Positions 1 through 64,000 of a stretch of 64,000 bases of DNA are shown piece by piece. The stretch comes from Candidatus Kaiserbacteria bacterium. Lineage in GTDB: Bacteria > Patescibacteriota > Minisyncoccia > Phycocordibacterales > UBA2100. The translations under genes and the position numbers were made by a program. A model generated the notes under the pieces. It worked only from the letters and a program-made list of their open reading frames with translations, ran no database searches and was not told the DNA's origin. The stretch spans positions 64,852 through 128,851 of the forward strand of contig JACPLC010000005.1 of NCBI GenBank assembly GCA_016186695.1. The letters run 5' to 3'. Positions within the stretch are counted from its first letter, which is position 1. Each line of letters opens with the position of its first letter.

Positions 1-598
1 AGAGTGCGTGTCGCACCTTCTCAATCTCCTCCGGAGACATTTCCTTTGGTGGTGTCTCGTCCTCTATGCGGACTTTCTCCGAGTAGCCCTCAAAGAGTTT
101 TGCAAAGAGTTCTGCCGCTCGCGGGTCGCCGGTCTCGATAGCACGCTTTGTAATGCCGTAATATACGTCGCTCGTATATCGCCGAAACTCCTGATTGCGA
201 TGAATTGCAACTTCGTCCCAAAAAAACGGGAGGCGCTTCCAGTCCGTGAGTGTGTCGGGGCTTATTGAGTACTTCTCTGCAAAATCTTTCTGCGATACAG
301 GAAAACCAACCGTCCCACGCACGCTCGAAGGTACTACGTTCCAGTGAATGAAATCCAAAAGCCCCAGTGGATTTCGGACGCGAGAAATATCAATGAAGCG
401 GAACAGCTTTGTTTTTGTCTCAAAATCGGAGTAATCCGGCTTCTTCGCCATACGCTCTTTCCCAATTTTGCACGCATTTTTGCGTGCTTTTCGTACACTG
501 CGACGCTTCGGCACATACTCCGATTGCTGTTTAGCCGTCGGTACTGTCGGCTGGAGCAAAATAGTGGGATTTTTGGGGCGTAATCTATCTTCTGTCAT
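1..598 (-). CDS. Partial CDS (the stop lies beyond the left window edge); hypothetical protein with an HTH-like segment (QKDFAEKYSISPDTLTDWKR). It is absent from the ORF track because no stop codon falls inside the window.
   Basis: I translated the minus strand by hand from the ATG at 598. The frame is uninterrupted for at least 199 codons down to position 1: MTEDRLRPKNPTILLQPTVPTAKQQSEYVPKRRSVRKARKNACKIGKERMAKKPDYSDFETKTKLFRFIDISRVRNPLGLLDFIHWN...EEIEKVRHAL. Confidence 0.55.
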   Translation of the reverse strand, partial: MTEDRLRPKNPTILLQPTVPTAKQQSEYVPKRRSVRKARKNACKIGKERMAKKPDYSDFETKTKLFRFIDISRVRNPLGLLDFIHWNVVPSSVRGTVGFPVSQKDFAEKYSISPDTLTDWKRLPFFWDEVAIHRNQEFRRYTSDVYYGITKRAIETGDPRAAELFAKLFEGYSEKVRIEDETPPKEMSPEEIEKVRHAL

Positions 599-892
599 AG
601 GGAGATTATACTGCCAAGGAAAGTAGCCGGTTCAGGTTTTCAATATGAAATTGCGGTTCTGGGTATATACTAGCCCAATCGTATGTTCGAAAGGCGTACC
701 TCCACTGGAGCCACAAGCCCCCGACCCCCGTCTGGGAAACCTCTCGGTTTCCCAACATTGCGCTTCGCGCAATCCTTCCTCCACGGGGGCTTGCGCTCGC
801 GCTTCGCGCGAATGCTGAAGGAGTTTTGCGACGACGGCAGCAAGTGCGAGCTCTTGGGAGCGGCCATACCCCCGGAGCCAAACAGGAAACCG

Positions 893-1144
893 CTATCTTC
901 TTTTTAGAAACTTTGCGACGATGCTAAAAACAAGCGCCCACGCAGCGACAGAAAGCGCGAGTCCCAAAAGCATGAGCATGGGGTTCCACATGCCGAATGG
1001 CTGCCCCACCACATACGCCAAACCTATGATCGGGAACATCAAGACGTTCGCGACCACGGGCGATACCTGCAAGCCGATAAAGAGGCCGACGAACGGCGCG
1101 ACCAAACCGAAGACCCCTCCCCACATAAGTGCTTTTCTGTTCAT
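893..1144 (-). CDS. Small membrane protein (about 83 aa, 2-3 TM).
   Basis: Track ORF 893..1171, trimmed to the internal ATG (MNRKALMWGGVFGLVAPFVGLFIGL...). It is strongly hydrophobic and ends in basic KFLKRR. Confidence 0.4.
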   Translation of the reverse strand: MNRKALMWGGVFGLVAPFVGLFIGLQVSPVVANVLMFPIIGLAYVVGQPFGMWNPMLMLLGLALSVAAWALVFSIVAKFLKRR

Positions 1145-1204
1145 GCCCGCATGATAGCGCGACCGCGGCACAAAAAGATACGGTGGTGTTGATATACTTC
1201 AGAT

Positions 1205-2404
1205 ATGCGAATAGAGTCGGGGTTCGTCATCCCGCAGGCAATGCTTCTCGTGCTCGCGCTCCTCGTTGTCGGAGGGGGCATCGCGCTCGTCGCTTCGTCC
1301 GGTGCCACACAAAACGACTTCTCACAATCGGACGATGAAGCTTCGGCGCTCGCCGAGCTTGAGCGCGAAGTAAACTTCGCGGCAAAAAGCGGAGGCGTTA
1401 GTCCCGATACCTACGAGCGCATCACGGACGAACTCGACCGCCTAGAAAACGCAGGAGGTTCCACAGAGCGGATACGCGCGCTACGAGAGCTTCTGGGGAC
1501 GCTCGAAGTCGGCGGATCAAAAGCAGTAGCGAAGACAGGCATCCCATCGCCCAAACCTCCACCTCCTGCTCCTCCCCCGCCTCCTCCGCCGATCGCTCCG
1601 CTCTTTGCATCATTGCCACTGTACGACCGAACAACTTGTCCCGACAGCTCTGAAGGAAACGACATCTTCATCAGAAATGGCATACGCTACCGCGTGGATC
1701 AAGAGGTGCGACGATGGGCCGAGGAATTTTGTGGACCCGATGCGTCGACACCTCTCGTGCCGACTCCTCCTCCGGAACCTTCCCAGCCGCCACAACCCGC
1801 TTGCGAAAGTAATGCCTCTCCAAGCTTTACGAATCACATTACCGACATGAGCAAGGTCAACTACATAGGTCCTCCGCCTACGATGGGCGCAGGCCCGAGC
1901 TTGAAACCGCATAGCTACATCGGCACCGACCACGCTCGCGTGCCCGTCTACGCGCCGACCGATATGACACTTGAGACCGGCGCCTACTTTGAGGGCGGCC
2001 CCTATGGGCTCGACTTCCGCGTGAGCTGCGAGGTAACGCTGCGCTTCGGCCACATCACCGAGCCGATAGAAGAGATCCGCGCTGTCTTTCCCGCGACACC
2101 CGCGCCTGCGAACGATTCGCGCTCGCAGCAAATCACACGCAAAGTTTCTTTTAAGGCAGGCGAACTCGTCGGCTACACAACAGGCACGAGTGCTGCCGGA
2201 AACTGGGACTTCGGCGTCTACAATTCCACGGTGCGCAATCGCTACGCCGACGATCCCGCGTGGAACATCAGCGCCACCTACACGACCGCCGTGTGCCCGT
2301 TTGATTATTTCTCCGCCGCAATGAGAGCAGCCTATGTCGCGAAGTTCAATTCCGCGGCACTGGGTGGCAATCTCCCGCACGGCGATCCCTTTTGCAAGAT
2401 ATAG
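1205..2404 (+). CDS. Secreted or membrane-anchored protein with a poly-Pro linker (PPPPAPPPPPPPIAP) and a C-terminal globular domain of unknown function.
   Basis: The N-terminal TM/signal is MLLVLALLVVGGGIALVASS. There are two Pro-rich linkers. The C-terminal domain has an HSYIGTDH...GHITEP segment that is only weakly peptidase-like. Confidence 0.45.
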   Translation: MRIESGFVIPQAMLLVLALLVVGGGIALVASSGATQNDFSQSDDEASALAELEREVNFAAKSGGVSPDTYERITDELDRLENAGGSTERIRALRELLGTLEVGGSKAVAKTGIPSPKPPPPAPPPPPPPIAPLFASLPLYDRTTCPDSSEGNDIFIRNGIRYRVDQEVRRWAEEFCGPDASTPLVPTPPPEPSQPPQPACESNASPSFTNHITDMSKVNYIGPPPTMGAGPSLKPHSYIGTDHARVPVYAPTDMTLETGAYFEGGPYGLDFRVSCEVTLRFGHITEPIEEIRAVFPATPAPANDSRSQQITRKVSFKAGELVGYTTGTSAAGNWDFGVYNSTVRNRYADDPAWNISATYTTAVCPFDYFSAAMRAAYVAKFNSAALGGNLPHGDPFCKI

Positions 2405-2413
2405 CGTGAGGAC

Positions 2414-2755
2414 CTACAGCGGTCTCGCGAGCGCCGATGAGACGAGCGTGAGGACTTGCACGATGAGCCAGCCGATGATAGCGTATCCTATCATCGCGAA
2501 AATGGTTGAAAGCTCGATCACGAATCCCCCAAGTGAAAGATTCGGAAACGCACCGAAAAAAGGTCCGACGAGCCTGCCGGTTAGCTGATAAAACCATGCG
2601 ACGAACTCGGATGCCGAGCTCGCTCCAAAAAGCACAAGAAGAAGACGCACCGCGAGCAGAAATTCTATAATGCTCACCACCCAATTCACAATGAGCGCAG
2701 GAGCTCCAGATGGGTAGTACCGGTAATAGCTCCGCTCGTAGACGGCATCACTCAT
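2414..2755 (-). CDS. YggT-family small membrane protein.
   Basis: 113 aa, 2 TM, with YggT-like sequence (IVNWVVSIIEFLLAVRLLLVLF...GWLIVQVL). Confidence 0.4.
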   Translation of the reverse strand: MSDAVYERSYYRYYPSGAPALIVNWVVSIIEFLLAVRLLLVLFGASSASEFVAWFYQLTGRLVGPFFGAFPNLSLGGFVIELSTIFAMIGYAIIGWLIVQVLTLVSSALARPL

Positions 2756-3065
2756 AGAACATAACTCTGCTCTCCCCTGATGGAGAGAGCATGAAGGTGA
2801 ACAATTATCCTACAGAAAGGATCTTCGACGGGGAGCGGTGCCCGCGAACGATACGGACAGAAGCTTTCGGCACCTTAAAATGCAGGGCGACAAGCTCTGC
2901 TACGCGGCGATTCGCGGCATTTTCAATAGCTTTTTCCCTTACAGAAATCTTAAACGACACAGGAGAAATAGGTTCAACGCTTTCCCGCCGTGCATTCGCG
3001 CGCACCCGCACTTTTATCTGCATGCTTCAACAATAGCACCGCGAACAGGTTGCTATAATTGCACG

Positions 3066-5666
3066 ATGATGCTGAACCGCGAGTCGCTAGCCAGCCCGTT
3101 TTGGACAAATTCCGCAGAGACAGTTGCAGGTGCGCTTGAAACAGATATCCACCGCGGCATCTCCGAGAGAGAGGCCGAACTGCGACGCGAACTCTTCGGG
3201 AAAAATTCCATTGAGCAGGTGCGCGGCACTTCGGGCTTCGGAATCTTTTTCAGACAATTCGAGAGTCCCCTCATCCTTATCCTTCTTGCCGCCGCGGCAA
3301 CCACACTCTCAATCTCGCACACGCGCGACGCGCTCTTTATTCTGATTGCAGTTTTTGCCAACGTCATTTTAGGCTTCTACCAGGAACACAAGGCCGAGCG
3401 TGCACTTTCGGAGCTGAAAAGCTACCTGCGCGAGCGTGCGCGGGTGATACGCGCCGGCGCGGAGCGCGAGATCGATGCGGAACATCTCGTCCCCGGTGAC
3501 ATCATCCGTCTCTCGCAGGGCGACCGTGTGCCCGCAGACGCGCGGATTGTATTTGTAAACGACCTGCAAATCGACGAAACAGTGCTCACCGGAGAATCAC
3601 TTCCCGTGGAAAAAAATATCGAGGCAGTGCCGGAGAGCGCGGAACTTGCCGATCAGCGCTGCATGGGCTTCGCGGGAACACTGGTCACACAGGGCGTCGG
3701 CACGGCAGTGGTCTGCCGTACCGGAAGCTCGACGGAGTTTGGAAAAATCGCGACGCTTGTCGCGAGAGCAGAGCATGAGGCGACACCTTTGCAGGCCGCA
3801 ATCCAAAAATTCAGCGTCCGTGCAAGCCTCATCTTGGGAGCGCTTACGCTCGTCGTCTTCGCCCTTGGTGTTGCCGCAGGACATTCGTACATCGATATGT
3901 TCCTCACCTCGGTTGCAATCGCAGTTGCGGCAATCCCCGAAGGCTTACCCGTCGCGCTCACGGTAATCCTCGCGGTCGGCGTTGAGCGGATGGCGAAGAG
4001 AAACGGCGTTGTCCGCAAGCTCGTCGCCGCCGAGGCGCTTGGCGACGTAACCGTCATCCTCACGGACAAAACCGGCACGCTGACGATGGCAAAGATGGAG
4101 CTCTCCGACATCATCCCCACGGATGGCGCGGATGAGAGTGCGCTCATACAGCGCGCGGTTTTGAATGCAAACGTTCTTATCGAGAACAGAAACGATCCCC
4201 CAAGCGAGTGGCGCATGAGCGGGCCCATTATGGAAGTCGCGCTCGTTCGCGCCGCCGCGCTGCGCGGATTGGATGTGGCGCACGTGAAAGGAAGCGCACA
4301 GATCGACCAAACGCTTCCTTTCAACGCGGTCAGCAAATTTTCAGTCTCACTTCTTGGCGAGGGCGAGCGGCACCGGCTCATCTTTTTCGGCGCGCCCGAC
4401 ATTCTCGTTTCGCGCTCAACATTCGATGAGGCAAAGCGGCGTGAAATGCTTGCAACGATCGATACACTTGCGCGGGCGGGTAAACGCGTACTCGGTGTCG
4501 CGACGAAGGTGACACACCGAAAGAAAGATCTTTCTCTTGCACACGAGCTTGATGCGGAGAACCTTGAGTTCGAAGGTCTCATTGCATTTCGCGATCCGGT
4601 CCGCGAAAGCGTTCGCGACGCAATACAGCGCGTCGAACGCGCGGGTATCAAGACCATTATCGTCACGGGAGATCACCTCGGCACCGCCGAAACGATCGCG
4701 CGGGAAGTTGGCTTGCCTGTTGACAAAGACTCATCCATCGAAGGAGCGGAGCTCACCTCACTTTCGGAGGCCGAGTTCGCGCAGAGGCTTCCGAAACTCC
4801 GTGTCATCGCGCGGGTCTCCCCGCTCGACAAGGTACGCATCGTGCGAGCGTTGCGAAAAGCGGGTGAGATCGTCGCGATGACGGGCGATGGCGTGAACGA
4901 TGCACCAAGTATCAAAGAGGCCGACGTCGGAGTCGCCATGGGCTCGGGAACCGAGGTGGCACGCTCTGTCGCCGACCTCGTACTTTTGGACGACAACTTT
5001 GAGACGATTGCCGCCGCAGTAGATGAAGGGCGGCAGATTATGAGCAATATCCGCAAAGTTGTCGTGTACCTTCTCTCGACCGTGATGGACGAGCTCACGC
5101 TTATCGGCGGCGCCCTGATTGCAGGCGTTGCACTCCCCTTAAACGCACTCCAGATTCTGTGGGTCAATTTTTTCTCGGACAGTTTCCCCGCTGTTGCGTT
5201 CGCATTTGAAAAAGGGATCGATGGTCTCTCCGTCCGTGCACGCCCCTCTAAGCGGCAGCTTTTTGATCCTCTGATGCGGTTCCTCGTCCTCGTAGTCGGC
5301 CTCTCCTCAAGCGCGCTTCTTCTCGCACTCTACCTCTCACTCCTCTATGCAGGCTATGAAGAGGAGCTCGTGCGGACATTTATCTTCGCCTGCTTCGGCA
5401 GCTACACGCTCTTCGTCGCGTTCTCGGTGAAAAGTCTCGAGAAAAGCATCTTTTCCTACTCACCCTTTTCAAACCTCTATCTCGTGGGGGGAATCGGCAT
5501 CGGCATCGTGCTCATGCTCGCGGCACTATACGTACCCTTCCTGCAGTCTCTTTTTGGCACCGTCGCTCTGCCGCCGCTGTGGCTCTTGGCGGTTCTTGCC
5601 GTCGGCGCTCTGAACATACTCGCCATCGAGGCCGGAAAATGGCTCTTCCGCAGCCGATTGCTATGA
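3066..5666 (+). CDS. Cation-transporting P-type ATPase, P2 (Ca2+/SERCA-PMCA-like) subfamily.
   Basis: Motifs present: DKTGTLT phosphorylation motif, PEGLP, TGDGVNDAPSIKEADVGVAMG, and about 10 TM. I placed the start at the ATGATG at 3066. The track's N-terminal extension from 2838 looks non-coding. Confidence 0.9.
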   Translation: MMLNRESLASPFWTNSAETVAGALETDIHRGISEREAELRRELFGKNSIEQVRGTSGFGIFFRQFESPLILILLAAAATTLSISHTRDALFILIAVFANVILGFYQEHKAERALSELKSYLRERARVIRAGAEREIDAEHLVPGDIIRLSQGDRVPADARIVFVNDLQIDETVLTGESLPVEKNIEAVPESAELADQRCMGFAGTLVTQGVGTAVVCRTGSSTEFGKIATLVARAEHEATPLQAAIQKFSVRASLILGALTLVVFALGVAAGHSYIDMFLTSVAIAVAAIPEGLPVALTVILAVGVERMAKRNGVVRKLVAAEALGDVTVILTDKTGTLTMAKMELSDIIPTDGADESALIQRAVLNANVLIENRNDPPSEWRMSGPIMEVALVRAAALRGLDVAHVKGSAQIDQTLPFNAVSKFSVSLLGEGERHRLIFFGAPDILVSRSTFDEAKRREMLATIDTLARAGKRVLGVATKVTHRKKDLSLAHELDAENLEFEGLIAFRDPVRESVRDAIQRVERAGIKTIIVTGDHLGTAETIAREVGLPVDKDSSIEGAELTSLSEAEFAQRLPKLRVIARVSPLDKVRIVRALRKAGEIVAMTGDGVNDAPSIKEADVGVAMGSGTEVARSVADLVLLDDNFETIAAAVDEGRQIMSNIRKVVVYLLSTVMDELTLIGGALIAGVALPLNALQILWVNFFSDSFPAVAFAFEKGIDGLSVRARPSKRQLFDPLMRFLVLVVGLSSSALLLALYLSLLYAGYEEELVRTFIFACFGSYTLFVAFSVKSLEKSIFSYSPFSNLYLVGGIGIGIVLMLAALYVPFLQSLFGTVALPPLWLLAVLAVGALNILAIEAGKWLFRSRLL

Positions 5667-6391
5667 CCGGAAAGGGGCGCGTTCTCGTCGTCGGCGGCTC
5701 GGAGGAATTCGTAGGCGCAGTGTATTTGGCGGCCATTGCCGCGCTTCGCGGAGGCGCCGAATCAGTCATCGTCATGACACCTGAGAAAGTTGCATGGGCC
5801 TTGAACACGCTCTCGCCGGACTTGATGACGCGAAAGTTAAAAGGGAAATACCTTTCAACAAAACATGGGCAGACGATCAGAGCGCAAATGAAAACCGCCG
5901 ACATACTCGTCGTTGGAAATGGCGCCGGAGTGCGGAAAGACACCGCCGCGCTCATGCGCTCTCTGATACGCTCCCCTATCCAGAAGGTCATTGACGCTGA
6001 CGCACTGAAGGCGCTCCGCGGTTCGGCGATGCAAAACGCGATACTCACACCCAACGAGGGAGAATGGAAACACTTGGAAACATACAGCGATATTCAGGCA
6101 CTTCTGAAAAGGGGAAACATCATCGTCAAGAAAGGATTCCCCACCAAAATCCTTTCGGCACGAAAGGCTGTTGCCATAAAACGAACAAACAAGGGACTGA
6201 AAAAAGCCGGCACGGGAGACGTGCTCGCAGGCCTCATCGCGGGCTTCCTATCACAGGGCTATGCGCCGTTCACAGCCACGCAAAAGGCGTGCGAAACAGG
6301 AAACAGGATCGCAGATATCCTCACCAAAAAGAAGACGGGGTATTACTTTCTTGCAAGTGATCTGGCCCGGGAGCTTATTATTTCTTTTTGA
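5639..6391 (+). CDS. nnrD: ADP-dependent NAD(P)H-hydrate dehydratase (YjeF C-terminal domain, carbohydrate-kinase fold).
   Basis: Motifs VLVVGGSEEFVGAVYLAAIAALRGGA and GTGDVLAGLIAGFLSQG. An alternative start at ATG 5663 makes an ATGA overlap with the ATPase stop. Confidence 0.7.
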   Translation: MALPQPIAMTGKGRVLVVGGSEEFVGAVYLAAIAALRGGAESVIVMTPEKVAWALNTLSPDLMTRKLKGKYLSTKHGQTIRAQMKTADILVVGNGAGVRKDTAALMRSLIRSPIQKVIDADALKALRGSAMQNAILTPNEGEWKHLETYSDIQALLKRGNIIVKKGFPTKILSARKAVAIKRTNKGLKKAGTGDVLAGLIAGFLSQGYAPFTATQKACETGNRIADILTKKKTGYYFLASDLARELIISF

Positions 6392-7019
6392 AAAATCTGA
6401 AGATCCGTGGCGTAAACGGCAGCCGAGCGGCCCTGTGCATCCAGAAGTAGCCGACGATGCTCACGATGAGCGCTCCCGCTCCCGCTGCGATCAAATCCCA
6501 CATCGTGTCTGTGTTGCCGTTTTGCCATTCGACTCGAAAGAGAAAATCGCCCGCGAATTCCACGACTTCCCATACGACGCCCATCGCGAGCGAAAATGTG
6601 ATAGCGAAAAATGCGATGAAGCCGGGGCTGAGATCAAGTGGAATTGCTTCCTGCTCATTCAGGCTGTATACGAGCACGAAACCCGCGACACCGAGGATGA
6701 GGCCGGATTGAAAATGCACAAACTTGTCCCATAGCGGGATGTAGTCGTAGAAGTTGGCCAAGTGGCCTAAGAAAAGCGTCGCAAACACAAAACCGACGAT
6801 CGAGAGGTCGAGTGCGAACGGTAGGTAGAACCGATACCGGTACTTGAGAATGGACGGCGCGGACATTAATACGAAAACGAGAACCGTACTGAATACGGAG
6901 GCCCAGTCGCTCTCATAGGCAAAGTAACCGGCCGCAACGAGGATGGCAGCACGCAGGCCATAGTAGACGACGAGCGTGTAGCGGTTGCGATATGCATCCG
7001 ATATGGAAGTACGATCCAT
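6378..7019 (-). CDS. Polytopic membrane protein of unknown function.
   Basis: About 6 TM, starting at the internal ATG (MDRTSISDAYRNRYTLVVYYGL...). The track's upstream extension would overlap the SPFH gene. Confidence 0.4.
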   Translation of the reverse strand: MDRTSISDAYRNRYTLVVYYGLRAAILVAAGYFAYESDWASVFSTVLVFVLMSAPSILKYRYRFYLPFALDLSIVGFVFATLFLGHLANFYDYIPLWDKFVHFQSGLILGVAGFVLVYSLNEQEAIPLDLSPGFIAFFAITFSLAMGVVWEVVEFAGDFLFRVEWQNGNTDTMWDLIAAGAGALIVSIVGYFWMHRAARLPFTPRIFRFFKKK

Positions 7020-7091
7020 TGCGCGATCGTAGCACAGAGGGGTATACCCCGTGAGATGGCGGTTCCCTATCTCACGGGGTATAGTACGGCC

Positions 7092-7847
7092 ATGAGTTGG
7101 ATATACATTCTCCTCGGAGCCGTACTTATCGTCATCATCGCGAGCATTCGGCAGATCAACCAGTACGAGCGCGGCGTCAGATTCACCTTCGGCAAATTCA
7201 CCGGCATCATGGAGCCCGGCTGGCGTCTCGTGTGGCCGATCATCCAAACCTACCGGCGCGTTGATATCCGTGTAAAGGCGGTAGATGTGCCGGATCAGGA
7301 CGCGATCACACGCGACAACGTGTCGGTGACCGTGAATGCCGTCATTTATTACAAAGTCTCATCCGCCGAAAAGGCAGTTATCGAGGTGGAAAATTTCTAT
7401 TTCGCGATCTCGCAGTACGCGCAGACAACAATGCGCAACATCGTGGGCGAAGTCTCTCTTGATGAACTCTTGGCTAGCCGCGAAAAGATCGCAGATCGCA
7501 TCCGTGAGATCGTGGACAAAGAAACAGACGCGTGGGGCCTCAAGGTCAGCAACGTTGAATTGAAGGACATTCTCCTCCCTGAAACCATGAAGCGAACGAT
7601 CGCGAAGCAGGCAGAGGCCGAACGCGAAAAGCGCGCCGTCATCATCAATGCCGAGGGAGAGCTGGCCGCATCGAAGAACATGGCCGAAGCCGCAAGAAAC
7701 CTGAACGCAGTTCCCGGCGCGCTTCACCTGCGTACCCTCCAATCCATTAACGATGTCTCCTCGGATCAATCGAACACCATCATATTCACCGTACCGCTCG
7801 AAATATTGAAAGCTTTCGTCGGCTTCGGCAAGAATTCAAAATCCTAG
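7092..7847 (+). CDS. SPFH/band-7 (stomatin/prohibitin-like) membrane protein.
   Basis: An N-terminal TM followed by SPFH core (QYERGVRFTFGKFTGIMEPGWRLVWPIIQTYRRVDIRVKAVDVP...) and a coiled-coil EAEREKRA. Confidence 0.8.
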   Translation: MSWIYILLGAVLIVIIASIRQINQYERGVRFTFGKFTGIMEPGWRLVWPIIQTYRRVDIRVKAVDVPDQDAITRDNVSVTVNAVIYYKVSSAEKAVIEVENFYFAISQYAQTTMRNIVGEVSLDELLASREKIADRIREIVDKETDAWGLKVSNVELKDILLPETMKRTIAKQAEAEREKRAVIINAEGELAASKNMAEAARNLNAVPGALHLRTLQSINDVSSDQSNTIIFTVPLEILKAFVGFGKNSKS

Positions 7848-7853
7848 CGTTTT

Positions 7854-8432
7854 TTAGTACCACGATCCTGTCCATGGGTCGTACAACCACTGGTGCGGGT
7901 CCGAGACGTAGGTCGGATAACATCCGTATCCCGAATAGCAATAGTCGTATCCGTAAGAGTAGTAGGGATCATACGAGTATGTCGGGTACGACCAATAGTC
8001 GTAATAGTACGTTGGCTGGTACGAGTAGGTTTGATACGAGCACGGCGTATACGACCAGTAGTATCCGCACCAGTACTGTTGATTTGAGTATGATGGATAT
8101 GAATACGAATATGTTGGAGAGGAATACGACGGGTAGCTAGATGAATACGAGGGCGCATTCACGTTCACGTAGGGAGATGTGTTGATATAGGTGTACGGTG
8201 AAAAGTTGTGGTATGTGTAGTTCGAGCTCGTGCACGGACTATAGGAGTAGTACGTTCCACACCAGTACATCTGCGGCATCTGGTAGCTGGAATACGAATA
8301 GTTGTTGGGATACGTGTTGGAATACGAATAGTTGTTGGGATAGGAGGAATAATAGTACTGCGCGTATGCCGGAAACGGAGAGACAAGTGCGAGTGCCCCG
8401 AGCACAATAGTGGAAGCAAGGAACCTCTTCAT
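7854..8432 (-). CDS. Secreted Tyr/Ser/Asn-rich low-complexity protein with two YWCG-x-Y-x-SY-x-PC modules.
   Basis: Signal peptide MKRFLASTIVLGALALVSPFPAYA. The mature part is about 40% Tyr. There is an internal 24-nt direct repeat (8289..8312 and 8319..8342). Confidence 0.55.
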   Translation of the reverse strand: MKRFLASTIVLGALALVSPFPAYAQYYYSSYPNNYSYSNTYPNNYSYSSYQMPQMYWCGTYYSYSPCTSSNYTYHNFSPYTYINTSPYVNVNAPSYSSSYPSYSSPTYSYSYPSYSNQQYWCGYYWSYTPCSYQTYSYQPTYYYDYWSYPTYSYDPYYSYGYDYCYSGYGCYPTYVSDPHQWLYDPWTGSWY

Positions 8433-8465
8433 ACCTGTAACAGTATCACTTCGGCACGATAGTCA

Positions 8466-9746
8466 ATGACAAAATTAAAAAAACGCGCCGTTTGCTATAC
8501 TGCTGTCAACTGTATGAGAAAAACAACGGCTCTAACTCTTGGTGTTCTTCTCCTCTTGAGTTTTTTGTTTTTTATGTCGCCGGTGGGACAGTACGTCTCC
8601 GGTGTCGCTTCCCTCCTCCGGCCCTCACCCGCCCCGCCCGACGAATCGGACGAGGCTCTTCCCTTCACACTTCCGCAAGAATTTGCCGCGTACATGTTCG
8701 CGGAGAATGTCCCGGATGCACGCGTCATGGTGCGTGACCCGAAAGGGGTACTCCTCGTCTCAGAAACGAATCAAGGGAAAGTAGTTGCACTGCCAAACCT
8801 CGACGCCGATGGAAAGGCTGACCGCGTGGTAACCATCCTCGAAGGCTTGAGAAAACCGCACGGCCTGCTTGTGCTCTGCGGCGAAACCGGCTTTGAGAGC
8901 ATCGACCAGGACAACTGTTCGCTTATCGTTGCAGAAAGCCATCGTGTCGCGGCGTATCGCTACGACGCTGACACCTATTCGGCAGTGTTTGAAAAAGTGC
9001 TTGTGCAGCTGCCCGACGACGGAGGCCACTTCACGCGCACGCTGATACTTCACCCGGACAACAAACGCATCCTCGTTTCTGTCGGCTCATCCTGCAACGT
9101 TTGCACAGAAAAAGACGAGCGGCGTGCCGCGATTCTCGCCGTCGACCCTGATAAAAGCGGCTTTGAGATCTTTGCTACTGGACTTCGCAACACAGTCTTT
9201 ATGACCACTCACTACGTAACGGGAGATATTTGGGGCACTGATATGGGTCGCGATAATCTGGGCGACGATCTGCCACCCGACGAAGTGAACATTATCCGCG
9301 AAGGCAGCAACTACGGCTGGCCCACGTGTTACGGCAAGAATATTCACGACACAAACTTCGATAAAAACACCTACATAAGAAATCCCTGTATAGAACCCCT
9401 CGAGACGCCTTCGTACATCGACATCCCCGCGCACTCGGCGCCGCTCGGTATCGCGTTTATTCCGGAGGAAGGATGGCCGGAGGAATGGTGGTACGACGCT
9501 CTGGTCGCCTATCACGGCTCATGGAACAGGAGCACTCCCACGGGCTACAAGATTGTCCGTTTCCCGCTCGACACAGAAGGAAATCCCGAAGGCGAGCCGA
9601 TTGATTTTATGACCGGATTTAGAGACGAAAATGGGCAGGTGCTCGGTCGCCCCGTCGACATCCTCATCGAGCCCGGCGGCATTATGTACGTCTCCGACGA
9701 CAAAGCTGGCAGGATCTACCGCGTCTCGAGAACTTCAGTGGACTGA
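8466..9746 (+). CDS. PQQ-dependent sugar (glucose/sorbosone) dehydrogenase-like beta-propeller, membrane-anchored or secreted.
   Basis: sGDH-family sequence (NYGWPTCYG, GDIWGTDMGRDNLGDD) with N-terminal hydrophobic segment. The start could instead be 8514 (MRKTTALTLGVLLLL). Confidence 0.6.
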   Translation: MTKLKKRAVCYTAVNCMRKTTALTLGVLLLLSFLFFMSPVGQYVSGVASLLRPSPAPPDESDEALPFTLPQEFAAYMFAENVPDARVMVRDPKGVLLVSETNQGKVVALPNLDADGKADRVVTILEGLRKPHGLLVLCGETGFESIDQDNCSLIVAESHRVAAYRYDADTYSAVFEKVLVQLPDDGGHFTRTLILHPDNKRILVSVGSSCNVCTEKDERRAAILAVDPDKSGFEIFATGLRNTVFMTTHYVTGDIWGTDMGRDNLGDDLPPDEVNIIREGSNYGWPTCYGKNIHDTNFDKNTYIRNPCIEPLETPSYIDIPAHSAPLGIAFIPEEGWPEEWWYDALVAYHGSWNRSTPTGYKIVRFPLDTEGNPEGEPIDFMTGFRDENGQVLGRPVDILIEPGGIMYVSDDKAGRIYRVSRTSVD

Positions 9747-9756
9747 TAACCGAAGA

Positions 9757-12162
9757 TCAACGCGTTCGGCCGAGACGCTTCTCCACCTTCGCGACAGCGA
9801 TCGTCGTCTTGATGACAGAGTCGGGATTCAGCGACATACTCTCTATCCCCTGCTCAACGAGGAACTTTGCAAATTCAGGATGGTCGGAGGGCGCCTGCCC
9901 GCAGATACCGACATACTTTTTCCTTTTGCGGCAGACCTTAATGACCTCGGCGATGAATTTTTTGACTGCCGGATCATTTTCGTCAGCAACACGATTCACG
10001 ATGCCGGAGTCGCGATCGAGACCGAGTGTAAGTTGTGTCAAGTCGTTCGAGCCAATAGACATGCCGTCGAACATATCGAGAAATTCGTCCGCAAGAATGA
10101 CGTTCGAGGGAATTTCGCACATGACAATGACCGGCGTTTTGTGGCCGGAGGCAGGTTGTCCCGGCAGAAGATTCGGATGAAGACCGGCTTCCTCCATCGT
10201 GATGAGCACCTTGCGCCCCTCTTCGAGCGTGCGGCAAAATGGTACCATCGGTATTGCGTTCATGAGACCCATCTCCTCCCGCACCTTGAGAAGCGCCTCG
10301 CACTCGAGTTCGAACGCTTCCTTGAACTTCGGATCGTAGTAGCGCGAAGCGCCGCGCCAGCCGAGCATCGGATTTTCCTCGTGCGGCTCGAAATGTTCGC
10401 CGCCGAGGAGTGAGCGATACTCGTTGCTTTTAAAATCGGAGAAACGAACGATGACCTGCTTCGGGTAAAATGCGGTCGCAATCTTTGCGATGCCATAGGC
10501 GAGATTGTCCACGTAAAAACGTTTCTTATCACTCCATCCATGTACGCGCTCATCTATTTTTCTCTGAAGCGTCTTGTCGAGTCGCTTGTAATTAATGAGC
10601 GCAAGCGGGTGCACGCCGACCGAAGAGGCAATGATGAATTCCTCGCGCGCAAGCCCGACGCCTTCGTGCGGAAGGAACGATTTTTCGAATGCCGTGTCCG
10701 GTGTTGCAAGGTTCATGGAAATCTTCGTTCTCGTCTTCGGGATCTTCCGTATATCACTCTCTCGGACATCGAAACGGAGTGCACCCCTGAAAATGACACC
10801 CTCGGCGGAGGTTGTGTCTACGGTGATGACAGTCCCCGTTTTGATGCGTTTCGTCACACTCCCCGCGCCGACAACCGCGGTCAAGCCCAGCTCGCGCGAG
10901 ACGATCGCCGCATGCGAGGTGCGGCCGCCCTTGTCAGTCACGATAGCCGCTGCCTTTTTCATCACCGGCTCCCAATCAGGATCGGTCATTTCGGTGATGA
11001 GTATCTCGCCCCGCTCCAGTTTCTCCATGTCGCGCACACTTTCGATAACGCGCGCTTTCCCGACTACTATCTTTGAGCCGACCGAAAGTCCTTTACCGAT
11101 GATGGTGCCGTTGTCGCGCCGAATGTACTCCTTTATCTTTGAGCGATCCCTGGAAACCTGCACCGTTTCCGGTCTTGCCTGCAGAATAAAAAGCTCGTGG
11201 GTCCTCCCGTCGAGTCCCCACTCAATGTCCATCGGCGTCGGTTTCCCTCTTTTTTTGGAATAGTGCTCTTCTATTTCTTTCGCCCACGTCGCAAGCACCA
11301 GTATCTCTTTGTTCGTGATGGAGAAACGCTCACGGTCCGCCTTTGGGGTCTTCTCGACCTTTACCGGCCTTCCATTCTCTCGTGCTGCGTATACCATTTT
11401 CACCTCCTTGCTGCCAAGACGCCTTCCGATGATGGGAAGCGGTGCGCGACCGAGCATTTTCTTCGCGACAAGAAATTCATCGGGCACCACCTTACCCTGC
11501 ACGATCATCTCCCCGAGGCCGTAGGAGCTGGTGACGAGTATGACGTCGGGAAAACCGCTTTCGGTATCGATCGTAAAAATGACGCCGGAGGCGCCAAGGT
11601 CACTTCTCACCATCCGCTGTACGCCGACCGAAAGCGCGATTTCGTGCTTGTCGTAGCCCTTGTCGATGCGATATGAGATCGCGCGGCCGGTAAAGAGCGA
11701 CGCAAAACAGGCACGAATTGCCTTTAGAATGTCTTTCTCACCGCGAACACCGAGGTAGGTATCGTGTTCGCCGGCAAAGCTCGCGTCCGGCATGTCTTCA
11801 GCCGTCGCCGAAGAGCGCACCGCGACATCGATATTTGTCCCGTACTTTTCCTCCATATCGCGATACGCGTGGATGATCTGCGTTTCGAGCACCGCAGGAA
11901 ACGTCGCGTTCGTTATCTTTTTCCGGATCGCCACACCGACTTCTTCAAAGTGCTTTACGTCTCTCTTTTTCAAACTGCGGAGTTGGGATTTGATGAACTT
12001 CTCGAGTCCGGCTTCGCGCAAAAACAGCCGGTAGCCTTCTGCCGTCACGATAAATCCAGAAGGAACACGAATACCCTTGCTTCCAAGCTCGCGGAGCATT
12101 TCGCCAAGACTCGCATTCTTTCCGCCAACGAGCGCAACGTCGTTCATTCCCGCCTTTTCCAT
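9757..12162 (-). CDS. ppsA: Phosphoenolpyruvate synthase (pyruvate, water dikinase).
   Basis: Matches PpsA: N-terminus GMNDVALVGGKNASLGEM, VRSSATAEDMPDASFAG, GGRTSHAAIVSRELGLTAVVG, and a C-terminal PEP-utilising TIM barrel. Starts at the internal ATG (MEKAG). Confidence 0.92.
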   Translation of the reverse strand: MEKAGMNDVALVGGKNASLGEMLRELGSKGIRVPSGFIVTAEGYRLFLREAGLEKFIKSQLRSLKKRDVKHFEEVGVAIRKKITNATFPAVLETQIIHAYRDMEEKYGTNIDVAVRSSATAEDMPDASFAGEHDTYLGVRGEKDILKAIRACFASLFTGRAISYRIDKGYDKHEIALSVGVQRMVRSDLGASGVIFTIDTESGFPDVILVTSSYGLGEMIVQGKVVPDEFLVAKKMLGRAPLPIIGRRLGSKEVKMVYAARENGRPVKVEKTPKADRERFSITNKEILVLATWAKEIEEHYSKKRGKPTPMDIEWGLDGRTHELFILQARPETVQVSRDRSKIKEYIRRDNGTIIGKGLSVGSKIVVGKARVIESVRDMEKLERGEILITEMTDPDWEPVMKKAAAIVTDKGGRTSHAAIVSRELGLTAVVGAGSVTKRIKTGTVITVDTTSAEGVIFRGALRFDVRESDIRKIPKTRTKISMNLATPDTAFEKSFLPHEGVGLAREEFIIASSVGVHPLALINYKRLDKTLQRKIDERVHGWSDKKRFYVDNLAYGIAKIATAFYPKQVIVRFSDFKSNEYRSLLGGEHFEPHEENPMLGWRGASRYYDPKFKEAFELECEALLKVREEMGLMNAIPMVPFCRTLEEGRKVLITMEEAGLHPNLLPGQPASGHKTPVIVMCEIPSNVILADEFLDMFDGMSIGSNDLTQLTLGLDRDSGIVNRVADENDPAVKKFIAEVIKVCRKRKKYVGICGQAPSDHPEFAKFLVEQGIESMSLNPDSVIKTTIAVAKVEKRLGRTR

Positions 12163-12302
12163 TCCGATGACGAGGGCCTTGCCCGTCCGAAGCCTTGCGC
12201 GAAGGAGGGCGTGGCGGTGCGCGGGACTTTTTGGCTGTGTGCGGCTACGTCCCGCTCGCATGATGGCGGCAGTATACCCGAATAACGACTACTAGCAACC
12301 TG

Positions 12303-12560
12303 TTAGCTGAGATGCGCCGAGACGAGCTTCGTCATCTCAAACATTGTAACCTCACCCTTGCCCCCGAATATCACCTTCAGCTTGGCATCCGCGAGGATGT
12401 TCCTCTTGTTCTGGGGATTCTGAAGATTGTTCTTCTTAATGTATTCCCATAGCTTCTTCACCACTTGACCTCTCGCCATGGGCCCCGAGCCCACGACAGC
12501 TTCGAGCTCCGTCGAAAGATTCATCGGCTTTAGTAATGCTGGATTAGCTTTTCGTACCAT
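12303..12560 (-). CDS. SWIB/MDM2-domain protein.
   Basis: 85 aa with SWIB signature KLWEYIKKNNLQNPQNKRNILAD. Confidence 0.65.
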   Translation of the reverse strand: MVRKANPALLKPMNLSTELEAVVGSGPMARGQVVKKLWEYIKKNNLQNPQNKRNILADAKLKVIFGGKGEVTMFEMTKLVSAHLS

Positions 12561-12748
12561 ATACGTGTATTAGCTGGTAGACATACAGTGTAGCGAATAT
12601 AGGAGGTGCGCCACGGGGCGCCTGTGGATAGTCAAAAAAGCAAACAAAATCATAGCGGGCAAACCACATCGAGTGCTTGCTCTATATCTATTCGTCACAT
12701 AGTATTTCTATACCTGTTGTTCTTTCGGCTTTAAAAGAGGTAACGGCC

Positions 12749-12940
12749 ATGACGCAACAATCCTCGATCGTTCCCGAATACCGAAACGGGGAACCAACGT
12801 ACGCGGCAACGTGGGGCCGGCCTCGATGTCGGTGTGGTGGATTGCTCACGCAGCAGCCCGTCGCACCAGCAAACGACATCCGCGCTTCGTTTACCTGCGA
12901 CCAATGTACGCAGGTGACGCAGTTACCGCACCGAGACTAA
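12749..12940 (+). CDS. Small Cys-rich (zinc-ribbon-like) protein.
   Basis: SD AAAGAGG sits 8 nt upstream of the ATG. Contains CRCGG...CDQC. Confidence 0.4.
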   Translation: MTQQSSIVPEYRNGEPTYAATWGRPRCRCGGLLTQQPVAPANDIRASFTCDQCTQVTQLPHRD

Positions 12941-13013
12941 ACACCCGATCAAATCGAGTCCGGCCTTCCATGACAGGACTCACCGCGCCGCCCGGTATGG
13001 CGGCTTTTCTTTT

Positions 13014-13625
13014 GTGACTTGCTACTATAAGCGCATGGAAAGTTTCCAGCTCCTTGCGTCGCCGTGGTGGGTCAACCTTGGCTATTTGATTCCGGTTGCG
13101 AGCTATCTTTTGTGTCGTAAGTTCGGGCTTTCGATATCACGGCAAACACTTCTTTTCACAGCATTGTTTGGCATTGCATTTGGAATAAACGAAGCCATTG
13201 TGGTTTTGTATTTGCGCGCAGCGACTGGTTTACTACCTGGATTTGAACATCAGCTCATCGGTGCGACAGGAACACTTACGCTCTACGAACAAATGCAACT
13301 TCTCAATGCGATGCCGGCGACAATCATCGCCACCGAGATGATACGTGAGGCAGCGACTCTCGTTATTCTTATTTCTCTGTCGCTTGCCGTCGCGCGACGA
13401 ATTTCTGAACGTTGGGCACTTTTTCTCTGGATGTTTGCGTTCTGGGACATCTTTTACTACGTGGGCCTTTGGCTCATCACGCGTTGGCCGCCTTCCCTTG
13501 TTACGTGGGACGTCCTTTTTCTCATTCCGCAGCCATGGGTATCGCAAGTATGGTTTCCAGTGCTTGTGAGCACGCTTTGTATTGCCGCAGTCGCATTCGC
13601 GAGAACTAGTAAGATGCCCGTATGA
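13014..13625 (+). CDS. Polytopic membrane protein (about 6 TM), unknown function; probably co-transcribed with the downstream LOG gene.
   Basis: Hydrophobic segments throughout. Its stop overlaps the LOG start in an ATGA. Confidence 0.45.
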   Translation: MTCYYKRMESFQLLASPWWVNLGYLIPVASYLLCRKFGLSISRQTLLFTALFGIAFGINEAIVVLYLRAATGLLPGFEHQLIGATGTLTLYEQMQLLNAMPATIIATEMIREAATLVILISLSLAVARRISERWALFLWMFAFWDIFYYVGLWLITRWPPSLVTWDVLFLIPQPWVSQVWFPVLVSTLCIAAVAFARTSKMPV

Positions 13626-14158
13626 ACATCTGCGTTTTTTGCTCGGGGCAAGAGGTCGATGGAAAGTACACGAAAGATGCGACAGAGCTCGGGCGTCTCA
13701 TCGGGAGCAAAGGGCACACGCTCGTCTGGGGTGGCTCGAACGGCGGCCTCATGCGAGCCGTCGCTGATGCCGTCCAAAACGCCGGAGGTAAGATCGTCGG
13801 GGTATCCGTCGAATTTCTGCGCGAGAAAGCGCGCGAGAACGCGGATGAAATGGTCGTCACGAAAGATCTCGCAGAGCGCAAAGAGCTGCTCCTTTCACGC
13901 AGCGATGCCATCGTCGTGCTTCCCGGAGGCACGGGAACCCTCGATGAGATCGGCGAGGTGCTCGAGCGAAAGAAGCACAGGATGTATGAAAAACCGGTCG
14001 TTGTGCTCAATGCTGCGAATTTTTATGACGGCCTACGAATGCAACTCCAAAAAATGAGCGAGGAGGGATTTCTTAACGGAACCGTGCGCGAATACGTCTT
14101 CTTCGCGGAGACGCCAGCCGACGCTATCGCAAGCATCGAGAAAAACGCGCAGCAGTGA
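13622..14158 (+). CDS. LOG-family protein (TIGR00730; cytokinin riboside 5'-monophosphate phosphoribohydrolase-like).
   Basis: VFCSGQ...GHTLVWGGSNGGLMRAVADA...VVLPGGTGTLDEIGEV. Confidence 0.7.
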   Translation: MNICVFCSGQEVDGKYTKDATELGRLIGSKGHTLVWGGSNGGLMRAVADAVQNAGGKIVGVSVEFLREKARENADEMVVTKDLAERKELLLSRSDAIVVLPGGTGTLDEIGEVLERKKHRMYEKPVVVLNAANFYDGLRMQLQKMSEEGFLNGTVREYVFFAETPADAIASIEKNAQQ

Positions 14159-14220
14159 TTAAGATCTGCGTTCACAAAAGAAACTTGCGCCCCGCGATCC
14201 CGGATGTATCGTTCCTATTG

Positions 14221-14253
14221 AAACCCACGAGTTCATTCGTTATCCGTGGGTTT
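14221..14253 (+). promoter_or_regulatory. Hairpin in the 5' leader of the small gene 14286..14501, followed by SD GAAGGAG.
   Basis: AAACCCACG-(15 nt)-CGTGGGTTT; GAAGGAG sits 9 nt upstream of the ATG. Confidence 0.35.
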
Positions 14254-14285
14254 ATGCGGAAACCTCCGATGAAGGAGACTGTCAA

Positions 14286-14501
14286 ATGGACGAGAACCAG
14301 CGGGTTTTCAGGGCTGCACAGCTACTCAACGGATTCCTCAAACGTCCCGAGCCGACAAATAAGCGCATGGTCCTAGCGCAGGCGCGGAGATGTGGAGAGT
14401 TCTGCGGGCTCCAGATCGAGGGAACGATACATGAGAAATACCCCCTCGTGCTGGCGGGACTGATCATGTTCCAAGCTAAGAAGCTCGAGGAGCGTTCATG
14501 A
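14286..14501 (+). CDS. Small hypothetical protein (71 aa).
   Basis: Strong SD upstream and a canonical intrinsic terminator starting about 25 nt after the stop. Confidence 0.5.
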   Translation: MDENQRVFRAAQLLNGFLKRPEPTNKRMVLAQARRCGEFCGLQIEGTIHEKYPLVLAGLIMFQAKKLEERS

Positions 14502-14530
14502 GCGGCCGCACGCGCCAGTTCCTCCCCTCC

Positions 14531-14569
14531 GGCGGGTCGTTACCGACCCGCCGATTTTCATTTTGTTTT
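14531..14569 (+). terminator. Rho-independent terminator.
   Basis: GGCGGGTCG-TTAC-CGACCCGCC followed by GATTTTCATTTTGTTTT. Confidence 0.7.
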
Positions 14570-14610
14570 ATCGGCATCCCGCCGGCGAGAAACACTCCCG
14601 CCCGAGCGCC

Positions 14611-15774
14611 TTAGCGCCACTCCTTTGCGATCTCCCATTTTATTTTTGCTGCGGCGCCGAGCGTCAGTAACATGAGGATAAATTGCGCAAGCCAGCCGAC
14701 GATCGGGATGATGCCGAGTAATGCATATATAAATACGCCTAAAAGTATCGTTTTCCAGTTCACATCAAAGTCTCCTCCGAAGAAGCTGCGGTATGCAAAA
14801 CTGCCGAGAATAACCGGCGTCATTATCCAGAGATACATGATGGTAGTTGCAAACGCGAGGAGTCCGAGAATGCCGAGCGGAATCCCGATCAGGCTCCACA
14901 AAAGCATCATGGAGGCAACCGGCAGGACAATGAAAACGACGAGACCTCTCCCTGTCTCGAAGAGCGGCTGCGCCGCAGCTAGCTCGACAAGCCGTACCGC
15001 GTAGCGCCTGAACACAAGGCCAAGCAGCAGCGCCGAGGCAAGTTGCGCGAAAGTCGTTGCGATGAGCGCGAGCGAAATGATGGCGACGATTCCGCCGACC
15101 GAGACTGTGCGTTCACGCTTTTTGAATGTCGTTTCTCCCGAAATAGCGGACCCGTCTTCCATCGTCGCCTCCTTTGCCGCCGTATAGATAAGGTTTCCCC
15201 TGATACGTGCGCCACTCCCGAGTGTCAATTGCTCCGCGTACACCTCAACATTTCCAGTGACCGTAGAATTGAGATACACGTCCCCACCGCCGATGCGCAC
15301 ATCGCCGGAAACCGGTGCGTCTACGCGCAACGTTCCCGCGCCGGCAAGAAGATCTCCGCCGACGCTCCCGCCAATCGTGATTTGCCCGCCCGCAACGACA
15401 GCGTCGCCGCTCACCTTGCCTTGGAGCAAAATGTTTCCTCCGGCGGCACGGACATCATCCGCCACATCGCCGAGAACGGTTACCGAGCCTCCCGCCGCGA
15501 TGAGATCGCCCCCCACGCTGCCGTTCACGAGAACATTGCCGCCCGCAGCGATGAGATCTGCACCAAGCGTCCCTGCGCTCGAGACGTTTCCGCCGGCGAT
15601 GTATACATCCTCCGTAATCCGCTCCTCCGCCTTGATCGATGGCTGGTCACCCGAGCGCAGTTCAGCCGCGCTTCCTGCCTGAGGAGTGAGGTATATGAGA
15701 GAAGCGAGGAGTAGTGCGGTGGGAAGCAGGATGCCGAGCTTCCGGTTTGCCATGCGGCTACGGTAGCACACCAA
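14611..15774 (-). CDS. Membrane protein with bactofilin-like (DUF583-type) beta-helical repeats: N-terminal signal/TM, then the repeat domain, then a C-terminal multi-TM region.
   Basis: Repeats GGNV..G.V.GDV..AGG..... occur about 8 times (VNGSVGGDLIAAGGSVTVLGDVADDVRAAGGNILLQGKVSGDAVVAGG...). There are about 4 C-terminal TM. Confidence 0.5.
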   Translation of the reverse strand: MVCYRSRMANRKLGILLPTALLLASLIYLTPQAGSAAELRSGDQPSIKAEERITEDVYIAGGNVSSAGTLGADLIAAGGNVLVNGSVGGDLIAAGGSVTVLGDVADDVRAAGGNILLQGKVSGDAVVAGGQITIGGSVGGDLLAGAGTLRVDAPVSGDVRIGGGDVYLNSTVTGNVEVYAEQLTLGSGARIRGNLIYTAAKEATMEDGSAISGETTFKKRERTVSVGGIVAIISLALIATTFAQLASALLLGLVFRRYAVRLVELAAAQPLFETGRGLVVFIVLPVASMMLLWSLIGIPLGILGLLAFATTIMYLWIMTPVILGSFAYRSFFGGDFDVNWKTILLGVFIYALLGIIPIVGWLAQFILMLLTLGAAAKIKWEIAKEWR

Positions 15775-16759
15775 TCTGCGCCGTGCACGTGTTCGATGAA
15801 CCCTGCGAACCGAAAACGGTCAGCGTGTAGGTGGTCGTCTGTTGGGGCGCCACATATGTACCTCCCTGCACCGCAACGGTGCCGACGCCCGAAAGATACG
15901 CCGAAGAAGCGCTCTCGGAACCCCATGCAAGGCTCGAACTCTGGCCGGAAGAAATCGTGCTCGGGTAGGCAGAAATCACGCATGAAGGTCCCCCGCTCGG
16001 CGCGCGAACAGTGATGCGTGTATAACAGCTGCCGCTCCCTCCCTGACCGGAGACACTGAGCTGGTACACGCGATCGTTCGTAATATTCTGCGCGACACGC
16101 GAACCGGACAGAGGAACATTCCCAAAATCGGTGAGCGAAGCGCGCGATGCATTGAACGACGACCATTGGAGCGTTGACGATTTCCCGTATTCAACAGAAG
16201 TCGGCTGTGCGGAGATCCAGCACGAGGGCTGGGGGTACACGGGACGCGATGGCGGTGGTGCGGGAGCACGCACCGGCGTAGGGTGTGTCTGTCCCGGAAT
16301 AATCTGTTGAAACATCGAGCCGAAGCCGGGAAATGACGATACGTACCACGGCCGCTCTGTGATGTATACCGGCTCTTCAATCCAGTACTCCTCCGTCCAC
16401 CAATAGTCATACACGCGCGGATCACCCCACTCATCCGCATAGAACAACTCCGGTTCATCAACGATGTAGATCGGTTCTTGCTCTTCCCAGTACCACTCGT
16501 CGGGCGGTGGAGGCGGCATGTCCTGATCTTCAGGAAAGACGTACCACGGATCTCCGTCGTATTCATACACACAGTCGCCGTAGTACTCGCAATCTTCCCA
16601 GTACGCGAGCGCGCCTGAACCTGAAGCAGTGAGTTGACGTTCCTCGGTCGCGGAGGTGTCGAGCGAGAGGTAGCCAAGCGTGAGCCCCACGAGCATCAGG
16701 AGAAGCGCGACGAGGAAAAAAGAAACAACGTAGCGCACCATGACTCTATAGTACGTCAT
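15758..16759 (-). CDS. Membrane-anchored protein with an acidic W/Y-rich segment, a Pro-rich linker and two tandem Ig-like domains.
   Basis: N-terminal TM. Contains EDCEYYGDCVYEYDGDPWYVF...WYWEEQEP. The two C-terminal roughly 75-aa domains are mutually similar (CWISAQPTSV... and CVISAYPSTI...). It overlaps the downstream gene by 17 nt. Confidence 0.45.
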   Translation of the reverse strand: MTYYRVMVRYVVSFFLVALLLMLVGLTLGYLSLDTSATEERQLTASGSGALAYWEDCEYYGDCVYEYDGDPWYVFPEDQDMPPPPPDEWYWEEQEPIYIVDEPELFYADEWGDPRVYDYWWTEEYWIEEPVYITERPWYVSSFPGFGSMFQQIIPGQTHPTPVRAPAPPPSRPVYPQPSCWISAQPTSVEYGKSSTLQWSSFNASRASLTDFGNVPLSGSRVAQNITNDRVYQLSVSGQGGSGSCYTRITVRAPSGGPSCVISAYPSTISSGQSSSLAWGSESASSAYLSGVGTVAVQGGTYVAPQQTTTYTLTVFGSQGSSNTCTAQIGVLP

Positions 16760-16859
16760 GGGAAGCCATTAGAGTGCCGGGTTGTGGATTCATTGAGACC
16801 TCACGAATATAACAGCTATACTTACGCTATTATCAGTACTTTTTACGAGTCCCATTTTT

Positions 16860-17294
16860 ATGGTCCCCATTAATTATCTTGCGGTTTTGGGTGCGGCCGT
16901 GGTTGCAATCGGCCTCGGTTTCCTGTGGTTTGGGCCGCTTTTCGGAAAGCAGTGGATGGAGTCTATCGGGATAACGCCCGACAAGATGGAAGCAATGAAG
17001 GCCGCGGCCAAAGAAAAAGGCATGGGCAAGAACTATGCAATTATGACACTCTCGACACTCGTCATGAGCTACGTCCTCGCGCATGCACTTATCTTCGCAA
17101 GCACGTACCTGAATACGACCGGGACTACTGCGGGATTGCAGACAGGATTCTGGAACTGGCTCGGTTTTGTCGTGCCGGTAACACTCGGTTCCGTACTCTG
17201 GGACGGTAAATCGTGGAAGTACTGGTTTATCACGGCCGGCTACTACCTCGCTGCGCTTCTCTTGATGGGTGTAGTTCTCGCCCTCTGGGTTTAA
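16860..17294 (+). CDS. DUF1761-family membrane protein.
   Basis: 144 aa, 4 TM, typical DUF1761 length and topology. Confidence 0.45.
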   Translation: MVPINYLAVLGAAVVAIGLGFLWFGPLFGKQWMESIGITPDKMEAMKAAAKEKGMGKNYAIMTLSTLVMSYVLAHALIFASTYLNTTGTTAGLQTGFWNWLGFVVPVTLGSVLWDGKSWKYWFITAGYYLAALLLMGVVLALWV

Positions 17295-17440
17295 CTGCCT
17301 TTTTCAACCTCCTTTCTTCCTAGTGGCGAGCGGCGGGAGTGTGTTCACGAGGAATCTTCGCAGGCCGAAGAGGCCGAGGATTGAGGATTTTTCAGCAGAA
17401 AAATCCGGGTTCCGAGGAACACATTCCCGCCGCGGCCATG

Positions 17441-17872
17441 TTATTCCCTCTTCTCTTTCTCGGCCTCATAGATACGCTCCCTTAGTGCGCTCGTTGAGAA
17501 ACCGTGATCGCGGGTGTTGAAATACATTTCGAACGGAAGATCGTGCCCCGTGTACGGTTTCCCTTTCCAGTCTGATCCGATAATGCGGATATCGAAGCCG
17601 TACTCGTTCTTTTTCAGGATGTCGTACAGCTGCGCTTCAGTGTCGTATTCGAAAATTTCGTCAATGTACTTTATCGACTCGAGAATAATCCTTCGCTCTT
17701 CAAGTGACATGATGGGCTTATTTTTTTCCGGCCTGTCGATGGAGGGATCGGAGTGAAGCCCGACGATGAGATAGTCGCACACGGTCTTTGCCTCCTTAAA
17801 AACGAGGATGTGCCCCGCGTGACAGAGATCGAATGCGCCGACCGTTACCCCGACTTTCTTTCCGTTTTTCAT
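17441..17872 (-). CDS. Cytidylyltransferase-like nucleotidyltransferase (TagD / RfaE domain II family).
   Basis: GAFDLCHAGH (the HxGH motif) and IVGLHSD...SIKYIDEI. Starts at the internal ATG (MKNGKK). Confidence 0.65.
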   Translation of the reverse strand: MKNGKKVGVTVGAFDLCHAGHILVFKEAKTVCDYLIVGLHSDPSIDRPEKNKPIMSLEERRIILESIKYIDEIFEYDTEAQLYDILKKNEYGFDIRIIGSDWKGKPYTGHDLPFEMYFNTRDHGFSTSALRERIYEAEKEKRE

Positions 17873-17928
17873 TGAAAAACAGCATAGCACACTCCTTCAT
17901 TTGCGTTGATCATGGCTCTTGTTGACCA

Positions 17929-18381
17929 TTGACTTCGCAGTTGGCGGTAGACATAATCGCGCGAGCGCACGTTCCCGCGCATCCCACGGAGGACCACAAG
18001 ATGGGAGAGAACCTTGCTGAGTACCTGCGAAACCAGACGCGGCTGCAGAAGCTCGGCGACCTCGTCCTTTTTTGGGTCGCTGTGCTGCTCTGGCCGCTCG
18101 TCCTCGTTGCCCTTGGAACGGGTCGCCTGATTAAGAAGGGGTTCGCCTGGCGACGACTCGGCTACGTCGCAAGCGGACTGCTCGTTCTGGTGCTTGATGC
18201 TATCGGCATCATCCTCGGAATGAGTAACGGGTGGTGGCTTATCGCTCTTGGCCCGCACGCGAGCGTGCCGATCGCTGTGATCTTCTTTTTCCTCGAGATC
18301 GCGCGCATAAACCTCATCTTTCGATTGTCGGTCTGGTACTGGAATCGGAGGATGAACTGGCGACAGACACGCAGAGAATAA
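17929..18381 (+). CDS. Membrane protein of unknown function.
   Basis: 3-4 TM; a terminator follows. Confidence 0.4.
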   Translation: MTSQLAVDIIARAHVPAHPTEDHKMGENLAEYLRNQTRLQKLGDLVLFWVAVLLWPLVLVALGTGRLIKKGFAWRRLGYVASGLLVLVLDAIGIILGMSNGWWLIALGPHASVPIAVIFFFLEIARINLIFRLSVWYWNRRMNWRQTRRE

Positions 18382-18403
18382 AATAAGTACATCGCGATTT
18401 ATT

Positions 18404-18436
18404 CGGCGGCACCGAACGGTGCCGCCGGCTATTTAT
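18404..18436 (+). terminator. Intrinsic terminator-like hairpin.
   Basis: CGGCGGCACCG-AA-CGGTGCCGCCG followed by GCTATTTAT. Confidence 0.5.
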
Positions 18437-18468
18437 GCAGTCAGTACTCAACGTGATAAAATCATACT

Positions 18469-19041
18469 ATGCAAGCGCTTCTGGCATCGTACGAGAAAGA
18501 TTCAAACCTCCTGCGGCTCGGCAAACTCCTGAAAGAAAACGACTGGGGACTAATCGGCTCTGCAGGAACCGCGAAATACCTCAACGATAACGGGATTCCC
18601 TGCCGCGACGTTTCCGAGATCGTGGGAAAGCCTATCCTCGGTCATCGGGTCGTCACGCTCTCGCGCGAACTCCACGCCGCACTCCTTGCCGCAACACCCG
18701 AGGACTTTAAAGAATTAAAAACACTTGGCGTAGAGCCGATAGACTTGGTCTACGTCACGCTCTATCCCCTCGAGAAAATGATTGCGGGCGGAGCAGGTCC
18801 CGAAGAAGTTATTGAGAAAACCGACATCGGCGGCCCGACACTTTTGCGCTCGGCGGCGAAGGGACGCCGCCTCGCGCTTTCTGCTCCTTCGCAGATAAGC
18901 GAAGTCGAGGCGTGGCTCGCCGGCGGAGCAAAAGAAGATGAGAGAACAAAACTCGCAGAAAAGTTCGCCGCTTCCGCAGAGCGCAGAGTGGCTGAGTACG
19001 TCGCAAAGTCTGCTGAATACTCGGAAAATAGGGCAAAGTGA
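18469..19041 (+). CDS. Standalone IMP cyclohydrolase domain (PurH N-terminal MGS-like domain), with no AICAR transformylase part.
   Basis: Aligns to the PurH N-terminus: GLIGSAGTAKYLNDNGIP...KTLGVEPIDLVYVTLYPL...TDIGGPTLLRSAAKG (compare IDIGGPTMVRSAAKN in E. coli PurH). Confidence 0.6.
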   Translation: MQALLASYEKDSNLLRLGKLLKENDWGLIGSAGTAKYLNDNGIPCRDVSEIVGKPILGHRVVTLSRELHAALLAATPEDFKELKTLGVEPIDLVYVTLYPLEKMIAGGAGPEEVIEKTDIGGPTLLRSAAKGRRLALSAPSQISEVEAWLAGGAKEDERTKLAEKFAASAERRVAEYVAKSAEYSENRAK

Positions 19042-19059
19042 TATACTGCCGCTTTCTCT

Positions 19060-19599
19060 ATGCAAGAAACAAACTTGTACACTGCGACAATTCCCCCGAT
19101 GAGAAAAACGCTTGAGTCTCTTTCGAAAATCCTCGACAAGGCCGCGGCGCACGCCGCAGAAAAAGCGACGGAACGCCGGCCCGCCTCATACTTCGAAGAG
19201 CGGCTTTTGCAGAGTCATTTGGTTTTCGACCAGTTCCCCCTCCTCATGCAGATCCAGCGCGTTTCCGACAATGCAAAAGGGGGTGCCGCGCGTCTTGCCG
19301 GCGTAGAGCCGCCCTCGTTTGAAGATAATGAAAAAACCTTCCAAGAACTGAAGGCACGACTCGAAAAGACGATCGCGTTCCTCGACACCGTGAAAGCCGA
19401 GCAGGTTGCCGGAAAAGAGTCACGGAACGTGATACTTCCCTACTGGCAGGGCAAACATCTCACTGCCTTTGAATACGCCACAGAGTACCTGATGCCGAAT
19501 TTTTATTTCCACTTTGCAACTGCCTACTCGGTCCTCCGCGCAAACGGCGTCGAGGTGGGCAAGGACGACTACATCGGCAGGTTGCCGTTGAAAAACTAA
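19060..19599 (+). CDS. DUF1993-like helical protein.
   Basis: About 180 aa with C-terminal FYFHFATAYSVLRANGVEVGKDDYIG. Confidence 0.4.
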   Translation: MQETNLYTATIPPMRKTLESLSKILDKAAAHAAEKATERRPASYFEERLLQSHLVFDQFPLLMQIQRVSDNAKGGAARLAGVEPPSFEDNEKTFQELKARLEKTIAFLDTVKAEQVAGKESRNVILPYWQGKHLTAFEYATEYLMPNFYFHFATAYSVLRANGVEVGKDDYIGRLPLKN

Positions 19600-19600
19600 C

Positions 19601-20326
19601 ATGCCGAGGCATTTCTTTTTCGACCTCGACAACACGCTCACACGGAGCAAATCGCACATCACTTCGGCACATGCCGAGATTCTCATGAGGCTGACTGAAC
19701 GTGCGGATGTGGTTGTCGTCTCCGGCCATCCGCAAAAAGACATCCGCGAGCATCTCGAGAAAGCTCTCGACGGCCGTTACTATATCCTCGCGCAAAACGG
19801 TAACTACGCGCAGATGCCCGATGGAAAAATCGTATGGGAGCGCCGGCTCTCTCCCCAACAGGTTGCAGCGATCCATGAGTTCACTACAAAAGCGCGCAAG
19901 CACCTTGCCTACAAAGTACGGGACGAGAACGACATCATCGAAGATCGCGGCTGTCAGGTTGCCTTTAGCTTCATCGGACACCACGAGAACCAAGACATCA
20001 AAGATGCCTTCGACCCAGACCATGCAAAAAGAAAAAAACTTCTCGAAGACTTGAGAGAAGACATCGAGCTTCTGCGCAAGAAACACAATATCCAAATACT
20101 GATAGCGGGAACGACTAATTTAGACATTATTGAAGCCGGAAAAACCAAAGGCTACAACATCACGGAGTTCATCAAAACCTTGGGCTGGAGGAAGGAGGAT
20201 TGTATATATATTGGCGATGCGCTCTTTCCGGGCGGCAATGACGAGACAGTGATTGGGATAATTCCGACTCGTCCTGTCAAAGATTACAAAGAAACATACG
20301 AGTATCTGCAATCGATTCTGAAATAA
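19601..20326 (+). CDS. HAD-superfamily hydrolase (IIB, PMM/Cof-like).
   Basis: FFDLDNTL motif I and a C-terminal GDALFPGGNDE. It is a paralog of the gene at 41852..42619. Confidence 0.65.
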   Translation: MPRHFFFDLDNTLTRSKSHITSAHAEILMRLTERADVVVVSGHPQKDIREHLEKALDGRYYILAQNGNYAQMPDGKIVWERRLSPQQVAAIHEFTTKARKHLAYKVRDENDIIEDRGCQVAFSFIGHHENQDIKDAFDPDHAKRKKLLEDLREDIELLRKKHNIQILIAGTTNLDIIEAGKTKGYNITEFIKTLGWRKEDCIYIGDALFPGGNDETVIGIIPTRPVKDYKETYEYLQSILK

Positions 20327-20327
20327 C

Positions 20328-21092
20328 ATGACGAACGCGCTCGAGATCAAAGACCTTAAGAAAACCTATAAGAGCGGCACTGTCGCGCTGAAAGGAGTTT
20401 CGCTCACCGTCCCCGTTGGAGATTTCTTCGCGCTCCTCGGGCCTAATGGCGCCGGGAAAACAACGATAATTGGCATCGTGACATCGCTCGTGAACAAAAC
20501 AAGCGGCACCGTGAAGGTCTTCGGGCACGACACCGACAAGGAATTCGAAAAGGCAAAAACGTTCATCGGTCTCGTCGGGCAGGAATTGAATTTCAATCCG
20601 TTTGAAAAACCACTCGACATCGTCACAAATCAGGCTGGTTATTACGGCATTCCGCGCTCGATTGCTTTGCCGCGCGCACACCAGCTTCTCACCGATCTCG
20701 GTCTTGGCGAAAAAATGACACAGCAGTCCATGCAGCTCTCCGGCGGCATGAAGCGCCGCCTTATGATAGCGCGCGCACTCATCCACGAGCCGCGCTTCCT
20801 CATCCTTGATGAGCCAACTGCCGGCGTTGACGTCGAACTTCGCCGCAGTATGTGGGACTACCTGCAGGGCATCACAAAAAAAGGTGTGACGATTCTTCTC
20901 ACCACACACTATCTCGAAGAAGCGGAACAGCTTGCGAGCCACGTCGCCATTATTAACAAAGGCGAAATTGCGGCGGCTGGAACTATGGCGGAGATACTCG
21001 CGCTTCACGACGAAGAAGAAGCTGGCAAGAGCGGCTACCGCGGCGGCAAACTCGAAGAGGTCTTTTTGCAGCTCACGCGGAACAGCGGTTAG
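20328..21092 (+). CDS. ABC transporter ATP-binding protein.
   Basis: Walker A LGPNGAGKTT, signature LSGGMKRRL, Walker B LILDEPTAGVD. Confidence 0.9.
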   Translation: MTNALEIKDLKKTYKSGTVALKGVSLTVPVGDFFALLGPNGAGKTTIIGIVTSLVNKTSGTVKVFGHDTDKEFEKAKTFIGLVGQELNFNPFEKPLDIVTNQAGYYGIPRSIALPRAHQLLTDLGLGEKMTQQSMQLSGGMKRRLMIARALIHEPRFLILDEPTAGVDVELRRSMWDYLQGITKKGVTILLTTHYLEEAEQLASHVAIINKGEIAAAGTMAEILALHDEEEAGKSGYRGGKLEEVFLQLTRNSG

Positions 21093-21117
21093 CGTTTAGC
21101 GAATAGCGTATAGAAAT

Positions 21118-21501
21118 ATGTATATACAATCATTCAGAAACCTCGTAGTCTGGCAAAAGGCACTTGAGCTCGCAAAAGAAATATACCGAGTCACAGACGA
21201 CCTCCCAAGTAAAGAGAGTTTCGGACTTCAGAGTCAGATGCGACGAGCTGCTGTTTCGATCCCGTCAAACATCGCGGAAGGTCACCGTCGTGGAACAAAG
21301 AAGGATTTCATACACTTCCTCCGTGTGTCTGACGGTTCCTCGGCAGAACTCGAGACGCAGATTCTGATATGCGAATCTAAATATCCGGACATTGATTTCA
21401 CGCGATCGAAAGCCCTGCTCGAGGAAGTTCAGAAAATGCTTGCATCGATGATTCGAAAGATTGATCTATCCTCTCAAACTAAACTAAACGCTACACGCTA
21501 A
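21118..21501 (+). CDS. Four-helix-bundle protein (TIGR02436, the 23S rRNA-intervening-sequence protein family).
   Basis: FRNLVVWQKALELAKEIYRVTDDLPSKESFGLQSQMRRAAVSIPSNIAEGHRR...FLRVSDGSSAELETQILI. Confidence 0.75.
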   Translation: MYIQSFRNLVVWQKALELAKEIYRVTDDLPSKESFGLQSQMRRAAVSIPSNIAEGHRRGTKKDFIHFLRVSDGSSAELETQILICESKYPDIDFTRSKALLEEVQKMLASMIRKIDLSSQTKLNATR

Positions 21502-21513
21502 TCGCCATACGCT

Positions 21514-22296
21514 ATGTCTCCCTACCAACTTTGGATTTCTTTCTACACGATGCTGCGCAAAGATATCGTGCGCATGTTCCGCATTTGGGTGCAAACATTT
21601 TTGCCGAGCGTGATGACCTCTGTTTTGTATTTCGCTGTTTTCGGCACAATTCTCGGATCCCGCATCGGGCAGATGCAGGGCGTGGACTACATGACGTTCG
21701 TCGTTCCCGGCCTCGTGATGCTCGCGATAGTGACAACCGCGTATGCCAACACTTCGTTCATGTTCTTCACCTCCAAATTTTTCGCGCGCTCGATCGACGA
21801 GATACTCGTCTCCCCCACTCCGCCATGGCTTCTTATCGGCGGATTTGTCGCGGGCGGTGTCGTGCGCGGCGTTTTGGTCGGCACGCTCGTTCTCATCGTT
21901 TCTCTCTTTTTCACTGGCCTTTCGCTCACCATCCACAACGCACTCGTCATCCTCGGATTTGCGATTCTCACCGCTCTCGTCTTTGCGCTTGCAGGACTCG
22001 TCAATGGCATCTATGCAAAATCAATCGATGGCATCAATCTTGTGCCAACCTTCGTGCTAACCCCCCTCGTCTATCTCGGTGGCATTTTCTATTCCGTGCA
22101 CACACTTCCGGAGTGGTGGCAGGCGATCACATATGCTGATCCTCTCTTCTACCTCGTAAACGGCCTCCGCTATGGCTTCCTCGGCATCACCGATATTCCA
22201 CTCACCCTTTCTCTGGGTGTTCTCCTCGTGATGATTGCTGGCCTCGCCACAATAAATTGGTACTTCATCCGAACCGGACTTGGGTTGAGACAGTAA
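21514..22296 (+). CDS. ABC-2 type transporter permease.
   Basis: 6 TM of the ABC-2 family; partner of the ATPase at 20328. Confidence 0.7.
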   Translation: MSPYQLWISFYTMLRKDIVRMFRIWVQTFLPSVMTSVLYFAVFGTILGSRIGQMQGVDYMTFVVPGLVMLAIVTTAYANTSFMFFTSKFFARSIDEILVSPTPPWLLIGGFVAGGVVRGVLVGTLVLIVSLFFTGLSLTIHNALVILGFAILTALVFALAGLVNGIYAKSIDGINLVPTFVLTPLVYLGGIFYSVHTLPEWWQAITYADPLFYLVNGLRYGFLGITDIPLTLSLGVLLVMIAGLATINWYFIRTGLGLRQ

Positions 22297-22359
22297 GATT
22301 GCGGTACAATTTGTGTGCGGTCGAACAGATTACTAATAACTAAACAAAATAATACTGAT

Positions 22360-22649
22360 ATGCAAATGTATCTTGTGGCAGCCGCAGGAGTAGTCGTCGG
22401 TCTCGCAGGAGGCATCTTGTGGCAGCCGCAGGAGTAGTCGTCGGTCTCGCAGGAGGCTATGTATACGGCAACCAGGCGAACAAGGTCTCTGTTTGCCACG
22501 TGACTGGCTCCGAAAGTAATCCTGTGGAGCTCATCAGCATCTCCGGCAACGCGCTCAATGCGCACCTTGCCCACGACGATTTCATCCTTCCGCAGGGAGC
22601 AACCGACTGCTCGGACGGTGACGGATCTCCTACGGGCGGCGAGAACTAG
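22360..22649 (+). pseudogene. Small secreted/TM protein gene disrupted by a perfect 44-bp tandem duplication. The frame stops at TAG 22435. The downstream part restarts only at GTG 22419.
   Basis: Units 22370..22413 and 22414..22457 are identical. Removing one copy restores an 80-aa ORF, MQMYLVAAAGVVVGLAGGYVYGNQANKVSVCHVTGSES... Confidence 0.55.
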
Positions 22650-22661
22650 CCCCCGTACGCG

Positions 22662-24065
22662 TCAGGCTTTTCCCTTGGCTATCTCTACTGCGAGACCAAG
22701 GTAGTTTTCGGGCAAGAACGATTTCAGATGTTTTTTGACTTTGTCTGAAACATCGAGGCTGTCGATAAATCTCTCAAAATCTTCCAGCGATACTTCCCTG
22801 CTGCGCGTGAGGTTTTTCAGTTTTTCGTAGGGCACTTCCACGCCTTCACGGCGGAGCGCCGTTTGGATTGCTTCTGCGATAACTTCGGGATGTTTCTGCA
22901 ATTCGGCAAGCATCGCGGCCTTGTTCACGTTCACCTTTGAGAGACCTCGCAAAAGCGCTTTGTAGCCGATGAGCGAGTGCGCGAACGCGACGCCGAAGGT
23001 GCGCTTCACCGTCGAATCCGAAAGATCGCGCTGGAGCCGCGAGATGGGGAGCTTGTGTGAAAAATGTTCGAACAAGGCATTTGCAACCCCGAGATTCCCT
23101 TCTGCGTTCTCGAAATCAATCGGGTTCACTTTGTGCGGCATCGTTGATGAGCCCACTTCGCCAGCTTTTGCTTTTTGCACAAGCCAGCCATCGCTGATAT
23201 AGCGCCAGATATCCTGCGAAAGATCGACGAGAATCGTATTGATGCGGCGCAGATTATCGAACATCTCGGCGTAGGTATCGTGCGGCTCAATCTGCGTCGT
23301 GAACTGATTTAGCTCAAGCTTGATAGACTGCTTTTTATCATTAAATCGATTGATGAATTCTTTACTGAACTTGATCCAATCGACGTCAGGAGCACCTGCC
23401 ACATGCGCGTTCCAATTTCCTGTCGCGCCTCCAAATTTTACGAGGATAGAATGTGCCGAGAGTTGCTCGCTTTGTCTGCCGATCCGTTCGTCGAATACTT
23501 TCATCTCTTTGCCGAATGTAGTCGGCGAAGCCGGCTGGCCGTGCGTACGTGCAAGCATCGGTGTTCCTGCGTGTTCTTTGACCATTTTCTGCAACGTTCC
23601 TCGAACCTCTCCCAGCGATGGAGCAACGACGGCCTCAAGTGCCCCGCGAAGTAGCAGTGCATAGGCGACGTTGTCGGTGTCTTCAGAAGTCGTCGCGAAG
23701 TGTATCCACTCGGAAACATCAACAAGCGTTTGTTTAGCGAGTTTGTGCTTCAGAAAATACTCAACCGCCTTTACATCGTGATTGGTCGCAGGAATGCCAT
23801 TGAATCCCTCCCGCTCGATTTTTTTAACCGTCCCAGCATCTTCGATAGAGACGTTGGCGATCTTTTTCAAAAGTTTCTTTTCGTCCGCTGTAAGGCTACG
23901 TAACCCGACTCCAGCTGTCTCCGACAACGCGATGAGGTATTCGCATTCGACGAGAACACGTGCGCGAATGAGGGCAAACTCGCTGAAATATTCCGTGAGC
24001 TCTTTCCCCGCGTCGCGGTAGCGACCATCTATCGAACTTATCGCTGTCAGTGGGTTAAATTCCAT
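22662..24065 (-). CDS. purB: Adenylosuccinate lyase.
   Basis: The N-terminus LTAISSIDGRYRD and the full-length fold match PurB. Confidence 0.85.
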   Translation of the reverse strand: MEFNPLTAISSIDGRYRDAGKELTEYFSEFALIRARVLVECEYLIALSETAGVGLRSLTADEKKLLKKIANVSIEDAGTVKKIEREGFNGIPATNHDVKAVEYFLKHKLAKQTLVDVSEWIHFATTSEDTDNVAYALLLRGALEAVVAPSLGEVRGTLQKMVKEHAGTPMLARTHGQPASPTTFGKEMKVFDERIGRQSEQLSAHSILVKFGGATGNWNAHVAGAPDVDWIKFSKEFINRFNDKKQSIKLELNQFTTQIEPHDTYAEMFDNLRRINTILVDLSQDIWRYISDGWLVQKAKAGEVGSSTMPHKVNPIDFENAEGNLGVANALFEHFSHKLPISRLQRDLSDSTVKRTFGVAFAHSLIGYKALLRGLSKVNVNKAAMLAELQKHPEVIAEAIQTALRREGVEVPYEKLKNLTRSREVSLEDFERFIDSLDVSDKVKKHLKSFLPENYLGLAVEIAKGKA

Positions 24066-24996
24066 ATTGTTTCAAATTGCGCTCCATGCGCGGAATGATG
24101 GGTTCTTCTCCGGCGACAAATTTCCCGCCCGTGATCTGCTCATACATCTGAATGTAGCGCCGCGACATTTCTTCCACAAGCTTAGGCGGTGCGGGAGGAA
24201 GCACGGCGTCTTTGTACGGATCGCAGTGTTCCTTGAACCACAGCCGCAGGAACTCTTTGTCGAAATACTCCGGCTCCTCCCCTTTTGCGATGCGTTCACC
24301 GTATGATCCTTTCTGCCAATAGCGCGAAGAATCTGGTGTATGGATTTCGTCGATGAGTGTTAACCCCGTTTTTCCCTTCTCTCCCACTCCAAATTCGTAT
24401 TTCGTGTCTACAAGAATAAGGCCTCGCTCTGCGGCGATTTCCTGCCCGCGCGCGAAGAGCGCGAGAGCAGTTTGTTTAACTTTCTCGAACAGTTCCTTCG
24501 TGACAAATCCTTCTGATACCAATTCTTCCACCGAGAGTGTCCGATCATGTTTTTCTTCCTTCGTCGTCGGATCGAAAATGGGATTCGGAAGCTTTTGGTT
24601 CTTCTTCATGCCATCCGACAATGTGAGTCCTCCGAAACTCCGCTCGCCTTTCGAGTATCTTGTCCAAATAGCGGTGTCGGTAACACCGGTAAGGTATCCA
24701 CGTACGACCGCTTCGATGGGAACAGTTTTCAATTTCTTTACGACAGTGACATTTGGGTCGGGAACAGCAAGAACATGATTGGGCACAATATCTTTTGTCT
24801 GCTCGAACCACCATGCGCTCACTTGATTCAAGACCTGCCCTTTGTGTGGGATGTGCGCGATGAGCCGATCGAACGAAGAATGTCGATCTGTTGAAATTAA
24901 AATCAGCCGGTCAGGCTGTTCATAGATGTCGCGCACCTTCCCTGCTCTTTTCTTTCCGAGAAATTCAAAATTCGTTTCTTTGAGTACTTCCGTCAT
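24055..24996 (-). CDS. purC: SAICAR synthetase (long form).
   Basis: GKVRDIYEQPDRLILISTDRHSSFDR. Confidence 0.85.
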   Translation of the reverse strand: MTEVLKETNFEFLGKKRAGKVRDIYEQPDRLILISTDRHSSFDRLIAHIPHKGQVLNQVSAWWFEQTKDIVPNHVLAVPDPNVTVVKKLKTVPIEAVVRGYLTGVTDTAIWTRYSKGERSFGGLTLSDGMKKNQKLPNPIFDPTTKEEKHDRTLSVEELVSEGFVTKELFEKVKQTALALFARGQEIAAERGLILVDTKYEFGVGEKGKTGLTLIDEIHTPDSSRYWQKGSYGERIAKGEEPEYFDKEFLRLWFKEHCDPYKDAVLPPAPPKLVEEMSRRYIQMYEQITGGKFVAGEEPIIPRMERNLKQYGI

Positions 24997-25026
24997 GTTG
25001 CAATGTACATCGATTTCTCCTGCTAG

Positions 25027-26070
25027 TCAAGACCATCGGAGCTGGCCCGTAAAAATGACGTCTTTATTGCCTTTTTTGATGACTCCTATCTCATATGCAT
25101 CAACACCAGATTTTTTCATATGCTCAATCACCTCGTCCGTAAAATCTTTGCGTACCACCGCGGCAATCCCGACTCCCATATTGAACGTGCGAAGCATATC
25201 GGCATCCTCTAGGTTGCCGTATTTTTTCAACACGCCAAAAATCGGCAGGACTTTCAGCTTTGAGAGATCTATTTCGGCGCCCAAAGAGTCTGGCAGAATC
25301 CTGTTGAGATTTTCTTTGATGCCGCCTCCGGTGATGTGCGCAAGGCCAACGAGCCCCTCGCGCGCGAACAGGTCTTTCAGACAATTGTAGTAGGCGCGGT
25401 GCGGCGTGAGTATTGTTTCGATAAATGTTTTGCCTTCGATCATTTCATCTGCGATTTTCGGATTTGCATCCAGCATCTTCCGAATGAGCGAGAACCCGTT
25501 GGTGTGCACACCGCTCGAGGCTAGTGCGAGCACGACGTCGCCTTCGCGAATCTTCGAGCCGTCGGTAATGTTTTCCTTCTCAACCACGCCGACAATGCTC
25601 GCCGTAAGAATATACGTACCGGCAGGTACGACATCCGGCTGTTCCGAGGTTTCTCCGCCCGTAAGCACAGCACCGTTTTCCTTGCATGCGGCAGAAAGTG
25701 CAGAGACTATATTCAATACAACTTCCTTTTCGAGCTTGCCGCACACAATGCAATCTTGTACCGAAAGTGGCTTCGCACCCATCACGATGGCGTCGTTCAC
25801 GAGGTGATTGACGAGGTCGTAGCAGATGGTCTCGATACTCCCGTGTTCGAGTGCCAGTTTTTGTTTCGAGCCCGGCTCCTCCGTCTTCAGAACGAGGACA
25901 GGATGCTTGTACTCCGGAAAGGCAGCGTCAAAAAGACTCGCGAACGCGCCAACTTTGTTGAGAACCCGCGCATTGTTGGTTGCGAGGATCTCTGCCATCT
26001 TTCGTTTCGCTTCATTGGCCGCGTCTATGTCTACTCCAGTCCCTTTGTACGATAACTTCTTGCCGCTCAT
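25027..26070 (-). CDS. purM: Phosphoribosylformylglycinamidine cyclo-ligase (AIR synthetase).
   Basis: YKGTGVDIDAANEAK...GLAHITGGG. Confidence 0.9.
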   Translation of the reverse strand: MSGKKLSYKGTGVDIDAANEAKRKMAEILATNNARVLNKVGAFASLFDAAFPEYKHPVLVLKTEEPGSKQKLALEHGSIETICYDLVNHLVNDAIVMGAKPLSVQDCIVCGKLEKEVVLNIVSALSAACKENGAVLTGGETSEQPDVVPAGTYILTASIVGVVEKENITDGSKIREGDVVLALASSGVHTNGFSLIRKMLDANPKIADEMIEGKTFIETILTPHRAYYNCLKDLFAREGLVGLAHITGGGIKENLNRILPDSLGAEIDLSKLKVLPIFGVLKKYGNLEDADMLRTFNMGVGIAAVVRKDFTDEVIEHMKKSGVDAYEIGVIKKGNKDVIFTGQLRWS

Positions 26071-26600
26071 ATCAATCCCTGCTCTTCAAGGTATTTTTTG
26101 AATCCTTTTTCCTGCAGCTTCGCGTCTTTCGCGAAAACATCTCCACCAAGCTTTTGTTTGTAGGCAGAAACTTTCGCGCGTACTGTTTCATCACCTGTAC
26201 CGATGATTTGTGCGGCAAGGATACCGGCATTTTTCGCACCGTTGATCGCAACGGTCGCAACAGGAATCCCCGGCGGCATCTGCGCAGTCGAGAAAAGCGC
26301 GTCCACTCCTGCCGCCCCCATCTTCGCGCTCGCGAGCGGAACACCAATGACAGGAAGCTCCGTGTGTGCTGCAACAACTCCCGCAAGATGCGCGGCGCCT
26401 CCGGCGCCGCAGATGAATACTTTGTACCCTGCGGCTTCGCTCTTTTTTACATATTTAACGATTGCCTCGGGCGTGCGGTGAGCCGAGAGCGTGTGCACTT
26501 CCGAAGCGATCCCGAATTCCTCCAAAATCTTCGCCGCCTCTTGCATCACCGGCAAATCGGAGTCAGAGCCCATTACAATCCCCACGAGCGGCTCATTCAT
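26067..26600 (-). CDS. purE: N5-carboxyaminoimidazole ribonucleotide mutase.
   Basis: [14 protein letters not shown]...SAHRTPE...AGGAAHL. Confidence 0.9.
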
Positions 26601-26630
26601 AACGAGTATGCATTATACTCGTTTTTTCAC

Positions 26631-27179
26631 TCACGAACAGTTCAGTGGATCGCAGGCACCTTCATATCCATTATAGGGGTCGCGGAGTTTCAAGTAGTTG
26701 CCTCGTTCGTTCTTGTACCACCCCTCCTCAGACACAATATAAAAATCCTGCGGGCGATCTTCGGGATCGTCGTTGGATGGTGTAAAACCGCGGATTATAG
26801 AATCCTCGACAAGAGGGTAGAGGCCATAGTGTCGATGACTCGCTGCCGGCGAATTTTCTCGTCTCCCGTAGTTGTACACCTCGCCTTTGTATCCTTCCCT
26901 TCCCAGCATGTCTCCAGCCTTTACCTTGCTTCCAACCGCAACTGTTGTCGTTGCCATATGCTCGACAACGAAAATCCTCTGCGACGAGGTACCTACAACG
27001 AGCGCAATCGATCCATTAAAATCATCTCGAAAAAGTACGGTCCCGTCGTAAGGAGAATAGACGGGCGTGAAGTACCCGCAGTAGTAATCAACTCCGGTGT
27101 GCGCATGGTTACCGACCGTCCCTCCAAACCCGAGGGTCACGATGCATGTGGTGATAGTGCCAACGAGAAAAGACAGCAT
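26631..27179 (-). CDS. Secreted M23-family metallopeptidase-like protein, embedded inside the purine operon.
   Basis: HxxxD (GNHAHTGVDY) and HxH (SHRHYG) motifs plus a signal peptide. Starts at the internal ATG (MLSFLVG). The track's TTG extension would swallow the upstream terminator. Confidence 0.6.
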   Translation of the reverse strand: MLSFLVGTITTCIVTLGFGGTVGNHAHTGVDYYCGYFTPVYSPYDGTVLFRDDFNGSIALVVGTSSQRIFVVEHMATTTVAVGSKVKAGDMLGREGYKGEVYNYGRRENSPAASHRHYGLYPLVEDSIIRGFTPSNDDPEDRPQDFYIVSEEGWYKNERGNYLKLRDPYNGYEGACDPLNCS

Positions 27180-27195
27180 ACCTGAAAAACCCACC

Positions 27196-27232
27196 AAATA
27201 AAACAAAAAAGGTCCCTATGGGACCTACTTCT
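27196..27232 (-). terminator. Intrinsic terminator between purQ and the M23 gene, on the minus strand.
   Basis: Minus-strand GGTCCC-ATA-GGGACC followed by TTTTTTGTTTTATTT. Confidence 0.55.
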
Positions 27233-27299
27233 GACTACCTGTGGGGTCAGCACCCTACCACTCTATGCAAGTGATGTCAATGCTTGGAAAAGTCGCCCG

Positions 27300-28100
27300 C
27301 TAGGTGAAATAACGCACTGCATTTCTAAATAGCTGAAGACCGGGACTCTCTTTTGGCATTGGCCTGTCATCGCGGACATATTCTTCTCGCAAAAGCGTCC
27401 AGTGCGGAAGCTGGGTGAAGCGCACGGCGCGCTCGGGATGCGGCATGAGCCCGAGCACTCTGCCACCGTAGCCGGTGATGCCTGCGATACCCTCGAGCGA
27501 GCCATTGGGGTTTGCCGGCATGTCGAAGTGCTTCGCCGTTTCTCCTTCCACATACTTCAGTGCAACCGCACCATCTTTCTTTAACTGTGCAAGCGTCTCT
27601 GGCTGCGCGAAATATTTTCCCTCACCATGTGCGATTGGGACGGAAAGCATTTTGATGCCCTTCAGCCATGGGCTGTCATTCTGCACTTCGAGATCCACCC
27701 AGCGGGCGTTGTAGCGCGCGATGCCTGCCCGTACTCCGTCTTGCGGAGGCGGGTCGTTTGCGACGAGAGCGCCGGGCAGGAATCCTGCGCTCGTGAGTAT
27801 CTGGAACCCGTTGCAAATGCCGGCCATCAAGGTGTCCCGCGCGAGAAACTTTTCGATTTCCTTGCCCAAATGATGCCTCACCTTATTGCCGTACGCCTTC
27901 CCCGCACCGGTGTGATCGCCGTACGCAAAGCCGCCGCCGAAGACAATGATTTGTGCTTTTTTCAAAATCGAGGGCTTTGCGATGACGTCGTTGAGATGCA
28001 CGATGTCCGCCGTCGCTCCGACCTGCTCGAACGCGGCTTTCGTTTCATCCTCTGTGTTGAGGCCGTATCCCGAGAAAATGATGACATGCGGTTTTACCAT
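27300..28100 (-). CDS. purQ: Phosphoribosylformylglycinamidine synthase, glutaminase subunit (PurQ).
   Basis: Class I GATase: VIIFSGYGLNTE...GGFAYGDH. Confidence 0.85.
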   Translation of the reverse strand: MVKPHVIIFSGYGLNTEDETKAAFEQVGATADIVHLNDVIAKPSILKKAQIIVFGGGFAYGDHTGAGKAYGNKVRHHLGKEIEKFLARDTLMAGICNGFQILTSAGFLPGALVANDPPPQDGVRAGIARYNARWVDLEVQNDSPWLKGIKMLSVPIAHGEGKYFAQPETLAQLKKDGAVALKYVEGETAKHFDMPANPNGSLEGIAGITGYGGRVLGLMPHPERAVRFTQLPHWTLLREEYVRDDRPMPKESPGLQLFRNAVRYFT

Positions 28101-31100
28101 AATTTGAAAAACGAGCGGTAGTTCTCAGTAAGAGCTGGAAGTGGAATCTCGACTTTTTCCTTCGGAAGTTCGATTGAAACTGACCATGCTTGCACGACTT
28201 CCCCTATCAGTGTCAAGGTGACACCTTGACATGCCTTCTCAAATTCATTTTGTGCACTGCGGCGCACCGAGAGAAGAATACGGCCCTGACTTTCTGAAAA
28301 GAGAATCGAGTCGGCGCGGCGGGCTTTGCCAGGAATGTTTGTGAGGTCGACATCAGCTCCGAGCTGTCCTGCGATCGAAGACTTTGCGAGCGCAACGGCA
28401 AGCCCGCCGCGGCCAACACCGAGCGCGGAAGCAATGAGACCTTTCTGAATCGCGTGAGAAACCGCATCGTATGCTTTCGCGTTCTTTTTCGCATCAACGA
28501 CCGGCACTTGTGGCAAGGTAAGACCTTGCCATTTCGCGTACTCGGAGCATCCCAACTCGTCGTTCGTTTCGCCGATGAGATAGACAAGATCCCCCACTCG
28601 TTTGAAATCGATGGTCATCGCTTTCGCGACATCGGGAATGACACCAATTGCCGAGATTAGGATCGTCGGAAGTGCGGCAATGTGTACTGGCTTTCCTTTC
28701 GCATCAAAGCCGCGGAAGTCGTTGAACATCGAGTCTTTGCCAGAGATAAAAGGTGTGCCGTATGCGGTTGCTACGTCATAACAGGCTTTCGCCGCCTGTT
28801 TCAATTCATACAAGCGCTCCGGCTTCTCGGAGGAAGACCAGCAGAAATTGTCGAGAATCGCGAGATAATCGCGCGAGGCGCCCGCGCAAATTGCATTGCG
28901 CACCGCGGTATCAATCGCCGCTGATGCCATCGCGTAGGTATCAATCTCGGAGTACCACGGCGCATAGCCTTGCGCGAGAACAATTCCACGCTCCGAATCA
29001 AAAAGTGGTTTAATCACAGCTGCATCGGCATTCACGCGCCCCTTCCCTTGCAGGGGCTTTGTCGCCGAATTTCCCTGCACCTCGTGGTCGTACTGCTGGG
29101 AAATAAATGAAATACTTCCGATGCTCGGACGTGAAAGTACATCGAGTATCGCTTTTTTCAGATCCATATTCTTTTTCTCCTCTTTATTCTTCCTTCCTAC
29201 TTCTTTCTTCTTACTTCTCTGAATTTGTACCGGACGTCCTTCATGTAGAAAATCCAGCGTCAGGTCCATCACTGTTTTCTTTACCCCGAGCGAGGTCGAG
29301 GGGCCGCCATAACGCACTACGACACGATCAGTATTTGTAAATTCCCCTATTCGCGTAGCTTCCACGTCGTGCCTGTCCATAATCTTTTTGAACGCCGCCC
29401 ACTTGCGCTTAGGCACAGCAAGCGTCATCCGCTCCTGCGATTCCGAAAGCCAAATCTGCCACGGTGAAAGTCCTGCGTATTTGAGCGGCACTTTTTCGAG
29501 ATCGACGATGCAGCCGCCGCTCTCGCGCGACATTTCCCCTACGGCTCCAGAAAGACCGCCTGCGCCGTTGTCGGTGATGGAGCTGTAAAGTCCGGCATCA
29601 CGCGCCTCGCGAATGAGCGCATCGGAGAGTTTCTTCTGCGTAATCGGATCGCCTATCTGCACGGCTGTCGCCGGAGAACCTTTTGAGAGCGCTTCCGATG
29701 AGAATGTCGCTCCGTGAATGCCGTCGAGTCCCACGCGCCCGCCTATCATCACGATGTAATCCCCCGCTTTCGCTCGTTTAAGGTCCGACCTTTGGGCGCT
29801 CTTAAGGTCGGACCTTGGTATGCGGCGGGGAATAAGACCGACCGTGCCGCCAAATACGAGCGGTTTGCCGCGATAGCTTGGATCGACAGCCACAAATCCC
29901 AGCGGCGTCGGTATCCCGCTCTGATTTCCTCCTTCGTTAATGCCCTGCACAACGCCTTCAAGAATGCGGCGCGCGGGCAAAAGCGGTTGGTTCTTTTCGC
30001 GATCGCGATAAAGCTCGCGCGCATCGTGCGGATCAGCGACGCAGAAACCGTATGTATTCGCAATGGGTTTCGCTCCCAAACCAAAACCAAGCGCATCACG
30101 GTTCACGCCGACGATAGCCGTGACCGAACCGCCAAAGGGATCGAGTGCCGAGGGTGCGTTGTGCGTTTCGACCTTGTGCGTAATGAGATACTTGTTGTCG
30201 AACGCGATCGCGCCCGAGTTGTCTTTAAACACGGAGACACAAAAATCTCCGACTTTTGTTTTATTCTTTCTTCTTTCTTCTTTCTTCTTCCTTCTGATCT
30301 CCTCTGTCGCACCTTTTATGTAGCGGTGGTAAATCCCCTCTTTCACTTCATCCAAAGGGTCGGCGAAAATCGTATGTTTGCAGTGCTCCGACCACGTTTG
30401 AGCCAGCGCTTCGAGCTCGACGTCGGTCGGGTTGCGCTTCTGCGTTCGAAAATGAGCGCGAATAACTTTCATTGCCCCGAGAGAAAGTGCGAGGGGCCCG
30501 CGCCTGCCCGCCGAAGCCTTGGCGGAGGCGGGACCGAGAATTCCCTCTCTGCTTATCTTCATCAATTCCGCGTCACTCACTTCCAAATTCACTGTGTCAG
30601 CCCTCGACGACTCGTGGAGCTTCACCTTCGGCACGACGACCGGAAATTTCCGGCCCGCCTCTGAAATGCTTGCACGCTCGACGAGCGGATTGTGCAGCTC
30701 GCGCACGAATTGTTCTACTTCGCTCTTTGATACATCGCCGGTGAAAAAAATAAAGCGGGATGAATAGACCGCCTCGCCGTCCCGAAACTTCCTTCCAATC
30801 GTATCTTCGATCGTTTCCTGCACCGTCGTCCCGAGATTGTCTGTCACTCCCGGCAGGTAGCCGATCTCTATCGCGTACGTGTAGTTTTTAGGCGCAAGAA
30901 CACTGTCCGTCGAAAATCTCTCTGTGATGGGGTTCGTAAGGCGCTCCGCTGCCCTCTGCAGTTCGCCCTGATCCAGTTTCGCGTCAACGGTATACGCGGC
31001 AGTCGTCGCGACAGCCGAAAGCCGGGTCTCGGGAAAGAGGCTTTTGAGCGTACGGAGGAGTTTCTGGGCGCGCGCGTCCTCTACCTTTGAGGAAATCGCG

Positions 31101-31132
31101 ATACGAGCCGTCATACCCCACCATACTAGCAT
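28094..31132 (-). CDS. purL: Phosphoribosylformylglycinamidine synthase PurL with a fused PurS-like N-terminal domain (1012 aa) and Lys/Glu-rich in-frame insertions.
   Basis: PurM-like AIRS domains throughout (HNAPSALDPFGGSVT, GRVGLDGIHGATFSS). The N-terminal 200 aa contain PurS-like EIGYLPGVTDNLGTTVQETIED. Confidence 0.9.
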   Translation of the reverse strand: MLVWWGMTARIAISSKVEDARAQKLLRTLKSLFPETRLSAVATTAAYTVDAKLDQGELQRAAERLTNPITERFSTDSVLAPKNYTYAIEIGYLPGVTDNLGTTVQETIEDTIGRKFRDGEAVYSSRFIFFTGDVSKSEVEQFVRELHNPLVERASISEAGRKFPVVVPKVKLHESSRADTVNLEVSDAELMKISREGILGPASAKASAGRRGPLALSLGAMKVIRAHFRTQKRNPTDVELEALAQTWSEHCKHTIFADPLDEVKEGIYHRYIKGATEEIRRKKKEERRKNKTKVGDFCVSVFKDNSGAIAFDNKYLITHKVETHNAPSALDPFGGSVTAIVGVNRDALGFGLGAKPIANTYGFCVADPHDARELYRDREKNQPLLPARRILEGVVQGINEGGNQSGIPTPLGFVAVDPSYRGKPLVFGGTVGLIPRRIPRSDLKSAQRSDLKRAKAGDYIVMIGGRVGLDGIHGATFSSEALSKGSPATAVQIGDPITQKKLSDALIREARDAGLYSSITDNGAGGLSGAVGEMSRESGGCIVDLEKVPLKYAGLSPWQIWLSESQERMTLAVPKRKWAAFKKIMDRHDVEATRIGEFTNTDRVVVRYGGPSTSLGVKKTVMDLTLDFLHEGRPVQIQRSKKKEVGRKNKEEKKNMDLKKAILDVLSRPSIGSISFISQQYDHEVQGNSATKPLQGKGRVNADAAVIKPLFDSERGIVLAQGYAPWYSEIDTYAMASAAIDTAVRNAICAGASRDYLAILDNFCWSSSEKPERLYELKQAAKACYDVATAYGTPFISGKDSMFNDFRGFDAKGKPVHIAALPTILISAIGVIPDVAKAMTIDFKRVGDLVYLIGETNDELGCSEYAKWQGLTLPQVPVVDAKKNAKAYDAVSHAIQKGLIASALGVGRGGLAVALAKSSIAGQLGADVDLTNIPGKARRADSILFSESQGRILLSVRRSAQNEFEKACQGVTLTLIGEVVQAWSVSIELPKEKVEIPLPALTENYRSFFKLW

Positions 31133-31158
31133 CGGGGCTAATAATCAAGTACCGTGAC

Positions 31159-32169
31159 ATGATGGCGAGACAGCAAAAAGAAAGCCTGCTTTTGCCCCAG
31201 CTGCTCAAAAAAATTGCGCCTACCATCGGCGCCCGAGTATATATCGAGCCGGAATGGGGCATCGCCGGCCAGATCACCTTTCGCGACGGGAAAAAGCGCT
31301 ACTTCCGGTACAACACACTCGACCTCAATCCCGTCGGCTCCTCCGATATCGCGAAGGACAAAGACTACGCGAATGTCTTTATGAAGCGCATGGGCTACCG
31401 CACTGTGCCCGGCAAAGCGTTCTACTCGAACGAGTGGTGCAAGCAGATAGGCTCAAAACGAGATATTCGTGCTGCGTACCGCTACGCGCGGAAACTCGGA
31501 CTTCCCGTCGTCGTGAAGCCCAACGAAGGGAGTCATGGCACGGGCGTATTTCTTGTGCGCAACAAACGGGAGTTTATGCCTGCAATGCGCCACATATTCA
31601 AAGAAGATCGGGTCGCCTTGGTACAGCGCGTCGTGCGTGGCAAAGATTACCGAATCGTCGTTCTCGACAGCTCTGTGATTTCTGCATATGAGCGCATTCC
31701 CCTCTCCGTGGTCGGCGATGGCTCTTCGAGTATCAAGCAGCTTTTGAAAAAGAAACAAAAGCGGTTCCGCGCGGGCGGCCGCGACACGCGCATCCGCCTC
31801 GATGACATCCGTATCTCCCACAAACTCGGGATGCAAAAACTCGCGCTCCGCTCCGTGCCCGAGCGCGGCAAACGGATTTACCTTCTCGACAACGCAAACC
31901 TCTCCTCTGGCGGCGACGCGGTGGATGTGACGAAACCAATTCATCCCGAATTTAAAAAACTCGCGGTCAAACTCACGCGCGACATGGGCCTTCGCCTCTC
32001 CGGTGTCGATCTCATGGTCGCGGGCGACATCCGAAACGCACCAAAAAAATACTGGGTGCTGGAAATAAACGCTGCTCCCGGCCTCGACCACTACGTCCAA
32101 ACCGGCCTCGCCCAACAAAAAATTGTTGAAAATCTCTACCTCAAGGTTCTTCGATCAATGGCCAAATAG
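31159..32169 (+). CDS. ATP-grasp enzyme (RimK / cyanophycin-synthetase-like ligase).
   Basis: GLPVVVKPNEGSHGTGVFLV...RIVVLD...YWVLEINAAPGL. Runs divergent from purL. Confidence 0.5.
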   Translation: MMARQQKESLLLPQLLKKIAPTIGARVYIEPEWGIAGQITFRDGKKRYFRYNTLDLNPVGSSDIAKDKDYANVFMKRMGYRTVPGKAFYSNEWCKQIGSKRDIRAAYRYARKLGLPVVVKPNEGSHGTGVFLVRNKREFMPAMRHIFKEDRVALVQRVVRGKDYRIVVLDSSVISAYERIPLSVVGDGSSSIKQLLKKKQKRFRAGGRDTRIRLDDIRISHKLGMQKLALRSVPERGKRIYLLDNANLSSGGDAVDVTKPIHPEFKKLAVKLTRDMGLRLSGVDLMVAGDIRNAPKKYWVLEINAAPGLDHYVQTGLAQQKIVENLYLKVLRSMAK

Positions 32170-32324
32170 CGCCACAAATTGACAACCCCTGCCAATCGTG
32201 GTTGTCTATACGCTAGTGCCGTTCACCTATCTTTCGGCTCTTAAAAGTGGGACTCAAACTGCAGGCAACACCTGCAGAATCGCAACCGCTCTGGCAGCAG
32301 GGCACATTCAAGGGAAGAAACCCA

Positions 32325-33554
32325 ATGAACCTCGCGAGTAACTCAAACGCGCGTGCCGCCGCTCCACTGTCGATTGTCTGGGGTGCTCGCACCCCGGCGG
32401 AACGTGGACCAATCATTGCGACGTTGCGCAACCCAGCGCAACGCAACGCTATCGGCATGCATGCCGGTGGCTATTCGATCTATCGCGGTCTCGCGGTCGC
32501 GATGGGCGCCTTGCCAAGCAATCACGTGCCGGATCTTACCAATACGGCACCATCTGACCGGCTTGGCCCCCACCCGCAGTGGATGCGCGAGGATACCATC
32601 GTATCGCTCGATCCATGGGGTCATATGGTAGGCGAGGTGTTCGCTGACCATCTCGCGCGCGACTGTGCCATCTTCCCGACGATCGCAGCCGCGCGTGCGC
32701 ACATTGACGTTCCCGAGATCCGAGCTGCAATCGCAGCAGGCCAGTTCAGGTGCGACGGCGAGATCGTTGCGCCGACGGGTAGCGTTCGCGTGATGAAGGC
32801 AGCGATTGATCCCGTGTGGTACCTACCCGGTATCGCACAGCGACTCGGCCTGACCGAAACAGCGCTCCGTGAAAGTATCTACGAGCAGAGCGGCGGGATG
32901 TACAGCGAATTGGTAGAACGTCCCGACCTCAAGGTCTTTCTTCCGCCCATCGGCGGCACGTCGGTCTATGTGTTTGGGGACCCCGCAAAGCTCAGCGATC
33001 GCACGACACCGCTAGCGTGTCGCGTCCACGACGAGTGCAACGGATCGGACGTCTTTGGATCTGATATCTGCACCTGTCGGCCGTATCTTGCCCACGGGAT
33101 TAAGGTCTGCGTCCAGATGGCACAGATGGGCGGCGTCGGCCTGATCGTCTACAATCGCAAAGAAGGTCGTGCGCTCGGCGAGGTCATCAAACTCCTTGTC
33201 TACAACGCGCGTAAGCGGCAGACCGGCGGCGATACCGCCGACAACTACTTCTTGCGAACGGAGTGCATAGCCGGCGTGCGTGACATGCGCTTGCAGATGC
33301 TCATGCCAGATGTGCTGCATTGGCTGGGTGTCTCGAAGATCCATCAGTTCGTCAGCATGAGCAACGACAAGCGTGACGCGATCCTGAAAAGCGGTATTGA
33401 GATCGGGGAGCAAGTCTGCCTCCCCGACGAACTCGTGCCGAGCGACGCTCAAGTCGAGCTTGCCGCCAAGATCGCGGCTGGCTATTTCACGCCCCCGACT
33501 GTTTCGGCGCGTGATCGACTCGAGATCGTGAAAGGTCGCGACGAGCGAGCGTGA
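32325..33554 (+). CDS. GTP cyclohydrolase II (RibA)-like domain fused to an uncharacterised 250-aa N-terminal domain.
   Basis: The C-terminal domain has the zinc triad and RibA core (LACRVHDECNGSDVFGSDICTCRPY...GGVGLIVYNRKEGRALGEV). The N-domain has no match I can name. Confidence 0.55.
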   Translation: MNLASNSNARAAAPLSIVWGARTPAERGPIIATLRNPAQRNAIGMHAGGYSIYRGLAVAMGALPSNHVPDLTNTAPSDRLGPHPQWMREDTIVSLDPWGHMVGEVFADHLARDCAIFPTIAAARAHIDVPEIRAAIAAGQFRCDGEIVAPTGSVRVMKAAIDPVWYLPGIAQRLGLTETALRESIYEQSGGMYSELVERPDLKVFLPPIGGTSVYVFGDPAKLSDRTTPLACRVHDECNGSDVFGSDICTCRPYLAHGIKVCVQMAQMGGVGLIVYNRKEGRALGEVIKLLVYNARKRQTGGDTADNYFLRTECIAGVRDMRLQMLMPDVLHWLGVSKIHQFVSMSNDKRDAILKSGIEIGEQVCLPDELVPSDAQVELAAKIAAGYFTPPTVSARDRLEIVKGRDERA

Positions 33555-33584
33555 CAGGTTCAATCCTGCACCTCGCAAACAAAA

Positions 33585-33617
33585 GCCCTCGGCGCTGAGC
33601 CGGGGGCACTTTTTTAT
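33585..33617 (+). terminator. Rho-independent terminator.
   Basis: GCCCTCGGC-GCTGA-GCCGGGGGC followed by ACTTTTTTAT. Confidence 0.6.
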
Positions 33618-33626
33618 ACCAAATAT

Positions 33627-33655
33627 TTGACAATCCCACGAATCGTGATTATATT
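33627..33655 (+). promoter_or_regulatory. Sigma70-like promoter. Its spacer contains a near-palindrome (CACGAATCGTG).
   Basis: TTGACA, a 17-nt spacer, then TATATT. SD AAGGGAGGA precedes ATG 33718. Confidence 0.5.
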
Positions 33656-33717
33656 TTTCGAAGTGCGATGCTTGAAACATCGCCGAAAAGAGAGTCACAA
33701 ACAAGGGAGGATGGCCC

Positions 33718-34497
33718 ATGAGGCCCCCATCATATGTCGGGATCACGGGATATGAGGCCGCGGCACAAGTCGCTGCGGTGCGAAATTCTGTGTCTGCCGA
33801 TCGTCTGCTGATGGTCGGCTGTGGCATGCGGGGACACCCGATCCACTGGGCCCCGGACAAGTGGCCCAACCGATGCCCGCATCCAGACCAGCTACCGGCT
33901 ATCTTCGGATCACTGCCTAATGTGCTCAACATATTGCACTTCACTCTTTTGGAGGGATGCGACTTGTATGAACACATGTGCATGGCACACAAGGTTGCCG
34001 GACTGAACTTCCACGGCTTCCAACTCAATACGCCGTGGCCGGATGTTGATTCTCTGGTCCGGTATAAATCCCGGTTCCAGGGTGCAGTCATCACGATACC
34101 GCTTCAACGAGAGGCACTGGACATCGTCGACTGGGATCCCAAGGGGATCGCGCGAAAGCTCAAAGGGTATGAGGATGTCGCCGATTACGCCTTGATCGAC
34201 CCAAGTGCGGGCTACGGCCAAGAACTTGATGTGCGGTTTACGCGTAGTTGCTTCGACGCGATCTTTGCGCTCATGCCGAACGTCGGCCTCGTTGCCGCGG
34301 GCGGCTTGTTTGCCGACAACGTTGAAGAGAAGCTCGAGGATCTCCTCAAGGAGTTTCCTCTTGGTACGGACGCGGAAGGAAAACTCCGCACATCGGACGA
34401 TCACCTCGGCGTAGCGGAGGCAATCCGGTACGTTCAAACTACCGATGCGCTTCTTCGGAAGTATGAAGCAAAACGCAATCCACAACTGCTCAAATGA
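33718..34497 (+). CDS. TrpF-like (phosphoribosylanthranilate-isomerase-fold, ribulose-phosphate-binding barrel) protein.
   Basis: YALIDPSAGYGQELD resembles TrpF FLLDSFSGGTGKTFDW. NVGLVAAGGLFADNVEEKL...LGTDAEGKL resembles TrpF VILAGGLNPENV...GVDVSSGVE. The assignment is tentative. Confidence 0.4.
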   Translation: MRPPSYVGITGYEAAAQVAAVRNSVSADRLLMVGCGMRGHPIHWAPDKWPNRCPHPDQLPAIFGSLPNVLNILHFTLLEGCDLYEHMCMAHKVAGLNFHGFQLNTPWPDVDSLVRYKSRFQGAVITIPLQREALDIVDWDPKGIARKLKGYEDVADYALIDPSAGYGQELDVRFTRSCFDAIFALMPNVGLVAAGGLFADNVEEKLEDLLKEFPLGTDAEGKLRTSDDHLGVAEAIRYVQTTDALLRKYEAKRNPQLLK

Positions 34498-34515
34498 AAT
34501 GACGGAGGAGTACCA

Positions 34516-35103
34516 ATGGCAATCAAGAGCACGATGCAACTGGAAACTTCGTTCGGGGTCTTCCAGACTTCCTACCACGATATCAATGGCAAGATGATCG
34601 TGTCGTTTGCGTGCAACGACGTAATGTCGCAAATACCGCTTGTGCGCATGCACTCCGGCTGCATCTTTGGCGACGTGTTTCATTCGCTGCACTGCGACTG
34701 CGGTCAGCAGAAAGACGCAGCCATGCGAGCGATCAAACGGCATGGCCGCGGGGTCTTCCTGTACTCGCCCTTCCAAGAAGGTCGGGGACACGGCCTCGAG
34801 GTCAAGATCCGCGAGATGGCTATCCAGCGCGAGAAGGGTCTGGACACCATCGAGGCGTTCAGGTCCATCGGACTGGAGCCCGACATCCGAACGTACGAGA
34901 GGGAGGTCGCGGTTCTCAAAGAGCTCGGCGTTCCAAGGGCGATCATCCACTTCAGTGGCAACCCCCACAAAAGGGCGGCGCTGGAGGCGGAGGGCTTCGT
35001 TGTTGAACAGATCGAATGGTGCGAACCGCTCGGTGAGCTCGCGGCGGCGGAGCGCGGCCTGAAGAAATCAAGGCTGAACTACGCCTACCGCGACGAGCAA
35101 TAA
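34516..35103 (+). CDS. ribA: GTP cyclohydrolase II.
   Basis: VRMHSGCIFGDVFHSLHCDCGQQ...GVFLYSPFQEGRGHGLEVKI, a close match to the RibA core. Confidence 0.8.
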   Translation: MAIKSTMQLETSFGVFQTSYHDINGKMIVSFACNDVMSQIPLVRMHSGCIFGDVFHSLHCDCGQQKDAAMRAIKRHGRGVFLYSPFQEGRGHGLEVKIREMAIQREKGLDTIEAFRSIGLEPDIRTYEREVAVLKELGVPRAIIHFSGNPHKRAALEAEGFVVEQIEWCEPLGELAAAERGLKKSRLNYAYRDEQ

Positions 35104-35114
35104 GGAGCGGTTCG

Positions 35115-35699
35115 ATGGTCAGACTTCATCGGATACATCGCTCCCCCATGTTCGCGTCGGCGAGCTTGGACGACATTTGGAAGAGAACGAGGCGTTCACT
35201 TGGGCGCATCGCTCACGACCAGCGGCGGTTCGCCGTTTCTCCGCGGCCCGATAATCCGTTCGACGTCGGCGCCGGGATGGCGTTGCTAACTCCAAAGCGC
35301 GAGCTGATGTGTATCGGCACGAGCAACTACAAGCAGGCGGTCGGACCACGAAAACACAAGTGTCCCGACCACTGTGCGGAGATGTATGGCATCGCCACCG
35401 CACGAAAAATGAAATGCAAGATCATCGGCATGGTGATCGAAGCGCCTCCGCAGCCGGATGACTACAGCGGCTTCTTCAAGCATGAGGTAACCGTGTCCTG
35501 CGTGTTCTGCCGGCATGAGTACCGGTTGGAACTGAAGGATCCGGACAGTCCTCTCATGCCGGAGACATGGTTGCGGTTCAACCATCCGACGAACCGGAAA
35601 AAGTTCTTCGAGAAGCAGGTGGCGGCGTTTCTCGCGCTGTTCCCGAACGACCCGAATGAACTCAACCCAATGCACCTTGCTAACCGGGGCGGCCCATGA
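35115..35699 (+). CDS. Cys-rich hypothetical protein, possibly a zinc-binding protein; in an operon with the TrpF-like gene and ribA.
   Basis: RBS AAGGAG; contains CPDHC...CVFCRHEY. Confidence 0.4.
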   Translation: MVRLHRIHRSPMFASASLDDIWKRTRRSLGRIAHDQRRFAVSPRPDNPFDVGAGMALLTPKRELMCIGTSNYKQAVGPRKHKCPDHCAEMYGIATARKMKCKIIGMVIEAPPQPDDYSGFFKHEVTVSCVFCRHEYRLELKDPDSPLMPETWLRFNHPTNRKKFFEKQVAAFLALFPNDPNELNPMHLANRGGP

Positions 35700-35719
35700 C
35701 TGGACCGCCCCACAACTTT

Positions 35720-36229
35720 TTAATGTTCGCGCACTAGATCTACGTATTTGTATTTGATGCCGTTCCATTCGTGTTCTTCTTCGAAGACTTTTTTGGTGAA
35801 CTCCTTTTCATATGGCGGGAAAAAGGTGTCGGCTTCGCCTTCTGCGTCGATGAGTGTGAGGTAGAGCTTGTCGATTTGCGGAAGCGCTTCTTTGTAAATC
35901 TCCGCTCCCCCGCCGATGTGTATCTCATCGCCCCCCGGCGCATCTTTTGCTTTCTCCAAAGCCTCATCGAGCGAGTGCGCGACGATAACGCCCTCGTACG
36001 TCCAGTTAGGGTCGCGGGTAATGACGATGTTTGTCCTATCCGGCAGGGGCGAGCCGCGGTAGCCCACAATGGATTCAAATGTTTTCCGCCCCATGATGAG
36101 CGGGTGCCCGCGCGTGAGGTCGCGGAAACGCTGAACGTCGGCCGGAATTTTCCAAAGAAGCTTATTATCTTTACCGAGCTCCCTATTGCGCCCTATGGCG
36201 ACGACCGCCGCAACTATTGGTTCCTTCAT
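35720..36229 (-). CDS. folA: Dihydrofolate reductase.
   Basis: IVAAVVAIGRNRELGKDNKLLWKIPADVQRFRDLTRGHPLIMGRKTFESI...LPDRTNIVITR. Confidence 0.8.
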   Translation of the reverse strand: MKEPIVAAVVAIGRNRELGKDNKLLWKIPADVQRFRDLTRGHPLIMGRKTFESIVGYRGSPLPDRTNIVITRDPNWTYEGVIVAHSLDEALEKAKDAPGGDEIHIGGGAEIYKEALPQIDKLYLTLIDAEGEADTFFPPYEKEFTKKVFEEEHEWNGIKYKYVDLVREH

Positions 36230-36258
36230 GCTTCTGATATTACCATTTCTGCTTTCAT

Positions 36259-36283
36259 CACGATGAGGTGTCACCTCATCGTT
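36259..36283. repeat. REP-like palindromic hairpin (left copy), overlapping the RAYT stop codon.
   Basis: CACGATGAGGTG-T-CACCTCATCGT(T); 11-12-bp stem. Confidence 0.7.
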
Positions 36284-36959
36284 AACGCTCGAAACGATCG
36301 GTTCTTACCTCTTCGTAGTAAGATCGCGCATCGGCAAGCATGCGAGAAAGAGGAATCTGATCGGCAATTTCAAAACCCTCTTTCGAGAGAACGGGATGTT
36401 TCGGTTGTTTATTTTCGTAGCTGGCAAGGCTGGAATAAGGATACTGCGCGAGCTTTTCGTGCAGCGACCTCATATTTTTTACAACTCCCTGCTTCCATCC
36501 AGGCTCATACAATTCTGCCGGGTTGAGGTGAATGTATTGGATCACGTGCTGAAAGTACCGGTCAGTCGCAATATGCCGCGACCGAAACGGCCTCAAAAAA
36601 ACGTTGCCTACCCGTTTGTTCCTTGCATTGAAATACATCGCATATGCTGTTCCCACTTTTTTCAGAAACGACGAAATGCCGCCAACTGTGTGTTCTTTCA
36701 GTAGCAAATGGAAATGGTTTGGCATTAAACAAAACGCACCAATCGACACGATTGCTTGTCCGCGTTCTACCAGAAATGATTTTTCCACCCGCGGCTTGTA
36801 TGTATTAAAAAGACCTATCGGCTTGGTCCCATTTGCAAGATAAAGGAGCATTATAAAACGATTCGCATCGTACTCATTCTCGAAAACCTTTCGTTTTTCA
36901 ACGCCTCGATTAAAACAGTGATACCACTCGCCAATTTCAAAAGGTGGACGATTGGCCAT
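36282..36959 (-). mobile_element. IS200/IS605-family Y1 (HUH) transposase of the REP-associated (RAYT) type.
   Basis: HUH motif MPNHFHLLL, a downstream catalytic Tyr region, 225 aa, and flanking identical palindromes. Confidence 0.75.
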
Positions 36960-36973
36960 GTGAGCAAGTATAT

Positions 36974-36998
36974 CACGATGAGGTGTCACCTCATCGTG
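36974..36998. repeat. REP-like palindromic hairpin (right copy), 15 nt upstream of the RAYT start.
   Basis: CACGATGAGGTG-T-CACCTCATCGTG; perfect 12-bp stem. Confidence 0.7.
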
Positions 36999-37033
36999 AG
37001 GGACCGCGAGGAAGCGATTACAATTACCAACAT

Positions 37034-37723
37034 ATGAATCAGTACGAAGTGGAGGTGAAGGCACTGCTTGGGAGCGCGGAGCGCGCCGAAGCAATCCGAA
37101 AAGCGATGAAAAAAGTGGACGCTTCGTGCGCGCTTATCTCAAAAAACAAACAGTTGAATCACTACTTCGAGATCGATAAATTCTTCAAAGATCCCATCCA
37201 CTCCCTTGCCAGCGTGATGCGCGCACATCTTCCCGAGCACGCGATCGAGAAGCTCAAAGATATGGCAGCGCGCGCAAAGCAGTTCTCCTTGCGATCACGA
37301 AACAAGGATGGTGAGGCGCTGCTTGTCGTGAAGGCATCCGTCGACGAAACAACGAGTGAAAACGGTATCGCCCGCATCGAGTTCGAAGAAAAGTTCCCGC
37401 AATCGTTCGACTACCTCGACGAGCTCATTTTGACGAACGGATTCCGCTATCAGGCGAAGTGGTCGCGCGAGCGCGAGGAATATATGTGCCGCGGTGTGAA
37501 CGTCACACTCGACAAGAACGCCGGCTACGGATGGCTCGCAGAATTCGAACGCATCGTCGAAGATGAGGTGAAAGTCGAGGCTGCCCGAAATGAGATCCGC
37601 AGTCTTATGAAAGAACTCGAGGTTGAGGAGCTCGCGCAAGACCGTCTTGAGCGCATGTTCGCTTACTACAACGCCCACTGGCCGGAGTATTACGGCACCG
37701 AGAAAATATTCGTGATAGAGTAA
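37034..37723 (+). CDS. CYTH-domain protein (class IV adenylyl cyclase / triphosphatase-like).
   Basis: N-terminal EVEVK (the ExExK signature), Arg-rich strands RSRNKDGEALLVVK, and acidic EFEEKF. Confidence 0.45.
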   Translation: MNQYEVEVKALLGSAERAEAIRKAMKKVDASCALISKNKQLNHYFEIDKFFKDPIHSLASVMRAHLPEHAIEKLKDMAARAKQFSLRSRNKDGEALLVVKASVDETTSENGIARIEFEEKFPQSFDYLDELILTNGFRYQAKWSREREEYMCRGVNVTLDKNAGYGWLAEFERIVEDEVKVEAARNEIRSLMKELEVEELAQDRLERMFAYYNAHWPEYYGTEKIFVIE

Positions 37724-37729
37724 AGACCC

Positions 37730-38296
37730 ATGTTTTTGTCTGATGCGGATATCAAAAAGGCCGTACAAAAGGGCGAAATAACGCTCGAGCCTTTTAGCGA
37801 AGCCCAGCTTCAGCCCGTCTCCTACGACATTAAACTCGGCAATAAATTCATAACCAACGATGAGAGCTCGACGCACTTTGTCGATCCCTCGCGCAAGATC
37901 TATGCCAAAACGCGCGAGATGGAAGTAAGGGACGGCGAGGAATTCGTGCTTCACCCCGGTATCTCCGTTTTGGGAACTTCCAAAGAATATTTCGGCTCCG
38001 ATGTCTACCTCATTCAAATCGGCGGCAAATCATCGCTCGCGCGGGTCGGGCTCATGGTGCACAACACCGCGGGTATCATCAACCCCGGCCACTTTCTCCA
38101 CGTGACCTTCGAAATGACCAACCAGAGCAATGTTCCCATCATCTTGCGCCCCAGCATGGAGATCGCGCAGATAACATTCTCGATGATCTCCTCGCCGCCG
38201 GAGCGGAACTACCGCGCGGTGGGACGTTTCGCAAAAGACAACTGGAATCATTTCACCCCCGCCAAAAAGAACGGCCGCCGTTCGCTCAAAAAATAA
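37730..38296 (+). CDS. dcd: dCTP deaminase.
   Basis: MFLSDADIKKAV...LEPFSEAQLQPVSYDIKLG, dUTPase-like fold. Confidence 0.7.
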   Translation: MFLSDADIKKAVQKGEITLEPFSEAQLQPVSYDIKLGNKFITNDESSTHFVDPSRKIYAKTREMEVRDGEEFVLHPGISVLGTSKEYFGSDVYLIQIGGKSSLARVGLMVHNTAGIINPGHFLHVTFEMTNQSNVPIILRPSMEIAQITFSMISSPPERNYRAVGRFAKDNWNHFTPAKKNGRRSLKK

Positions 38297-38299
38297 CGT

Positions 38300-39283
38300 A
38301 TGGACCGTCATCCCGAGTATCAATACCTCGATCTATTAAAAGAAACGCTCGAGGTTGGTGAAGAACAGACAGACAAAGGGACGGGTGTTAAAACATACAG
38401 CATCTTCGGGCGGCAGATCCGTTTTGACCTTTCACAAAATCCGCCAGCTGGCGGATTCCCTCTTCTCACCACAAAAAAAGTGTACTGGAATGGTGTCATC
38501 CACGAGCTTTATTGGTTCCTCTCCGGACAATCCAACATCAAGTACCTCGTCGATCGGGGCGTGCATATTTGGGATGACTATCCGTACAAGATCTACAAGG
38601 AGAAAGTCGAGAAAGGCAACGCCCCCGACATGGGCAAGGACGAATTCATTGCGAAGATAAGAGATGATGCGGCGTTTGCAAAAGAGCATGGCGAGCTTCC
38701 CCACATCTACGGCGAGAGTTGGCGGCGGTGGCCTGCAAGAGACGGCCGGAGTGTTGACCAGCTCGGGTGGGCGATAGAAGAGCTGCGAAAGGACCCCGAT
38801 GCACACAATACACTCGTTACGTCGTGGAATCCCGAATACCTTTACAGCATGGCTGCGCCCGGAGAGGGGGCGCGCTTCCCTATTTGTCATAACATGTACC
38901 AGCTCAATATAAAGCGGGGCCGCGTCTGCATGCAGCTCTACCAGAGAAGCGGCGATATTTTTCTCGGCATTCCGTTCAACATCGCGAGCTATTCACTTCT
39001 CACCTCAATCGTCGCAAAGATCCTCGGGCGCGAGGCCGGAGAATTCGTGCATACCTTTGGCGACCTCCACATCTACGAAAATCATCGCGAGCAAGCGAAA
39101 GAACAACTGGCGCGGAGCCCGAATGCATTTCCAACTATTTCGTTTACCCAAGAATTTGATTCCCTCGATTCATTCAAACCGGAGTACGTGCAGCTGAATG
39201 ATTACAATCCGCATCCCCCTATCAAAGCAGAGCTCACGATCGCCGGCGGCTACAACAAAGCACTGCACGGGACAAAAGCATGA
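38300..39283 (+). CDS. thyA: Thymidylate synthase (ThyA type, with insertions).
   Basis: IRFDLSQN.FPLLTTKKVYWNGVIHELYWFLSGQSNIKYL...PICHNMYQL...DLHIYENH. Confidence 0.85.
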   Translation: MDRHPEYQYLDLLKETLEVGEEQTDKGTGVKTYSIFGRQIRFDLSQNPPAGGFPLLTTKKVYWNGVIHELYWFLSGQSNIKYLVDRGVHIWDDYPYKIYKEKVEKGNAPDMGKDEFIAKIRDDAAFAKEHGELPHIYGESWRRWPARDGRSVDQLGWAIEELRKDPDAHNTLVTSWNPEYLYSMAAPGEGARFPICHNMYQLNIKRGRVCMQLYQRSGDIFLGIPFNIASYSLLTSIVAKILGREAGEFVHTFGDLHIYENHREQAKEQLARSPNAFPTISFTQEFDSLDSFKPEYVQLNDYNPHPPIKAELTIAGGYNKALHGTKA

Positions 39284-39897
39284 CCCGCGGGAAATTTATC
39301 GTACTCGAAGGCGGAGAGGGCTCCGGCAAGACGACTTTCGGAGAGCGGCTCAAACTTGAATTCCCCGAAATCGTCTACACGCAAGATCCCGGGGGCACGC
39401 CGCTCGGCGAGAAAATACGAGACCTCTTGATGGCGGACGAGACGGCGGGTATAGACGCGCGAGTCGAGCTACTGCTTTTTCTTGCGGGGCGTGCGCAACT
39501 TGTGACAGAGATCATTAAGCCCGCACTTGAGAGTGGGAAAAATGTGATATCGAACCGCTTCGGCCTCTCCTCTATCGCCTATCAAGTATACGGGCGCGAA
39601 CGTCCCGAACTCTTGTCACTCTATAGTTCTGTTTCAGCAGAGATCCTGCAGGGGTGCGTGCCCGATGCATGCATATTGCTTGACGTCACACCGGAGACGG
39701 GTGCTGCGCGCGTGCATGCTCGGCCCGAAACACCGACCCGCTTCGACAAGGAATCGCTCGATTTTCACGCACGCGTGCGCGAAGGCCTCAAAAAGCACGT
39801 CGGCGAATTCGGCAAACCATTCATCATCGATTCGGAAAAGCCGTTGGAGGAGGTCTGGACGGAAGTGAGAAATATCGTACAATCAATTCTTCAATAA
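39280..39897 (+). CDS. tmk: Thymidylate kinase.
   Basis: P-loop FIVLEGGEGSGKTT and the DRY-like region. Confidence 0.85.
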   Translation: MTRGKFIVLEGGEGSGKTTFGERLKLEFPEIVYTQDPGGTPLGEKIRDLLMADETAGIDARVELLLFLAGRAQLVTEIIKPALESGKNVISNRFGLSSIAYQVYGRERPELLSLYSSVSAEILQGCVPDACILLDVTPETGAARVHARPETPTRFDKESLDFHARVREGLKKHVGEFGKPFIIDSEKPLEEVWTEVRNIVQSILQ

Positions 39898-39949
39898 CCC
39901 CCTATGGTCTAGCAAACGTACATACCTTTATCCGTTTTCATTCAAACGT

Positions 39950-41212
39950 ATGTACGACTACGTCAAGAAACAAGACAAGGAAGTATTTGAGGCGCTCGAA
40001 GGAGAAGAAAGAAGACAGGCGGAAGGGATCGAGTTGATCCCCTCGGAAAACTATGTCTCGCGCGCAGTTCGCGAGGCAAATTTCTCTAATCTCACGAATA
40101 AATATTCCGAGGGGTATCCCGGCAAGCGCTACTACGGCGGGCAGACGTACACCGACATCGTTGAAAATATCGCGCGCGACCGCGCAAAACAGCTTTTTGA
40201 TTGTAAGTTTGCGAACGTCCAGCCGCATGCTGGCGCAAACGCCAACATTGGCCTCTACTTCGCCCTCCTCGAGCCGGGCGACACGGTGCTTGGCATGGAC
40301 CTCTCGCACGGCGGCCATCTCACACACGGACATCCTGTCACGTACCTTACGAAAATCTTCAGGTTTGTTCGCTACAAGATGAAAAATGTGGATACGGGCG
40401 AGATCGACTACGATGAAATGCGCGAGGTGGCAAAGAAAGAAAAACCAAAGATTGTCCTTGCCGGCTACTCCGCCTATCCGCGCGAGCTCAACTATGCGAA
40501 GTTCGTTGAGATCGCGCGCGAGGTTGGCGCCTACGCGGTGATGGATATCGCACACATTGCAGGCCTGATCGCCGGCAAGGCCATGAAAAACCCCTTTGAC
40601 GCCGGTTTCGACATCATGACGACGACTACCCACAAGACGCTCCGCGGTCCGCGCGGCGGCATGATACTGACGCGCGAGAACGAGGAGGTCGCGAAGAAAA
40701 TCGACAAAAGCATTTTCCCAGGGCTTCAGGGCGGCCCGCTTATGAACACGATCGCTGGGAAGGCCGTGTGCTTCGGCGAAGCCCTCTCGCCGAAATTCAA
40801 AAAATACGCCGTACAGATTCTCAAGAACGCAAAAGCAATGGAGGAGGTCTTCCGGAAAGCAGAAATTCGCATGCTTACGGGCGGTACCGACAGCCATCTT
40901 ATCCTTGCCGATGTATTCGGCTCGATCGGCATGCCCGGAAAAGAAGCGGAGACGCTTCTCGACGAGGTCGGCATCACGCTCAACAAAAACGCTATCGCCG
41001 ACGACACGCGAGGACCGATGGATCCTTCAGGCATCCGCTTCGGGCCGCCCGCTATCACAACGCGCGGCTTCAAAGAGAAAGAGTGCGCGCGCGTCGCGGA
41101 GCTGATGGTAGAGGCGATGAAAAACAAGGACGACAAAAAGAAGCTCGGTGCGATCCGCGAAGAAATCCGCACACTTTGCAAAAAATTCCCGATACCGGAC
41201 GTATTCGTCTAA
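39950..41212 (+). CDS. glyA: Serine hydroxymethyltransferase.
   Basis: IELIPSENYVSRAV...TTTHKTLRGPRGG. Confidence 0.9.
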   Translation: MYDYVKKQDKEVFEALEGEERRQAEGIELIPSENYVSRAVREANFSNLTNKYSEGYPGKRYYGGQTYTDIVENIARDRAKQLFDCKFANVQPHAGANANIGLYFALLEPGDTVLGMDLSHGGHLTHGHPVTYLTKIFRFVRYKMKNVDTGEIDYDEMREVAKKEKPKIVLAGYSAYPRELNYAKFVEIAREVGAYAVMDIAHIAGLIAGKAMKNPFDAGFDIMTTTTHKTLRGPRGGMILTRENEEVAKKIDKSIFPGLQGGPLMNTIAGKAVCFGEALSPKFKKYAVQILKNAKAMEEVFRKAEIRMLTGGTDSHLILADVFGSIGMPGKEAETLLDEVGITLNKNAIADDTRGPMDPSGIRFGPPAITTRGFKEKECARVAELMVEAMKNKDDKKKLGAIREEIRTLCKKFPIPDVFV

Positions 41213-41231
41213 CCAGCGCCAAACGTATATA

Positions 41232-41849
41232 ATGCCCGAATTCATGTTCGGCATCGACCTTCTTTCGCTCGTGCAGCTCGTCGGCTACCCCGGCATCTTC
41301 GCGATGATATTCGCGGAATCCGGCATCCTCATCGGCGTCTTTTTCCCCGGTGCCTCGCTTCTCTTTGCTTCCGGCGTCCTTGCCGCGGCGGGCGTTTTCA
41401 ACATCTGGATTCTCCTTACGGGGGTCATCGTCGCGGCCGTCGCCGGCGACAGCGTCGGCTATTGGTTTGGGACGAAGGTGGGAACCGCACTCTACACGCG
41501 GCCCGACACGCGCTTCTTCAGGAAGGAGTACATCGAAAAGACCAAACTATTCTTCGATAAATACGGGACGCGTACCGTCCTCGTTGCGCGCTTCATCCCC
41601 ATCGTCCGTACCTTTGCGCCAATCCTCGCGGGCGTCGGCTCGATGACCTACAAGACTTTCCTCTTCTACAACGTCCTCGGTGCCTTTCTCTGGGCAGGCG
41701 GCGTGACGCTCCTCGGCTACACCTTAGGCAGGAGTATCCCCGACGCTGAAAAGTTTATTCTCCCGCTCGTGCTCATCATCGTCGGCTTCACACTGATACC
41801 TCTGGCGGTGCACTGGTGGCAAAATAGAGACGTGACGCCAAAGCAGTAA
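41232..41849 (+). CDS. DedA-family (SNARE-associated / VTT-domain) membrane protein.
   Basis: FIPIVRTFAPILAGVGSMTYKTFLFYNVLGAFLWAGG. Confidence 0.7.
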   Translation: MPEFMFGIDLLSLVQLVGYPGIFAMIFAESGILIGVFFPGASLLFASGVLAAAGVFNIWILLTGVIVAAVAGDSVGYWFGTKVGTALYTRPDTRFFRKEYIEKTKLFFDKYGTRTVLVARFIPIVRTFAPILAGVGSMTYKTFLFYNVLGAFLWAGGVTLLGYTLGRSIPDAEKFILPLVLIIVGFTLIPLAVHWWQNRDVTPKQ

Positions 41850-41851
41850 CT

Positions 41852-42619
41852 ATGAGCTCTCCGCGCGCCGTCGTCTTCGACCTCGACAACACGCTTGCGC
41901 TCGCCTTCGAGCACCTCTCGGCGCGCACGGCCAAAGGTCTCTCGCAACTTCTCGAACTGATCCCTGTCGCGGTCATGAGCGGCGCGACGATCGAGCGCAT
42001 GGAAGAGTACGTGCTTCCCACCCTTCCTAGCGATGCCAAACTCGCAAACCTCTACCTCTTCCCCAACACCGGCGCGAGCTGCTACGTGTGGAAGAAGGGA
42101 GAGTGGCAGCGCGCATACCATCACGCCTTCACCAGAGAGGAGTTCGACGCGGCCGTCGCGGCTGTTTCGGAAGGCATCGAGAAAACGGGAATCGTCGAGG
42201 GGGCGCCGCAGTGGGGAGAGCGCATAGTCGCCCGCGAAAATCAAATCACGTTTGCAGGCATTGGCGTCGACGCGCCTGCCGACAAAAAGCGCGCGTGGGA
42301 TCCCGATCGCGCCAAGCGTGCAAAACTGAAAGCGTTTCTCGATGAAAAACTTGCGGGATTCGACTTCGACATACGTGTCTCCAGCCGTACCGCCATCGAC
42401 ATCACAAAAACCGGTATCAACAAGGCGCTCGGCGTGCGCTGGCTCGCTAAGCATCTGGGCGTCGAGCCAAAAGATATGCTATTCGTTGGCGACGACCTAA
42501 AGCCCCACGGCAACGACGCGGTAGTTATCCCGACCGGCATTCAAATACGCGAGACCTCCGGCCCCGAAGAGACGGCGGCTATCATCGAAGAGCTCATCGG
42601 TGCGAGCGATCCGACATGA
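41852..42619 (+). CDS. HAD-superfamily hydrolase (IIB); paralog of the gene at 19601..20326.
   Basis: VVFDLDNTLA and the C-terminal motifs VGDDLKPHGND. Confidence 0.65.
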   Translation: MSSPRAVVFDLDNTLALAFEHLSARTAKGLSQLLELIPVAVMSGATIERMEEYVLPTLPSDAKLANLYLFPNTGASCYVWKKGEWQRAYHHAFTREEFDAAVAAVSEGIEKTGIVEGAPQWGERIVARENQITFAGIGVDAPADKKRAWDPDRAKRAKLKAFLDEKLAGFDFDIRVSSRTAIDITKTGINKALGVRWLAKHLGVEPKDMLFVGDDLKPHGNDAVVIPTGIQIRETSGPEETAAIIEELIGASDPT

Positions 42620-42656
42620 ATGGGGTTTGCTGTTTATAACAAGATTGTTCAAAAAG

Positions 42657-42679
42657 AAAATAGGTGGTACACCTATTTT
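42657..42679 (+). terminator. Perfect 10-bp hairpin downstream of the HAD gene.
   Basis: AAAATAGGTG-GTA-CACCTATTTT. Confidence 0.35.
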
Positions 42680-42723
42680 GGTGAAAGCACGGTGCTCTCA
42701 TCCACGAACACGGGAGACTCTCC

Positions 42724-43077
42724 ATGGGTAGAGCAGGCCACGGACGAAGGGCGTTCAAGACGCCCGCAGGCCGCGCGCACGATGCGCGAGACGCGCTTAT
42801 AGGGACGCTCGGCAGACTGAAAGAAGAGCTTGAAAAGGGACATGAGGTTGCGGCGACGCAATTTCAGAACGAACTTCTCTCAGTCTTCGCGACGGCCGAG
42901 TCGGTTCGAACGTTCGGCATGCCAGTACAAAAATGTCAGAACCTTCTCAAGCGCGATCCGAGCAAATACGAGGTGCTCGAACACCTCGTGATGAAGAAGT
43001 TGCACTCCGGTTCGGGGCCAACCGTCATCTTCGGAATCCTGCGCTGGAAGGCGCGCGAGCTCGGTGTTCCGATCTGA
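42724..43077 (+). CDS. Hypothetical protein.
   Basis: 117-aa ORF followed immediately by a strong terminator. The true start is uncertain. Confidence 0.35.
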   Translation: MGRAGHGRRAFKTPAGRAHDARDALIGTLGRLKEELEKGHEVAATQFQNELLSVFATAESVRTFGMPVQKCQNLLKRDPSKYEVLEHLVMKKLHSGSGPTVIFGILRWKARELGVPI

Positions 43078-43108
43078 CGCCAAAATACGCCATCACGCTT
43101 GCTCTTGT

Positions 43109-43136
43109 GGCCGCCCCTCAAGGCGGCCGCTTTTTT
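43109..43136 (+). terminator. Rho-independent terminator.
   Basis: GGCCGCC-CCTCAA-GGCGGCC followed by GCTTTTTTG. Confidence 0.65.
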
Positions 43137-43208
43137 GCCGATTTGACCCCGCAAAACACGTACGTCTTGGTCCCTCATGGCGGCAAGGTCTCGCCTTGCC
43201 ATTCCTCT

Positions 43209-43613
43209 CTAGCGGATGCGAACCGAGCTTGAATTGATGTTGGAGTGGTAAGAGATGTAGGTGCCACCGCCACTGCCTCCCTGCCCACCCACCACGCCGC
43301 CATTTGCGCCGTTCCCTCCTCCTCCAGAAATCGAACCCCCCGCGCCGCCCGCAGCTCCGGCTGCTCCCGGCGCCTGCATCCAGACGGAACCTCCAGAGTT
43401 TGAGTAGCCGCTACCGTAATTTGAATAGCCGAAGTATGACGCATATGTCGGAACAGAGAAGAACTGCACTTGAGGAGCGTATGGCAATGCCCAATAGGGG
43501 TACGCATACGCACGCGGCACGGAAACGGCAGCATACGCGATGAACGCACTTGCCACGGCAATGCCGAGAGAAACTGTCACTACCCTATTTCGCTGAACTG
43601 GTGTCGAACTCAT
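43209..43613 (-). CDS. Secreted Gly-rich protein; a member of the C-terminal-module family (ends ...NINSSSVRIR).
   Basis: Signal/TM segment, an aromatic YxY segment, then GAAGAAGGAGGSISGGGGNGANGGVVGGQGGSGGG and the C-terminal motif. Confidence 0.6.
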   Translation of the reverse strand: MSSTPVQRNRVVTVSLGIAVASAFIAYAAVSVPRAYAYPYWALPYAPQVQFFSVPTYASYFGYSNYGSGYSNSGGSVWMQAPGAAGAAGGAGGSISGGGGNGANGGVVGGQGGSGGGTYISYHSNINSSSVRIR

Positions 43614-43630
43614 ATAAGTGATTAACGATA

Positions 43631-43663
43631 AATAAAAAAGCGACGCCTTCCGAAGAAGTGTCG
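43631..43663 (-). terminator. Intrinsic terminator/attenuator hairpin inside the 5' leader of gene 43209..43613.
   Basis: Minus strand AGCGAC-(15 nt)-GTCGCT followed by TTTTTTATTTAT; about 20 nt upstream of the ATG. Confidence 0.45.
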
Positions 43664-43688
43664 CTGCCTACTAATAATTATGATGTAT

Positions 43689-43736
43689 TGCAACATCGTG
43701 CGTGCTCACTTCGCCGTTTCCCGAAGCCAAGCAGAC
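43689..43736 (-). promoter_or_regulatory. Conserved 48-nt leader element, copy A.
   Basis: Minus strand GTGTCTGCTTGGCTTCGGGAAACGGCGAAGTGAGCACGCACGATGTTG. About 85% identical to the copy at 46642..46690. Confidence 0.5.
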
Positions 43737-43876
43737 ACGACTCTATTTTACGCCTGCGCCCGAGCGATGACTATTGACACCAAGAGCACGCTGTTTGCTA
43801 GAGAACTAGAGAATCAGCGGATTGGCCGGGATGGCGCGATACTCGTGGCAGACCGCTAAACATCGCAATGCCTCAA

Positions 43877-43905
43877 GGCCGCCACCTCGGCGGCCTTTTT
43901 GTTTG
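43877..43905 (+). terminator. Orphan Rho-independent terminator (a paralog of the one at 43109) with no annotated upstream plus-strand gene.
   Basis: GGCCGCC-ACCTC-GGCGGCC followed by TTTTTGTTTG. Confidence 0.55.
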
Positions 43906-43945
43906 TCATTTTGACCCGCCAGAGTCTATATAGTAGAGTGCCCAC

Positions 43946-44257
43946 GTGAATCAGTGGATACAAGATAATTGGCTTAAAGTCTTAGCGATTCTCTTTGCGC
44001 TTGGTGCCTTGGCGCCCGTCCCCTATTTTGCCTACTACCAGATGATGAATTGGATCGTCGTTGGCGCAGCGCTCACCACCGCATGGCAAGCATATAAACA
44101 GAAGAACAATTGGCTTTTGTGGCTGTTTATACTCGTTGCTGTCATTTTCAATCCTATCGCTCCTCTCTACTTTTCGGCAGACATATGGCGCATCGCTGAT
44201 ATCGTCGCGGCAATTCTCTTCATAATTTCGTTTTTCATACTTAAGCCAACGAAGTAA
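43946..44257 (+). CDS. Small membrane protein (3 TM).
   Basis: GTG start; hydrophobic throughout. Confidence 0.35.
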   Translation: MNQWIQDNWLKVLAILFALGALAPVPYFAYYQMMNWIVVGAALTTAWQAYKQKNNWLLWLFILVAVIFNPIAPLYFSADIWRIADIVAAILFIISFFILKPTK

Positions 44258-44312
44258 GTGCTGTCAAAACAAAAGAGCCCTTCGCGGGCTCTTTTGTTTT
44301 TACTAATAATGT

Positions 44313-46502
44313 TTAGTCCGCTATGTATTCCCACACTGCATCGATGAACGTGTCTGCGTTCTCGGTCGGTGCCGACCACGCCAGCTTGAACCCGTACGGG
44401 CTTCCACCTGTACCCGGCACGATCGAGTAGCCGTTGACGAGAGCAATGTTGTCGCTGCTCTCTGCTGAGTAATAGATACAGACAACGCCCGCAGCGGAGG
44501 AACCGAGACCGGGACACAACGCCAAGTCAGCAGCTGACTCTTCCGAGTTCGGACCTGCGGCAATCACCTCGGCGTCGGTCAGATCTTTGTTGGCCGGAAT
44601 CTGGAGAGTCATGATCGTCCCGAAGTCTTGCCCGAATTCGCTTCCGGGAGGCAGCGGACCGGCGTGGGCATCCAGCCCGATACCGCCACGGATCGTCTCG
44701 CCTGACACGAGTGGCGTCAGCGCAGAGCGTCCAGCAGGACCGGGCGCACCTGTTGCACCCGTTGCCCCAGTTGGGCCAGCCGGACCAGTCTCGCCTTGGA
44801 CTCCTTGGATACCCTGTGCGCCAGTCGCTCCCGTTGCACCTTGCGGACCCGGGTCGCCCTGCACTCCCTGTGGTCCTTGTGCACCAGTCGCACCTTGAGG
44901 ACCTATTGGGCCTTGCGGACCTCGACAGTCGAGAGCATTAATCACCGAATCACCATTTACGTCTTCTGTGGAGAAGTCTTGAACTCCGTTGCCGTTGAGA
45001 TCCCAACAACTTAGCCCAGTAGGACCTTGGAGTCCTTGCGGACCCGTGAGGCCGGTTGGCCCGGTAGGGCCTGCCGGACCAGCAGGACCAGTTGCGCCCT
45101 GCGGACCTTCGGGGCCTGCCGGACCAGTTGGACCAGTATCACCCGTCGCGCCTGTTGGACCGATTGGTCCTGTGGGGCCTGCCGGACCAGCAGGACCAGT
45201 GTCTCCTTGTGCGCCTACAGCTCCTGTTTCTCCTTGCGCACCAGTTGCACCGGTTGCTCCTGTTTCTCCTTGCGCACCAGTTGCACCGGTCGCACCAGTC
45301 AACCCGACTGGACCTTGCGGACCCTCCGGACCTGCTGGACCGGTTGGGCCTTCTGGACCAGCTGGACCCATTGGACCAGTCTCGCCTGCCGGACCCGCGG
45401 GACCCATCGGACCATCGGCACCTTGTGGGCCTGCGGGACCTGTCTCACCAGTCAAGCCGATTGGGCCTTGAGGACCTGTTGGGCCAATCGCGCCTGTCTC
45501 GCCTGCTGGTCCTTGTGGACCCACCTCACCCTGCGGACCTGCAGGACCTTGTGGACCCTGAGCACCTTCAGCTCCAGGCTCTCCGGCTGCACCTTCGGCA
45601 CCCGGCGCACCTTCTGCTCCTGGTGCGCCATCACAAACGTAGCTCGTGGAAGTTATTTCTTCAGCGTCCAGTACGGCGTTGTTGTTTGCATCAATACCAG
45701 ACTCTACTTTTTGCCCACCAGCTGCGCAGTTCTCTCCTGCCGGCTCACTAGTCACAACAACCAATGCCTCCGAACCGTCTTCGCCATCTGTTCCATCTGT
45801 GCCGTTGACACCATCCGCGCCATCAACCCCATCACAGATATAACTTGTCGTAACCGGGCCTTCGCCCACGCTCGTTTCAACTTTCTTTCCACCTGCAAGG
45901 CAGTTCTCGCTCAGAGCGGGTTCGTCGGTCACGACAACGTTTGCAGATTCTCCGTCGGCACCTGCCGGACCTTGGGAGCCAACGTCACCCGGCGGACCTT
46001 GTGCACCATCTTCTCCGTCAGCACCCGCAGGACCAGTCGGACCTGGGTCACCCTGCGGACCCTGTTCACCCTGAGGCCCTTGTGTGCCGTCCTCACCATC
46101 GGCGCCGGAAGGACCCTGCGCGCCATCTTCTCCGTCAGCTCCCGTCGACCCAGTTGGCCCCGGATCACCTTGCGGACCTTGTGGGCCGGTTTCTCCTTGT
46201 GAGCCGGTTGCACCGGGCTCTCCCTGCGGACCCTGTTCTCCCTGAGGGCCTTGCGGACCTTGTTCTCCTCGAGGACCCTGAACGGATCTCCCGATCGATG
46301 CATTGACACCCCCTTCTCCTTCACCGCAGTTGAACCTGCTGAATGGCGAGCTGGTTGCATTACTGCCTATGCAAAAATCCAAGCGAAGTTGTGCATACGC
46401 TCTCGGAACAGAAACTCCGGCAAACAACATCAAACCAAACGCACTCGCGATCGTCAGCAAGACCAATTTCCTTTCCCTCACCACATGTAGAACACTGTTC
46501 AT
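44313..46502 (-). CDS. Secreted collagen-like (Gly-X-Y triple-helix repeat) protein with interspersed Cys-containing modules and a C-terminal globular domain.
   Basis: More than 150 GXY triplets ([14 protein letters not shown]...). Two roughly 40-aa non-collagen modules ([20 protein letters not shown]...YICDG). TTG start with an alternative ATG two codons upstream. Confidence 0.8.
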
Positions 46503-46560
46503 ACCATTATAGTAGTTACTAATTTCTTGTAATCGCTAATAAACGGCCGACCAAAACTAC

Positions 46561-46599
46561 CCAAAAGAAAAAACTGCTTTGCGCCTACACGCAAAACAG
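46561..46599 (-). terminator. Intrinsic terminator/attenuator in the leader of the collagen-like gene.
   Basis: Minus strand CTGTTTTGCG-TGTAGG-CGCAAAGCAG followed by TTTTTTCTTTTGGG; about 60-100 nt upstream of the start. Confidence 0.5.
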
Positions 46600-46641
46600 T
46601 CCATCTTTGTGATGAATAACTCCCGAACCGCGTTTTCGGTT

Positions 46642-46690
46642 CCAACATCATGCGTGCTTCCTTCACCGTTTCCCGAAGTCAAGCAGGCAC
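46642..46690 (-). promoter_or_regulatory. Conserved 48-nt leader element, copy B.
   Basis: Minus strand GTGCCTGCTTGACTTCGGGAAACGGTGAAGGAAGCACGCATGATGTTGG. Confidence 0.5.
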
Positions 46691-46826
46691 ATAACAATCG
46701 TATACCTCAGGAGAGCGGCCTGTAGATTTAGTTCTGTGGAAAAGTCAGAAATCCCAGGAAAAATCTGTGTGCATCGCTGGGGAAACCGTGGGGACAACGC
46801 TGGGGACAGTTCCAAGACACAACATA

Positions 46827-46848
46827 CCAACATTCTTGAGAATGTTGG
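46827..46848. promoter_or_regulatory. 22-bp palindrome (candidate operator) immediately upstream of TATAAT and the ArsR-like gene.
   Basis: CCAACATTCT-TG-AGAATGTTGG, then TATAAT at 46851..46856. Confidence 0.55.
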
Positions 46849-46863
46849 TATATAATGGCGTGC

Positions 46864-47154
46864 ATGGCAACAAGTAAATTGAAGAGCTCGAGGCAACTTG
46901 AACGGCATCTTAAGGGCGTTGCTAACCATTGGCGAATCGATATATTGCTCACTATCGCCGCCAGCCCAGGCATTACCCTCGAAGCTATCGCCGACCACCT
47001 TGAGGGCAACGTGAAAACGATCTCGGAGCACACGAGGCGACTCGCGCAAGCGGGTTTAATTGATAAGAAATACGAAGGCCGGACCGTCACGCACGTCCTT
47101 TCACCCTACGGAAAGATATTCAGACAATTCCTCGTAACATTCCAACATTCTTGA
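46864..47154 (+). CDS. ArsR/SmtB-family winged-helix transcriptional regulator.
   Basis: RIDILLTIAASPGITLEAIADHLEGNVKTISEHTRRLAQAGLIDKKYEGRTVTHVL. Starts at the ATG at 46864; the track's ATG at 46855 lies inside the TATAAT box. Confidence 0.6.
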   Translation: MATSKLKSSRQLERHLKGVANHWRIDILLTIAASPGITLEAIADHLEGNVKTISEHTRRLAQAGLIDKKYEGRTVTHVLSPYGKIFRQFLVTFQHS

Positions 47155-47163
47155 GAATGTTGG
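47142..47163. promoter_or_regulatory. Second identical 22-bp palindrome, overlapping the ArsR stop codon.
   Basis: Same 22-mer within the extended palindrome ACATTCCAACATTCTTGAGAATGTTGGAATGT. Confidence 0.5.
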
Positions 47164-47198
47164 AATGTTTGGCTCCTGAAGAGAGTCCGGCGAGCATT

Positions 47199-48236
47199 TT
47201 AAAGAATGAGGAGCTCTCCGGAGAGAAGTGTGCCACTCCAGAGAAGAAAGCCGATAAGTGCCAAAAGGCCGATGCCGCGGATGAGCGAAGGCACGTGCAT
47301 ACGGCGTAATCCGGAGAGAAACATGAGGCTCATCACAAGGAGCACGAGCGCGGCGAGCGCCATGTATATATATTGAAGTGTCGTTTTCGGCGCCGTGGCG
47401 ATCCGCCAGAATGGATTTGTCGAATCTGCCCCGTCTTTGAGCGCGCCGACCGGCTGCGATCCATCAGAAACAGCGGCAAGCGCTTCCCCTTCCCACTTCA
47501 CCGCGATGAACATCTCGTCTTCGACGATCGTCTCGAGCGCTGAGGCAGTTGCGCCGGCCACCCGCGATGAGCCGTCGGAAGAAGGAGACGAGCCTGCGAT
47601 CGCCACAGCGCCCGCTTGCGCCGGCGCGCCGAACATCTGCACGACGAACGTCGTGTCGTAGCCTTGGTAGCGACCGTGTGCAAGCGCGATGCCGATTTCG
47701 CTGAAGTGCGAGCTCAAAATATTCGCGCGGTGCTTTGGCGAATTCATCCATGCACTTTCCACCTCGGCCGAATCCGAAAAGTAGACCGCGAGATTCTCGC
47801 CCGCAAAGCGGAAATCGTAGCCCGCTTGTTCAAACCAGTGCCACGGGTCAAAACCCTCGGGCGATTCGTGCGCAAAGTATTCTTTGCCTGCCATGTCGTC
47901 TGCCTTCATTTGCGCCGCCTCCTGCAGCGTGGGGCTCATCACGAGTGCAGGCAGGCCGTCGACCGAGCGGTCTTCGTTGGCAAGGTCTACCAAAACTGCC
48001 GCGATGACGGCGCCCACCTGTTCCGAAGGCGTCGTGAAGACAAGCCTCTGCACGCCGTGCGCGATCAGAAAAAGGAGAACAACTATTGCGACATTGATGG
48101 CAATCGCCTGAAATTCGAGGAATTGCGGCCGGTGGGCATTGTGCGCGCCGGGAATGAAATAGTGATGGATCATCCTTCGTTTTCTTCGCGAAGGCAGGCG
48201 CTTTTTCGGCAGCTTCATCGCGAGATTATATCGCAA
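47199..48236 (-). CDS. Membrane-anchored CAP (SCP/PR-1/YkwD-like) domain protein.
   Basis: FAGENLAVYFS and WMNSPKHRANILSSHFSEIGIALA match the CAP/YkwD motifs. An N-terminal TM is present. Confidence 0.6.
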   Translation of the reverse strand: MRYNLAMKLPKKRLPSRRKRRMIHHYFIPGAHNAHRPQFLEFQAIAINVAIVVLLFLIAHGVQRLVFTTPSEQVGAVIAAVLVDLANEDRSVDGLPALVMSPTLQEAAQMKADDMAGKEYFAHESPEGFDPWHWFEQAGYDFRFAGENLAVYFSDSAEVESAWMNSPKHRANILSSHFSEIGIALAHGRYQGYDTTFVVQMFGAPAQAGAVAIAGSSPSSDGSSRVAGATASALETIVEDEMFIAVKWEGEALAAVSDGSQPVGALKDGADSTNPFWRIATAPKTTLQYIYMALAALVLLVMSLMFLSGLRRMHVPSLIRGIGLLALIGFLLWSGTLLSGELLIL

Positions 48237-48251
48237 ATTGTTGCCCCTCCG

Positions 48252-48461
48252 CTATGCCGCCTCGAGCAGATGTTTGTTGCGCTGGAAGTTGACCACGTAG
48301 CGGCAGAGCGAGGCGATGCTCACGAGGAAAAAAAGTGCGGTGAGAACGAGGAAGCAGAGCGCGAGCCAGAAATTTCCTGATTGCATAAGGAGGTACCCTG
48401 CATACATCCCCAAAGGCGAAAAAGACGTGCCGAGTGATACTGTTCCGCCGAAGTGGATCAT
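48252..48461 (-). CDS. Small 2-TM protein translationally coupled to the GT2 gene (ATGA overlap); PgaD-like by context only.
   Basis: MIHFGGTVSLG...LALCFLVLTALFFLVSIASL. Its start codon overlaps the GT2 stop codon. Confidence 0.4.
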   Translation of the reverse strand: MIHFGGTVSLGTSFSPLGMYAGYLLMQSGNFWLALCFLVLTALFFLVSIASLCRYVVNFQRNKHLLEAA

Positions 48462-49723
48462 GGTAGTGGTAGCTGTACGCGCGTGCCCCAGTGCCCTTCG
48501 GTATAGCCGCACGCGCGGAAGATGCGTACGCCCGCTCGCACGAGAAACGTCGGGCGAAGACGCATACTCTGCTTCAGCACGTTGAACGAGTGAAAAAAGT
48601 ACGAACCGACGAGCGCGACCGTCATGAGATAGCTGTAGAGAAACTCCGGCACGAGCAAAAGCCGTATGAGCCAATCCCACGCATCCTTCTCTTTATAGAA
48701 TCGCATCAGCCAGAGCTGGAACGTGTAGGTGATGCCGAGTTGAAGGAGCGAGAGCGTAATCACGATGTCGGCCACATACGGCGGCACGTCGCCCTCACCC
48801 CGCAGAAAAAGCAGAATTCCTATCATGAGGAGCATCGAGACGAAAAGCGTATGCCCGAGAATATCCTGAAAAACGGACGAGAGGCTTCGCGCGCCCGCGA
48901 CGACGGTAACTCCGCCGTACGACCATCGCGTGCGCTGGCGCCAGAGGCGCGAGAGACCTTCTGGCACCACTGTCCACGCGGGCGCATTTACCGCGGATTT
49001 TACGCTCCAGCCCTGCGCTTTAAGACGCGCGGTCACCTCGTAATCCTCGATCAAGTGGCTCTCGGAGAATCCTCCGAGCTCACGGAGCGCACAGGTACGG
49101 AAGGCAGTGAGCATCCCGTGCATCACCAAGGGCCCGCGGAAAAATCCTTCGTCGGCCATGCGAATCGCATTGAAGCCGAGGTACTCGAGCCCTTGCAGGC
49201 GGGTAAGCAGATTTTTGTTTTTGTTGAAGACACGGCTTTGCGAGCACACCGCGCCAAGTTCCGGTGAGCTCATGAGTTCTGTCACGAGATTCCTCACCGT
49301 GTTTTCGGCGATCACGACGTCGTCGTCGAGCGTGAGAACGACGTCGGGATACCTGCGCCCCTCGGCGAAAATGCGCGCGAGTGCGTGGTTGAGTGCTCCT
49401 GCTTTGAGCTTGTTCTCGGGCGTGCGTAAGAGGGTGACGCGCTTTGAGATAGTCGCGATGCGTTTGAAGATTGCCTCGCTCCCCTCCTCTCGAGGAGTGC
49501 AATCGTCGACTACGTATACGAGAAGGTTTGGGCTCGAGCGGAGGAGTGCCTGAATGAGCCGCACGGTGAGTGCTCGCGGTTTGTAGGTGGGAACGATCGC
49601 GGCGATGGTCGCATTTCCGAAATCGAACGGCACCCGCTCATGATGAGCGGGCAGAATGAAATGTCCGAGCGTTATTCTCGGAGGTTTTGGGGTGTGAACA
49701 CCCTTTACGGAAGATGCTTCCAT
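48458..49723 (-). CDS. Processive family-2 glycosyltransferase (PgaC/IcaA/cellulose-synthase-like).
   Basis: DDC and DDD (DxD-type) motifs, the QxxRW motif (WRQRTRW), and about 5 C-terminal TM. Confidence 0.75.
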   Translation of the reverse strand: MEASSVKGVHTPKPPRITLGHFILPAHHERVPFDFGNATIAAIVPTYKPRALTVRLIQALLRSSPNLLVYVVDDCTPREEGSEAIFKRIATISKRVTLLRTPENKLKAGALNHALARIFAEGRRYPDVVLTLDDDVVIAENTVRNLVTELMSSPELGAVCSQSRVFNKNKNLLTRLQGLEYLGFNAIRMADEGFFRGPLVMHGMLTAFRTCALRELGGFSESHLIEDYEVTARLKAQGWSVKSAVNAPAWTVVPEGLSRLWRQRTRWSYGGVTVVAGARSLSSVFQDILGHTLFVSMLLMIGILLFLRGEGDVPPYVADIVITLSLLQLGITYTFQLWLMRFYKEKDAWDWLIRLLLVPEFLYSYLMTVALVGSYFFHSFNVLKQSMRLRPTFLVRAGVRIFRACGYTEGHWGTRVQLPLP

Positions 49724-49883
49724 ACAATGCGCCGATTTCCTCCCGCGCGCGCATCGAACGTGCGTTCCAATAAGGATATTGCAAAACAATATCGGGACAA
49801 CTATACAGCCCTACGGAAGTGTGTCTCAAGCGGCCTGAAATGCTGATGAATCTCCGACATTCCGACATATCGAGCAGAGTTAT

Positions 49884-51743
49884 TTGACGAATTCGCGGTA
49901 CAATGTCGCTATGGATCATTTCGGCGAACGGCCGAAAAAGTTTTATGGGCCGCCCGATGTTCGCGGTGGACCACCTGACGACAGCAACGGAGATGATGAA
50001 TATCTTTATAGCGACAAACCAAATTTGGATGAGATGCCCGGCGTATATTCGGACATCAGAACGAAGCGCACTATATATAACGAGTTAGAGACACCGGAAC
50101 CCGCGCCAGGAGAGCGTCGAAGAACTACTGTAGACCGAGACGCAAAATTTACTCAATTTTCGGAGGAGTGGTTCGATCAGCGCCAAATATTAGATAAGGA
50201 GGGTGAGAGAGGTCTACTACCAGCGGATCAGTTGTTTGTTCCCGATGAGTTAGAAGGTAGAAGTCCATTCGAAGTATTAGGAGTACCCGAAGGAGATGTT
50301 GTGGAAGCTCACAAATCCTACAGAATGCTAATGCGCACTTTGCACCCCGACGTGGTAGGCATGGCAATAAATAATGCGATCGACAAGGCCATGGGCGGCT
50401 CGAATGCTGCATGGAAACAATTCATAGAGCTTTCGAAAGTCTTTTCCGAGTGGCAAGAGCGCAAACCAAAAGTCCTCAAAGATGAAGAATTATCTGCACT
50501 TAGCGAAGGTGAGAGACAAAAATACATAGACGCCTACAAAGAATGGCAGAATGAGAAACCGGGCGAAGGCAGCATAGAAACGGTACGGCAAGAGATTAAA
50601 GCGAGTGCCGAGAAAAAAACGCGAGTATTAAACGCCGCTTGGGACCAGATCAAAAAAGGGCTTTCCTTCGAAAATATTGTTGGTGCTGCAGCACACTGGG
50701 AAACGAGTCACGGCACCAGTATCAGTGACCGTTACGGTGACGCGTTTATTCTCCATCCTTATCAGACTATTCATCTTGAAGCTGATGCGGAAATATATAG
50801 AAATCTTGACTTTACAGTTACAGACGCCGGCGAGCTTTTATTAAAGAAGGCAGAGCCGGCATATCTGGGCTTTGCCTCGGGCTTTGACAAACGAATCGGC
50901 ATATACGAACAGTATAGAGAATCCTATTCTCTCAAACACCTCTTCGCCTTTTTAGAGCATCGGGACGGGAGGACGATACACCATGCACTGCTTTCCGATG
51001 TTGCCGAAGAATTTGAGCTGACGGGATTTCAGATAGGAACACTTCAGAACCTCATGAAAGCGAACGTCGATGCAGAAAAAATTTGCGAGGAGCTGGGAGT
51101 AAGGCCGCAATTCGACTTGCCCCACCAATCTGGCCGCGATGCTATCCCCGTTGACAATATCATTGAAAACATTGTTGACGGCGGTACATTTGGTAGTGCT
51201 CGAATCGACCGATTTGCGAAAGCCGGATATACGCCCGAAACGCTTACTGCACTCACAAGTTTTGTGATGTCAGAGAAGCCACGAGCTGAACAAGATATTC
51301 GAAACGAGAGCAACCGGGTTACGTACAGTGTCGCGAGGTCAACGAGCGAGTCATTTGCAAAAGTTCGAGAGCGCGAAGAAAAAAAGTCGTCAACAGTGTC
51401 ACGTGAATACAGTCCTCAAAAATACGTCGCGAGCAAAATCAGGACTAGGTTGTTCGAACTGCAACAAAGACCTCACCAATTTGCAAAAACAATTCAGGAT
51501 ATTCAAAGAGGCCCGACCTACACGACTCACGAAGAGGATACGGTGGAATATCGCGTCGGAGTCGAGTTTGGGCGAGATGGTTTGAGATTAGTATTGCCGG
51601 TACAGGAAAGCCTCAATCAATACAATTTTTCTTCGGTAACGGAAGTCTTTTTCAATCAGAATGATCTGGGAATAATGAAAGAGATTGCGTATGGGCGCAG
51701 CGTTACAGGAACACCGTCAAAGGGAATAACGGGGAAACGCTAG
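49884..51743 (+). CDS. Large cytoplasmic protein with an internal J-domain-like segment (HPD motif).
   Basis: SPFEVLGVPEGDVVEAHKSYRMLMRTLHPDVVG; otherwise no recognisable domains. Confidence 0.45.
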   Translation: MTNSRYNVAMDHFGERPKKFYGPPDVRGGPPDDSNGDDEYLYSDKPNLDEMPGVYSDIRTKRTIYNELETPEPAPGERRRTTVDRDAKFTQFSEEWFDQRQILDKEGERGLLPADQLFVPDELEGRSPFEVLGVPEGDVVEAHKSYRMLMRTLHPDVVGMAINNAIDKAMGGSNAAWKQFIELSKVFSEWQERKPKVLKDEELSALSEGERQKYIDAYKEWQNEKPGEGSIETVRQEIKASAEKKTRVLNAAWDQIKKGLSFENIVGAAAHWETSHGTSISDRYGDAFILHPYQTIHLEADAEIYRNLDFTVTDAGELLLKKAEPAYLGFASGFDKRIGIYEQYRESYSLKHLFAFLEHRDGRTIHHALLSDVAEEFELTGFQIGTLQNLMKANVDAEKICEELGVRPQFDLPHQSGRDAIPVDNIIENIVDGGTFGSARIDRFAKAGYTPETLTALTSFVMSEKPRAEQDIRNESNRVTYSVARSTSESFAKVREREEKKSSTVSREYSPQKYVASKIRTRLFELQQRPHQFAKTIQDIQRGPTYTTHEEDTVEYRVGVEFGRDGLRLVLPVQESLNQYNFSSVTEVFFNQNDLGIMKEIAYGRSVTGTPSKGITGKR

Positions 51744-51758
51744 CTGCCCGAGCAACGA

Positions 51759-53153
51759 TTACAGGGTGTCTGCCTGAAGAACTGCCTCCGAATGCTTGCC
51801 CGAAGGGTCGGTGTGTCCTGCACCGAGTGCTTCTCCTGCTGCGACGAGTGCGTCGCGAACGTCGCTCCAGAGCGCTCCGGGGTTGTTTGCTATGTAGAGC
51901 GCGGCGGCGCCGGCGGCATGCGGGCTCGCCATCGAAGTGCCGCTTATGCTTTTATATCCGCTCTTCAACCATGTCGAATAGATAGAGACACCGGGAGCGC
52001 CGATGTCGACGGGCGTTCCCCAGTTGCTGAAGGAAGCGAACGTGTCGTCGGCTCCATAGGCTGTAGCAGCGCCTCCGCCTCCCGACAAACCATTTGAATC
52101 CGCGAGCGCTGAGACAGTAATGACAGCATCGTCGTAGGCAGCAGGCACGAAGCCCGCGGCGTTTGCACCGGAATTCCCCGCTGCAACGACGATCGTCACG
52201 CCCGCGTCGCGCGCGCGGCAGATTGCCTTGTGCAGTGCATCGTTGTTGGAGTTGCCGCAATTGTTGTCGGAAACACCGCCGCCGCCTAAGCTAAGGTTTG
52301 CGACCGTGATGGGCCCGCCGTTTTTGGGCGCCTTGCTCGTCACGAAATCAATGCCGCAGATAACGCTCGACCACGACCCGCTGCCTGCATTATTGAGTAC
52401 GCGGACAGCCCACAATTTCGCCGATGGAGCGACGCCCACGACGCCGACGCCGTTATCGAGGGCCGCGATCGTGCCCGCCACGTGCGTGCCATGACCGTTT
52501 CCGTCGTTGTAGCTGGAGCCGGTCGAGCAGTTCTTGCCGCCGACGATGTTTGTTTTGAGATCGGGATGGCTCAGCTGTATCCCCGTGTCGATGACTGCGA
52601 CGTTGACTCCCGCTCCCTTATTGCTCAAGAATTCTGCATCTATGCGATTGATGCCTGTCGGCAGCGTTTGCAGCGAGGCCTTAACAGCTTCCGTGGTCGG
52701 CGATTCATCAGAGGGTGGAGGCGACGGAGGCGGTGCGGGAGGAGGAGGCTTGCGACGGTGCGATTCTGCACCTACATCGTCGCGAGCACCACGCACGCGG
52801 ACGGACTCCGCAATAGATACGATCCTGTCCTCGCTCACGAATGCGACGCGCGGATCGTTCGCGACCACTGCAAGGTCACTTTCTGAAAAACGCGCCGCAA
52901 AACCGGTGAGCGCGCTTCGATACGAGCCGAGCCGCTCGCCGCCTGCGCGTGCGATGATCTCCTGTTCCGCGGAATCTGCATCAACAGAGTCTTGCAAGAC
53001 GACGATGTACTGCCCCTCGATGCGAGCCTCGCGCACTGCCCTTTCGTCCCGTTCGCGCACATCTTCACCGAAGATGAGCTGAGGGATGATCAATAATGAA
53101 AAAATAACAAGCAGTATAGCGCTCAAAAAGCCACCCTGACTCATCGCTTTCAT
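51759..53153 (-). CDS. Secreted subtilisin-like serine protease (S8) with an I9 propeptide and a Pro-rich linker.
   Basis: Catalytic D (VAVIDTG), H (HGTHVAG) and S (GTSMASPHAAG) are present, along with PPPPAPPPSPPPS. The track start is 53189 (MSEIG...); a signal-peptide-proximal Met lies at 53153. Confidence 0.85.
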   Translation of the reverse strand: MKAMSQGGFLSAILLVIFSLLIIPQLIFGEDVRERDERAVREARIEGQYIVVLQDSVDADSAEQEIIARAGGERLGSYRSALTGFAARFSESDLAVVANDPRVAFVSEDRIVSIAESVRVRGARDDVGAESHRRKPPPPAPPPSPPPSDESPTTEAVKASLQTLPTGINRIDAEFLSNKGAGVNVAVIDTGIQLSHPDLKTNIVGGKNCSTGSSYNDGNGHGTHVAGTIAALDNGVGVVGVAPSAKLWAVRVLNNAGSGSWSSVICGIDFVTSKAPKNGGPITVANLSLGGGGVSDNNCGNSNNDALHKAICRARDAGVTIVVAAGNSGANAAGFVPAAYDDAVITVSALADSNGLSGGGGAATAYGADDTFASFSNWGTPVDIGAPGVSIYSTWLKSGYKSISGTSMASPHAAGAAALYIANNPGALWSDVRDALVAAGEALGAGHTDPSGKHSEAVLQADTL

Positions 53154-53404
53154 GGCATAAAATGTATCACGATTCCCGATCTCCGACAAGATGCCAAAAA
53201 TCAGGGTTTATGAAGTTTATGCACACCTCACGCTGCCTTCACGCTCCCACACCTACAGTGCATGATAGGATTTTTTGTACAAGCATAGGCCGAGGTCTGG
53301 GAAACCAGCGGTCAGTACAGCGTTGCTGTTTCGATGCCTGAAACCTAAGGTGCCCGCACATGAGCTGATGCGTTTGTTTATCCGTTTATTAATTTTATTC
53401 TTGT

Positions 53405-54100
53405 ATGGAAACGGCAAGAAATGTGTCCGTAGTGGTGCTCGCTTTGGCGGTTTTTAGCCTCCTCGCGGCATCGATTGCGTTTGCAGACATTAATAGCAGT
53501 TCATTCACGGTGACCGTTGAGAATTCAGGTACGATCACCAACACCGCTTCGTCAACGGCCGAAACGGGAGACAACACCGCAACGGGTAGCACGGGCGGCG
53601 CCGGAGGAGGCGGTGGCTCGGTAACCGCAGGCGCGGGAGACTTTAACAACGGAGGAGCGACCGCCGGCAATGGCGGCAATGGTGGAAACGCGGATGACGG
53701 CGGAGATGTCACGACCGGTGCCGCCACATCGGCTGCAGAATCCACAAACACGCTCAACGACACCGAGATCGATATCGATGTCGCGTCGACAACGGTCGGC
53801 AATATCAACAGCACAGCTATCACTGCCACCTCTACCTCGACTGGTGCGGTAACAAATGATACCCGTTCGAGAGCTCGCACCGGCGGCAACAGCGCGACGG
53901 GAAGCACAGGCGGCGCGGGCAGCTCGGGCGGAGCAGTAACCTCCACAAGCGGCAGCAACAACAACGGCGGAGCCATCGCTGGCAGCGGTGGAAGCGGTGG
54001 CACAACTGGCTTCGGCGGGACGATCAACACGGGACCGAGCAACAGCACGGCCTCCAGCACCAACGTGATGAATAGGCTTCGGATTAGAATCTCACTCTAA
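53405..54100 (+). CDS. Secreted Gly/Asn/Thr-rich protein with two tandem modules. The internal module ends in an acidic strand (TEIDIDV); the C-terminal module ends basic (...NVMNRLRIRISL).
   Basis: Signal peptide METARNVSVVVLALAVFSLLAASIAFA. Modules contain TG.N.ATGSTGGAGG...NNGGA.AG.GG.GG. Confidence 0.65.
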   Translation: METARNVSVVVLALAVFSLLAASIAFADINSSSFTVTVENSGTITNTASSTAETGDNTATGSTGGAGGGGGSVTAGAGDFNNGGATAGNGGNGGNADDGGDVTTGAATSAAESTNTLNDTEIDIDVASTTVGNINSTAITATSTSTGAVTNDTRSRARTGGNSATGSTGGAGSSGGAVTSTSGSNNNGGAIAGSGGSGGTTGFGGTINTGPSNSTASSTNVMNRLRIRISL

Positions 54101-54117
54101 GTCCTGCCCTTTTCTGC

Positions 54118-54148
54118 AAAACCTTCCTCCAAAGTGGAGGAAGGTTTT
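54118..54148. terminator. Bidirectional intrinsic terminator.
   Basis: Perfect 13-bp stem AAAACCTTCCTCC-AAAGT-GGAGGAAGGTTTT. Confidence 0.65.
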
Positions 54149-54157
54149 GTGTATGCT

Positions 54158-55258
54158 TCAAGAAAAGCTGATCGGGAGAGGCTCCGGTCTTCGCAAGAAC
54201 AGGTAGAGATACATGAAGCCGAGAAGTGCCGAAGTAAAGGAGAATACGAGGAGTCCCAGAGCATCCGCCCCGCCGGCTCCTGCGTTTGGAACTCCCGGCT
54301 CGCCTTGCGGTCCTCCCATAAAATCCGGTATAGGGGTGACCGCGCCGGCAACTTGGCCGGAGGGCGCTCCACCGCTCGAACCTCCACTCGAGCCGCCCGA
54401 ACTGCTTCCACCCGAACTGCCACCACTCGGCCCTCCTCCACTCGAGCCGCCCGATGGCCCTCCGCCGGTAGATCCGCCGCTCGGCCCACCGCCAGACGGC
54501 CCGCCTCCGCTATCGCCTCCCTGCCCGCCGGGACCCTCATCGTCATTAATAATGGTGCAGGTTTTAATGTCGCCCGCGGTGAGCGTAACGCGCCCCGAGG
54601 AATCGCAATCGCCGCTAAATTCCGGTACGTACTTCTGCGTTGTAGTTCCGACAGTCACACTCGTCGTTGCTTCCGAAACAATATACGTACCCGCAAGAAA
54701 TGTCCTCTGTACACCGGATTGGACGGTCGTCGAGCCGACGCGAAGCGTGAAGTCGGTCGTCGTTGCGCTCCCCTTGTCGTCGTTGATGACGATTTTAATG
54801 AGCGTGAGTTTGGGCGAGCCGGGCGGAGGCGGGCCATTCGGGCACGCCGGTACGTCGAATTGCGGTATCGGCTCGCCCGCGCTATTGAGAAGCGGAAAAA
54901 CAATGCAGTATTTTATTTGAGAGCCGAGGTCCGCTCCGGGCGTGGAAGGAGCGGCTGCAGTAGAGGGAGCGGAGGGAGAAGAAGGAGAATCGGGGGTTGC
55001 GGGGTCCCGCGTTGCTCCGATATCGGGAAACTGCACCGTCGGAGAATTTGGAGCCTCCGGCTTTGCAGGTATCGTCGGAAGGGCCGGAATCGTCATCGCG
55101 GGCAAAACGCGGGCGCTCTCTCTCGTTTCGTCACGAGATGCCCGCTCCGGCGAACGGTCGGTGTCAGAGTATGCAAACGTCGCGAGCAGCCAGAAAAACT
55201 GCGTGAGAACGAAAAGACTTATGAGGAGTAGGTTACGAAATGTGGTCGTGGTCGCCAT
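54158..55258 (-). CDS. Secreted protein with a Pro-rich region, a Gly/Ser linker (GGPSGGGPSGGSTGG...) and a C-terminal hydrophobic anchor followed by RRPE.
   Basis: Signal peptide MATTTTFRNLLLISLFVLTQFFWLLATFAYS. C-terminus ALGLLVFSFTSALLGFMYLYLFLRRPEPLPISFS. Confidence 0.55.
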   Translation of the reverse strand: MATTTTFRNLLLISLFVLTQFFWLLATFAYSDTDRSPERASRDETRESARVLPAMTIPALPTIPAKPEAPNSPTVQFPDIGATRDPATPDSPSSPSAPSTAAAPSTPGADLGSQIKYCIVFPLLNSAGEPIPQFDVPACPNGPPPPGSPKLTLIKIVINDDKGSATTTDFTLRVGSTTVQSGVQRTFLAGTYIVSEATTSVTVGTTTQKYVPEFSGDCDSSGRVTLTAGDIKTCTIINDDEGPGGQGGDSGGGPSGGGPSGGSTGGGPSGGSSGGGPSGGSSGGSSSGGSSGGSSGGAPSGQVAGAVTPIPDFMGGPQGEPGVPNAGAGGADALGLLVFSFTSALLGFMYLYLFLRRPEPLPISFS

Positions 55259-55494
55259 GCGCACGCCCCACCCCATAGTTTCCCGATACGAAGCAGCGCA
55301 GAAACATTGTAGATGGCCAAAATTAAGGACTCATGAACGAAAAACCTGATAATAGGGGGAAAGTCGGTAGGTAACCCTGTGCACAACCGGGGTACAGCTA
55401 TGTGCATAACCGGAAATCTCCAACAAATCAAACAAAAATCGCGACAGTGTGTTTCCGAGGAATCTTCCGCGAGCCTGTATCCCAATCAAAGCGA

Positions 55495-55579
55495 GGGCGC
55501 GAATATTTTTATCGCCGAGGACCTGTTCGAAACCGCCTACCGGCGGTGAGCCCCGCAGGCGATAAAAATATTCGCGCCC
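55495..55579. repeat. Perfect 22-bp inverted repeat with a 41-nt spacer (long hairpin) in the intergenic region.
   Basis: GGGCGCGAATATTTTTATCGCC ... GGCGATAAAAATATTCGCGCCC. The spacer itself contains CCGCC-TAC-CGGCGG. Confidence 0.6.
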
Positions 55580-55658
55580 GAGCGCCCCCCTACCTACCCT
55601 TCTTCGCCAAGGCTACAAAGGGTTCCCCTTCTTTTCAAACTCGGCGCAAGCTACGCAA

Positions 55659-56105
55659 TCATTTGGCGAAGGAGAAGAAGAATACAAAACTGAAGATACG
55701 CGCGAGCGAAGCCCTGATCTGCTGGAAGGCACGTGTAAGCCGCGAAGGAGACGAGGACGCAGATACCTCGGCAGAACCCTCGGCGCTCAGCGATTCCGTG
55801 TTTTCTGTGTTGACGCGTACCTCGAGACGGCGGATGCCTTCAAGTAGAGTGTCGGTCGAGGTCGCCTGCACGACGCCGTCTTCCGAAGTCCGTACATCGA
55901 CACGAACGCGCGTGTTTGAACCTTCAGTGCGAATGAAACTCCTGACATCGGCATCGGCGCTTGAGGTGCCGGACGCGCTTGCTTCGCCCGAAACCGTCAC
56001 ACCGCCTGTCTCGCTGATGCTCACGTTCTCCACGGTGAGCGCATCCGCGCCACGCACTGTTAGTACGAACGCAAGAAGCACCGAAATGAGCAAGATGTTC
56101 TTCAT
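55659..56105 (-). CDS. Small secreted protein.
   Basis: Signal peptide MKNILLISVLLAFVLTVRG. Acidic, Thr/Ser-rich, with a hydrophobic C-terminus. Confidence 0.45.
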   Translation of the reverse strand: MKNILLISVLLAFVLTVRGADALTVENVSISETGGVTVSGEASASGTSSADADVRSFIRTEGSNTRVRVDVRTSEDGVVQATSTDTLLEGIRRLEVRVNTENTESLSAEGSAEVSASSSPSRLTRAFQQIRASLARIFSFVFFFSFAK

Positions 56106-56110
56106 AGTCG

Positions 56111-57322
56111 CTAGCAGTTGAGGACGGTGTTGGTGCCACCGCCAGCATTGCAGGTGTCGAAGTCGGGACCTCCATCGATGAAATCGTTTCCTCCAAGAGT
56201 AGTCACCGTATCTTCTCCGGCACCTGCGAAAACTTTGTTTTTGCCCCCGCCTGCCGAAATCGTGTCGTCACCATTACCCGTCTTTATCTGGTCATCTCCG
56301 TCTCCCGCGGTTACTATCTTGTTGCCATTGCCAGCGAGAACCGTGTTCTTCCCTGCACCTGCAGAAATCACTGACACTCCAGCGCCTATTTTTACGGTGT
56401 CGTTTCCATCTCCCAGACAAATGATGAAGTCACCATTTCCAGCGATTACTTTGTCATTGCCCCCCTTCCCCACAAACATCGTGAACGACGAAAGTGTCAC
56501 CGTGTCCCGGCCGGGCCCGCCATTCATCAACGTATAGCCTGCTGGAGCGACCGTCGGCGTGTCACATGCGTTTGCGGGAACTGATGGAATGTCGTTTGTT
56601 GCAGGCTTCACAGCGACGACTGGCTCATCCGCTTCTCTTGCAGAGGAGATATTGATCGTCATAGTCTCTGTTCCTGCGGTCGAGGCTGCGGACTTGAATG
56701 AGCCCGCGGTCCAGCCCATATCGCTTGTGGTGGGAACCATGAACTCCGTCTCGCCCGCACCGTATGACAACCATGTCGCGGTCTCCCACTTGGGGAGTGA
56801 AAGGAGAAGGGTGTTGCCCACGGTCGTCGTGACAGACGTAGAGTTTGAGGACTGACTACCCTCAAAAGTCACATTGGAAACGTCTACGGAGCTTGATTGA
56901 GCAGCGTCTTGAAGGGTGAAGACCGCGTAGTCGGCGAAAGTGGCACTTACAAAGTTGATCTCAAAGGGACCTGTCGATGGATTTGCGAGATAACCGACGT
57001 AGTAGCAGGCTCTGTTGAATGTTCCCGGGATACCAGAAATGGTGAGCGATGTTCCGTTCTGTGTAGCTGATATGGGCGCGGTGGGACAATCATTTTTTGA
57101 GATGAGAGCGATGAGAAGTTTGTTCGTGCCCCCAGAGGGTACCGTGTATTCGAAAGAGTGCGAGGTGGTATCGATGGCCTTCTGCATCGGCACAGGAAGT
57201 GAGTCGAGGATCGAAGGCGTTGTTGAGGCAGCATGAACAGCTGTAAAGAGTGTGCTCAGCGCGAACGCCATCGCGAAAATCGCAATCACTATTGTCGTGG
57301 ATATTGCTTCGTATCTAGTCAT
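56111..57322 (-). CDS. Secreted or membrane-anchored protein with C-terminal RTX-like (hemolysin-type Ca-binding, GGxGxDxUx) repeats.
   Basis: GNGDDTISAGGGKNKVFAGAGEDTVTTLGGNDFIDGG and GKGGNDKVIAGNGD. N-terminal TM/signal. Confidence 0.6.
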   Translation of the reverse strand: MTRYEAISTTIVIAIFAMAFALSTLFTAVHAASTTPSILDSLPVPMQKAIDTTSHSFEYTVPSGGTNKLLIALISKNDCPTAPISATQNGTSLTISGIPGTFNRACYYVGYLANPSTGPFEINFVSATFADYAVFTLQDAAQSSSVDVSNVTFEGSQSSNSTSVTTTVGNTLLLSLPKWETATWLSYGAGETEFMVPTTSDMGWTAGSFKSAASTAGTETMTINISSAREADEPVVAVKPATNDIPSVPANACDTPTVAPAGYTLMNGGPGRDTVTLSSFTMFVGKGGNDKVIAGNGDFIICLGDGNDTVKIGAGVSVISAGAGKNTVLAGNGNKIVTAGDGDDQIKTGNGDDTISAGGGKNKVFAGAGEDTVTTLGGNDFIDGGPDFDTCNAGGGTNTVLNC

Positions 57323-57327
57323 GTCCC

Positions 57328-57393
57328 TCTCTGAGGCCTCGATTCTTTCAAGACCTCATGAGAAGGAGGAACGGACTCGTTCCTCTTCTCGTT
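57328..57393 (-). promoter_or_regulatory. Conserved intergenic/leader unit, copy 1: a hairpin plus the CCTTCTCATGAGGTCTTGA and TCGAGGCCTCAGAGA boxes immediately upstream of the RTX-gene ATG.
   Basis: Minus strand GAGGAACG-AGTC-CGTTCCTC followed by the conserved boxes. A homologous unit lies at 63274..63398. Confidence 0.5.
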
Positions 57394-57397
57394 ACAG

Positions 57398-58867
57398 CTA
57401 ACGAAACCGTATCCGCGTGAAGTTGAGTGAATTCAGCGTCCTCCCGACACTGCTCGAGTTGCCCGTTAGAACGGCACCGCTTGTGCTTCCCGATCCGCCT
57501 GCGCCGCCGCTACCAGCCGTAGCCCCGCCGTTGTTTTCGTCACCGAGAGAGCCGCCAATGTCGCCACCGGTGCCGCCGGTACCGCCCGCGCTTCCGAGCC
57601 CGATGTTCTGACCCGTGTGAGAACGAGCCGAGGTCGTGTTGTTAATCATGCCACCATTGCAAACTTTCACCCGTATGCTCCCAGTGAGTGGAGGCGGACA
57701 GACTTCTAATTCAAACGCGCCTATATCACACCCCGGGCCTTGAGGCCGCGTAATACCCCGCTGGTCTGTAGTAACGGTGCAGGAAAGAAGTGGCACGGCA
57801 TCGATGGCAGGGCTTCCCGCAAGAAGTGCGTGCGTTTCTGTCTCGCCGCCATTGTTCTGGAGCGGACCAAGCAGCGGATCCGTGCTATTGAGGTCCCCTG
57901 TACCCCCGAGGGCACACGAGGCGTCGCTTGCTATGTTGTGCCCGAGGGAAGTAATGCCTCCAGCACAGTCGTCGGAGGGAGTTGCTGCTGTGTTTGAACT
58001 GACGATGGAGTTCTCCAGCGTCATGGTGCCCCCGAAGTTCCAGATGCCGCCGCCATTGTCGGTAGCGGTGTTATCGGTGATCGTCGCGTGCGTGATAAGC
58101 ACGGTACCGAACCTGTTGAAGATACCGCCGCCGTTCAGCGCGGTGTTTCCGCTAATAGTGCTGTTAGTAATGGTTATCGTCGGGTCGGCGCCGTAGATGC
58201 CGCCCCCGCGCCCTATCGTGCTGTTGCCGCTCACCGTGCTTCGCGTCAGTGTGAGCGTGCCCGAGCTGAAAATGCCTCCGCCGCCGCCGCTGGTGTTGGA
58301 ACCGAGCAGAATATTGTCGCTGACGGTCGTATCAGTCAGAGTGAGAGTGCCCGTATTCAAAATACCGCCACCGAAATTTTCGCCTGTGTTATCGGTAACG
58401 ATACTCTTAGTCAGCGTTAGAGTGCCTGCATTCAGGACGCCGCCGGCGCCTGCGCCCGCCTCGGGATCGCCGTTTTGGATCGTGACTGCGTCGATCAGGA
58501 CTGTCACCCCAGAGAAAACAGTGAGCACCCTGTCGATGCCGCCTCCGTCTATGATAGTGGTCGCTGCCCCTGCGCCACTCACGGTTAGGTCGTCTGTGAT
58601 GTCCAAGTCGCCGGTCGCATTCAGATCTTCTCCTGTGCCGACGATGCTAAGTGTGTACGTGCCAGCCGGTAGTGTGACGACGTCGGCGCCAGCGAGCGCA
58701 TTCGCTGCCCCTATTGCTTCCCGCAGAGAGCAGTCGGCATCACACACACCGTCATTAGTGTCCGCAGTTTTGGTGACGGTGAATGTGGCGGCGAGCGCCG
58801 GCGTGGCGAGCGTTAGCGGCACGAGCGCTACCCCAACAACGATAATCCTAGCAAGCAGAGTTTTCAT
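57398..58867 (-). CDS. Secreted CSLREA-domain (choice-of-anchor Q) right-handed beta-helix protein, ending in the shared Gly-rich module and ...LNFTRIRFR.
   Basis: CDADCSLREAIGAAN, then roughly 10 beta-helix rungs (GGGI.N.GTLTLT.STVSGN), then TSARSHTGQN...ENNGGATAGSGGAGG...NFTRIRFR. Confidence 0.65.
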   Translation of the reverse strand: MKTLLARIIVVGVALVPLTLATPALAATFTVTKTADTNDGVCDADCSLREAIGAANALAGADVVTLPAGTYTLSIVGTGEDLNATGDLDITDDLTVSGAGAATTIIDGGGIDRVLTVFSGVTVLIDAVTIQNGDPEAGAGAGGVLNAGTLTLTKSIVTDNTGENFGGGILNTGTLTLTDTTVSDNILLGSNTSGGGGGIFSSGTLTLTRSTVSGNSTIGRGGGIYGADPTITITNSTISGNTALNGGGIFNRFGTVLITHATITDNTATDNGGGIWNFGGTMTLENSIVSSNTAATPSDDCAGGITSLGHNIASDASCALGGTGDLNSTDPLLGPLQNNGGETETHALLAGSPAIDAVPLLSCTVTTDQRGITRPQGPGCDIGAFELEVCPPPLTGSIRVKVCNGGMINNTTSARSHTGQNIGLGSAGGTGGTGGDIGGSLGDENNGGATAGSGGAGGSGSTSGAVLTGNSSSVGRTLNSLNFTRIRFR

Positions 58868-58898
58868 AAAGCGTAAGTGTTTTAGTCATAGCGTGTGG

Positions 58899-59570
58899 CT
58901 ATCGGCCGATGCGAACCACGGTGTGGTTCGCTACGTTCGTAGAGAACGAACTCGAAGAGGTCGTGCCGGAGGAAATGCTCCCCTGACTCACGGCCGAGCC
59001 GCCGTTCCCGCCGTTTCCGGCCGATGCGCCTCCGTTGTTGTCGGCGCCGCCGGTGCCGGAAACATCCCCGCCGTTTCCGCCAACGTATCCGTTTCCGCCG
59101 TTCCCTGCGCTTGCGCCTCCGTTGTTGCTAGTGCCGCCACCGAGCGATGCGACGTTGCCTCCGTCGCCAGCATTCCGTCCCGAGCCTCCGCTCCCCGCCG
59201 ATGAGCCGCCGTTGTTGCTTGAGCCGCCGCCGGAGCTGCTGACATCGCCTCCGTTGCCCGCATCATATCCATTGCCGCCATTCCCCGCCGATGAGCCGCC
59301 GTTGTTGCTCGAGCCGCCCGAAGCAGAGCTCGATCCGCCATTTCCGCCGACCTGCCCGCTTCCGCCACTGCCCGCAGAACTTCCTCCATTGTTCCCTGAA
59401 CCGAACGCGGAGAACAAGCTACTGCCCGAGGTGCGCTCAAGCCGTTCGCTCTGCACACGGATCATCGCCGCCTCGGCGAAGTACGGCAGTGTTATGAAAA
59501 CAACCGCAGAGACGAGCACCCCGATCGCAAGTCCGAGGACGGCAATTTCTTTCTTTTCCAGAAATTTCAT
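58899..59570 (-). CDS. Secreted Gly/Ser/Asn repeat protein (about 27-aa repeats SNNGGSSAGSGGSG.NGGNGG...), ending ...NHTVVRIGR.
   Basis: N-terminal TM, then about 6 repeats, then the C-terminal motif. Confidence 0.6.
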   Translation of the reverse strand: MKFLEKKEIAVLGLAIGVLVSAVVFITLPYFAEAAMIRVQSERLERTSGSSLFSAFGSGNNGGSSAGSGGSGQVGGNGGSSSASGGSSNNGGSSAGNGGNGYDAGNGGDVSSSGGGSSNNGGSSAGSGGSGRNAGDGGNVASLGGGTSNNGGASAGNGGNGYVGGNGGDVSGTGGADNNGGASAGNGGNGGSAVSQGSISSGTTSSSSFSTNVANHTVVRIGR

Positions 59571-59600
59571 ACGTGACGTTACTAATTAATAATTACTGGC

Positions 59601-62600
59601 CTAATTTCCAAAAAACCAGCCGCCGATAGTGCTTACGTTGAAACGGCCGGCGCCACGCGAGTTCGTACTGTCTTCCTTCTTTGGCTCCTTCTTGGCCGTC
59701 GGTTTAGGTTTCGCTGCAGCCGCAGGCTTCTTGGGAGCCGGAGTTGACACCGACTCGGGAGCTACAGCGACAGGCGCCTGCGCCGCAGCGACAGGTTCCG
59801 AAACAGGAGCTGCGCCGCCGCAGTAGACCGCATTGATCTTTTTCAGCGTCGAAGCGTACACACTGCCGGTGCCGCGTGTGAGTCCGAAGGGGGCGAGAAC
59901 CTCGCTCGTGTGTTTTTCCTGGAATGTGCTGACTGCTGCTGCCGTCAGCGCACCATAGAAGCCGGATATCGGAAGATTCGAGCCGACATCGAAGTTCAGA
60001 AATGCTTGCAGCTTTTTGACCTCAAGCGTATTCGTCGAACCACGGCGCAGGTATGTGGATAGAAGCGGGCTACATGCCGCTGCTGCTGCGGGAGGCGGCG
60101 TCGCTGCCGTTGCCGTTGAAGCCCCCAAGACTTTTCCTTCGGCAAAGGTCACGTCTCCCCACCCTTCTGCAGGCGGCATTTTGCTTACCATCGGCGCAAA
60201 TGTCGTTTCGTTGCGCTGACCCGTGATGCGTCCGACGTTACGATAGGTGCCGGGCTTGGTTTTGAGGGCATCGAATTCCACCGTGTAGGTAAGGGTTACC
60301 TGATCTCCGGCTTCAAGAGCGCCAAGTTTCCAGCTGCGCGTGCTAAGCGGCCTGTTCCAGGGGTCATAGAGAATATCGGAAAGAGTCGTGTGGTATGCAG
60401 GTCGGGCCCACTTGTCGTTCGTCACGACCACTTTGTAGTCGATAAGGATAGAAGAAGCTGTGGTGCTCGCCGAGAGTGTTGCACTCTTCGAAACTGTTAT
60501 TTTGGGATCGACATTGGGGTCTGCTGTGGAGATCCCCGGTGTCGATGTCGCAAAAACGAAGACAACAGGAACCGGGCCGCCGCTCGAAGAGCCGGCGGTT
60601 GTCGGAAGGCCTCCGCCTCCACCACCTCCGCCGCCCCCACCACCACCGCTCGAAGACCCTGAGCTTGTCGAAGGGCTACCACCGCCCCCGCCTCCGCCTC
60701 CGCCCCCGCCCGAGGAACTGGAACCAGAGGAATCCCCTCCGCCGCCGCCTCCACCAGAAGATCCTGAGGAAGATGAATCCCCTCCGCCGCCGCCACCGCC
60801 CGAGGAATTGGAATCCGAGGAACCGCCTCCTCCGCCGCTTCCACCAGAGGATGAATCGGTTGATCCTCCGGGAGAGCCCGAACCAGAGTCGCCACTGCCC
60901 GAGGAGCCTCCCTCACTTCCGGTATTTGAACTTGTGCCGATGACATTGACCGTCACGGTGCTCGTGTTGTCACTCTCATTTTGATCATGCTCCGCGCCCA
61001 CGACCCTCACGTTCATTGAAACGGGCACGGTTGCTCCTTGAGAGAGACCCAAAAGACGCACGGGGCCTTTTGCGGAGTATGCACGCGTCTCCCCTGGCAA
61101 AAGGGTCCCGAGATTCCATTTGATGCCTGTCTCCGTTTCAAGAGCACCGCTCGACACTTGCGAAAGAGAGAGCTGGCTCCTGTCGTACGTTGCGTGCAGG
61201 GCGACGTTGCTTGCGGCTTTGTCACCGTTATTCCGAACGGTGAACTGATACTGCACTTCTGAATTTGGCTGAGAGGTCGTCGGACTCACGCTCGCGGAGA
61301 CCGAGAGATCCGGATTACTGCCTCCGAAGTTAATGTTGCCGTTCCAGTCTCCGTAGATGTTGAAAATACCGAGGACCCAGTTTCGGTTCACGATGTTGGT
61401 GTTCACCATGTTGATGACGTTGGCCGTCGCGAACGCATCACCCGAGCGCACCGAAGCGATACCGTCCTCCACCGCACCTGTGTTATTACCCGTTTCCGCG
61501 ATGACCTCCACATCGGTCTGCACCTTTGCAAGGTTCGTCGATGAAGCGAGGAACGACGACGAGTTCAGGATGCCCGTCGAGCCCGAGGTGCGCTGTCTCG
61601 GGCCGGAAACGATCTCAAACCCGTAGTCCGTCTCGTGCGCCGTAAGTTCGCGCGGCAGGCCGACGACCGAACCGTTCCAATTACCCCACACGCGAAAGAT
61701 GAAATGCACAGAAGCTCCGCCCACCCTTGTTTGGTTCGCCGAGGTATAGCTCTTCGAAGAAGATCGCGCGAGGCCGGTTACCACCTCCCCGTGTCCGAGC
61801 GCAGTCGAGCTCGCCGTGTTGCCGCCGGTCACCGCGCGTGCGGTCGTCGTCCCGAAGAAGTCCTCGTCATTCGTATTGTCGACGACGAAGGAACTCGAGT
61901 TCATGGTCGGCAGTGAAGAGGTCCCGTTCAAAAGCGCGCCGAAGAATTTCTCGTCGGGAAGAACGATGTCTTCCTGCAGGTCGCCGAAGCTGCTCGCCGA
62001 AACGAGGAGGTAGCTCGAGTTGATGAAGTTGGTGTTCACGAGGTTCAAGACGTTGGCAGAGGCATACGCGCTCCCGGTATCGATCACGGCGTCCCCGGCA
62101 TCAGTCGAGGTCGCCGAGTTCGCGCCTGTCGTTGCACGTACCAATACTTTGTTCGTTACGGTTGCGGTGTTGTTGTTGAGAATATCCAAATCGGCGCTGT
62201 TGAGACACGTGAGAATCGTACAGCCGAGCTCTGTGGGGCTATTCCCCGGACCCTGCTCAGAGAAGTATGAAAGATCAAAATCCCGCAGATCCAGTCGATC
62301 TCCCGTCGAAGAATTGAGGAAGAGCACAAGTCCGTCGGAGTTGAAAAGGTTGGTATTCACGACGTTTGTGACCTCGGCAGTGGCTATCGCCTTGCCCGTG
62401 GCGATCAGCGCTGTGCCGCCGGTACCACCCGTAGCTTGGTTTTCCCCCGTAAACGCTCGGGCTTGTCCATCGGTCGTAAGCTCGGCATCGTTCGTGGCGG
62501 AAGAGGTGATGTGAGAGCTGTTTGTTTTCCCCGGCGCGTCTACGTTCGTGCGTGTGATGTTCAAGACGTTGTGAACCGTCGTCGTTGCCGTCGCATCTCC

Positions 62601-63266
62601 TGTCAATACCGTCCCGCCGATCTTCGCACCCGTGCCGTCACCGGAGACTGCCGACCTGAAGACAGGCTCGTCGGGTGCTGCCGCCTCGGTCGTTGTTGCA
62701 CTGACGTCGATGATCGGCTTATCGGGATTTGGCGGCTTCGCGGTCCCCACATTGGTAAAGTCGGTATTGTCCGTGCCACTCTCCTCCGGCGCTACATCCC
62801 CCGAACTCGTCGAAGAAGTGGACGAAGCAGAAGGATCTCCCGCGTCTGTTGCGGTCGTACCCGGCCCGCTTGCCGCGAACAAGCTCGGCTCCGGCGCACT
62901 CGAACCCGACTCTACTTGAGAGGATGACTCTGATGGAGGAGGTGGCGCTGGCGACTCTTCCGGAGCCGGCTCTGCGGGCGTTCCCGTCTCGGTAGAGGTT
63001 TCGCTCGTCCCCGCGGTCCGGTCGCGCTCCGCCCGTGGGCTCGTGGGATCTGTTGATGTTGCTTCCTGCGCAAAGGCGCTCGGTATCGGCGTGATGCCGA
63101 CGACAAGCGCCACCATCACCGTAAGTGATAGTGTGCGCATGATGGATATTGACCCCGTTAGAGAACCAGTCCCGTAAAAGAGATTCAGCCGTCCCGAATA
63201 CGCCGTTCGATACGGGAAGGCACCCAAGCGCCGTTTCTCTAACGGGGTTGACATCTTCTTATCCAT
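59601..63266 (-). CDS. Giant secreted cell-wall-associated protein with N-terminal AR.xTG.N...VNTN..N repeats, a jelly-roll-like region, two DUF11-like repeat domains, a poly-Gly linker and a C-terminal peptidoglycan-binding (PG_binding_1) domain.
   Basis: PG-binding LRRGSTNTLEVKKLQAFLNFDVGSNLPISGFYGALTAAAVSTFQ. DUF11-like PDLSVSASVSPTT...FTVRNNGDKAASNV. The start is ambiguous: GTG 63299 in the track, ATG 63266 in the conserved RBS context, or ATG 63140 directly before the hydrophobic signal MRTLSLTVMVALVVG. Confidence 0.6.
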   Translation of the reverse strand: MDKKMSTPLEKRRLGAFPYRTAYSGRLNLFYGTGSLTGSISIMRTLSLTVMVALVVGITPIPSAFAQEATSTDPTSPRAERDRTAGTSETSTETGTPAEPAPEESPAPPPPSESSSQVESGSSAPEPSLFAASGPGTTATDAGDPSASSTSSTSSGDVAPEESGTDNTDFTNVGTAKPPNPDKPIIDVSATTTEAAAPDEPVFRSAVSGDGTGAKIGGTVLTGDATATTTVHNVLNITRTNVDAPGKTNSSHITSSATNDAELTTDGQARAFTGENQATGGTGGTALIATGKAIATAEVTNVVNTNLFNSDGLVLFLNSSTGDRLDLRDFDLSYFSEQGPGNSPTELGCTILTCLNSADLDILNNNTATVTNKVLVRATTGANSATSTDAGDAVIDTGSAYASANVLNLVNTNFINSSYLLVSASSFGDLQEDIVLPDEKFFGALLNGTSSLPTMNSSSFVVDNTNDEDFFGTTTARAVTGGNTASSTALGHGEVVTGLARSSSKSYTSANQTRVGGASVHFIFRVWGNWNGSVVGLPRELTAHETDYGFEIVSGPRQRTSGSTGILNSSSFLASSTNLAKVQTDVEVIAETGNNTGAVEDGIASVRSGDAFATANVINMVNTNIVNRNWVLGIFNIYGDWNGNINFGGSNPDLSVSASVSPTTSQPNSEVQYQFTVRNNGDKAASNVALHATYDRSQLSLSQVSSGALETETGIKWNLGTLLPGETRAYSAKGPVRLLGLSQGATVPVSMNVRVVGAEHDQNESDNTSTVTVNVIGTSSNTGSEGGSSGSGDSGSGSPGGSTDSSSGGSGGGGGSSDSNSSGGGGGGGDSSSSGSSGGGGGGGDSSGSSSSGGGGGGGGGGGSPSTSSGSSSGGGGGGGGGGGGGLPTTAGSSSGGPVPVVFVFATSTPGISTADPNVDPKITVSKSATLSASTTASSILIDYKVVVTNDKWARPAYHTTLSDILYDPWNRPLSTRSWKLGALEAGDQVTLTYTVEFDALKTKPGTYRNVGRITGQRNETTFAPMVSKMPPAEGWGDVTFAEGKVLGASTATAATPPPAAAAACSPLLSTYLRRGSTNTLEVKKLQAFLNFDVGSNLPISGFYGALTAAAVSTFQEKHTSEVLAPFGLTRGTGSVYASTLKKINAVYCGGAAPVSEPVAAAQAPVAVAPESVSTPAPKKPAAAAKPKPTAKKEPKKEDSTNSRGAGRFNVSTIGGWFFGN

Positions 63267-63273
63267 GTTTTCT

Positions 63274-63398
63274 TCTCTGAGGCCTCGAATTTTTACCACT
63301 CATATCCATGGTGGTCAAGACCTCATGAGAAGGAGGGACCGTCGGCGGAATCCGATGCATCGAGTCGAACTGCGTTCGGTCCCTTTCTTCTCTCGTTC
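63274..63398 (-). promoter_or_regulatory. Conserved intergenic/leader unit, copy 2 (it carries insertions relative to copy 1).
   Basis: The boxes GGTCCCTCCTTCTCATGAGGTCTTGA and TCGAGGCCTCAGAGA are shared with 57328..57393. Confidence 0.45.
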
Positions 63399-63430
63399 AG
63401 ATGTTTCCAAGTCAGAACGACAGCTCACGA

Positions 63431-64000
63431 CTACAAGCGAACACGAATAATGGTCGTGTTCAGGAGGTTGATCGTGCCGGAAGTCGAGCTTGCAGCGCCC
63501 GTGTGGATTTCTCCACCGAGGCCGCCAGCGCCGCCTGAGCCACCAGTACCAGCCGATGCACCACCGTTGTTTTCGCTGCCACCTGCGCCGTCAATGTCGC
63601 CACCGACGCCGCCAGTGCCACCGATGCTTCCGTCCGCGAGGTTCTGGCCAGAGCGACCGCGAGCCTGCGTTACGTTGTTGATGGCGTTGTCGTCATCGTC
63701 GTTGTCAGTCGTGACATCAAGAGTGACGCTGTTTATGTCGCCACAGTCACAAGTGAATTCGACGTCGACATCCGTGCCGTTGAGGCTGTTCTCCGTGCCG
63801 GCGTCAGCCGAGGCGTCGCCCGTTTGCACGAAGCCGCCTGCGCCGCCGTTGCCGCCGTTTCCACCGTTTCCGGCAGAAGCGCCGCCGTTGTTCTCACTGC
63901 CACCGCCACCGTTGACGTTGCCGCCGTTGCCGCCGTTGCCGCCAATGCTTCCGAGCGCAACGTTCTCCCCTGTGTGAGAGTCAGCCTGCGTCAGGTTATT
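63431..64000 (-). CDS. Partial CDS (the N-terminus lies beyond the right window edge): secreted Gly/Asn-rich protein with two tandem C-terminal modules. The internal one ends acidic (TDVDVEF); the terminal one ends ...LLNTTIIRVRL.
   Basis: The frame stays open from 63829 to 64000 by hand translation (...TQADSHTGENVALGSIGGNGGNGGNVNGGGGSENNGGASAGNGGNGG...). Confidence 0.6.
   Translation of the reverse strand, partial: NNLTQADSHTGENVALGSIGGNGGNGGNVNGGGGSENNGGASAGNGGNGGNGGAGGFVQTGDASADAGTENSLNGTDVDVEFTCDCGDINSVTLDVTTDNDDDDNAINNVTQARGRSGQNLADGSIGGTGGVGGDIDGAGGSENNGGASAGTGGSGGAGGLGGEIHTGAASSTSGTINLLNTTIIRVRL

Follow-up and report, generated by a model that had tools for sequence, protein, structure and literature searches.

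What is a gene for a four-helix-bundle protein doing between the ATPase and permease genes of an ABC transporter, and what are the short inverted repeats on either side of it? A preliminary description of this 64-kb stretch of DNA, called the window here, had placed the gene between the two transporter genes, and had proposed that it is an insertional passenger whose repeats are either its insertion borders or binding sites. We examined the proteins and repeats of the locus and compared them with orthologous operons and with related genes in other genomes.

The three genes and their heptad arrays

The three genes lie head to tail on the + strand in the order ABC ATPase, four-helix-bundle gene, ABC-2 permease, with the coordinates given in the preliminary description. 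In profile searches, the first host gene (20328..21092) encodes a DrrA-like ABC transporter ATP-binding protein matching PF00005 (E 1.6e-29), and the second (21514..22296) encodes the partner of this ATPase, an ABC-2 type permease matching PF01061 (E 3.6e-34) and scoring 325 bits against NF011648 (cut-off 225). The gene between them (+ strand, 21118..21501) encodes a protein of 127 aa and pI 9.3, which scores 120.9 bits against PF05635 (E 3.4e-35, cut-off 33.8) and 122.2 bits against TIGR02436 (E 1e-35, cut-off 24); judged by these profiles, it is a member of the PF05635/TIGR02436 family of 23S rRNA intervening sequence (IVS) proteins. IVS elements are located in a 23S (or 16S) rRNA gene; the cassette described here lies between two protein genes, and Rfam (including rRNA) and tRNA scans of the 64-kb window gave zero matches. 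The cassette points the same way as both neighbours, with tight packing on either side, and no promoter-like or terminator-like site was found on the + strand from 19400 to 22700.

The AlphaFold2 model of the 127-aa protein, predicted as a monomer, has four helices at a pLDDT of 92, and its top Foldseek matches were 2GSC, 2RLD, and bAvd. The two structural-genomics proteins, XCC0516 (2GSC; E 1.9e-19) and BT_0352 (2RLD; E 4e-4), are sequence homologues with the same fold, superposing on the model with TM scores of 0.83-0.92 and about 0.7-0.8, respectively, and these closest solved relatives have five chains each in the PDB. Structures of the PF05635 family have been solved, but we know of no function for it; in rRNA genes and CRISPR-cas operons it has repeatedly been reported as a puzzling guest. 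The model also resembles bAvd (4DWL, 8UBE; TM 0.72/0.83), a basic protein of the same fold that is part of an RNA-protein complex. This likeness, with weak matches to the bAvd-like PF22296 (24.6 bits) and to NF033474 (Avd; 20 bits), could suggest the Avd accessory protein of a diversity-generating retroelement. Both scores fall short of their cut-offs, however (40 and 80, respectively), sequence identity to bAvd is 11-13%, and neither a reverse transcriptase nor a template/variable repeat pair occurs nearby, the genes within about 12 kb being ABC, purine-biosynthesis, and other housekeeping genes, so that we give an Avd assignment practically no credence.

Both borders of the gene carry an array of five units with a period of strictly 7, detected by TRF. 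The left array (+ strand, 21083..21117) consists of CAGCGGT (21083), TAGCGTT (21090), TAGCGAA (21097), TAGCGTA (21104), and TAGAAAT (21111), and runs straight into the four-helix-bundle ATG at 21118. The right array (+ strand, 21484..21514) is its inverted complement and consists of CTAAACG (21484), CTACACG (21491), CTAATCG (21498), CCATACG (21505), and a final CTA (21512-21514) whose A is shared with the permease ATG. Exact TAGCG occurs at 21090, 21097, and 21104 on the + strand and at 21489, 21496, and 21510 on the - strand. The preliminary description had spoken of inverted TAGCG pentamer arrays; inverted arrays are indeed present at both borders, but it is a heptad whose TAG does not vary, and not the pentamer, that is conserved in them. 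The window holds 85 TAGCG sites, which cluster at these two arrays and nowhere else; a scan for (TAGCGnn)x4 reached 17-19 of 20 at the two arrays only (next best score 15), and TAGNNNNTAGNNNNTAG (TAGN4TAGN4TAG) matched three times in 64 kb, always at this locus, compared with 0.03 expected from shuffles. A chance origin of the arrays is excluded. The suggestion that such arrays might occur randomly elsewhere also failed, as none of these three measures found a further TAG-heptad array in the window. Period-7 runs at 29187-29218 and 30260-30295 were considered and set aside as coding K/E-rich segments of PurL unrelated to the cassette arrays, and phmmer on six-frame ORFs revealed no second four-helix-bundle gene in the window.

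The arrays reach into the reading frames on both sides. The last five codons of the ATPase, R-N-S-G-stop (21078-21092), are supplied by the left array, and the stop is the first exact TAG of that array (21090-21092). At the other end, where the preliminary description had the right border forming the C-terminus of the four-helix-bundle ORF, the right array does encode residues ~116-127; the TAA stop (21499-21501) lies within it, 12 nt before the permease ATG.

Orthologous ABC operons with and without the insert

A comparison of 67 operons in which both ABC genes are complete indicated how the locus is built. In 48 of them, the ATPase and permease genes are only a few bases apart, and these include the closest relatives, whose ATPase is 90.8% and permease 89-91% identical at the protein level and whose junction reads stop codon, T, ATG. 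In nucleotide alignments with L083, L087, and L127, homology to the empty operon ends at 21076 and resumes at about 21511, leaving a segment of about 435 nt (21077..21513) in place of ~13 nt (CAAAGAAAAATGA in L083). The C-terminus of the ATPase has no homology to the ..KEK-stop end found in the insert-free orthologues. Operons with the cassette are interspersed among empty ones in the ABC tree. In eight operons that are more distantly related, the same ATPase/permease junction is occupied by four-helix-bundle cassettes falling into two lineages, with heptads of the TAGCG and TAGTT types. No clear target-site duplication was found; the outermost TAG and CTA fall on the stop and start codons of the host genes. 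The alignments thus show the four-helix-bundle segment to be an insertion into the ABC operon, and the passenger proposed in the preliminary description is supported by the comparison that it had called for, in which insert-free operons are the majority.

It might instead be argued that the four-helix-bundle gene is an old, fixed member of the ABC operon, a regulator or accessory subunit, and that the repeats are ordinary intergenic signals. The same three-gene order is found in L001-L004, L135, L155, and L156, a dN/dS of 0.04-0.07 within the same lineage shows strong purifying selection on the protein, and the four-helix-bundle and ABC proteins have diverged to a similar degree. This explanation is nevertheless very improbable, given that the gene is missing from those 48 operons, including the closest at ~91%, and that the junction holds unrelated inserts in other lineages. 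Relatives with the same borders are, moreover, found in unrelated contexts: at the ssb-rpsR junction (read from the flanks), in front of an RNase H-like gene (L077), and in the cas10/cmr3 and cas6/cas4 intervals. Nor do related genomes contain the three genes without repeat borders, an arrangement the preliminary description had considered; those with the three-gene order have the borders as well. Inserts of 110-170 nt at the same junction were evaluated as degraded cassettes, but yielded no convincing protein remnant, the best being a 16-residue match at E 0.003.

Signs of recent movement were absent, identical copies all being in the same operon, while copies within one genome (MAG) are highly diverged, at about 55-60% identity. 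The cassette resembles MITEs and other small non-autonomous insertion elements in being small, in having terminal inverted repeats, and in its presence/absence polymorphism at a defined site. It differs from them in carrying a conserved non-transposase protein gene, in the lack of a visible target-site duplication, and in the age and divergence of its within-genome copies. A transposable element (IS or MITE) is not supported: no transposase was found, the window has no second copy, and identical proteins occur in the same operon only.

Heptad arrays flanking related genes

Relatives of the gene are numerous (~7,900 at E <= 1e-10 among 8,000 scored candidates in one search), and flank statistics were obtained from 74-75 related genes from other genomes. 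At least three TAGs at exact period 7 occur upstream in 28 of 75 loci compared to 6 of 1500 controls, and at least three CTAs downstream in 36 of 75 compared to 7 of 1500. The opposite orientation is essentially absent, with the TAG facing inward in most loci, and the autocorrelation at lag 7 reaches 0.62 and 0.66 on the two sides, compared with 0.34 for other lags and for controls. The two arms of a locus are complementary to each other in 58 of 74 loci, compared with 4 of 296 random pairs at equal spacing. Within the heptad, the TAG is invariant, position 6 is free, and positions 4-5 agree between the arms of one locus (0.83/0.74) far better than between loci (0.47/0.45). The examined cyanobacterial four-helix-bundle genes also have arrays at their borders, of 7 or 8 nt. 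The fetched loci included no convincing rRNA-embedded relative, only isolated single-motif matches, and viral contigs contained no phage-borne relatives.

These flanks bear on whether the arrays might be neutral simple-sequence repeats, produced by polymerase slippage and flanking the gene by accident or common descent. Over-representation of heptamer repeats in bacteria is documented (PMC4692102), and the number of units does differ in close relatives, L003 having one more than L004. Adjacent units, however, differ at spacer positions, unlike fresh slippage, the orientation is strictly inverted in most loci with the TAG inward, and array size tops out at about 5 units. The left array of the window is also 94% identical to that of L003 (6% different), between lineages in which synonymous sites are saturated (pS about 0.8), and has therefore not changed at the synonymous rate; because it is conserved where such sites are saturated, it is under selection. 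Slippage as the whole explanation is accordingly highly unlikely. The inverted arrays are a family-wide hallmark, belong to the cassette, and are kept under selection, and in most relatives the same type of border flanks the gene in other genomic contexts, in support of the original proposal of a passenger whose arrays are borders or binding sites.

The position of the arrays relative to neighbouring reading frames was also assessed. The upstream neighbour is co-oriented in 61 of 66 loci, and 31 of those 61 neighbours have their stop 28-39 nt ahead of the ATG, a distance of one array length; CTATG junctions reappear in unrelated contexts. In the window, three exact-period TAGs of the left array close all three + strand frames, since a TAG repeated at period 7 falls in every frame, and any host frame entering the cassette would be closed at once. 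Across loci, 28% have a TAG in each of the three frames within 30 nt of the four-helix-bundle ATG, compared to 1% of control genes, and closure of all three within 30 nt extends to 41% of loci only. Arrays without any stop codon exist (L065, L027, and L072, for example), and 12 of 24 non-TAG arrays have TAA or TGA, which is weak support for other stops. Closure of opposite-strand frames by TTAG units (via CTAA) was not enriched (12% vs 8%).

Predicted stem, host translation, and candidate protein binding

The nearest described counterpart is the 23S rRNA IVS of Coxiella burnetii, which has an S23p ORF and a 28-bp terminal stem cut by RNase III, with three tandem heptamers and a degenerate fourth immediately preceding the start codon of that ORF (PMC4990558). 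A Leptospira 23S rRNA IVS with an S23p ORF is cited in the same work. The Coxiella element and the present cassette share a PF05635 protein, a similar size (428 nt and about 435 nt, respectively), terminal inverted repeats with a stem of about 24-28 bp (predicted here), and tandem heptads, four to five of them here, that end at the ORF ATG. They differ in location, helix 45 of 23S rRNA as opposed to an mRNA operon junction, and in heptad, GACAGAT in Coxiella and TAGCGnn here. According to PMC4990558, the Coxiella ORF is decaying and probably not translated, while the ORF here is under strong purifying selection.

Folding of 21075-21530 gave MFE and centroid structures that both pair the left arm with the right, and RNAalifold on six cassettes predicted 24 terminal pairs ending beside the permease AUG. 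The complementary termini are thus predicted to form a long interrupted stem around the ORF. The pairing consists of 5-bp blocks separated by 2x2 mismatches, and several registers are possible. In-register covariation of spacers between arms was absent (0.68 observed vs 0.68 permuted), indicating that a precise helix is not the conserved feature.

Given the insertion, the family-wide arrays, and the predicted stem, the explanation we favour, with slightly better than even confidence, is that the feature is an IVS-type cassette at the stop/start junction of a co-transcribed ABC operon, in which it is now a passenger. Such a cassette would comprise the PF05635 four-helix-bundle gene and two inverted arrays of about five heptads each with an invariant TAG, and would be transcribed by read-through of the host operon. 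Its RNA arms would pair in an interrupted stem of about 24 bp whose base brings the ATPase stop beside the permease AUG, an architecture matching the terminal stem of rRNA IVSs, which is cut by RNase III. That cleavage was shown for the Coxiella IVS and is a prediction only for the cassette here, and cutting the message between the two partners could carry a cost. The period-7 TAG would serve as a stop in all three frames; here, the first TAG now terminates the ATPase ORF. The stop of the cassette falls within the right arm, 12 nt short of the permease ATG, so that a translation relay from ATPase to four-helix-bundle protein to permease is possible. A stem alone leaves the invariant TAG unexplained, and frame closure alone leaves unexplained why positions 4-5 are kept and shared between arms.

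What is left over by both may be supplied by the protein. We consider it possible, though clearly short of probable, that the arrays are periodic binding sites for the cassette's own, putatively pentameric protein, a strong rival reading that is compatible with the IVS-type cassette and perhaps its missing half. Like its solved relatives, the protein would form a basic pentamer; this would wrap single-stranded RNA or DNA, each subunit reading one UAG/TAG at a spacing of 7 nt, in the manner of HutP and TRAP (GAG/UAG repeats), which are ring oligomers that read periodic RNA triplets. Binding to the array upstream of its own AUG would autoregulate translation, and the protein might also switch the arm-arm stem between open and closed states, or label the ends of the cassette for recombination. 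An invariant TAG, a free position 6, and positions 4-5 that are cassette-specific and the same on both arms form the pattern of a recognised motif and not of a helix. Arrays have 3-5 units, the left ones never more than five and with a mode of four, and the model superposes on 2GSC and 2RLD, with their five chains each, and on pentameric bAvd, the RNA-binding scaffold of the DGR ribonucleoprotein. The pI of 9.3 and the strong purifying selection are also consistent with such a role. A precedent exists in the HutP site, three UAGs with 4-nt spacers and hence period 7 (PMC2425495), and as RNA the left array has exactly this layout, with at least three UAGs and 4-nt spacers (21090-21113).

Several points count against this reading. 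HutP sites are direct repeats on one RNA, whereas the second array here is the inverted complement and reads CUA on the transcript; one RNA-binding specificity therefore cannot serve both arms, unless the target is DNA or the 5′ arm of each strand. The folds of HutP and TRAP are unrelated to that of the cassette protein. Proteins 60-70% identical also adjoin different pentamers, and the same pentamer reappears in distant clades, so co-variation of protein and repeat is not demonstrated.

A broader and somewhat more doubtful proposal is that PF05635 genes and inverted (TAG-N4)n arrays form a self-contained unit, a distinct class of operon-junction cassette in which a pentameric nucleic-acid-binding protein travels with its own ~five-unit sites in CPR bacteria, cyanobacteria (including cas operons), and rRNA genes. 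If true, this would account both for the "intervening sequence protein" family and for some of the long-noted surplus of bacterial heptamer repeats. By reading the heptads, the protein would govern how the host transcript is paired, processed, or translated, or would move the cassette. No paper stating a general link between PF05635 genes and heptad arrays was found in the searchable literature, an absence that is not proof of novelty. At the sequence level, the family can now be given an element definition: cassettes with inverted, period-7, TAG-bearing arrays under selection, which occupy the exact interval from a stop codon to the start codon that follows. It follows as a caution that PF05635 genes should not be read as functional partners of the host operon, whether ABC transporters or cas genes.

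The arrays may also be linked to the puzzling frequency of heptamer repeats in bacterial genomes. Intergenic period-7 arrays have been described with the units GGGAATC in Xanthomonas, where they are often convergent inverted pairs like those here, and GGGGAYT in Nostoc (PMC4692102). Those arrays are G-rich and free of stop codons, can be far longer (14 to 26 units), and are given no PF05635 link in that work.

Insertion of a four-helix-bundle cassette into an ABC operon

This analysis found, in an mRNA operon, a four-helix-bundle cassette of the intervening sequence (IVS) type whose border design, (TAG-N4)n, is shared across the family and under selection. Four plus-strand genes of the window, with spacers nearly absent, encode a HAD-type hydrolase (19601-20326), an ABC ATP-binding protein (20328-21092; PF00005 profile match, E 1.6e-29), a 127-aa four-helix-bundle ORF (21118-21501; PF05635, 120.9 bits against a cut-off of 33.8; TIGR02436, 122 bits against 24) and an ABC-2 permease (21514-22296; PF01061, E 3.6e-34; NF011648, 325 bits). 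The left border is an array of five in-phase heptads (21083-21117; CAGCGGT, TAGCGTT, TAGCGAA, TAGCGTA and TAGAAAT) followed directly by the ATG of the 127-aa ORF, and five in-phase heptads also form the right border (21484-21514; CTAAACG, CTACACG, CTAATCG, CCATACG and CTA(TG)). The ATPase stop codon is the first exact TAG of the left array, the TAA stop of the 127-aa ORF (21499-21501) lies within the right array, and the permease ATG shares its A with the last CTA. Exact TAGCG occurs here at 21090, 21097 and 21104 on the plus strand and at 21489, 21496 and 21510 on the minus strand, the remaining 79 sites of the window being scattered. These gene coordinates, profiles and motif scans confirm the preliminary description, in which the gene lay between ATPase and permease genes and was flanked by inverted TAGCG arrays. 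A (TAGCGnn)x4 scan of the window gave array-scale scores (17-19 of 20) at the two cassette borders only, and TAGN4TAGN4TAG matched three times, all at the cassette, against 0.03 expected; the array pair is not a product of chance.

A metagenome scan with the permease recovered 80 orthologous operons, and 63 of the scan's operons, together with three from a genome scan and the window itself, made up a set of 67 complete operons. ATPase and permease are separated by a few bases in 48 of the 67. The junction of these empty operons is stereotyped, for example ...ACCAAAGAAAAA-TGA-T-ATG with TAG or TAA variants of the stop, and the ATPase C-terminus is ..(K/S)EK. Empty operons include those most closely related to that of the window (L083, L084 and L087; ATPase 90.8%, permease 89-91% identity). 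Nucleotide homology between the window and empty operons ends at 21076 and restarts at ~21511, leaving ~435 nt in the window in place of ~13 nt. Because of the insertion, the window ATPase ends in ..LTRNSG-stop, the left array supplying its last codons up to the first TAG in frame. The existence of empty orthologues, closest relatives included, and the homology break at both ends support the earlier reading of the gene as an insertional passenger.

The four-helix-bundle gene occupies this junction in eight operons (the window, L001-L004, L135, L155 and L156), and all eight bear heptad borders, so the same three-gene order was not found in relatives without repeat borders. In an ABC protein tree, the cassette-bearing operons are scattered among empty ones. 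In the four-helix-bundle protein tree, the ABC-junction members form two separate clades, one with TAGCG heptads (the window, L001-L004 and L156) and one with TAGTT/CTAACAA heptads (L135 and L155), and therefore at least two cassette lineages have occupied the same junction. Quite different inserts are present there in other lineages, and the junction is clearly permissive or targeted. That the feature is an inserted IVS-type cassette, of which the borders are part, is well supported.

The other inserts make this junction an insertion hot spot. A ~120-nt insert (L089:735-863, L092:2380-2503, L110:2035-2162, L118:2380-2503, L123:2380-2503 and L129:1700-1826; presumably also L119, with the same 160-nt junction gap) has conserved ends, AGCGAGCG ... 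CGAGCGAAC, and a three-way-junction fold in which RNAalifold predicts 38 pairs, 23 with compensatory double changes. It had no match in Rfam 15 at E <= 0.1 and may represent a structured RNA, as yet unnamed, or a structured insert. In ORF-less miniature inserts (L088:2354-2501 and L091:1138-1278), a loop of 40-85 nt, which may code for a very short peptide, lies between inverted heptad arrays (CTAAATT.../...ATTTAGA and TTTGCAA.../...TTGCAAA); L088 has its CTA arm at the left end and its TAG arm at the right, opposite to the four-helix-bundle cassettes. A ~210-aa ORF with no family assigned (L101:181-833, L107:1093-1755, L109:1839-2501 and L147:1837-2501), with N-terminus MARLEDI... or MRRIEQI..., starts at the TAATATG/TAGTATG used as the permease start in empty operons, and L114 and L159 hold a further ~110-nt hairpin insert.

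Heptad borders across the gene family

The window belongs to a Candidatus Kaiserbacteria genome, the name carried by a protein 100% identical to its four-helix-bundle protein. A scan covering a single genome for each GTDB species, run with an alignment of close homologues, yielded 80 loci, nearly all from candidate-phyla-radiation (CPR) bacteria, most with the design (TAGxxnn)n upstream and (nnxxCTA)n downstream. At least three TAG at exact period 7 were found upstream in 28 of 75 cassette loci (6 of 1500 random segments), and at least three CTA at that period downstream in 36 of 75 (7 of 1500); the opposite array orientation was essentially absent from the same loci. Lag-7 autocorrelation reached 0.62 and 0.66 in the two flanks, compared to 0.34 for other lags and controls, and a locus's own arms were complementary in 58 of 74 cases, compared to 4 of 296 random pairs at the same spacing. 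The consensus heptad has TAG on the inward-reading strand in 90 of 114 arrays. With units anchored such that positions 1-3 are TAG by construction, positions 4-5 are conserved inside an array and common to both arms of a locus (0.83/0.74) while varying between loci (0.47/0.45), and position 6 is free. Arrays are 3-5 units long, left arrays never exceeding five.

Outside CPR, period-7 borders with other units were found in a Bacteroidota MAG (L076) and a Eubacterium MAG (L072). In the cultured cyanobacteria Picosynechococcus sp. PCC 7003 (plasmid; L162:1201-1557) and Anabaena sp. 90 (pANA02; L163:1201-1569), the gene lies between cas10/cmr2 and cmr3, bordered by inverted GGAGATAA arrays of period 8, and between cas6 and cas4, bordered by inverted GGTGACA/TGTCACC arrays of period 7, respectively. 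PF05635 ORFs have been reported as guests of cas operons, and these borders suggest that the reported link reflects passenger insertion. No paper stating heptad borders as a general rule for PF05635-family genes was found in the literature searchable here. Heptamer arrays of Xanthomonas and Nostoc, often in convergent pairs, were described with no link to this family (PMC4692102).

The cassettes are tightly packed into host operons, with the upstream neighbor in the same orientation in 61 of 66 loci and the downstream neighbor in 47 of 58. The upstream stop codon lies 28-39 nt 5' of the four-helix-bundle ATG, equal to one array length, in 31 of 61 loci and is often the first TAG of the left array, and the last CTA often overlaps the downstream ATG to give CTATG; examples are the ABC operons, a recurrent, putative ssb-rpsR junction and a locus preceding an RNase H-like gene. 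In 28% of loci, TAG closes each of the three frames within 30 nt of the four-helix-bundle ATG, compared to 1% of control genes. No promoter-like or terminator-like site was found on the plus strand of 19400-22700. A second recurrent cassette site, this putative ssb-rpsR junction, lies near position 3000 in L055, L057, L058, L059, L060 and L069 (also L043, L047 and L062), where the upstream gene ends in ..(D/E)IPF-stop, a putative SSB tail, its stop often being the array's first TAG, and the downstream gene starts with MKQDYFSSNN, putatively rpsR.

Protein, predicted arm pairing and proposed mode of action

AlphaFold2 modeled the protein as a confident four-helix bundle (pLDDT 92), with lower confidence for the final ~12 residues, which the right array encodes. 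The model superposes on XCC0516 (2GSC; TM 0.83-0.92) and BT_0352 (2RLD), each with five chains; a more distant structural match is bAvd of diversity-generating retroelements (TM 0.72/0.83). Identity as Avd was rejected (NF033474, 20 bits against a cut-off of 80), and no reverse transcriptase was present within ~12 kb of the gene. The protein is basic (pI 9.3). Within the TAGCG lineage, its dN/dS is 0.04-0.07, with dS already >1, and it is therefore functional, in contrast to the Coxiella burnetii IVS ORF, which its authors regard as decaying (PMC4990558). The non-coding left arrays of the window and L003 show only 2 differences in 35 positions, in a pair whose adjoining ORF is saturated at synonymous sites (pS ~0.8) and whose proteins share 69% identity. 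In the TAGCG lineage, purifying selection acts on the array sequence together with its spacers.

The Coxiella IVS is a 428-nt element in helix 45 of 23S rRNA with an S23p ORF, an RNase III-cut 28-bp terminal stem and, directly 5' of the ATG, three tandem GACAGAT heptamers plus a degenerate fourth (PMC4990558). The window cassette is alike in size and anatomy but lies in an mRNA. PF05635 ORFs have also been recorded from CPR bacteria, inside insertions in 16S and 23S rRNA genes. In the window, the two arrays pair with each other in both the MFE and the centroid structure of 21075-21530 (z -2.3), and RNAalifold of six TAGCG cassettes predicts a 24-pair terminal stem, its base adjoining the permease AUG, built of 3-7-bp blocks with small internal loops between them. 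Across loci, spacer positions did not covary in register (0.68 observed, 0.68 permuted), and unit types are common to both arms in no strict order. It is the periodic motif that is conserved rather than an exact helix.

We favor a mode of action as an operon passenger, in which the cassette would be transcribed via read-through of the host operon and its two arms would form an interrupted stem that, like the stems of rRNA IVSs, is a candidate for RNase III cleavage. The TAG heptads would close any incoming reading frame, and tight abutment on host stop and start codons could allow a translation relay. The main rival, perhaps complementary, is that the arrays may be periodic sites for a pentameric four-helix-bundle protein. 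HutP, a ring oligomer reading UAG triplets with 4-nt spacers (PMC2425495), is a precedent for exactly this periodicity, and such sites would explain why TAG is invariant, why positions 4-5 are cassette-specific and why arrays stop at about five units, but they leave the CUA arm at the RNA level unexplained. The one observation pointing to mobility is the patchy distribution of the cassette. Identical copies occur in the same operon only, within-genome paralogues are old, and neither a transposase nor a target duplication or phage copy was found.

Other repeats in the window

Just 3' of the permease, a perfect 44-bp tandem duplication (22370-22457; 2.0 copies, 100% match) is located where a small ORF with a hydrophobic N-terminus starts. 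As 44 is not divisible by 3, it shifts the frame of the first copy; the duplication is recent or else an artefact of assembly. Two period-7 runs on the plus strand (29187-29218 and 30260-30295), inside the minus-strand gene 28094-31132, are pyrimidine-rich and encode K/E-rich segments (..RRKKKEERRKNKTK.. and ..KKKEVGRKNKEEKKN..) of a 1012-aa protein, presumably PurL-like; they have no relation to the TAG arrays. Long arrays of coding-type repeats (9, 18, 36, 45, 63 and 90 nt), such as GCACCAGTT, at 45220-46073 and 59115-60851 point to minus-strand genes for surface proteins that are collagen-like or otherwise repetitive.

Follow-up and report, generated by a model that had tools for sequence, protein, structure and literature searches.

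The DNA between folA and a divergent CYTH-domain gene of a Candidatus Kaiserbacteria bacterium is probably a REPtron/TIRtron-type unit that carries a class-2 Y1 HUH nuclease of the RAYT/TnpAREP kind. The unit has the order palindrome-promoter-gene-palindrome, is ~740 bp in size and lies exactly 5' of folA in the window, by which we mean the whole 64-kb stretch of DNA that was analyzed. The features of the locus are the following.

35720..36229, minus strand: folA (dihydrofolate reductase), on the same strand as the Y1 unit and directly 3' of it
36237..36245, minus strand: extended -10 TGGTAATAT of folA, 7 nt before the folA ATG and 13 nt past the palindrome, a predicted leaderless promoter
36259..36283, no strand: downstream palindrome (the gene-downstream copy), with a perfect stem of 11 bp at 36260-36282
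36282..36959, minus strand: predicted Y1 HUH endonuclease gene, 225 aa plus stop
36967..36975, minus strand: extended -10 TGATATACT of Y1, 7 nt before the Y1 ATG, with a predicted leaderless transcript
36974..36998, no strand: upstream palindrome (the gene-upstream copy), 12+1+12 with its centre at 36986, from sequence, pattern and repeat searches
37034..37723, plus strand: CYTH-domain gene, which heads the divergent CYTH-dcd-thyA-tmk-glyA row

Pfam identifies the neighboring genes as DHFR, CYTH, DCD, thymidylate synthase, thymidylate kinase and SHMT, in agreement with the folA and CYTH/dcd/thyA/tmk/glyA surroundings that an earlier note on this DNA had described, and a -10-like TACAAT is found ahead of the CYTH gene at 37019-37024. 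The 225-aa ORF containing MPNHFHLLL that was reported in the same note is likewise confirmed, with the motif at residues 79-87. It is the only Y1 gene in the window, where a search for a second copy found none.

The upstream palindrome is an exact CACGATGAGGTG-T-CACCTCATCGTG whose perfect stem reaches 13 bp (36973-36999); it abuts the Y1 promoter, with 35 nt between it and the start of the divergent CYTH gene. The downstream palindrome contains one mismatch, with T instead of G as its final base, and the two copies are 24/25 identical. Identical perfect palindromes had been claimed for both ends of the element; the bracketing is real but the copies differ by this one base. The G to T change breaks the outermost pair and makes the TAA stop of Y1, so that the left copy does overlap the transposase stop as the earlier note had proposed, and the ~30 nt that it gave as the distance from this copy to the folA start measures 29 nt to the ATG (36229). 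The exact repeat unit extends over 26 nt (36257-36282 = 36972-36997). A search of 100 shuffles for the palindrome returned 0 matches, and each copy is predicted to fold as DNA into a hairpin with an energy between -10 and -13 kcal/mol (z -4.3 to -5.5). The flanks form 96% complementary inverted repeats because each flank is self-complementary, and at this locus they are two single palindromes located 715 nt apart with no REPIN-type inverted REP doublet. Beyond the two flanks we found no further copies of the cognate palindrome in the 64-kb window; it is therefore not dispersed on that scale, a question that had been raised previously. In the closest relative (L127, with a Y1 protein that is 78% identical) the palindrome is identical and the adjoining spacer is unalignable, a comparison which suggests that the palindrome sequence is under selection.

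By sequence and predicted fold the protein is a member of the Y1 HUH endonuclease superfamily (TnpAY1). In the AlphaFold2 model (pLDDT 91) the HUH motif H82-F-H84 is on strand 82-89, and the catalytic motif Y142-I-H-L-N146-P has Y142 on helix 133-145. Residues H82, H84, Q137, Y142, H144, N146 and P147 are invariant among 72 homologues exhibiting 49-78% identity, and thus the catalytic Tyr, whose absence the earlier note had considered, is present as Tyr142 and invariant in the alignment. The Asn at position Y+4 corresponds to the metal-ligand pair Y115/N119 in E. coli TnpAREP (PMC3479197). Foldseek returned 4ER8, the E. coli RAYT with a REP hairpin, as the best PDB match (E 1.4e-6) followed by IS608 and ISDra2 TnpA, with a probability of 1.00 for the top matches 4ER8, 2VJV and 2XMA. 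A PDB sequence search with the protein gave no match at E<0.3, indicating that it is remote in sequence from all solved Y1 enzymes.

Assignment of the protein to a class within the superfamily rests on profile scores and motifs. It scores 26.2 bits against Pfam Y1_Tnp (PF01797, cut-off 23) and 39.5 bits against NCBIfam REP_Tyr_transpos (NF047646), which is below the equivalog cut-off of 80, and a Pfam search detected no HTH-like C-terminal domain. The protein contains the subclass 2.1 motifs NHFH (81-84), YFQ (135-137), YIHLNP (142-147) and YPYSS (173-177), and these make TnpAY1 subclass 2.1 (TIRYT) its apparent nearest class, an assignment made by inspection against a published motif table (PMC6006769). 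Judged by its sequence it is not a canonical RAYT, as it falls below the NCBIfam cut-off and its palindromes carry no GT[AG]G tag. The earlier description of the locus as a RAYT in a REPtron thus stands with respect to the fold, which is nearest to 4ER8, and to the cognate flanks, but not with respect to the class of the enzyme, which is non-canonical with motifs that fit subclass 2.1/TIRYT. An ordinary IS200/IS605 TnpA with a tnpB, which had been weighed as another identity for the ORF, is contradicted by the YIHLNP motif, the 225-aa length, the absence of tnpB from the locus neighborhoods examined and the best match to 4ER8.

The gene belongs to a large, unstudied family with >580 members in Paceibacteria. 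Flanking palindromes are present at about 70-77 of 83 distinct family loci; the core palindrome is upstream at 63/83, downstream at 48/83 and on both sides at 41/83, while most of the remaining loci have variants with 3-5-nt loops. The palindromes share a conserved apex, AGGYG-W-CRCCT, with a co-varying outer stem, and a flank is usually a complete perfect palindrome. Stem positions 7-13 pair in 90-51% compared with 46-26% in shuffled sequences, with all four types of base pair represented. The palindromes are fully symmetric, and both the upstream and the downstream copy can have the central A/T in either orientation. When flanks were aligned at the palindrome feet no conserved foot motif, tag or cleavage site was detected (<0.1 bit per position). 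Palindrome doublets are found downstream of Y1 at seven loci (L031, L036, L044, L049, L060, L067 and L085).

The protein and its palindrome change together across the family. Over 12 arm positions, the two flanks of one locus differ on average at 1.3 positions compared with 5.3 between loci, a Mantel test gives r = 0.43 with 0/2000 permutations as high, and protein clades correspond to palindrome classes. At the level of single residues, base 3 is G with Thr104 in 59/59 cases and A with Ile/Leu/Val in 10/10 (~8 independent switches). Base 2 is C with Gln/His100 in 27/27 and T with Arg/Lys in 36/42 (~10 switches), and base 1 is G with Lys/Arg123 in 62/62 and C or T with Gly in 7/7 (4 switches); these numbers of independent switches were counted on an NJ tree and are approximate. 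Residue 119 switches along with 100, 104 and 123, and residues 119 and 123 were both assigned to base 1. The window protein has K100, T104, N119 and R123. In E. coli TnpAREP the base-contacting residues R78 and K82 (alphaC) and R97 (after alphaC) are at most one residue from the co-varying sites (PMC8266576), with equivalence taken from the spacing to HUH.

The palindromes are also dispersed away from the nuclease genes. The exact 19-nt core of the window palindrome occurs at 33 metagenome loci, ~28 of which are distant from Y1 genes, and on 14 contigs of one metagenome; a palindrome unique to this locus, which the earlier note had allowed for, is thus not what the search returned. In relatives we counted 34 family-core orphans in 1.22 Mb (~1 per 36 kb). 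Roughly half of the orphans are located within coding sequence, and many sit in frame in housekeeping genes (UvrB, TsaD, PurD, LysS, MiaA, AtpG and Def), where they encode short loop peptides, with the palindrome in UvrB being a 17-aa in-frame insertion. The window itself contains one orphan from another class of the super-family.

28211..28231, no strand: orphan palindrome TGTCAAGGTG-N-CACCTTGACA, in frame in purL, where it encodes ..CQGVTLT..

The class of the purL orphan is cognate to other Y1 paralogues (e.g. those of L050 and L072) and not to the Y1 protein of the window.

Kaiserbacteria differ in whether they have the unit at this site exactly 5' of folA. Relatives L123, L125 and L126 have seamless empty sites, with CYTH and folA 20 nt apart or with dcd and folA overlapping, and these support the insertion suggested by the earlier note, which had also proposed a look at this junction in relatives. 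The unit is common to many Kaiserbacteria and is not a private, recent insertion. Two further readings of the site were rejected. A 7-nt TGGTAAT found outside both palindromes was considered as a target-site duplication, but L127 is without the repeat and it appears to be a chance overlap with a -10-like sequence. FolA/Y1 incongruence (rho 0.39 between the pairwise identities of the two proteins) was considered as a sign of horizontal replacement, but glyA, thyA, tmk and folA give mutual values of -0.06 to 0.44. On a FolA NJ tree the empty sites nest among occupied ones, but this 167-aa tree is too weak to separate gain from loss. Separately, we note that deleting the unit would rebuild a 20-nt spacer like that of empty site L123.

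Seamless empty sites are expected of precise excision in the IS200 family, and the unit could be read as a current or recent autonomous IS200-like insertion sequence that moves by peel-and-paste with the palindromes as its end hairpins. Its compact size with a hairpin at each end, as in IS200, is consistent with this reading, as are the IS608 and ISDra2 TnpA proteins among its fold relatives and the unrelated contexts of same-clade members (L011/12/14 are between a kinase-like gene and transketolase, and L015, L020, L021 and L026 are in other contexts). We nonetheless consider such an element unlikely. We saw no near-identical copies within any one genome, as paralogues are ~50% identical and clusters are small, and no tnpB in the locus neighborhoods examined. 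The protein has a Y---NP motif and not the Y---Q of IS200 TnpA (PMC6006769), and it is 225 aa long as opposed to ~150 aa. There is also neither a conserved target or cleavage motif nor a target duplication, and solo palindromes outnumber what intact insertion sequences would leave behind.

The position of the palindromes relative to promoters raises a second alternative. A scan of the region found no canonical sigma-70 -35/-10 promoters and solely extended -10 elements, with the TG of the Y1 element sitting in the outer stem of the upstream palindrome. Across the family 76/82 loci have a TAnnnT that ends 3-12 nt ahead of the ATG, and 44/82 have TGnTAnnnT there, compared with 0.5% of random positions. 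TTGACA in the arms of the TCAAGG class was dismissed as a -35 since its spacing to the -10 is by inspection far too short. The extended -10 geometry is kept at 10/11 folA-linked loci while an outward promoter is present at 2/39 loci elsewhere, and we therefore rejected the outward promoter as a part of the mobile unit. The palindromes might on this basis be operators, with Y1 being a domesticated, sequence-specific DNA-binding regulator that occupies duplex palindromes beside the promoters, represses itself and controls folA and the CYTH-dcd-thyA row, its nuclease activity being irrelevant. The upstream palindrome abuts or overlaps the Y1 extended -10 in most loci (~-14 to -45), 10/11 folA loci have 10-20 nt between the end of the downstream palindrome and the folA extended -10, the dyad symmetry is perfect with an orientation-free centre, and at L019 a palindrome is kept in front of folA though two genes part it from Y1. 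We regard this as quite improbable given that a pure repressor needs none of the HUH, Tyr and Asn residues that are invariant across the family, that roughly half of the orphans are in coding regions and not at promoters, that the promoter following the downstream palindrome is specific to folA, and that known Y1 enzymes bind single-stranded DNA hairpins (PMC3479197).

It is highly improbable that the palindromes are RNA elements (terminators or mRNA-stabilizing hairpins) with Y1 between them by chance, since, although they form stable hairpins that overlap stop codons where the upstream gene and Y1 have their 3' ends, and REPs do stabilize mRNA (PMC3733652), no T-tract follows them, a scan called no intrinsic terminators, an Rfam search gave no match, the upstream copy is ahead of the predicted starts of both divergent genes and so would be untranscribed, and both flank identity within a locus and the observed co-variation of residues 100, 104 and 123 with bases are left unaccounted for.

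For the REPtron/TIRtron-type unit the analysis establishes the anatomy, the predicted fold, the conservation of the catalytic residues, the co-variation of protein and palindrome, the dispersal of palindromes and the empty sites; binding to hairpins and not to duplex, catalysis, the cleavage site and any effect on transcription of folA or Y1 are inferred. Binding is most likely to the hairpin that the palindrome forms in single-stranded DNA, where alphaC (residues 100/104) and the alphaC-beta4 loop (residues 119/123) of the protein would read the three base pairs at the apex. The symmetric palindromes and their orientation-free centre are equally compatible with hairpin binding and with a dimer that binds the duplex. 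The HUH residues H82/H84 together with Y142 and N146 would cut and rejoin DNA nearby, and by this activity palindromes may be copied to other sites, including in frame into genes. Such cutting and rejoining would explain both the copying of palindromes and the likeness of the two flanks. Where present, the unit parts folA from its upstream neighbor, and folA has its own predicted promoter ~13 nt past the downstream palindrome.

A broader proposal, which we advance as speculation and hold to be rather doubtful, is that streamlined candidate-phyla-radiation genomes keep several orthogonal nuclease-palindrome pairs for host benefit, so that the family represents domesticated palindrome maintenance and not a decaying transposon, with a simple, re-programmable code in which base pair 3 is specified by residue 104, base pair 2 by residue 100 and base pair 1 by residues 119/123, and with palindromes recruited as cis elements. 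Some palindromes would then serve as insulators beside promoters, like the one that sets folA apart from the thymidylate genes, and others as coding inserts placed in frame in genes of repair and translation, and the enzyme would be kept to copy-correct and place them.

These results bear on the in vivo role of RAYT-type enzymes and on how they choose their palindromes. Three enzyme/REP pairs have so far been dissected by SELEX (PMC8266576), and the family described here provides hundreds of enzyme-palindrome pairs that exist naturally in very small genomes. The near-deterministic residue-base code suggests that T104I would change GGTG to GATG, that K/R100Q would change GGTG to GGCG and that K/R123G would free the apical G. 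The REPtron arrangement would be extended to the candidate phyla radiation and to a Y1 subclass reported as REP-less. In genomes with little intergenic space the palindromes have spread in frame into coding sequence, and locally the unit, a presence/absence polymorphism, divides folA from the dTMP genes.

One close known system is the TIRtron with its TIRYT (PMC3733652), which corresponds to TnpAY1 subclass 2.1 (PMC6006769) and to RAYT group 1 (PMC5581495). Subclass 2.1 is characterized by NH[YF]H, FQ in place of WQ/WE, Y[IV]HLNP, an SS tail and a length of ~238 aa (PMC6006769), and the window protein is alike in these motifs and in length. The TIRtron likeness extends to low copy number per genome, divergent paralogues and inverted-repeat flanks. 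TIR families of moderate abundance with full self-complementarity also exist, e.g. that of S. maltophilia ORF 1152 (PMC3733652), and GGGGWSAS, a motif of many TIRs, is matched at 7/8 positions by the core GGTGWCAC and at 6/8 by the GGCGWCGC variants in a comparison made by eye. No REP-like structures were found beside subclass 2.1 genes (PMC6006769), whereas the flanks here are complete, usually perfect palindromes that share a conserved apex, and the host belongs to a candidate-phyla-radiation lineage that is absent from the TIRYT surveys.

The E. coli REPtron, known from the TnpAREP/REP-BIME system (PMC3333891; PMC3479197, PDB 4ER8; PMC8266576), is alike in having Y---N and HUH motifs, in providing the best fold match, in having cognate flanks that also occur elsewhere and in co-evolution of the enzyme with its REPs. 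The window protein differs in its REP_Tyr_transpos score of 39.5 bits, below the cut-off of 80, and in being 60 aa longer, and its palindromes differ in having no GT[AG]G foot tag, in having perfect stems without a bulge, in being conserved at the apex and not at the foot, and in occurring as ~1 orphan per 36 kb as opposed to hundreds per genome.

The IS200/IS605 TnpA proteins (IS608 and ISDra2) share the Y1 HUH fold, a small unit, end hairpins and seamless empty sites with the system described here, which differs from them in its Y---NP motif in place of Y---Q, a longer protein, the lack of tnpB and of near-identical copies, and the lack of a conserved target or cleavage tetranucleotide. Rickettsia palindromic elements insert in frame in genes and are much longer than the 25-35 nt palindromes of this family. 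Intragenic REPs are also known (PMC3733652). The in-frame orphans resemble both of these, with the distinction that here a cognate Y1 gene is identifiable.

We consider it likely that the locus is a unit of the REPtron/TIRtron type, in which a RAYT-like Y1 nuclease gene lies between its cognate palindromes just 5' of folA. The host, Candidatus Kaiserbacteria bacterium, is a member of the candidate phyla radiation, and the relevant features of the window are:

28211-28231, inside purL (28094-31132, minus strand): orphan palindrome of another class, TGTCAAGGTG-N-CACCTTGACA, perfect 10+1+10, in frame
35720-36229, minus strand: folA, starting 29 nt past the left palindrome
36237-36245: predicted extended -10 of folA, TGGTAATAT, 13 nt past the downstream palindrome
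36259-36283: palindrome copy downstream of the Y1 gene, last base T instead of G, this T being part of the Y1 TAA stop codon
36282-36959, minus strand: Y1 ORF of 225 aa with MPNHFHLLL, between the palindrome copies
36967-36975: predicted extended -10 of Y1, TGATATACT
36974-36998: palindrome upstream of the Y1 gene, CACGATGAGGTG-T-CACCTCATCGTG, exact, perfect stem to 13 bp
37034-37723, plus strand: CYTH gene, divergent, 35 nt past the right palindrome and followed by dcd, thyA, tmk and glyA

The earlier note had described this ORF, its position between folA and the CYTH-to-glyA genes, and a left palindrome overlapping the stop codon about 30 nt upstream of folA, all of which the gene calls and measured distances bear out. 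It had also called the two palindromes identical and perfect, which holds for the right copy but not for the final base of the left one. The exact repeat unit is 26 nt (36257-36282 = 36972-36997), shuffles of the window yielded no palindrome matches, and each copy, folded computationally as single-stranded DNA, forms a hairpin with an energy of -10 to -13 kcal/mol (z from -4.3 to -5.5). Past folA, seen from the unit, come four plus-strand genes (32247-35699) that keep this place in locus L001. Two of them encode a GTP_CH_N+GTP cyclohydrolase II protein of 435 aa and a GTP cyclohydrolase II-like protein of 195 aa, the other two are ORFs of 259 and 194 aa with no Pfam match, and the four may constitute a pterin/folate-related module beside the dTMP/folate genes.

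The window protein scores narrowly above the cut-off of Pfam Y1_Tnp (26.2 bits versus 23), and the NCBIfam RAYT equivalog matches residues 66-148 (E 4.6e-10). Sequence searches, including one with a 72-sequence profile, detected no solved structure. An AlphaFold2 model built from the 72-sequence alignment was confident (pLDDT 91, pTM 0.88), and its top PDB match was 4ER8 (E 1.4e-6), the E. coli REP-associated tyrosine transposase with bound REP hairpin, followed by IS608 TnpA and ISDra2 TnpA. Residues H82, H84, Q137, Y142, H144, N146 and P147 are invariant among 72 homologues of 49-78% identity. The motifs NHFH, YFQ, YIHLNP and a YPYSS tail, with a length of ~225 aa, agree with TnpAY1 subclass 2.1 (Table 1 of Quentin et al. 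2018, PMC6006769) and not with the classical REP-associated subclasses 2.2 and 2.5. By these motifs the protein fits subclass 2.1/TIRYT, a subclass equivalent to RAYT group 1 of Bertels and to most TIRYTs of Di Nocera (PMC6006769).

Relatives number at least 1591 in the protein collection and more than 582 in species-representative genomes, the latter all Paceibacteria/Patescibacteria MAGs. Several genomes carry 2 or 3 paralogues with a mutual identity of only ~50%; the window has one copy. We positioned the gene at each of 83 distinct loci and counted palindromes within 130 nt that matched a core defined by six pairs, RAG(G/A)NN-N-NN(C/T)CTY. Such a palindrome was found upstream in 63, downstream in 48 and on both flanks in 41 of the 83 loci, and most loci outside these counts have a like palindrome with a 3-5-nt centre. 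The upstream palindrome ends 6-50 nt before the Y1 ATG, while the downstream one overlaps the stop codon or follows shortly after. An A or a T occupies the centre, in both orientations at both flanks, and no GTAG-like tag is conserved in foot-aligned flanks (information content <0.1 bit). Stem positions 7-13, outside the search core, pair in 90, 79, 81, 71, 56, 53 and 51% of cases versus 46, 29, 28, 49, 26, 32 and 41% in shuffles, with all four pair types occurring, which argues that dyad symmetry itself is selected. Seven loci (L031, L036, L044, L049, L060, L067 and L085), mainly of the GTAAGGTG palindrome class, have an inverted doublet just after the Y1 stop that can fold as a longer, REPIN-like hairpin.

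The protein and its palindromes co-vary. Arms differ at 1.3 of 12 positions between flanks of the same gene versus 5.3 of 12 between loci, protein and arm distances correlate (Mantel r 0.43, a value reached by 0 of 2000 permutations), and palindrome classes (ATGAGRYG, GTAAGGTG, TCAAGGCG, GCAAGGCG and others) match protein clades. Counting from the stem apex, base pair 3 is G with Thr104 (59/59) and A with Ile, Leu or Val104 (10/10), with 8 changes per character by Fitch parsimony over an NJ tree. Base pair 2 is C with Gln or His100 (27/27) and T with Arg or Lys100 (36/42), with ~10 changes; base pair 1 is G with Lys or Arg123 (62/62) and C or T with Gly123 (7/7), with 4 changes, residue 119 being His where it is C and Ala where it is T. 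The window protein (K100, T104, N119, R123) and its GGTG stem follow this code. In the AlphaFold2 model, helix 94-114 places residues 100 and 104 one turn from each other, and the loop preceding strand 126-130 contains 119 and 123. In E. coli TnpAREP, alphaC enters the REP hairpin groove and R78, K82 and R97 make base-specific contacts (PMC3479197; PMC8266576). These lie +17, +21 and +36 from the second His of HUH, compared with +16, +20 and +35/+39 for the co-varying residues, which from this spacing, as opposed to superposition, would be their equivalents. L127, the closest relative (Y1 78% identical), keeps both palindromes base for base while its other intergenic DNA is unalignable. Collectively these data suggest that the Y1 protein reads its palindrome, with three apical base pairs tracking single residues.

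The earlier note had raised whether the palindromes are dispersed. Loci totalling 1.22 Mb, together with the window, contain 111 family-core palindromes beside a Y1 gene and 34 elsewhere, some of these orphans being cognate to the local Y1 (L015, L034, L039, L074, L085), but the 64 kb hold no further copy of the window's cognate palindrome. A metagenome scan found the window's 19-nt core at 33 loci, only five adjoining a Y1 gene, with 14 contigs coming from a single metagenome; most non-Y1 loci have long perfect stems (e.g. AAATCCGATGAGGTGNCACCTCATCGGATTT) in unrelated contexts. About half of the orphans (18/34) fall within open frames of at least 150 aa. Metagenome orphans of the window core encode (K)SDEV(S/T)PHR(I) in frame, in UvrB, TsaD, PurD, LysS, MiaA, ATP synthase gamma and peptide deformylase (Def) (L095 827-845, L109 4778-4796, L096 8249-8267, L090 13415-13433, L101/L103, L118, L099), and look similar to Rickettsia palindromic elements. 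In UvrB the palindrome lies inside an insertion of 17 residues that no solved UvrB structure has, and in PurD in a loop of slightly larger size. The purL orphan, of a class cognate to other Y1 paralogues, encodes CQGVTLT in the C-terminal region of FGAM synthase. In a gapless alignment it pairs with FEGVALT from a relative with non-palindromic DNA, so that this coding sequence was seemingly recoded, not lengthened. An imperfect match to the family core without an extended stem in a coding region (AGGCGACACCT, 3778-3788) is probably due to chance.

In the clade with ATGAG-type palindromes, 14 of 22 Y1 genes precede folA on its own strand at a distance of 44-162 nt; others have different surroundings, such as a kinase-like gene and transketolase on either side. 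Upstream of the folA-linked units stand thyA-dcd, dcd-thyA or divergent CYTH (window type), at least three arrangements by order and orientation. Direct look-up of folA homologues turned up a single occupied site (L122) and three without the unit, as expected from the insertion proposed earlier. At L123 (3978-4003) a 20-nt spacer separates the CYTH start from that of folA; it has no palindrome, and its -10 boxes overlap on opposite strands. At L125 and L126 dcd and folA share 4 nt or have a gap of 2 nt between them. The unit, made up of palindrome, promoter, gene and second palindrome, is thus a presence/absence polymorphism exactly at the folA 5' end, arising by either repeated gain or seamless loss. 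Such a pattern would suit an autonomous IS200-like element, which we regard as improbable; IS200 TnpA (Y---Q, ~150 aa) differs in motifs and length from the window protein.

In L124 the CYTH-folA junction (3434-4000) has no Y1 gene; it holds a 107-aa ORF that matched nothing in Pfam, together with an inverted repeat of 13 bp, CCCCGTGAGATAA..(35 nt)..TTATCTCACGGGG, with a GTGAGAT half-site, and may be what a deletion left of a unit. L019 (10680-13700 and 113-656) has two additional genes, of 863 and 133 aa, separating Y1 from folA, a palindrome of different subtype still lies 26 nt before folA, and elsewhere in that locus one 470-aa open frame holds three family palindromes encoding AMRCHLIA-like peptides. 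The dTMP/folate cluster is a mosaic across L001-L027 and L122-L126: pairwise identities of glyA, thyA, tmk and folA hardly correlate, and ThyA identities of 28 to 91% suggest two non-orthologous types.

In 76 of 82 loci the Y1 start codon is preceded by a TAnnnT hexamer whose end lies 3-12 nt away (mode 6-7), and in 44 of them this is an extended -10 (TGnTAnnnT; 0.5% at random positions). Because this box is so near the start codon, Y1 mRNAs are probably leaderless, with the promoter starting at the upstream palindrome's end. A promoter of this kind past the downstream palindrome occurs in 10 of 11 folA-linked loci versus 2 of 39 others, which makes it a property of folA rather than a part of the unit. 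An extended -10 only 6-7 nt before ATG appears to be the promoter type of genes in this lineage (window 36230-36245, 36960-36975, 37019-37033; L123), which implies leaderless mRNAs. It is plausible from this layout that the palindromes, or protein bound there, influence the Y1 and folA promoters. A Y1 protein domesticated as an operator-binding regulator would accord with that geometry and less readily with its invariant His and Tyr residues; we give it slightly less credence than the IS200-like element, and both are compatible with a REPtron/TIRtron unit, not exclusive of it. That the palindromes are RNA hairpins unrelated to Y1 is very hard to credit despite their stable stems, given the co-variation, and neither T-tracts after the palindromes nor Rfam matches to them were found.

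Beyond the earlier note, the analysis adds family context, empty sites, a residue-to-base code, in-frame intragenic copies and promoter geometry. The note's REPtron/RAYT reading was essentially right, given the 4ER8 fold and cognate flanking palindromes, except that the protein lies outside the RAYT equivalog (39.5 bits versus a cut-off of 80). The unit probably works like E. coli TnpAREP/REP without belonging to that equivalog family: the score is below cut-off, and E. coli REPs have a conserved foot, a bulge and a GTAG tag, whereas family palindromes conserve the apex and have neither bulge nor tag. Among the papers searched, none links RAYT or REP systems to the candidate phyla radiation, and Quentin et al. 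found no REP-like structures for subclass 2.1 (PMC6006769). TIRYT genes, however, are flanked by inverted repeats, some of them self-complementary, with the common motif GGGGWSAS (Di Nocera et al., PMC3733652), which agrees with the core GGTGWCAC at 7 of 8 positions, a likeness we take as a lead only.

Follow-up and report, generated by a model that had tools for sequence, protein, structure and literature searches.

The motif that occurs twice on the minus strand of the window, i.e., the whole 64,000-nt stretch of Candidatus Kaiserbacteria DNA analyzed here, was examined as a leader element of secreted-protein genes. It is somewhat probable that the motif belongs, as the 5' module, to a lineage-specific cis-acting leader RNA, or transcription attenuator, placed before extracellular structural-protein genes in Kaiserbacteria and in neighbouring Parcubacteria. 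Its extent is greater than first described, with a P1 hairpin of 41 nt and a P2 hairpin.

The 44-nt core gave two exact IUPAC matches in the window, both on the minus strand (43691-43734 and 46643-46686), and none was expected from shuffled sequences. The copies were identical at 39/44 core positions in ungapped comparison, and approximately 86% identical over the 49-nt module. The likeness begins at GTG(T/C)C and ends past GATGTTG, and identity falls to the random level in the 150 nt on each side of both copies. Covariance model R1 assigned 67 bits to each copy (43690-43738 and 46642-46690, minus strand). No further copy was found in the window with R1 or R2, and no other R1 score exceeded 15 bits. 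The preliminary description of two minus-strand copies with about 85% identity, each upstream of a secreted-protein gene and followed by a hairpin and U-run, was therefore borne out; stable hairpins with a U-run follow each copy, and the following genes lie downstream.

43209-43613, minus strand: Gly-rich signal-peptide gene, 134 aa, an ORFan without Shine-Dalgarno sequence.
44313-46502, minus strand: collagen-like secreted protein gene with Collagen repeats and DUF7151; an orthologue with the same leader is present in L041.

The signal peptides of both gene products end in VSVPRAYA. A search for homologues of the Gly-rich gene, aimed at orthologous leaders, found none.

The local hairpin noted earlier, CUUCG-GGAAACGG-YGAAG, is present, but it is only the tip of the 41-nt hairpin. 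The predicted hairpins are as follows.

43698-43738, minus strand: P1 of leader 1, a 5'-terminal hairpin of 41 nt in three segments, GUGU.CUGCUU..GCUUCG[GGAAACGG]CGAAGU.GAGCA.GCAC.
43682-43697, minus strand: P2 of leader 1, a small hairpin, GAUGU-UGCAAU-ACAUC, around the invariant AUG (43696-43694).
46650-46690, minus strand: P1 of leader 2, GUGC.CUGCUU..CUUCG[GGAAACGG]UGAAG.AAGCA.GCAU.
46611-46649, minus strand: P2 of leader 2, in which GAUG...CAUC closes an inserted hairpin, GAACCG-AAAACG-CGGUUC; the invariant AUG occupies 46648-46646.

The hairpins P1, P2, P3, and P4, the last being the terminator-like hairpin, were all recovered independently by RNAalifold. In the P1 alignment, paired cells amounted to 96%, against at most 72% in slid registers. 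One-sided, wobble (G.U)-compatible changes were found in 8/13 P1 pairs, and an extra C-G pair is inserted in P1 of L037. The 3' strand and the tail are nearly invariant, and the 5' strand drifts through wobble changes. The apical loop differs by copy, i.e., GGAAACGG, AUGCGG, AUGCGAG or CCGAUGC, and the internal loops also vary. No compensatory covariation was found in P1, where the shuffle control was non-significant (307/500), so the P1 structure rests on wobble-only changes among close relatives. In folding, the sense strand was more stable than the antisense strand for 11/11 P1s. These observations support the reading of the motif as an RNA element of the sense strand, within the 5' leaders of secreted-protein genes.

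The same observations bear on a DNA reading, in which the motif is the operator of a transcription factor, e.g., the adjacent wHTH regulator, and overlaps the promoter region from +1 to +48. In favour of this, P1 has the form of an imperfect inverted repeat that closely follows a -10 box, and wHTH genes are oriented divergently to copy 2 and to the copies of L001, L041, and L042. However, every change is compatible with G.U pairing on the sense strand alone, and the antisense fold was the less stable one in all cases. Copy 1, L012, and L037 have no adjacent wHTH gene, the wHTH loci of L003-L009, L039, and L112 have no motif, and a 22-bp palindrome, conserved but unrelated to P1, belongs to the wHTH gene itself. 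An operator is thus very improbable, and the wHTH operator in particular was rejected, as the P1 arms differ by G.T wobbles that fit only a sense-strand RNA, and motif and regulator gene occur without each other. Three other candidates were discarded. An ECF-sigma promoter, with GGAAAC as -35 and CGAT as -10, does not agree with the relatives, which have GAUGCGG in place of GGGAAACGG. In the Shine-Dalgarno reading of GAAGGAAG, variable positions hit the would-be core, and the genome does not use such sequences. The mimicry of SRP RNA domain IV, suggested by GAAGGAAGCA, was rejected because no SRP model matched, AGCA forms Watson-Crick pairs with UGCU, and the loop has 6-8 nt.

The preliminary description proposed a search for copies and covariation in related genomes and a comparison with Rfam. 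In relatives, the P1-P2 module was found in six further sequence variants, always co-oriented with and directly upstream of secreted-protein genes; adjacency and orientation were the same in all 12 leaders examined. TasA/SipW-type operons follow the module in L001, L012, L023, L037, and L044, and the collagen-like orthologue follows it in L041. The TasA-type operon is absent from the window. In more distant Parcubacteria, the architecture is kept with different P1 sequences, and P1 is reduced to a plain 6-8 bp hairpin in L027 and L031. As for covariation, the search succeeded for P4, in which 10/18 pairs show compensatory changes and the observed values were reached by 0/500 shuffles, but not for P1. 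The first pattern for the genome collection, GGGAAACGGNGAAGNNAGCACGCA, gave 0 matches because the loop is not conserved. The second pattern, used on genome and metagenome collections, gave mostly chance matches, and the real ones were only L012 and L018. Pattern scans of viral_contigs gave nothing real.

With Rfam 15 at gathering thresholds, 0 matches were obtained in the whole window, and the motif is absent from Rfam. At E<=10, only spurious miRNA or leader-terminator matches overlapped the motif or the terminators. The relatives L038 and L035 likewise gave no relevant match.

The occurrence in relatives also bears on the reading as a non-functional remnant of a duplicated 5' gene end. Both window genes share the leader module and the signal-peptide cleavage region, and one of them, the Gly-rich gene, is an ORFan. 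However, the stretch from the module to the signal peptide is fully diverged, yet the module itself kept its identity, and it is conserved across several species before non-homologous genes. A remnant is most improbable.

Downstream of P1 and P2, both leaders hold a predicted intrinsic terminator.

43631-43668, minus strand: intrinsic terminator of leader 1, GCGAC.CUUC-UUCG-GAAG..GUCGC, stem at approximately 43664-43640, followed by UUUUUUAUUU.
46561-46602, minus strand: intrinsic terminator of leader 2, a 14-bp stem (46602-46571) followed by UUUUUUCUUUU.

Both have the GC-containing stem and immediate U-tract of an intrinsic terminator, and the stem of leader 2 runs directly into TTTCTTTTGG. 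This second terminator is a member of the covarying P4 hairpin family of the related leaders. In the TasA-type relatives, the U-tract after P4 is weak (CUCUUUGUCGUG), and further conserved blocks, i.e., GUCGUGAGCG and GGUCGA, are found past P4. In these leaders, P4 may be a structural or processing hairpin instead of a terminator.

When the 5' strand of P1 was forced to be single-stranded in constrained folding, the terminator hairpin was unchanged in 8/8 leaders. An antiterminator pairing between the 3' strand of P1 and the terminator was rejected, as the hand-found matches of 6-7 bp differ between the copies and the terminator was kept in all eight. A loop-to-downstream pseudoknot, AAACGG:CCGUUU, was seen in copy 2 and rejected, being absent, as judged by eye, from copy 1 and L041. 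Without pairing to the terminator, P1 would not serve as the sensor of a classical riboswitch.

The metabolite riboswitch was the reading first favoured, with P1-P2 as the aptamer and the terminator as the expression platform. A conserved structured leader with a terminator, common to several different genes, is in agreement with it. However, no conserved unpaired core was found, and P1 is a simple hairpin without junction or pseudoknot. The alternative pairing with the terminator that an expression platform would use was not seen in the folded leaders, Rfam gave no match, and the targets are structural proteins, not transporters or enzymes. With variable P1 loops and no competition between P1 and the terminator, a metabolite riboswitch is quite unlikely. 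From the earlier proposal of a riboswitch or attenuator, the leader RNA with its terminator, conserved in relatives, was retained, whereas the riboswitch part was given up on the grounds of variable loops, lack of competition, and P1 without covariation.

A protein-dependent antitermination site was also considered. In this case, an RNA-binding factor, as in the N/nut, LoaP or EAR systems, would be recruited by P1/P2 and the invariant strand AGCAC-NNNC-GAUGUUG and would make RNA polymerase read through P4. The module has no structural contact to the terminator, which fits a factor acting on the polymerase, and the almost invariant 3' strand and tail beside a wobble-drifting 5' strand, together with the use of one module by unrelated target genes in one genome, point the same way. 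However, no candidate factor was found, and distant relatives keep P4 but not the P1 sequence, so that we regard such a site as unlikely. Processive antitermination sites are known in lambda nut boxA/boxB, HK022 put, EAR, and the LoaP leader hairpins. The present leaders may be likened to them in having an early conserved hairpin and linear element, terminators downstream, and surface or secreted target operons. Unlike them, they show no sequence or Rfam similarity, no NusG paralogue or other factor was found here, and their targets include single short genes besides operons.

The upstream and intergenic regions contain the following promoter-like sites.

43745-43773, minus strand: promoter-like site of leader 1, TAGTCA-17-TAAAAT, with 6 nt between the -10 box (43750-43745) and the first G of P1.
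46697-46702, minus strand: -10-like box of leader 2, TACGAT, 6 nt before the first G of P1.
46506-46533, minus strand: a further promoter-like site, ATTACA-16-TATAAT, past terminator 2 and ahead of the collagen-like gene, with 3 nt separating its -10 box from the ATG.

Of 11 leaders, 10 have a TANNNT box at a distance of 3-9 nt before GUG, compared with a background of 4.5%. In most leaders, a spacer of 6 nt separates the predicted -10 box from the first paired G. P1 is therefore predicted to start at about +1 of the transcript. The genome is without Shine-Dalgarno sequences, and most genes carry a -10 box right before the ATG, i.e., they are apparently leaderless; long leaders are therefore exceptional in this genome. 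The site between terminator 2 and the collagen-like gene matches at 10/12 positions. Because this consensus-like promoter follows the terminator, the collagen-like gene may not depend on read-through.

These promoters admit another explanation, in which the element is an independent trans-acting sRNA gene of 105-150 nt that merely lies upstream, and the protein genes use their own proximal promoters. The element has its own -10 box and strong terminator, with hairpins at both ends as is typical of stable sRNAs, and both the 10/12 promoter and the abundance of promoters abutting the ATG are in its favour. However, the element was co-oriented with and directly upstream of a secreted-protein gene in 12/12 leaders. 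No convincing promoter was found between terminator 1 and the Gly-rich gene, and none was seen before the TasA-type genes of L001 and L037. The TasA-type leaders, moreover, have their conserved blocks past P4 and weak U-tracts. An sRNA gene is therefore rather unlikely.

The reading as a cis-acting attenuator is further based on putative ORFs that start at the invariant AUG of P2.

43622-43696, minus strand: putative leader ORF 1, 24 codons, MLQYIIIISRQRHFFGRRRFFIYR; it runs across the terminator, leaving 8 nt between its stop and the ATG of the Gly-rich gene.
46499-46648, minus strand: putative leader ORF 2, 49 codons; it runs across the terminator and closes with a stop that overlaps the start codon of the collagen-like gene (AUGA, 46502-46499).

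The AUG(Y)UG is invariant in 11/11 leaders, and a twelfth, L029, has AUGAUG in the equivalent P2. The ORF from this AUG, of 14-49 codons, reaches the terminator hairpin P4 in 11/11 leaders; the one of L044 stops a few nt short of the hairpin, inside a ribosome footprint. The predicted ORFs are thus placed so that a ribosome would cover the terminator, as in an attenuator. In leaders of the TasA type, more than 60 nt lie between the end of the ORF and the gene. Neither a conserved leader peptide nor regulatory codons were found in the leaders, as the peptides are unrelated past ML and relatives differ by frameshifts. The other two reading frames are also poor in stops. For these reasons, the open leader frame is only weakly significant. 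The initiation context of the invariant AUG is poor, since this codon is part of the P2 stem and closely follows the GC-rich P1.

For the preferred attenuator reading, the following mechanism can be proposed. Transcription would start at the G of GUGYC, approximately 6 nt after the -10 box, and the first 41 nt would fold into the 5'-terminal hairpin P1, followed by the small P2 around the invariant AUG. At 30-60 nt past P2, the very stable P4 and its U-tract would end most transcripts before the gene. P1 may protect or mark the 5' end. Read-through would be decided by a trans-acting input, not by a metabolite. The most likely input would be ribosomes that start at the invariant AUG and translate the short non-conserved ORF into or through the terminator, and these ribosomes would block formation of the terminator hairpin. 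In the window copies, the leader ORF would also deliver ribosomes to the main start codon without a Shine-Dalgarno sequence.

A weak third copy was earlier suggested before another secreted-protein gene (54158-55258); this gene starts at the ATG at 55258 and encodes an SpaA_2 domain.

55259-55300, minus strand: possible degenerate third P1; the 5' half (55278-55296) matches, without P2 and without terminator.

The 5' half, CTGCTTCGTATCGGGAAAC (55278-55296, minus strand), matches at 16/19 positions, and 0.04 such matches are expected. Over the full 44-mer, there are 18 mismatches, i.e., the background level, R1 misses the site, and its fold is no better than that of shuffles (z = +0.16). The site lies 9 nt after a TACAAT box, and a weak G.U-rich hairpin ends right at the ATG. 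The suggested copy therefore stands for its 5' half, but the 3' half, P2, and terminator are missing. As a speculative idea, more doubtful than not by a good deal, P1 and the AUG might form a dedicated 'entry module' for extracellular structural-protein mRNAs, in which the hairpin presents the AUG next to it and translation of a throw-away ORF suppresses the terminator and passes ribosomes on to the true start codon; the half-copy at 55259-55300, with its hairpin directly at that codon, would then be a minimal form. If so, the output of matrix and fibre proteins would depend on translational capacity, or on a factor able to open P1/P2.

Several known systems can be compared with the proposed leader. 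In pyrBI attenuation of E. coli, covered in the reviews of Turnbough and Switzer, the coupling of transcription and translation over a leader ORF through the terminator decides read-through. The predicted arrangement would resemble it in the short leader ORF that runs through an intrinsic terminator just before the structural gene, and likewise an antiterminator hairpin would not be needed and the leader peptide sequence would be irrelevant. Unlike pyrBI, no UTP-sensitive U-rich pause region was identified here, the organism is without Shine-Dalgarno sequences, the conserved P1 and AUG-enclosing P2 precede the ORF, and the targets are secreted structural proteins. The trp/his/leu/thr leader-peptide attenuators also combine a leader ORF with a terminator, and the TasA-type relatives have candidate 1:2, 2:3, and 3:4 pairings (AGAGC..GCUCU, GCUCUCG..CGARGAGC, and P4, respectively). 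However, no conserved regulatory codons are present here, an IIII run being found in copy 1 only, and the window copies are without regions 1 and 2. The Rfam Thr/Trp/Phe leader models match unrelated terminators only (E >1).

The 5'-terminal stabiliser stem-loops of abundant mRNAs are known from ompA, aprE, ermC, and cryIIIA STAB-SD. P1 may be similar to them, as a hairpin at or approximately 1 nt from the predicted +1 in mRNAs of abundant exported proteins. Unlike P1, they are not followed by a terminator and are not a conserved module common to unrelated genes.

Bacteria of the Candidate Phyla Radiation (CPR), to which Kaiserbacteria belong, are uncultured, with tiny genomes and few recognizable regulators. 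To our knowledge, no regulatory RNA has been experimentally characterized from the CPR, and none was found in literature searches. In Mycobacterium tuberculosis, with many leaderless mRNAs, upstream ORF translation is linked to downstream gene expression; the leaders reported there contain B12 riboswitches (PMC11260477), whereas no aptamer is evident here.

Because the genome is without Shine-Dalgarno sequences, the leader is a test case for translation and attenuation of long-leader genes. It is somewhat probably a new, uncatalogued cis-acting 5' leader or attenuator, in which a short leader ORF may drive read-through, and is suitable for RNA family databases as a new cis-regulatory candidate. 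The leader also offers a defined sequence from which to study the control of TasA-like fibres, collagen-like proteins, and small Gly-rich proteins in Kaiserbacteria and Parcubacteria; these are major extracellular proteins that probably mediate attachment to hosts or surfaces.

The 44-nt core of the leader motif was present exactly twice in the window, in both cases on the minus strand, whereas shuffles expect none. The two cores were identical at 39 of 44 positions. Their similarity set in abruptly at GTG(T/C)C and stopped past GATGTTG, with only random-level alignment over the 150 nt on either side. The preliminary description, i.e., a conserved motif in two copies, one upstream of a Gly-rich gene and one upstream of a collagen-like gene, was therefore borne out. 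No further copies of the motif's 5' hairpin (P1) or of the long terminator-like hairpin (P4) were detected by covariance-model scans of the window.

43691-43734, minus strand, core of copy 1
43209-43613, minus strand, Gly-rich signal-peptide ORF of 134 aa, downstream of copy 1
46643-46686, minus strand, core of copy 2
46602-46571 followed by TTTCTTTTGG, minus strand, terminator 2, from a terminator scan
44313-46502, minus strand, collagen-like ORF of 729 aa (Pfam Collagen and DUF7151), downstream of copy 2

The signal-peptide end VSVPRAYA was common to both proteins with several synonymous codon differences on reading the sequence, so both ORFs are genuinely coding. The secreted Gly-rich product is an ORFan; among 5.8 billion proteins it matched only itself.

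P1 is a hairpin of 41 nt with three helical segments, i.e., GUGY/GCAY, UGYUU/RAGCA, and CUUCG/YGAAG, which are parted by small internal loops and closed by an apical loop of 8 nt. The local hairpin CUUCG/YGAAG proposed earlier is thus present, but it is merely the tip of P1. Immediately 3' of P1 lies P2, a small hairpin of GAUGU with ACAUC that encloses an AUG. In the window copies, the first G of P1 comes 6 nt after the end of a -10-like hexamer (TAAAAT or TACGAT), and 10 of 11 leaders had a TANNNT box 3-9 nt upstream of GUG (background, 4.5%). The predicted start of P1 is therefore the transcript +1. A stable hairpin and U-run come after each copy and are present in both minimum-free-energy folds (whole leaders, z = -3.3 and -3.5), in agreement with the earlier reading.

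The window has a GC content of 55% and comes from an uncultured CPR/Patescibacteria genome; the product of its wHTH gene (46855-47154) shows 100% identity to an NCBI protein from a Candidatus Kaiserbacteria bacterium. In 30 regions upstream of confident genes, Shine-Dalgarno sequences were almost absent, and -10-like boxes often lay 6-12 nt before the ATG (TATACT/TAAAAT-like, e.g., upstream of 1205, 9757-12261, 18469, 19060, and 7854-8432). Judged from these sequences, the transcriptome is probably mostly leaderless or nearly so, which would make genes with leaders longer than 100 nt exceptional.

The comparison with Rfam 15 gave no match to the element at gathering or permissive thresholds. 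In a scan with the 3'-strand pattern, the real hits were one Kaiserbacteria MAG among the genome species representatives (L012) and one JGI contig (L018), and every other match was chance. Further variants came from contigs retrieved through neighbouring or downstream proteins, i.e., L001 (syntenic), L023-25, L037/L038 (a syntenic NCBI MAG), L041/43/45, and L042/44. The covariance model of the motif, R1, scored these copies at 26-77 bits. In L041, the module precedes an orthologue of the collagen-like gene of the window. In L001, L012, L023, and L037, the module is followed by three genes in one operon, which codes for TasA/camelysin-like proteins bearing SipW-type signal peptides and for a SipW-like peptidase; L044 has a leader of this TasA type, with the downstream gene past the contig end. 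The slot between the HAD hydrolase and CAP/wHTH genes holds the TasA/SipW operon in relatives (42620-46850 compared with L001, L023, and L037). In the window, where the TasA operon is absent, the same slot holds the Gly-rich, DUF6804, and collagen-like genes. The leader module is retained there before new cargo. In an L018/L023-type leader (L026, 488-610), the 40-aa leader ORF had been called as a gene by the JGI annotation; such ORFs may be listed in protein databases as small proteins, whether spurious or real.

In distant Parcubacteria (L027, L031, L036, and L029), the leader architecture is kept upstream of TasA-like genes, i.e., a -10 box, a 5' hairpin, AUG(Y)UG in a small hairpin (AUGAUG in L029), and a long hairpin. 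P1 differs in sequence in these leaders and is simpler. The 5' hairpin begins GUGUC...CAC in the first three, and the L029 hairpin is short and begins GAACG. The independent lineages covered were few, with about six variants of P1 plus four leaders that are more distant.

In eight distinct Kaiser-type sequences, 96% of P1 cells were paired, against at most 72% with the partner strand slid. Eight of the 13 pairs vary one-sidedly, always by G.U-compatible transitions; no pair showed a double change, and the shuffle control was non-significant. L037 carries an extra C-G pair in the apical stem. P1 folds more strongly on the sense than on the antisense strand in all 11 cases, because each P1 contains 1-3 G.U pairs. 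This strand bias speaks for RNA of the sense strand and against a DNA palindrome. Covariation in relatives, absent from P1, was found in P4 (terminator 2 of the window included), where 10 of 18 consensus pairs showed compensatory double changes and none of 500 shuffles equalled the real alignment by any measure. RNAalifold, run on eight whole leaders, independently returned P1, P2, P3, and P4.

The riboswitch part of the preliminary description did not hold up. A riboswitch aptamer is unlikely, as conservation does not extend to the apical and internal loops of P1, P1 is reduced to a plain hairpin in relatives keeping the remaining architecture, and forcing its 5' strand open left the terminator intact in 8 of 8 leaders. 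An ECF-type promoter and an SRP-RNA mimic were also rejected. An operator of the neighbouring wHTH regulator was rejected as well: no wHTH gene adjoins the module in copy 1, L012, or L037, the motif is missing from several wHTH loci, and the regulator gene has its own conserved 22-bp palindrome on both sides.

46827-46848, plus strand, perfect palindrome CCAACATTCTTGAGAATGTTGG, 7 nt ahead of the wHTH ATG
46855-47154, plus strand, wHTH gene (ArsR/MarR-like), 99 aa
47142-47163, plus strand, identical palindrome, spanning the wHTH stop codon

The same palindrome pair surrounds wHTH homologues in L001, L039-L045, L112, and L113, with different neighbouring genes. By sequence, it looks like a self-contained cassette, either a repressor that regulates itself through two operators or a small mobile module.

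The attenuator arrangement, i.e., structured leader, terminator, and gene, was confirmed in both window copies, with bona fide intrinsic terminators. The targets are functionally coherent, being extracellular structural proteins, and no plausible separate promoter was found for the Gly-rich gene. From these features and the conserved, strand-specific leader starting at the predicted +1, we infer cis-acting control by premature termination. An independent sRNA is a live alternative, above all for copy 2, given the 10/12 promoter match between terminator 2 and the collagen-like gene.

For premature termination, the trigger would be ribosome coupling. The AUG in P2 is invariant (11/11 leaders), and its ORF of 14-49 codons always reaches or crosses the terminator; its peptide is non-conserved, with frameshifts between relatives. 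The stop of leader ORF 2 overlaps the collagen-like ATG (AUGA, 46502-46499), and leader ORF 1 ends 8 nt before the Gly-rich ATG (43622 vs 43613); both genes lack a Shine-Dalgarno sequence. Ribosomes starting at the P2 AUG would travel into or through the terminator, giving coupled antitermination, and would then be handed over to the main start codon without a Shine-Dalgarno sequence. The layout fits such ribosome-coupled antitermination with translational hand-over, as in the E. coli pyrBI leader. However, the P2 AUG is base-paired, other reading frames are nearly as open, and in TasA-type leaders the ORFs end far from the gene and the U-tracts are weak. P4 is there a rod of about 30 bp flanked by GCUCUCGA/UCGUGAGC, and with the weak U-tract it may serve in processing or protein binding. 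Another live alternative is a factor-dependent antitermination site.

TasA-type leaders also have more conserved blocks past the long hairpin, i.e., CUCUUUGUCGUGAGCG and, about 20-30 nt on, GGUCGA. The block core GCUCUUU resembles the boxA antitermination element but is here base-paired within the long hairpin.

L001 5500-5660, minus strand, block site
L023 785-900, block site
L027 1255-1360, block site
L031 3855-3960, block site
L044 1-90, minus strand, block site

A third, weak copy had been proposed upstream of a secreted-protein gene. Its 5' half (55278-55296) matches at 16 of 19 positions, with 0.04 such matches expected, and lies 9 nt after a TACAAT box, the same distance as P1. As a full copy it fails, with 18/44 mismatches (background level), no detection by the covariance model in the window, and neither P2 nor terminator. 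A weak, G.U-rich hairpin of P1-like layout (55259-55300, minus strand) ends exactly at the ATG (55258) of the gene, which encodes a SpaA_2-domain protein, but its fold energy is no better than shuffles (z = +0.16). This half-copy may represent the module in minimal or decayed form.

Literature searches brought up no related description. As a candidate cis-regulatory RNA family, the element is new, and it belongs to the familiar leader/attenuator kind. On present sequences, P1 appears confined so far to Kaiserbacteria-like genomes; P4 and the overall layout define a wider family in Parcubacteria. The interest of the element lies in the organism, i.e., an uncultured, Shine-Dalgarno-less CPR bacterium, and in its target genes rather than in a new principle.
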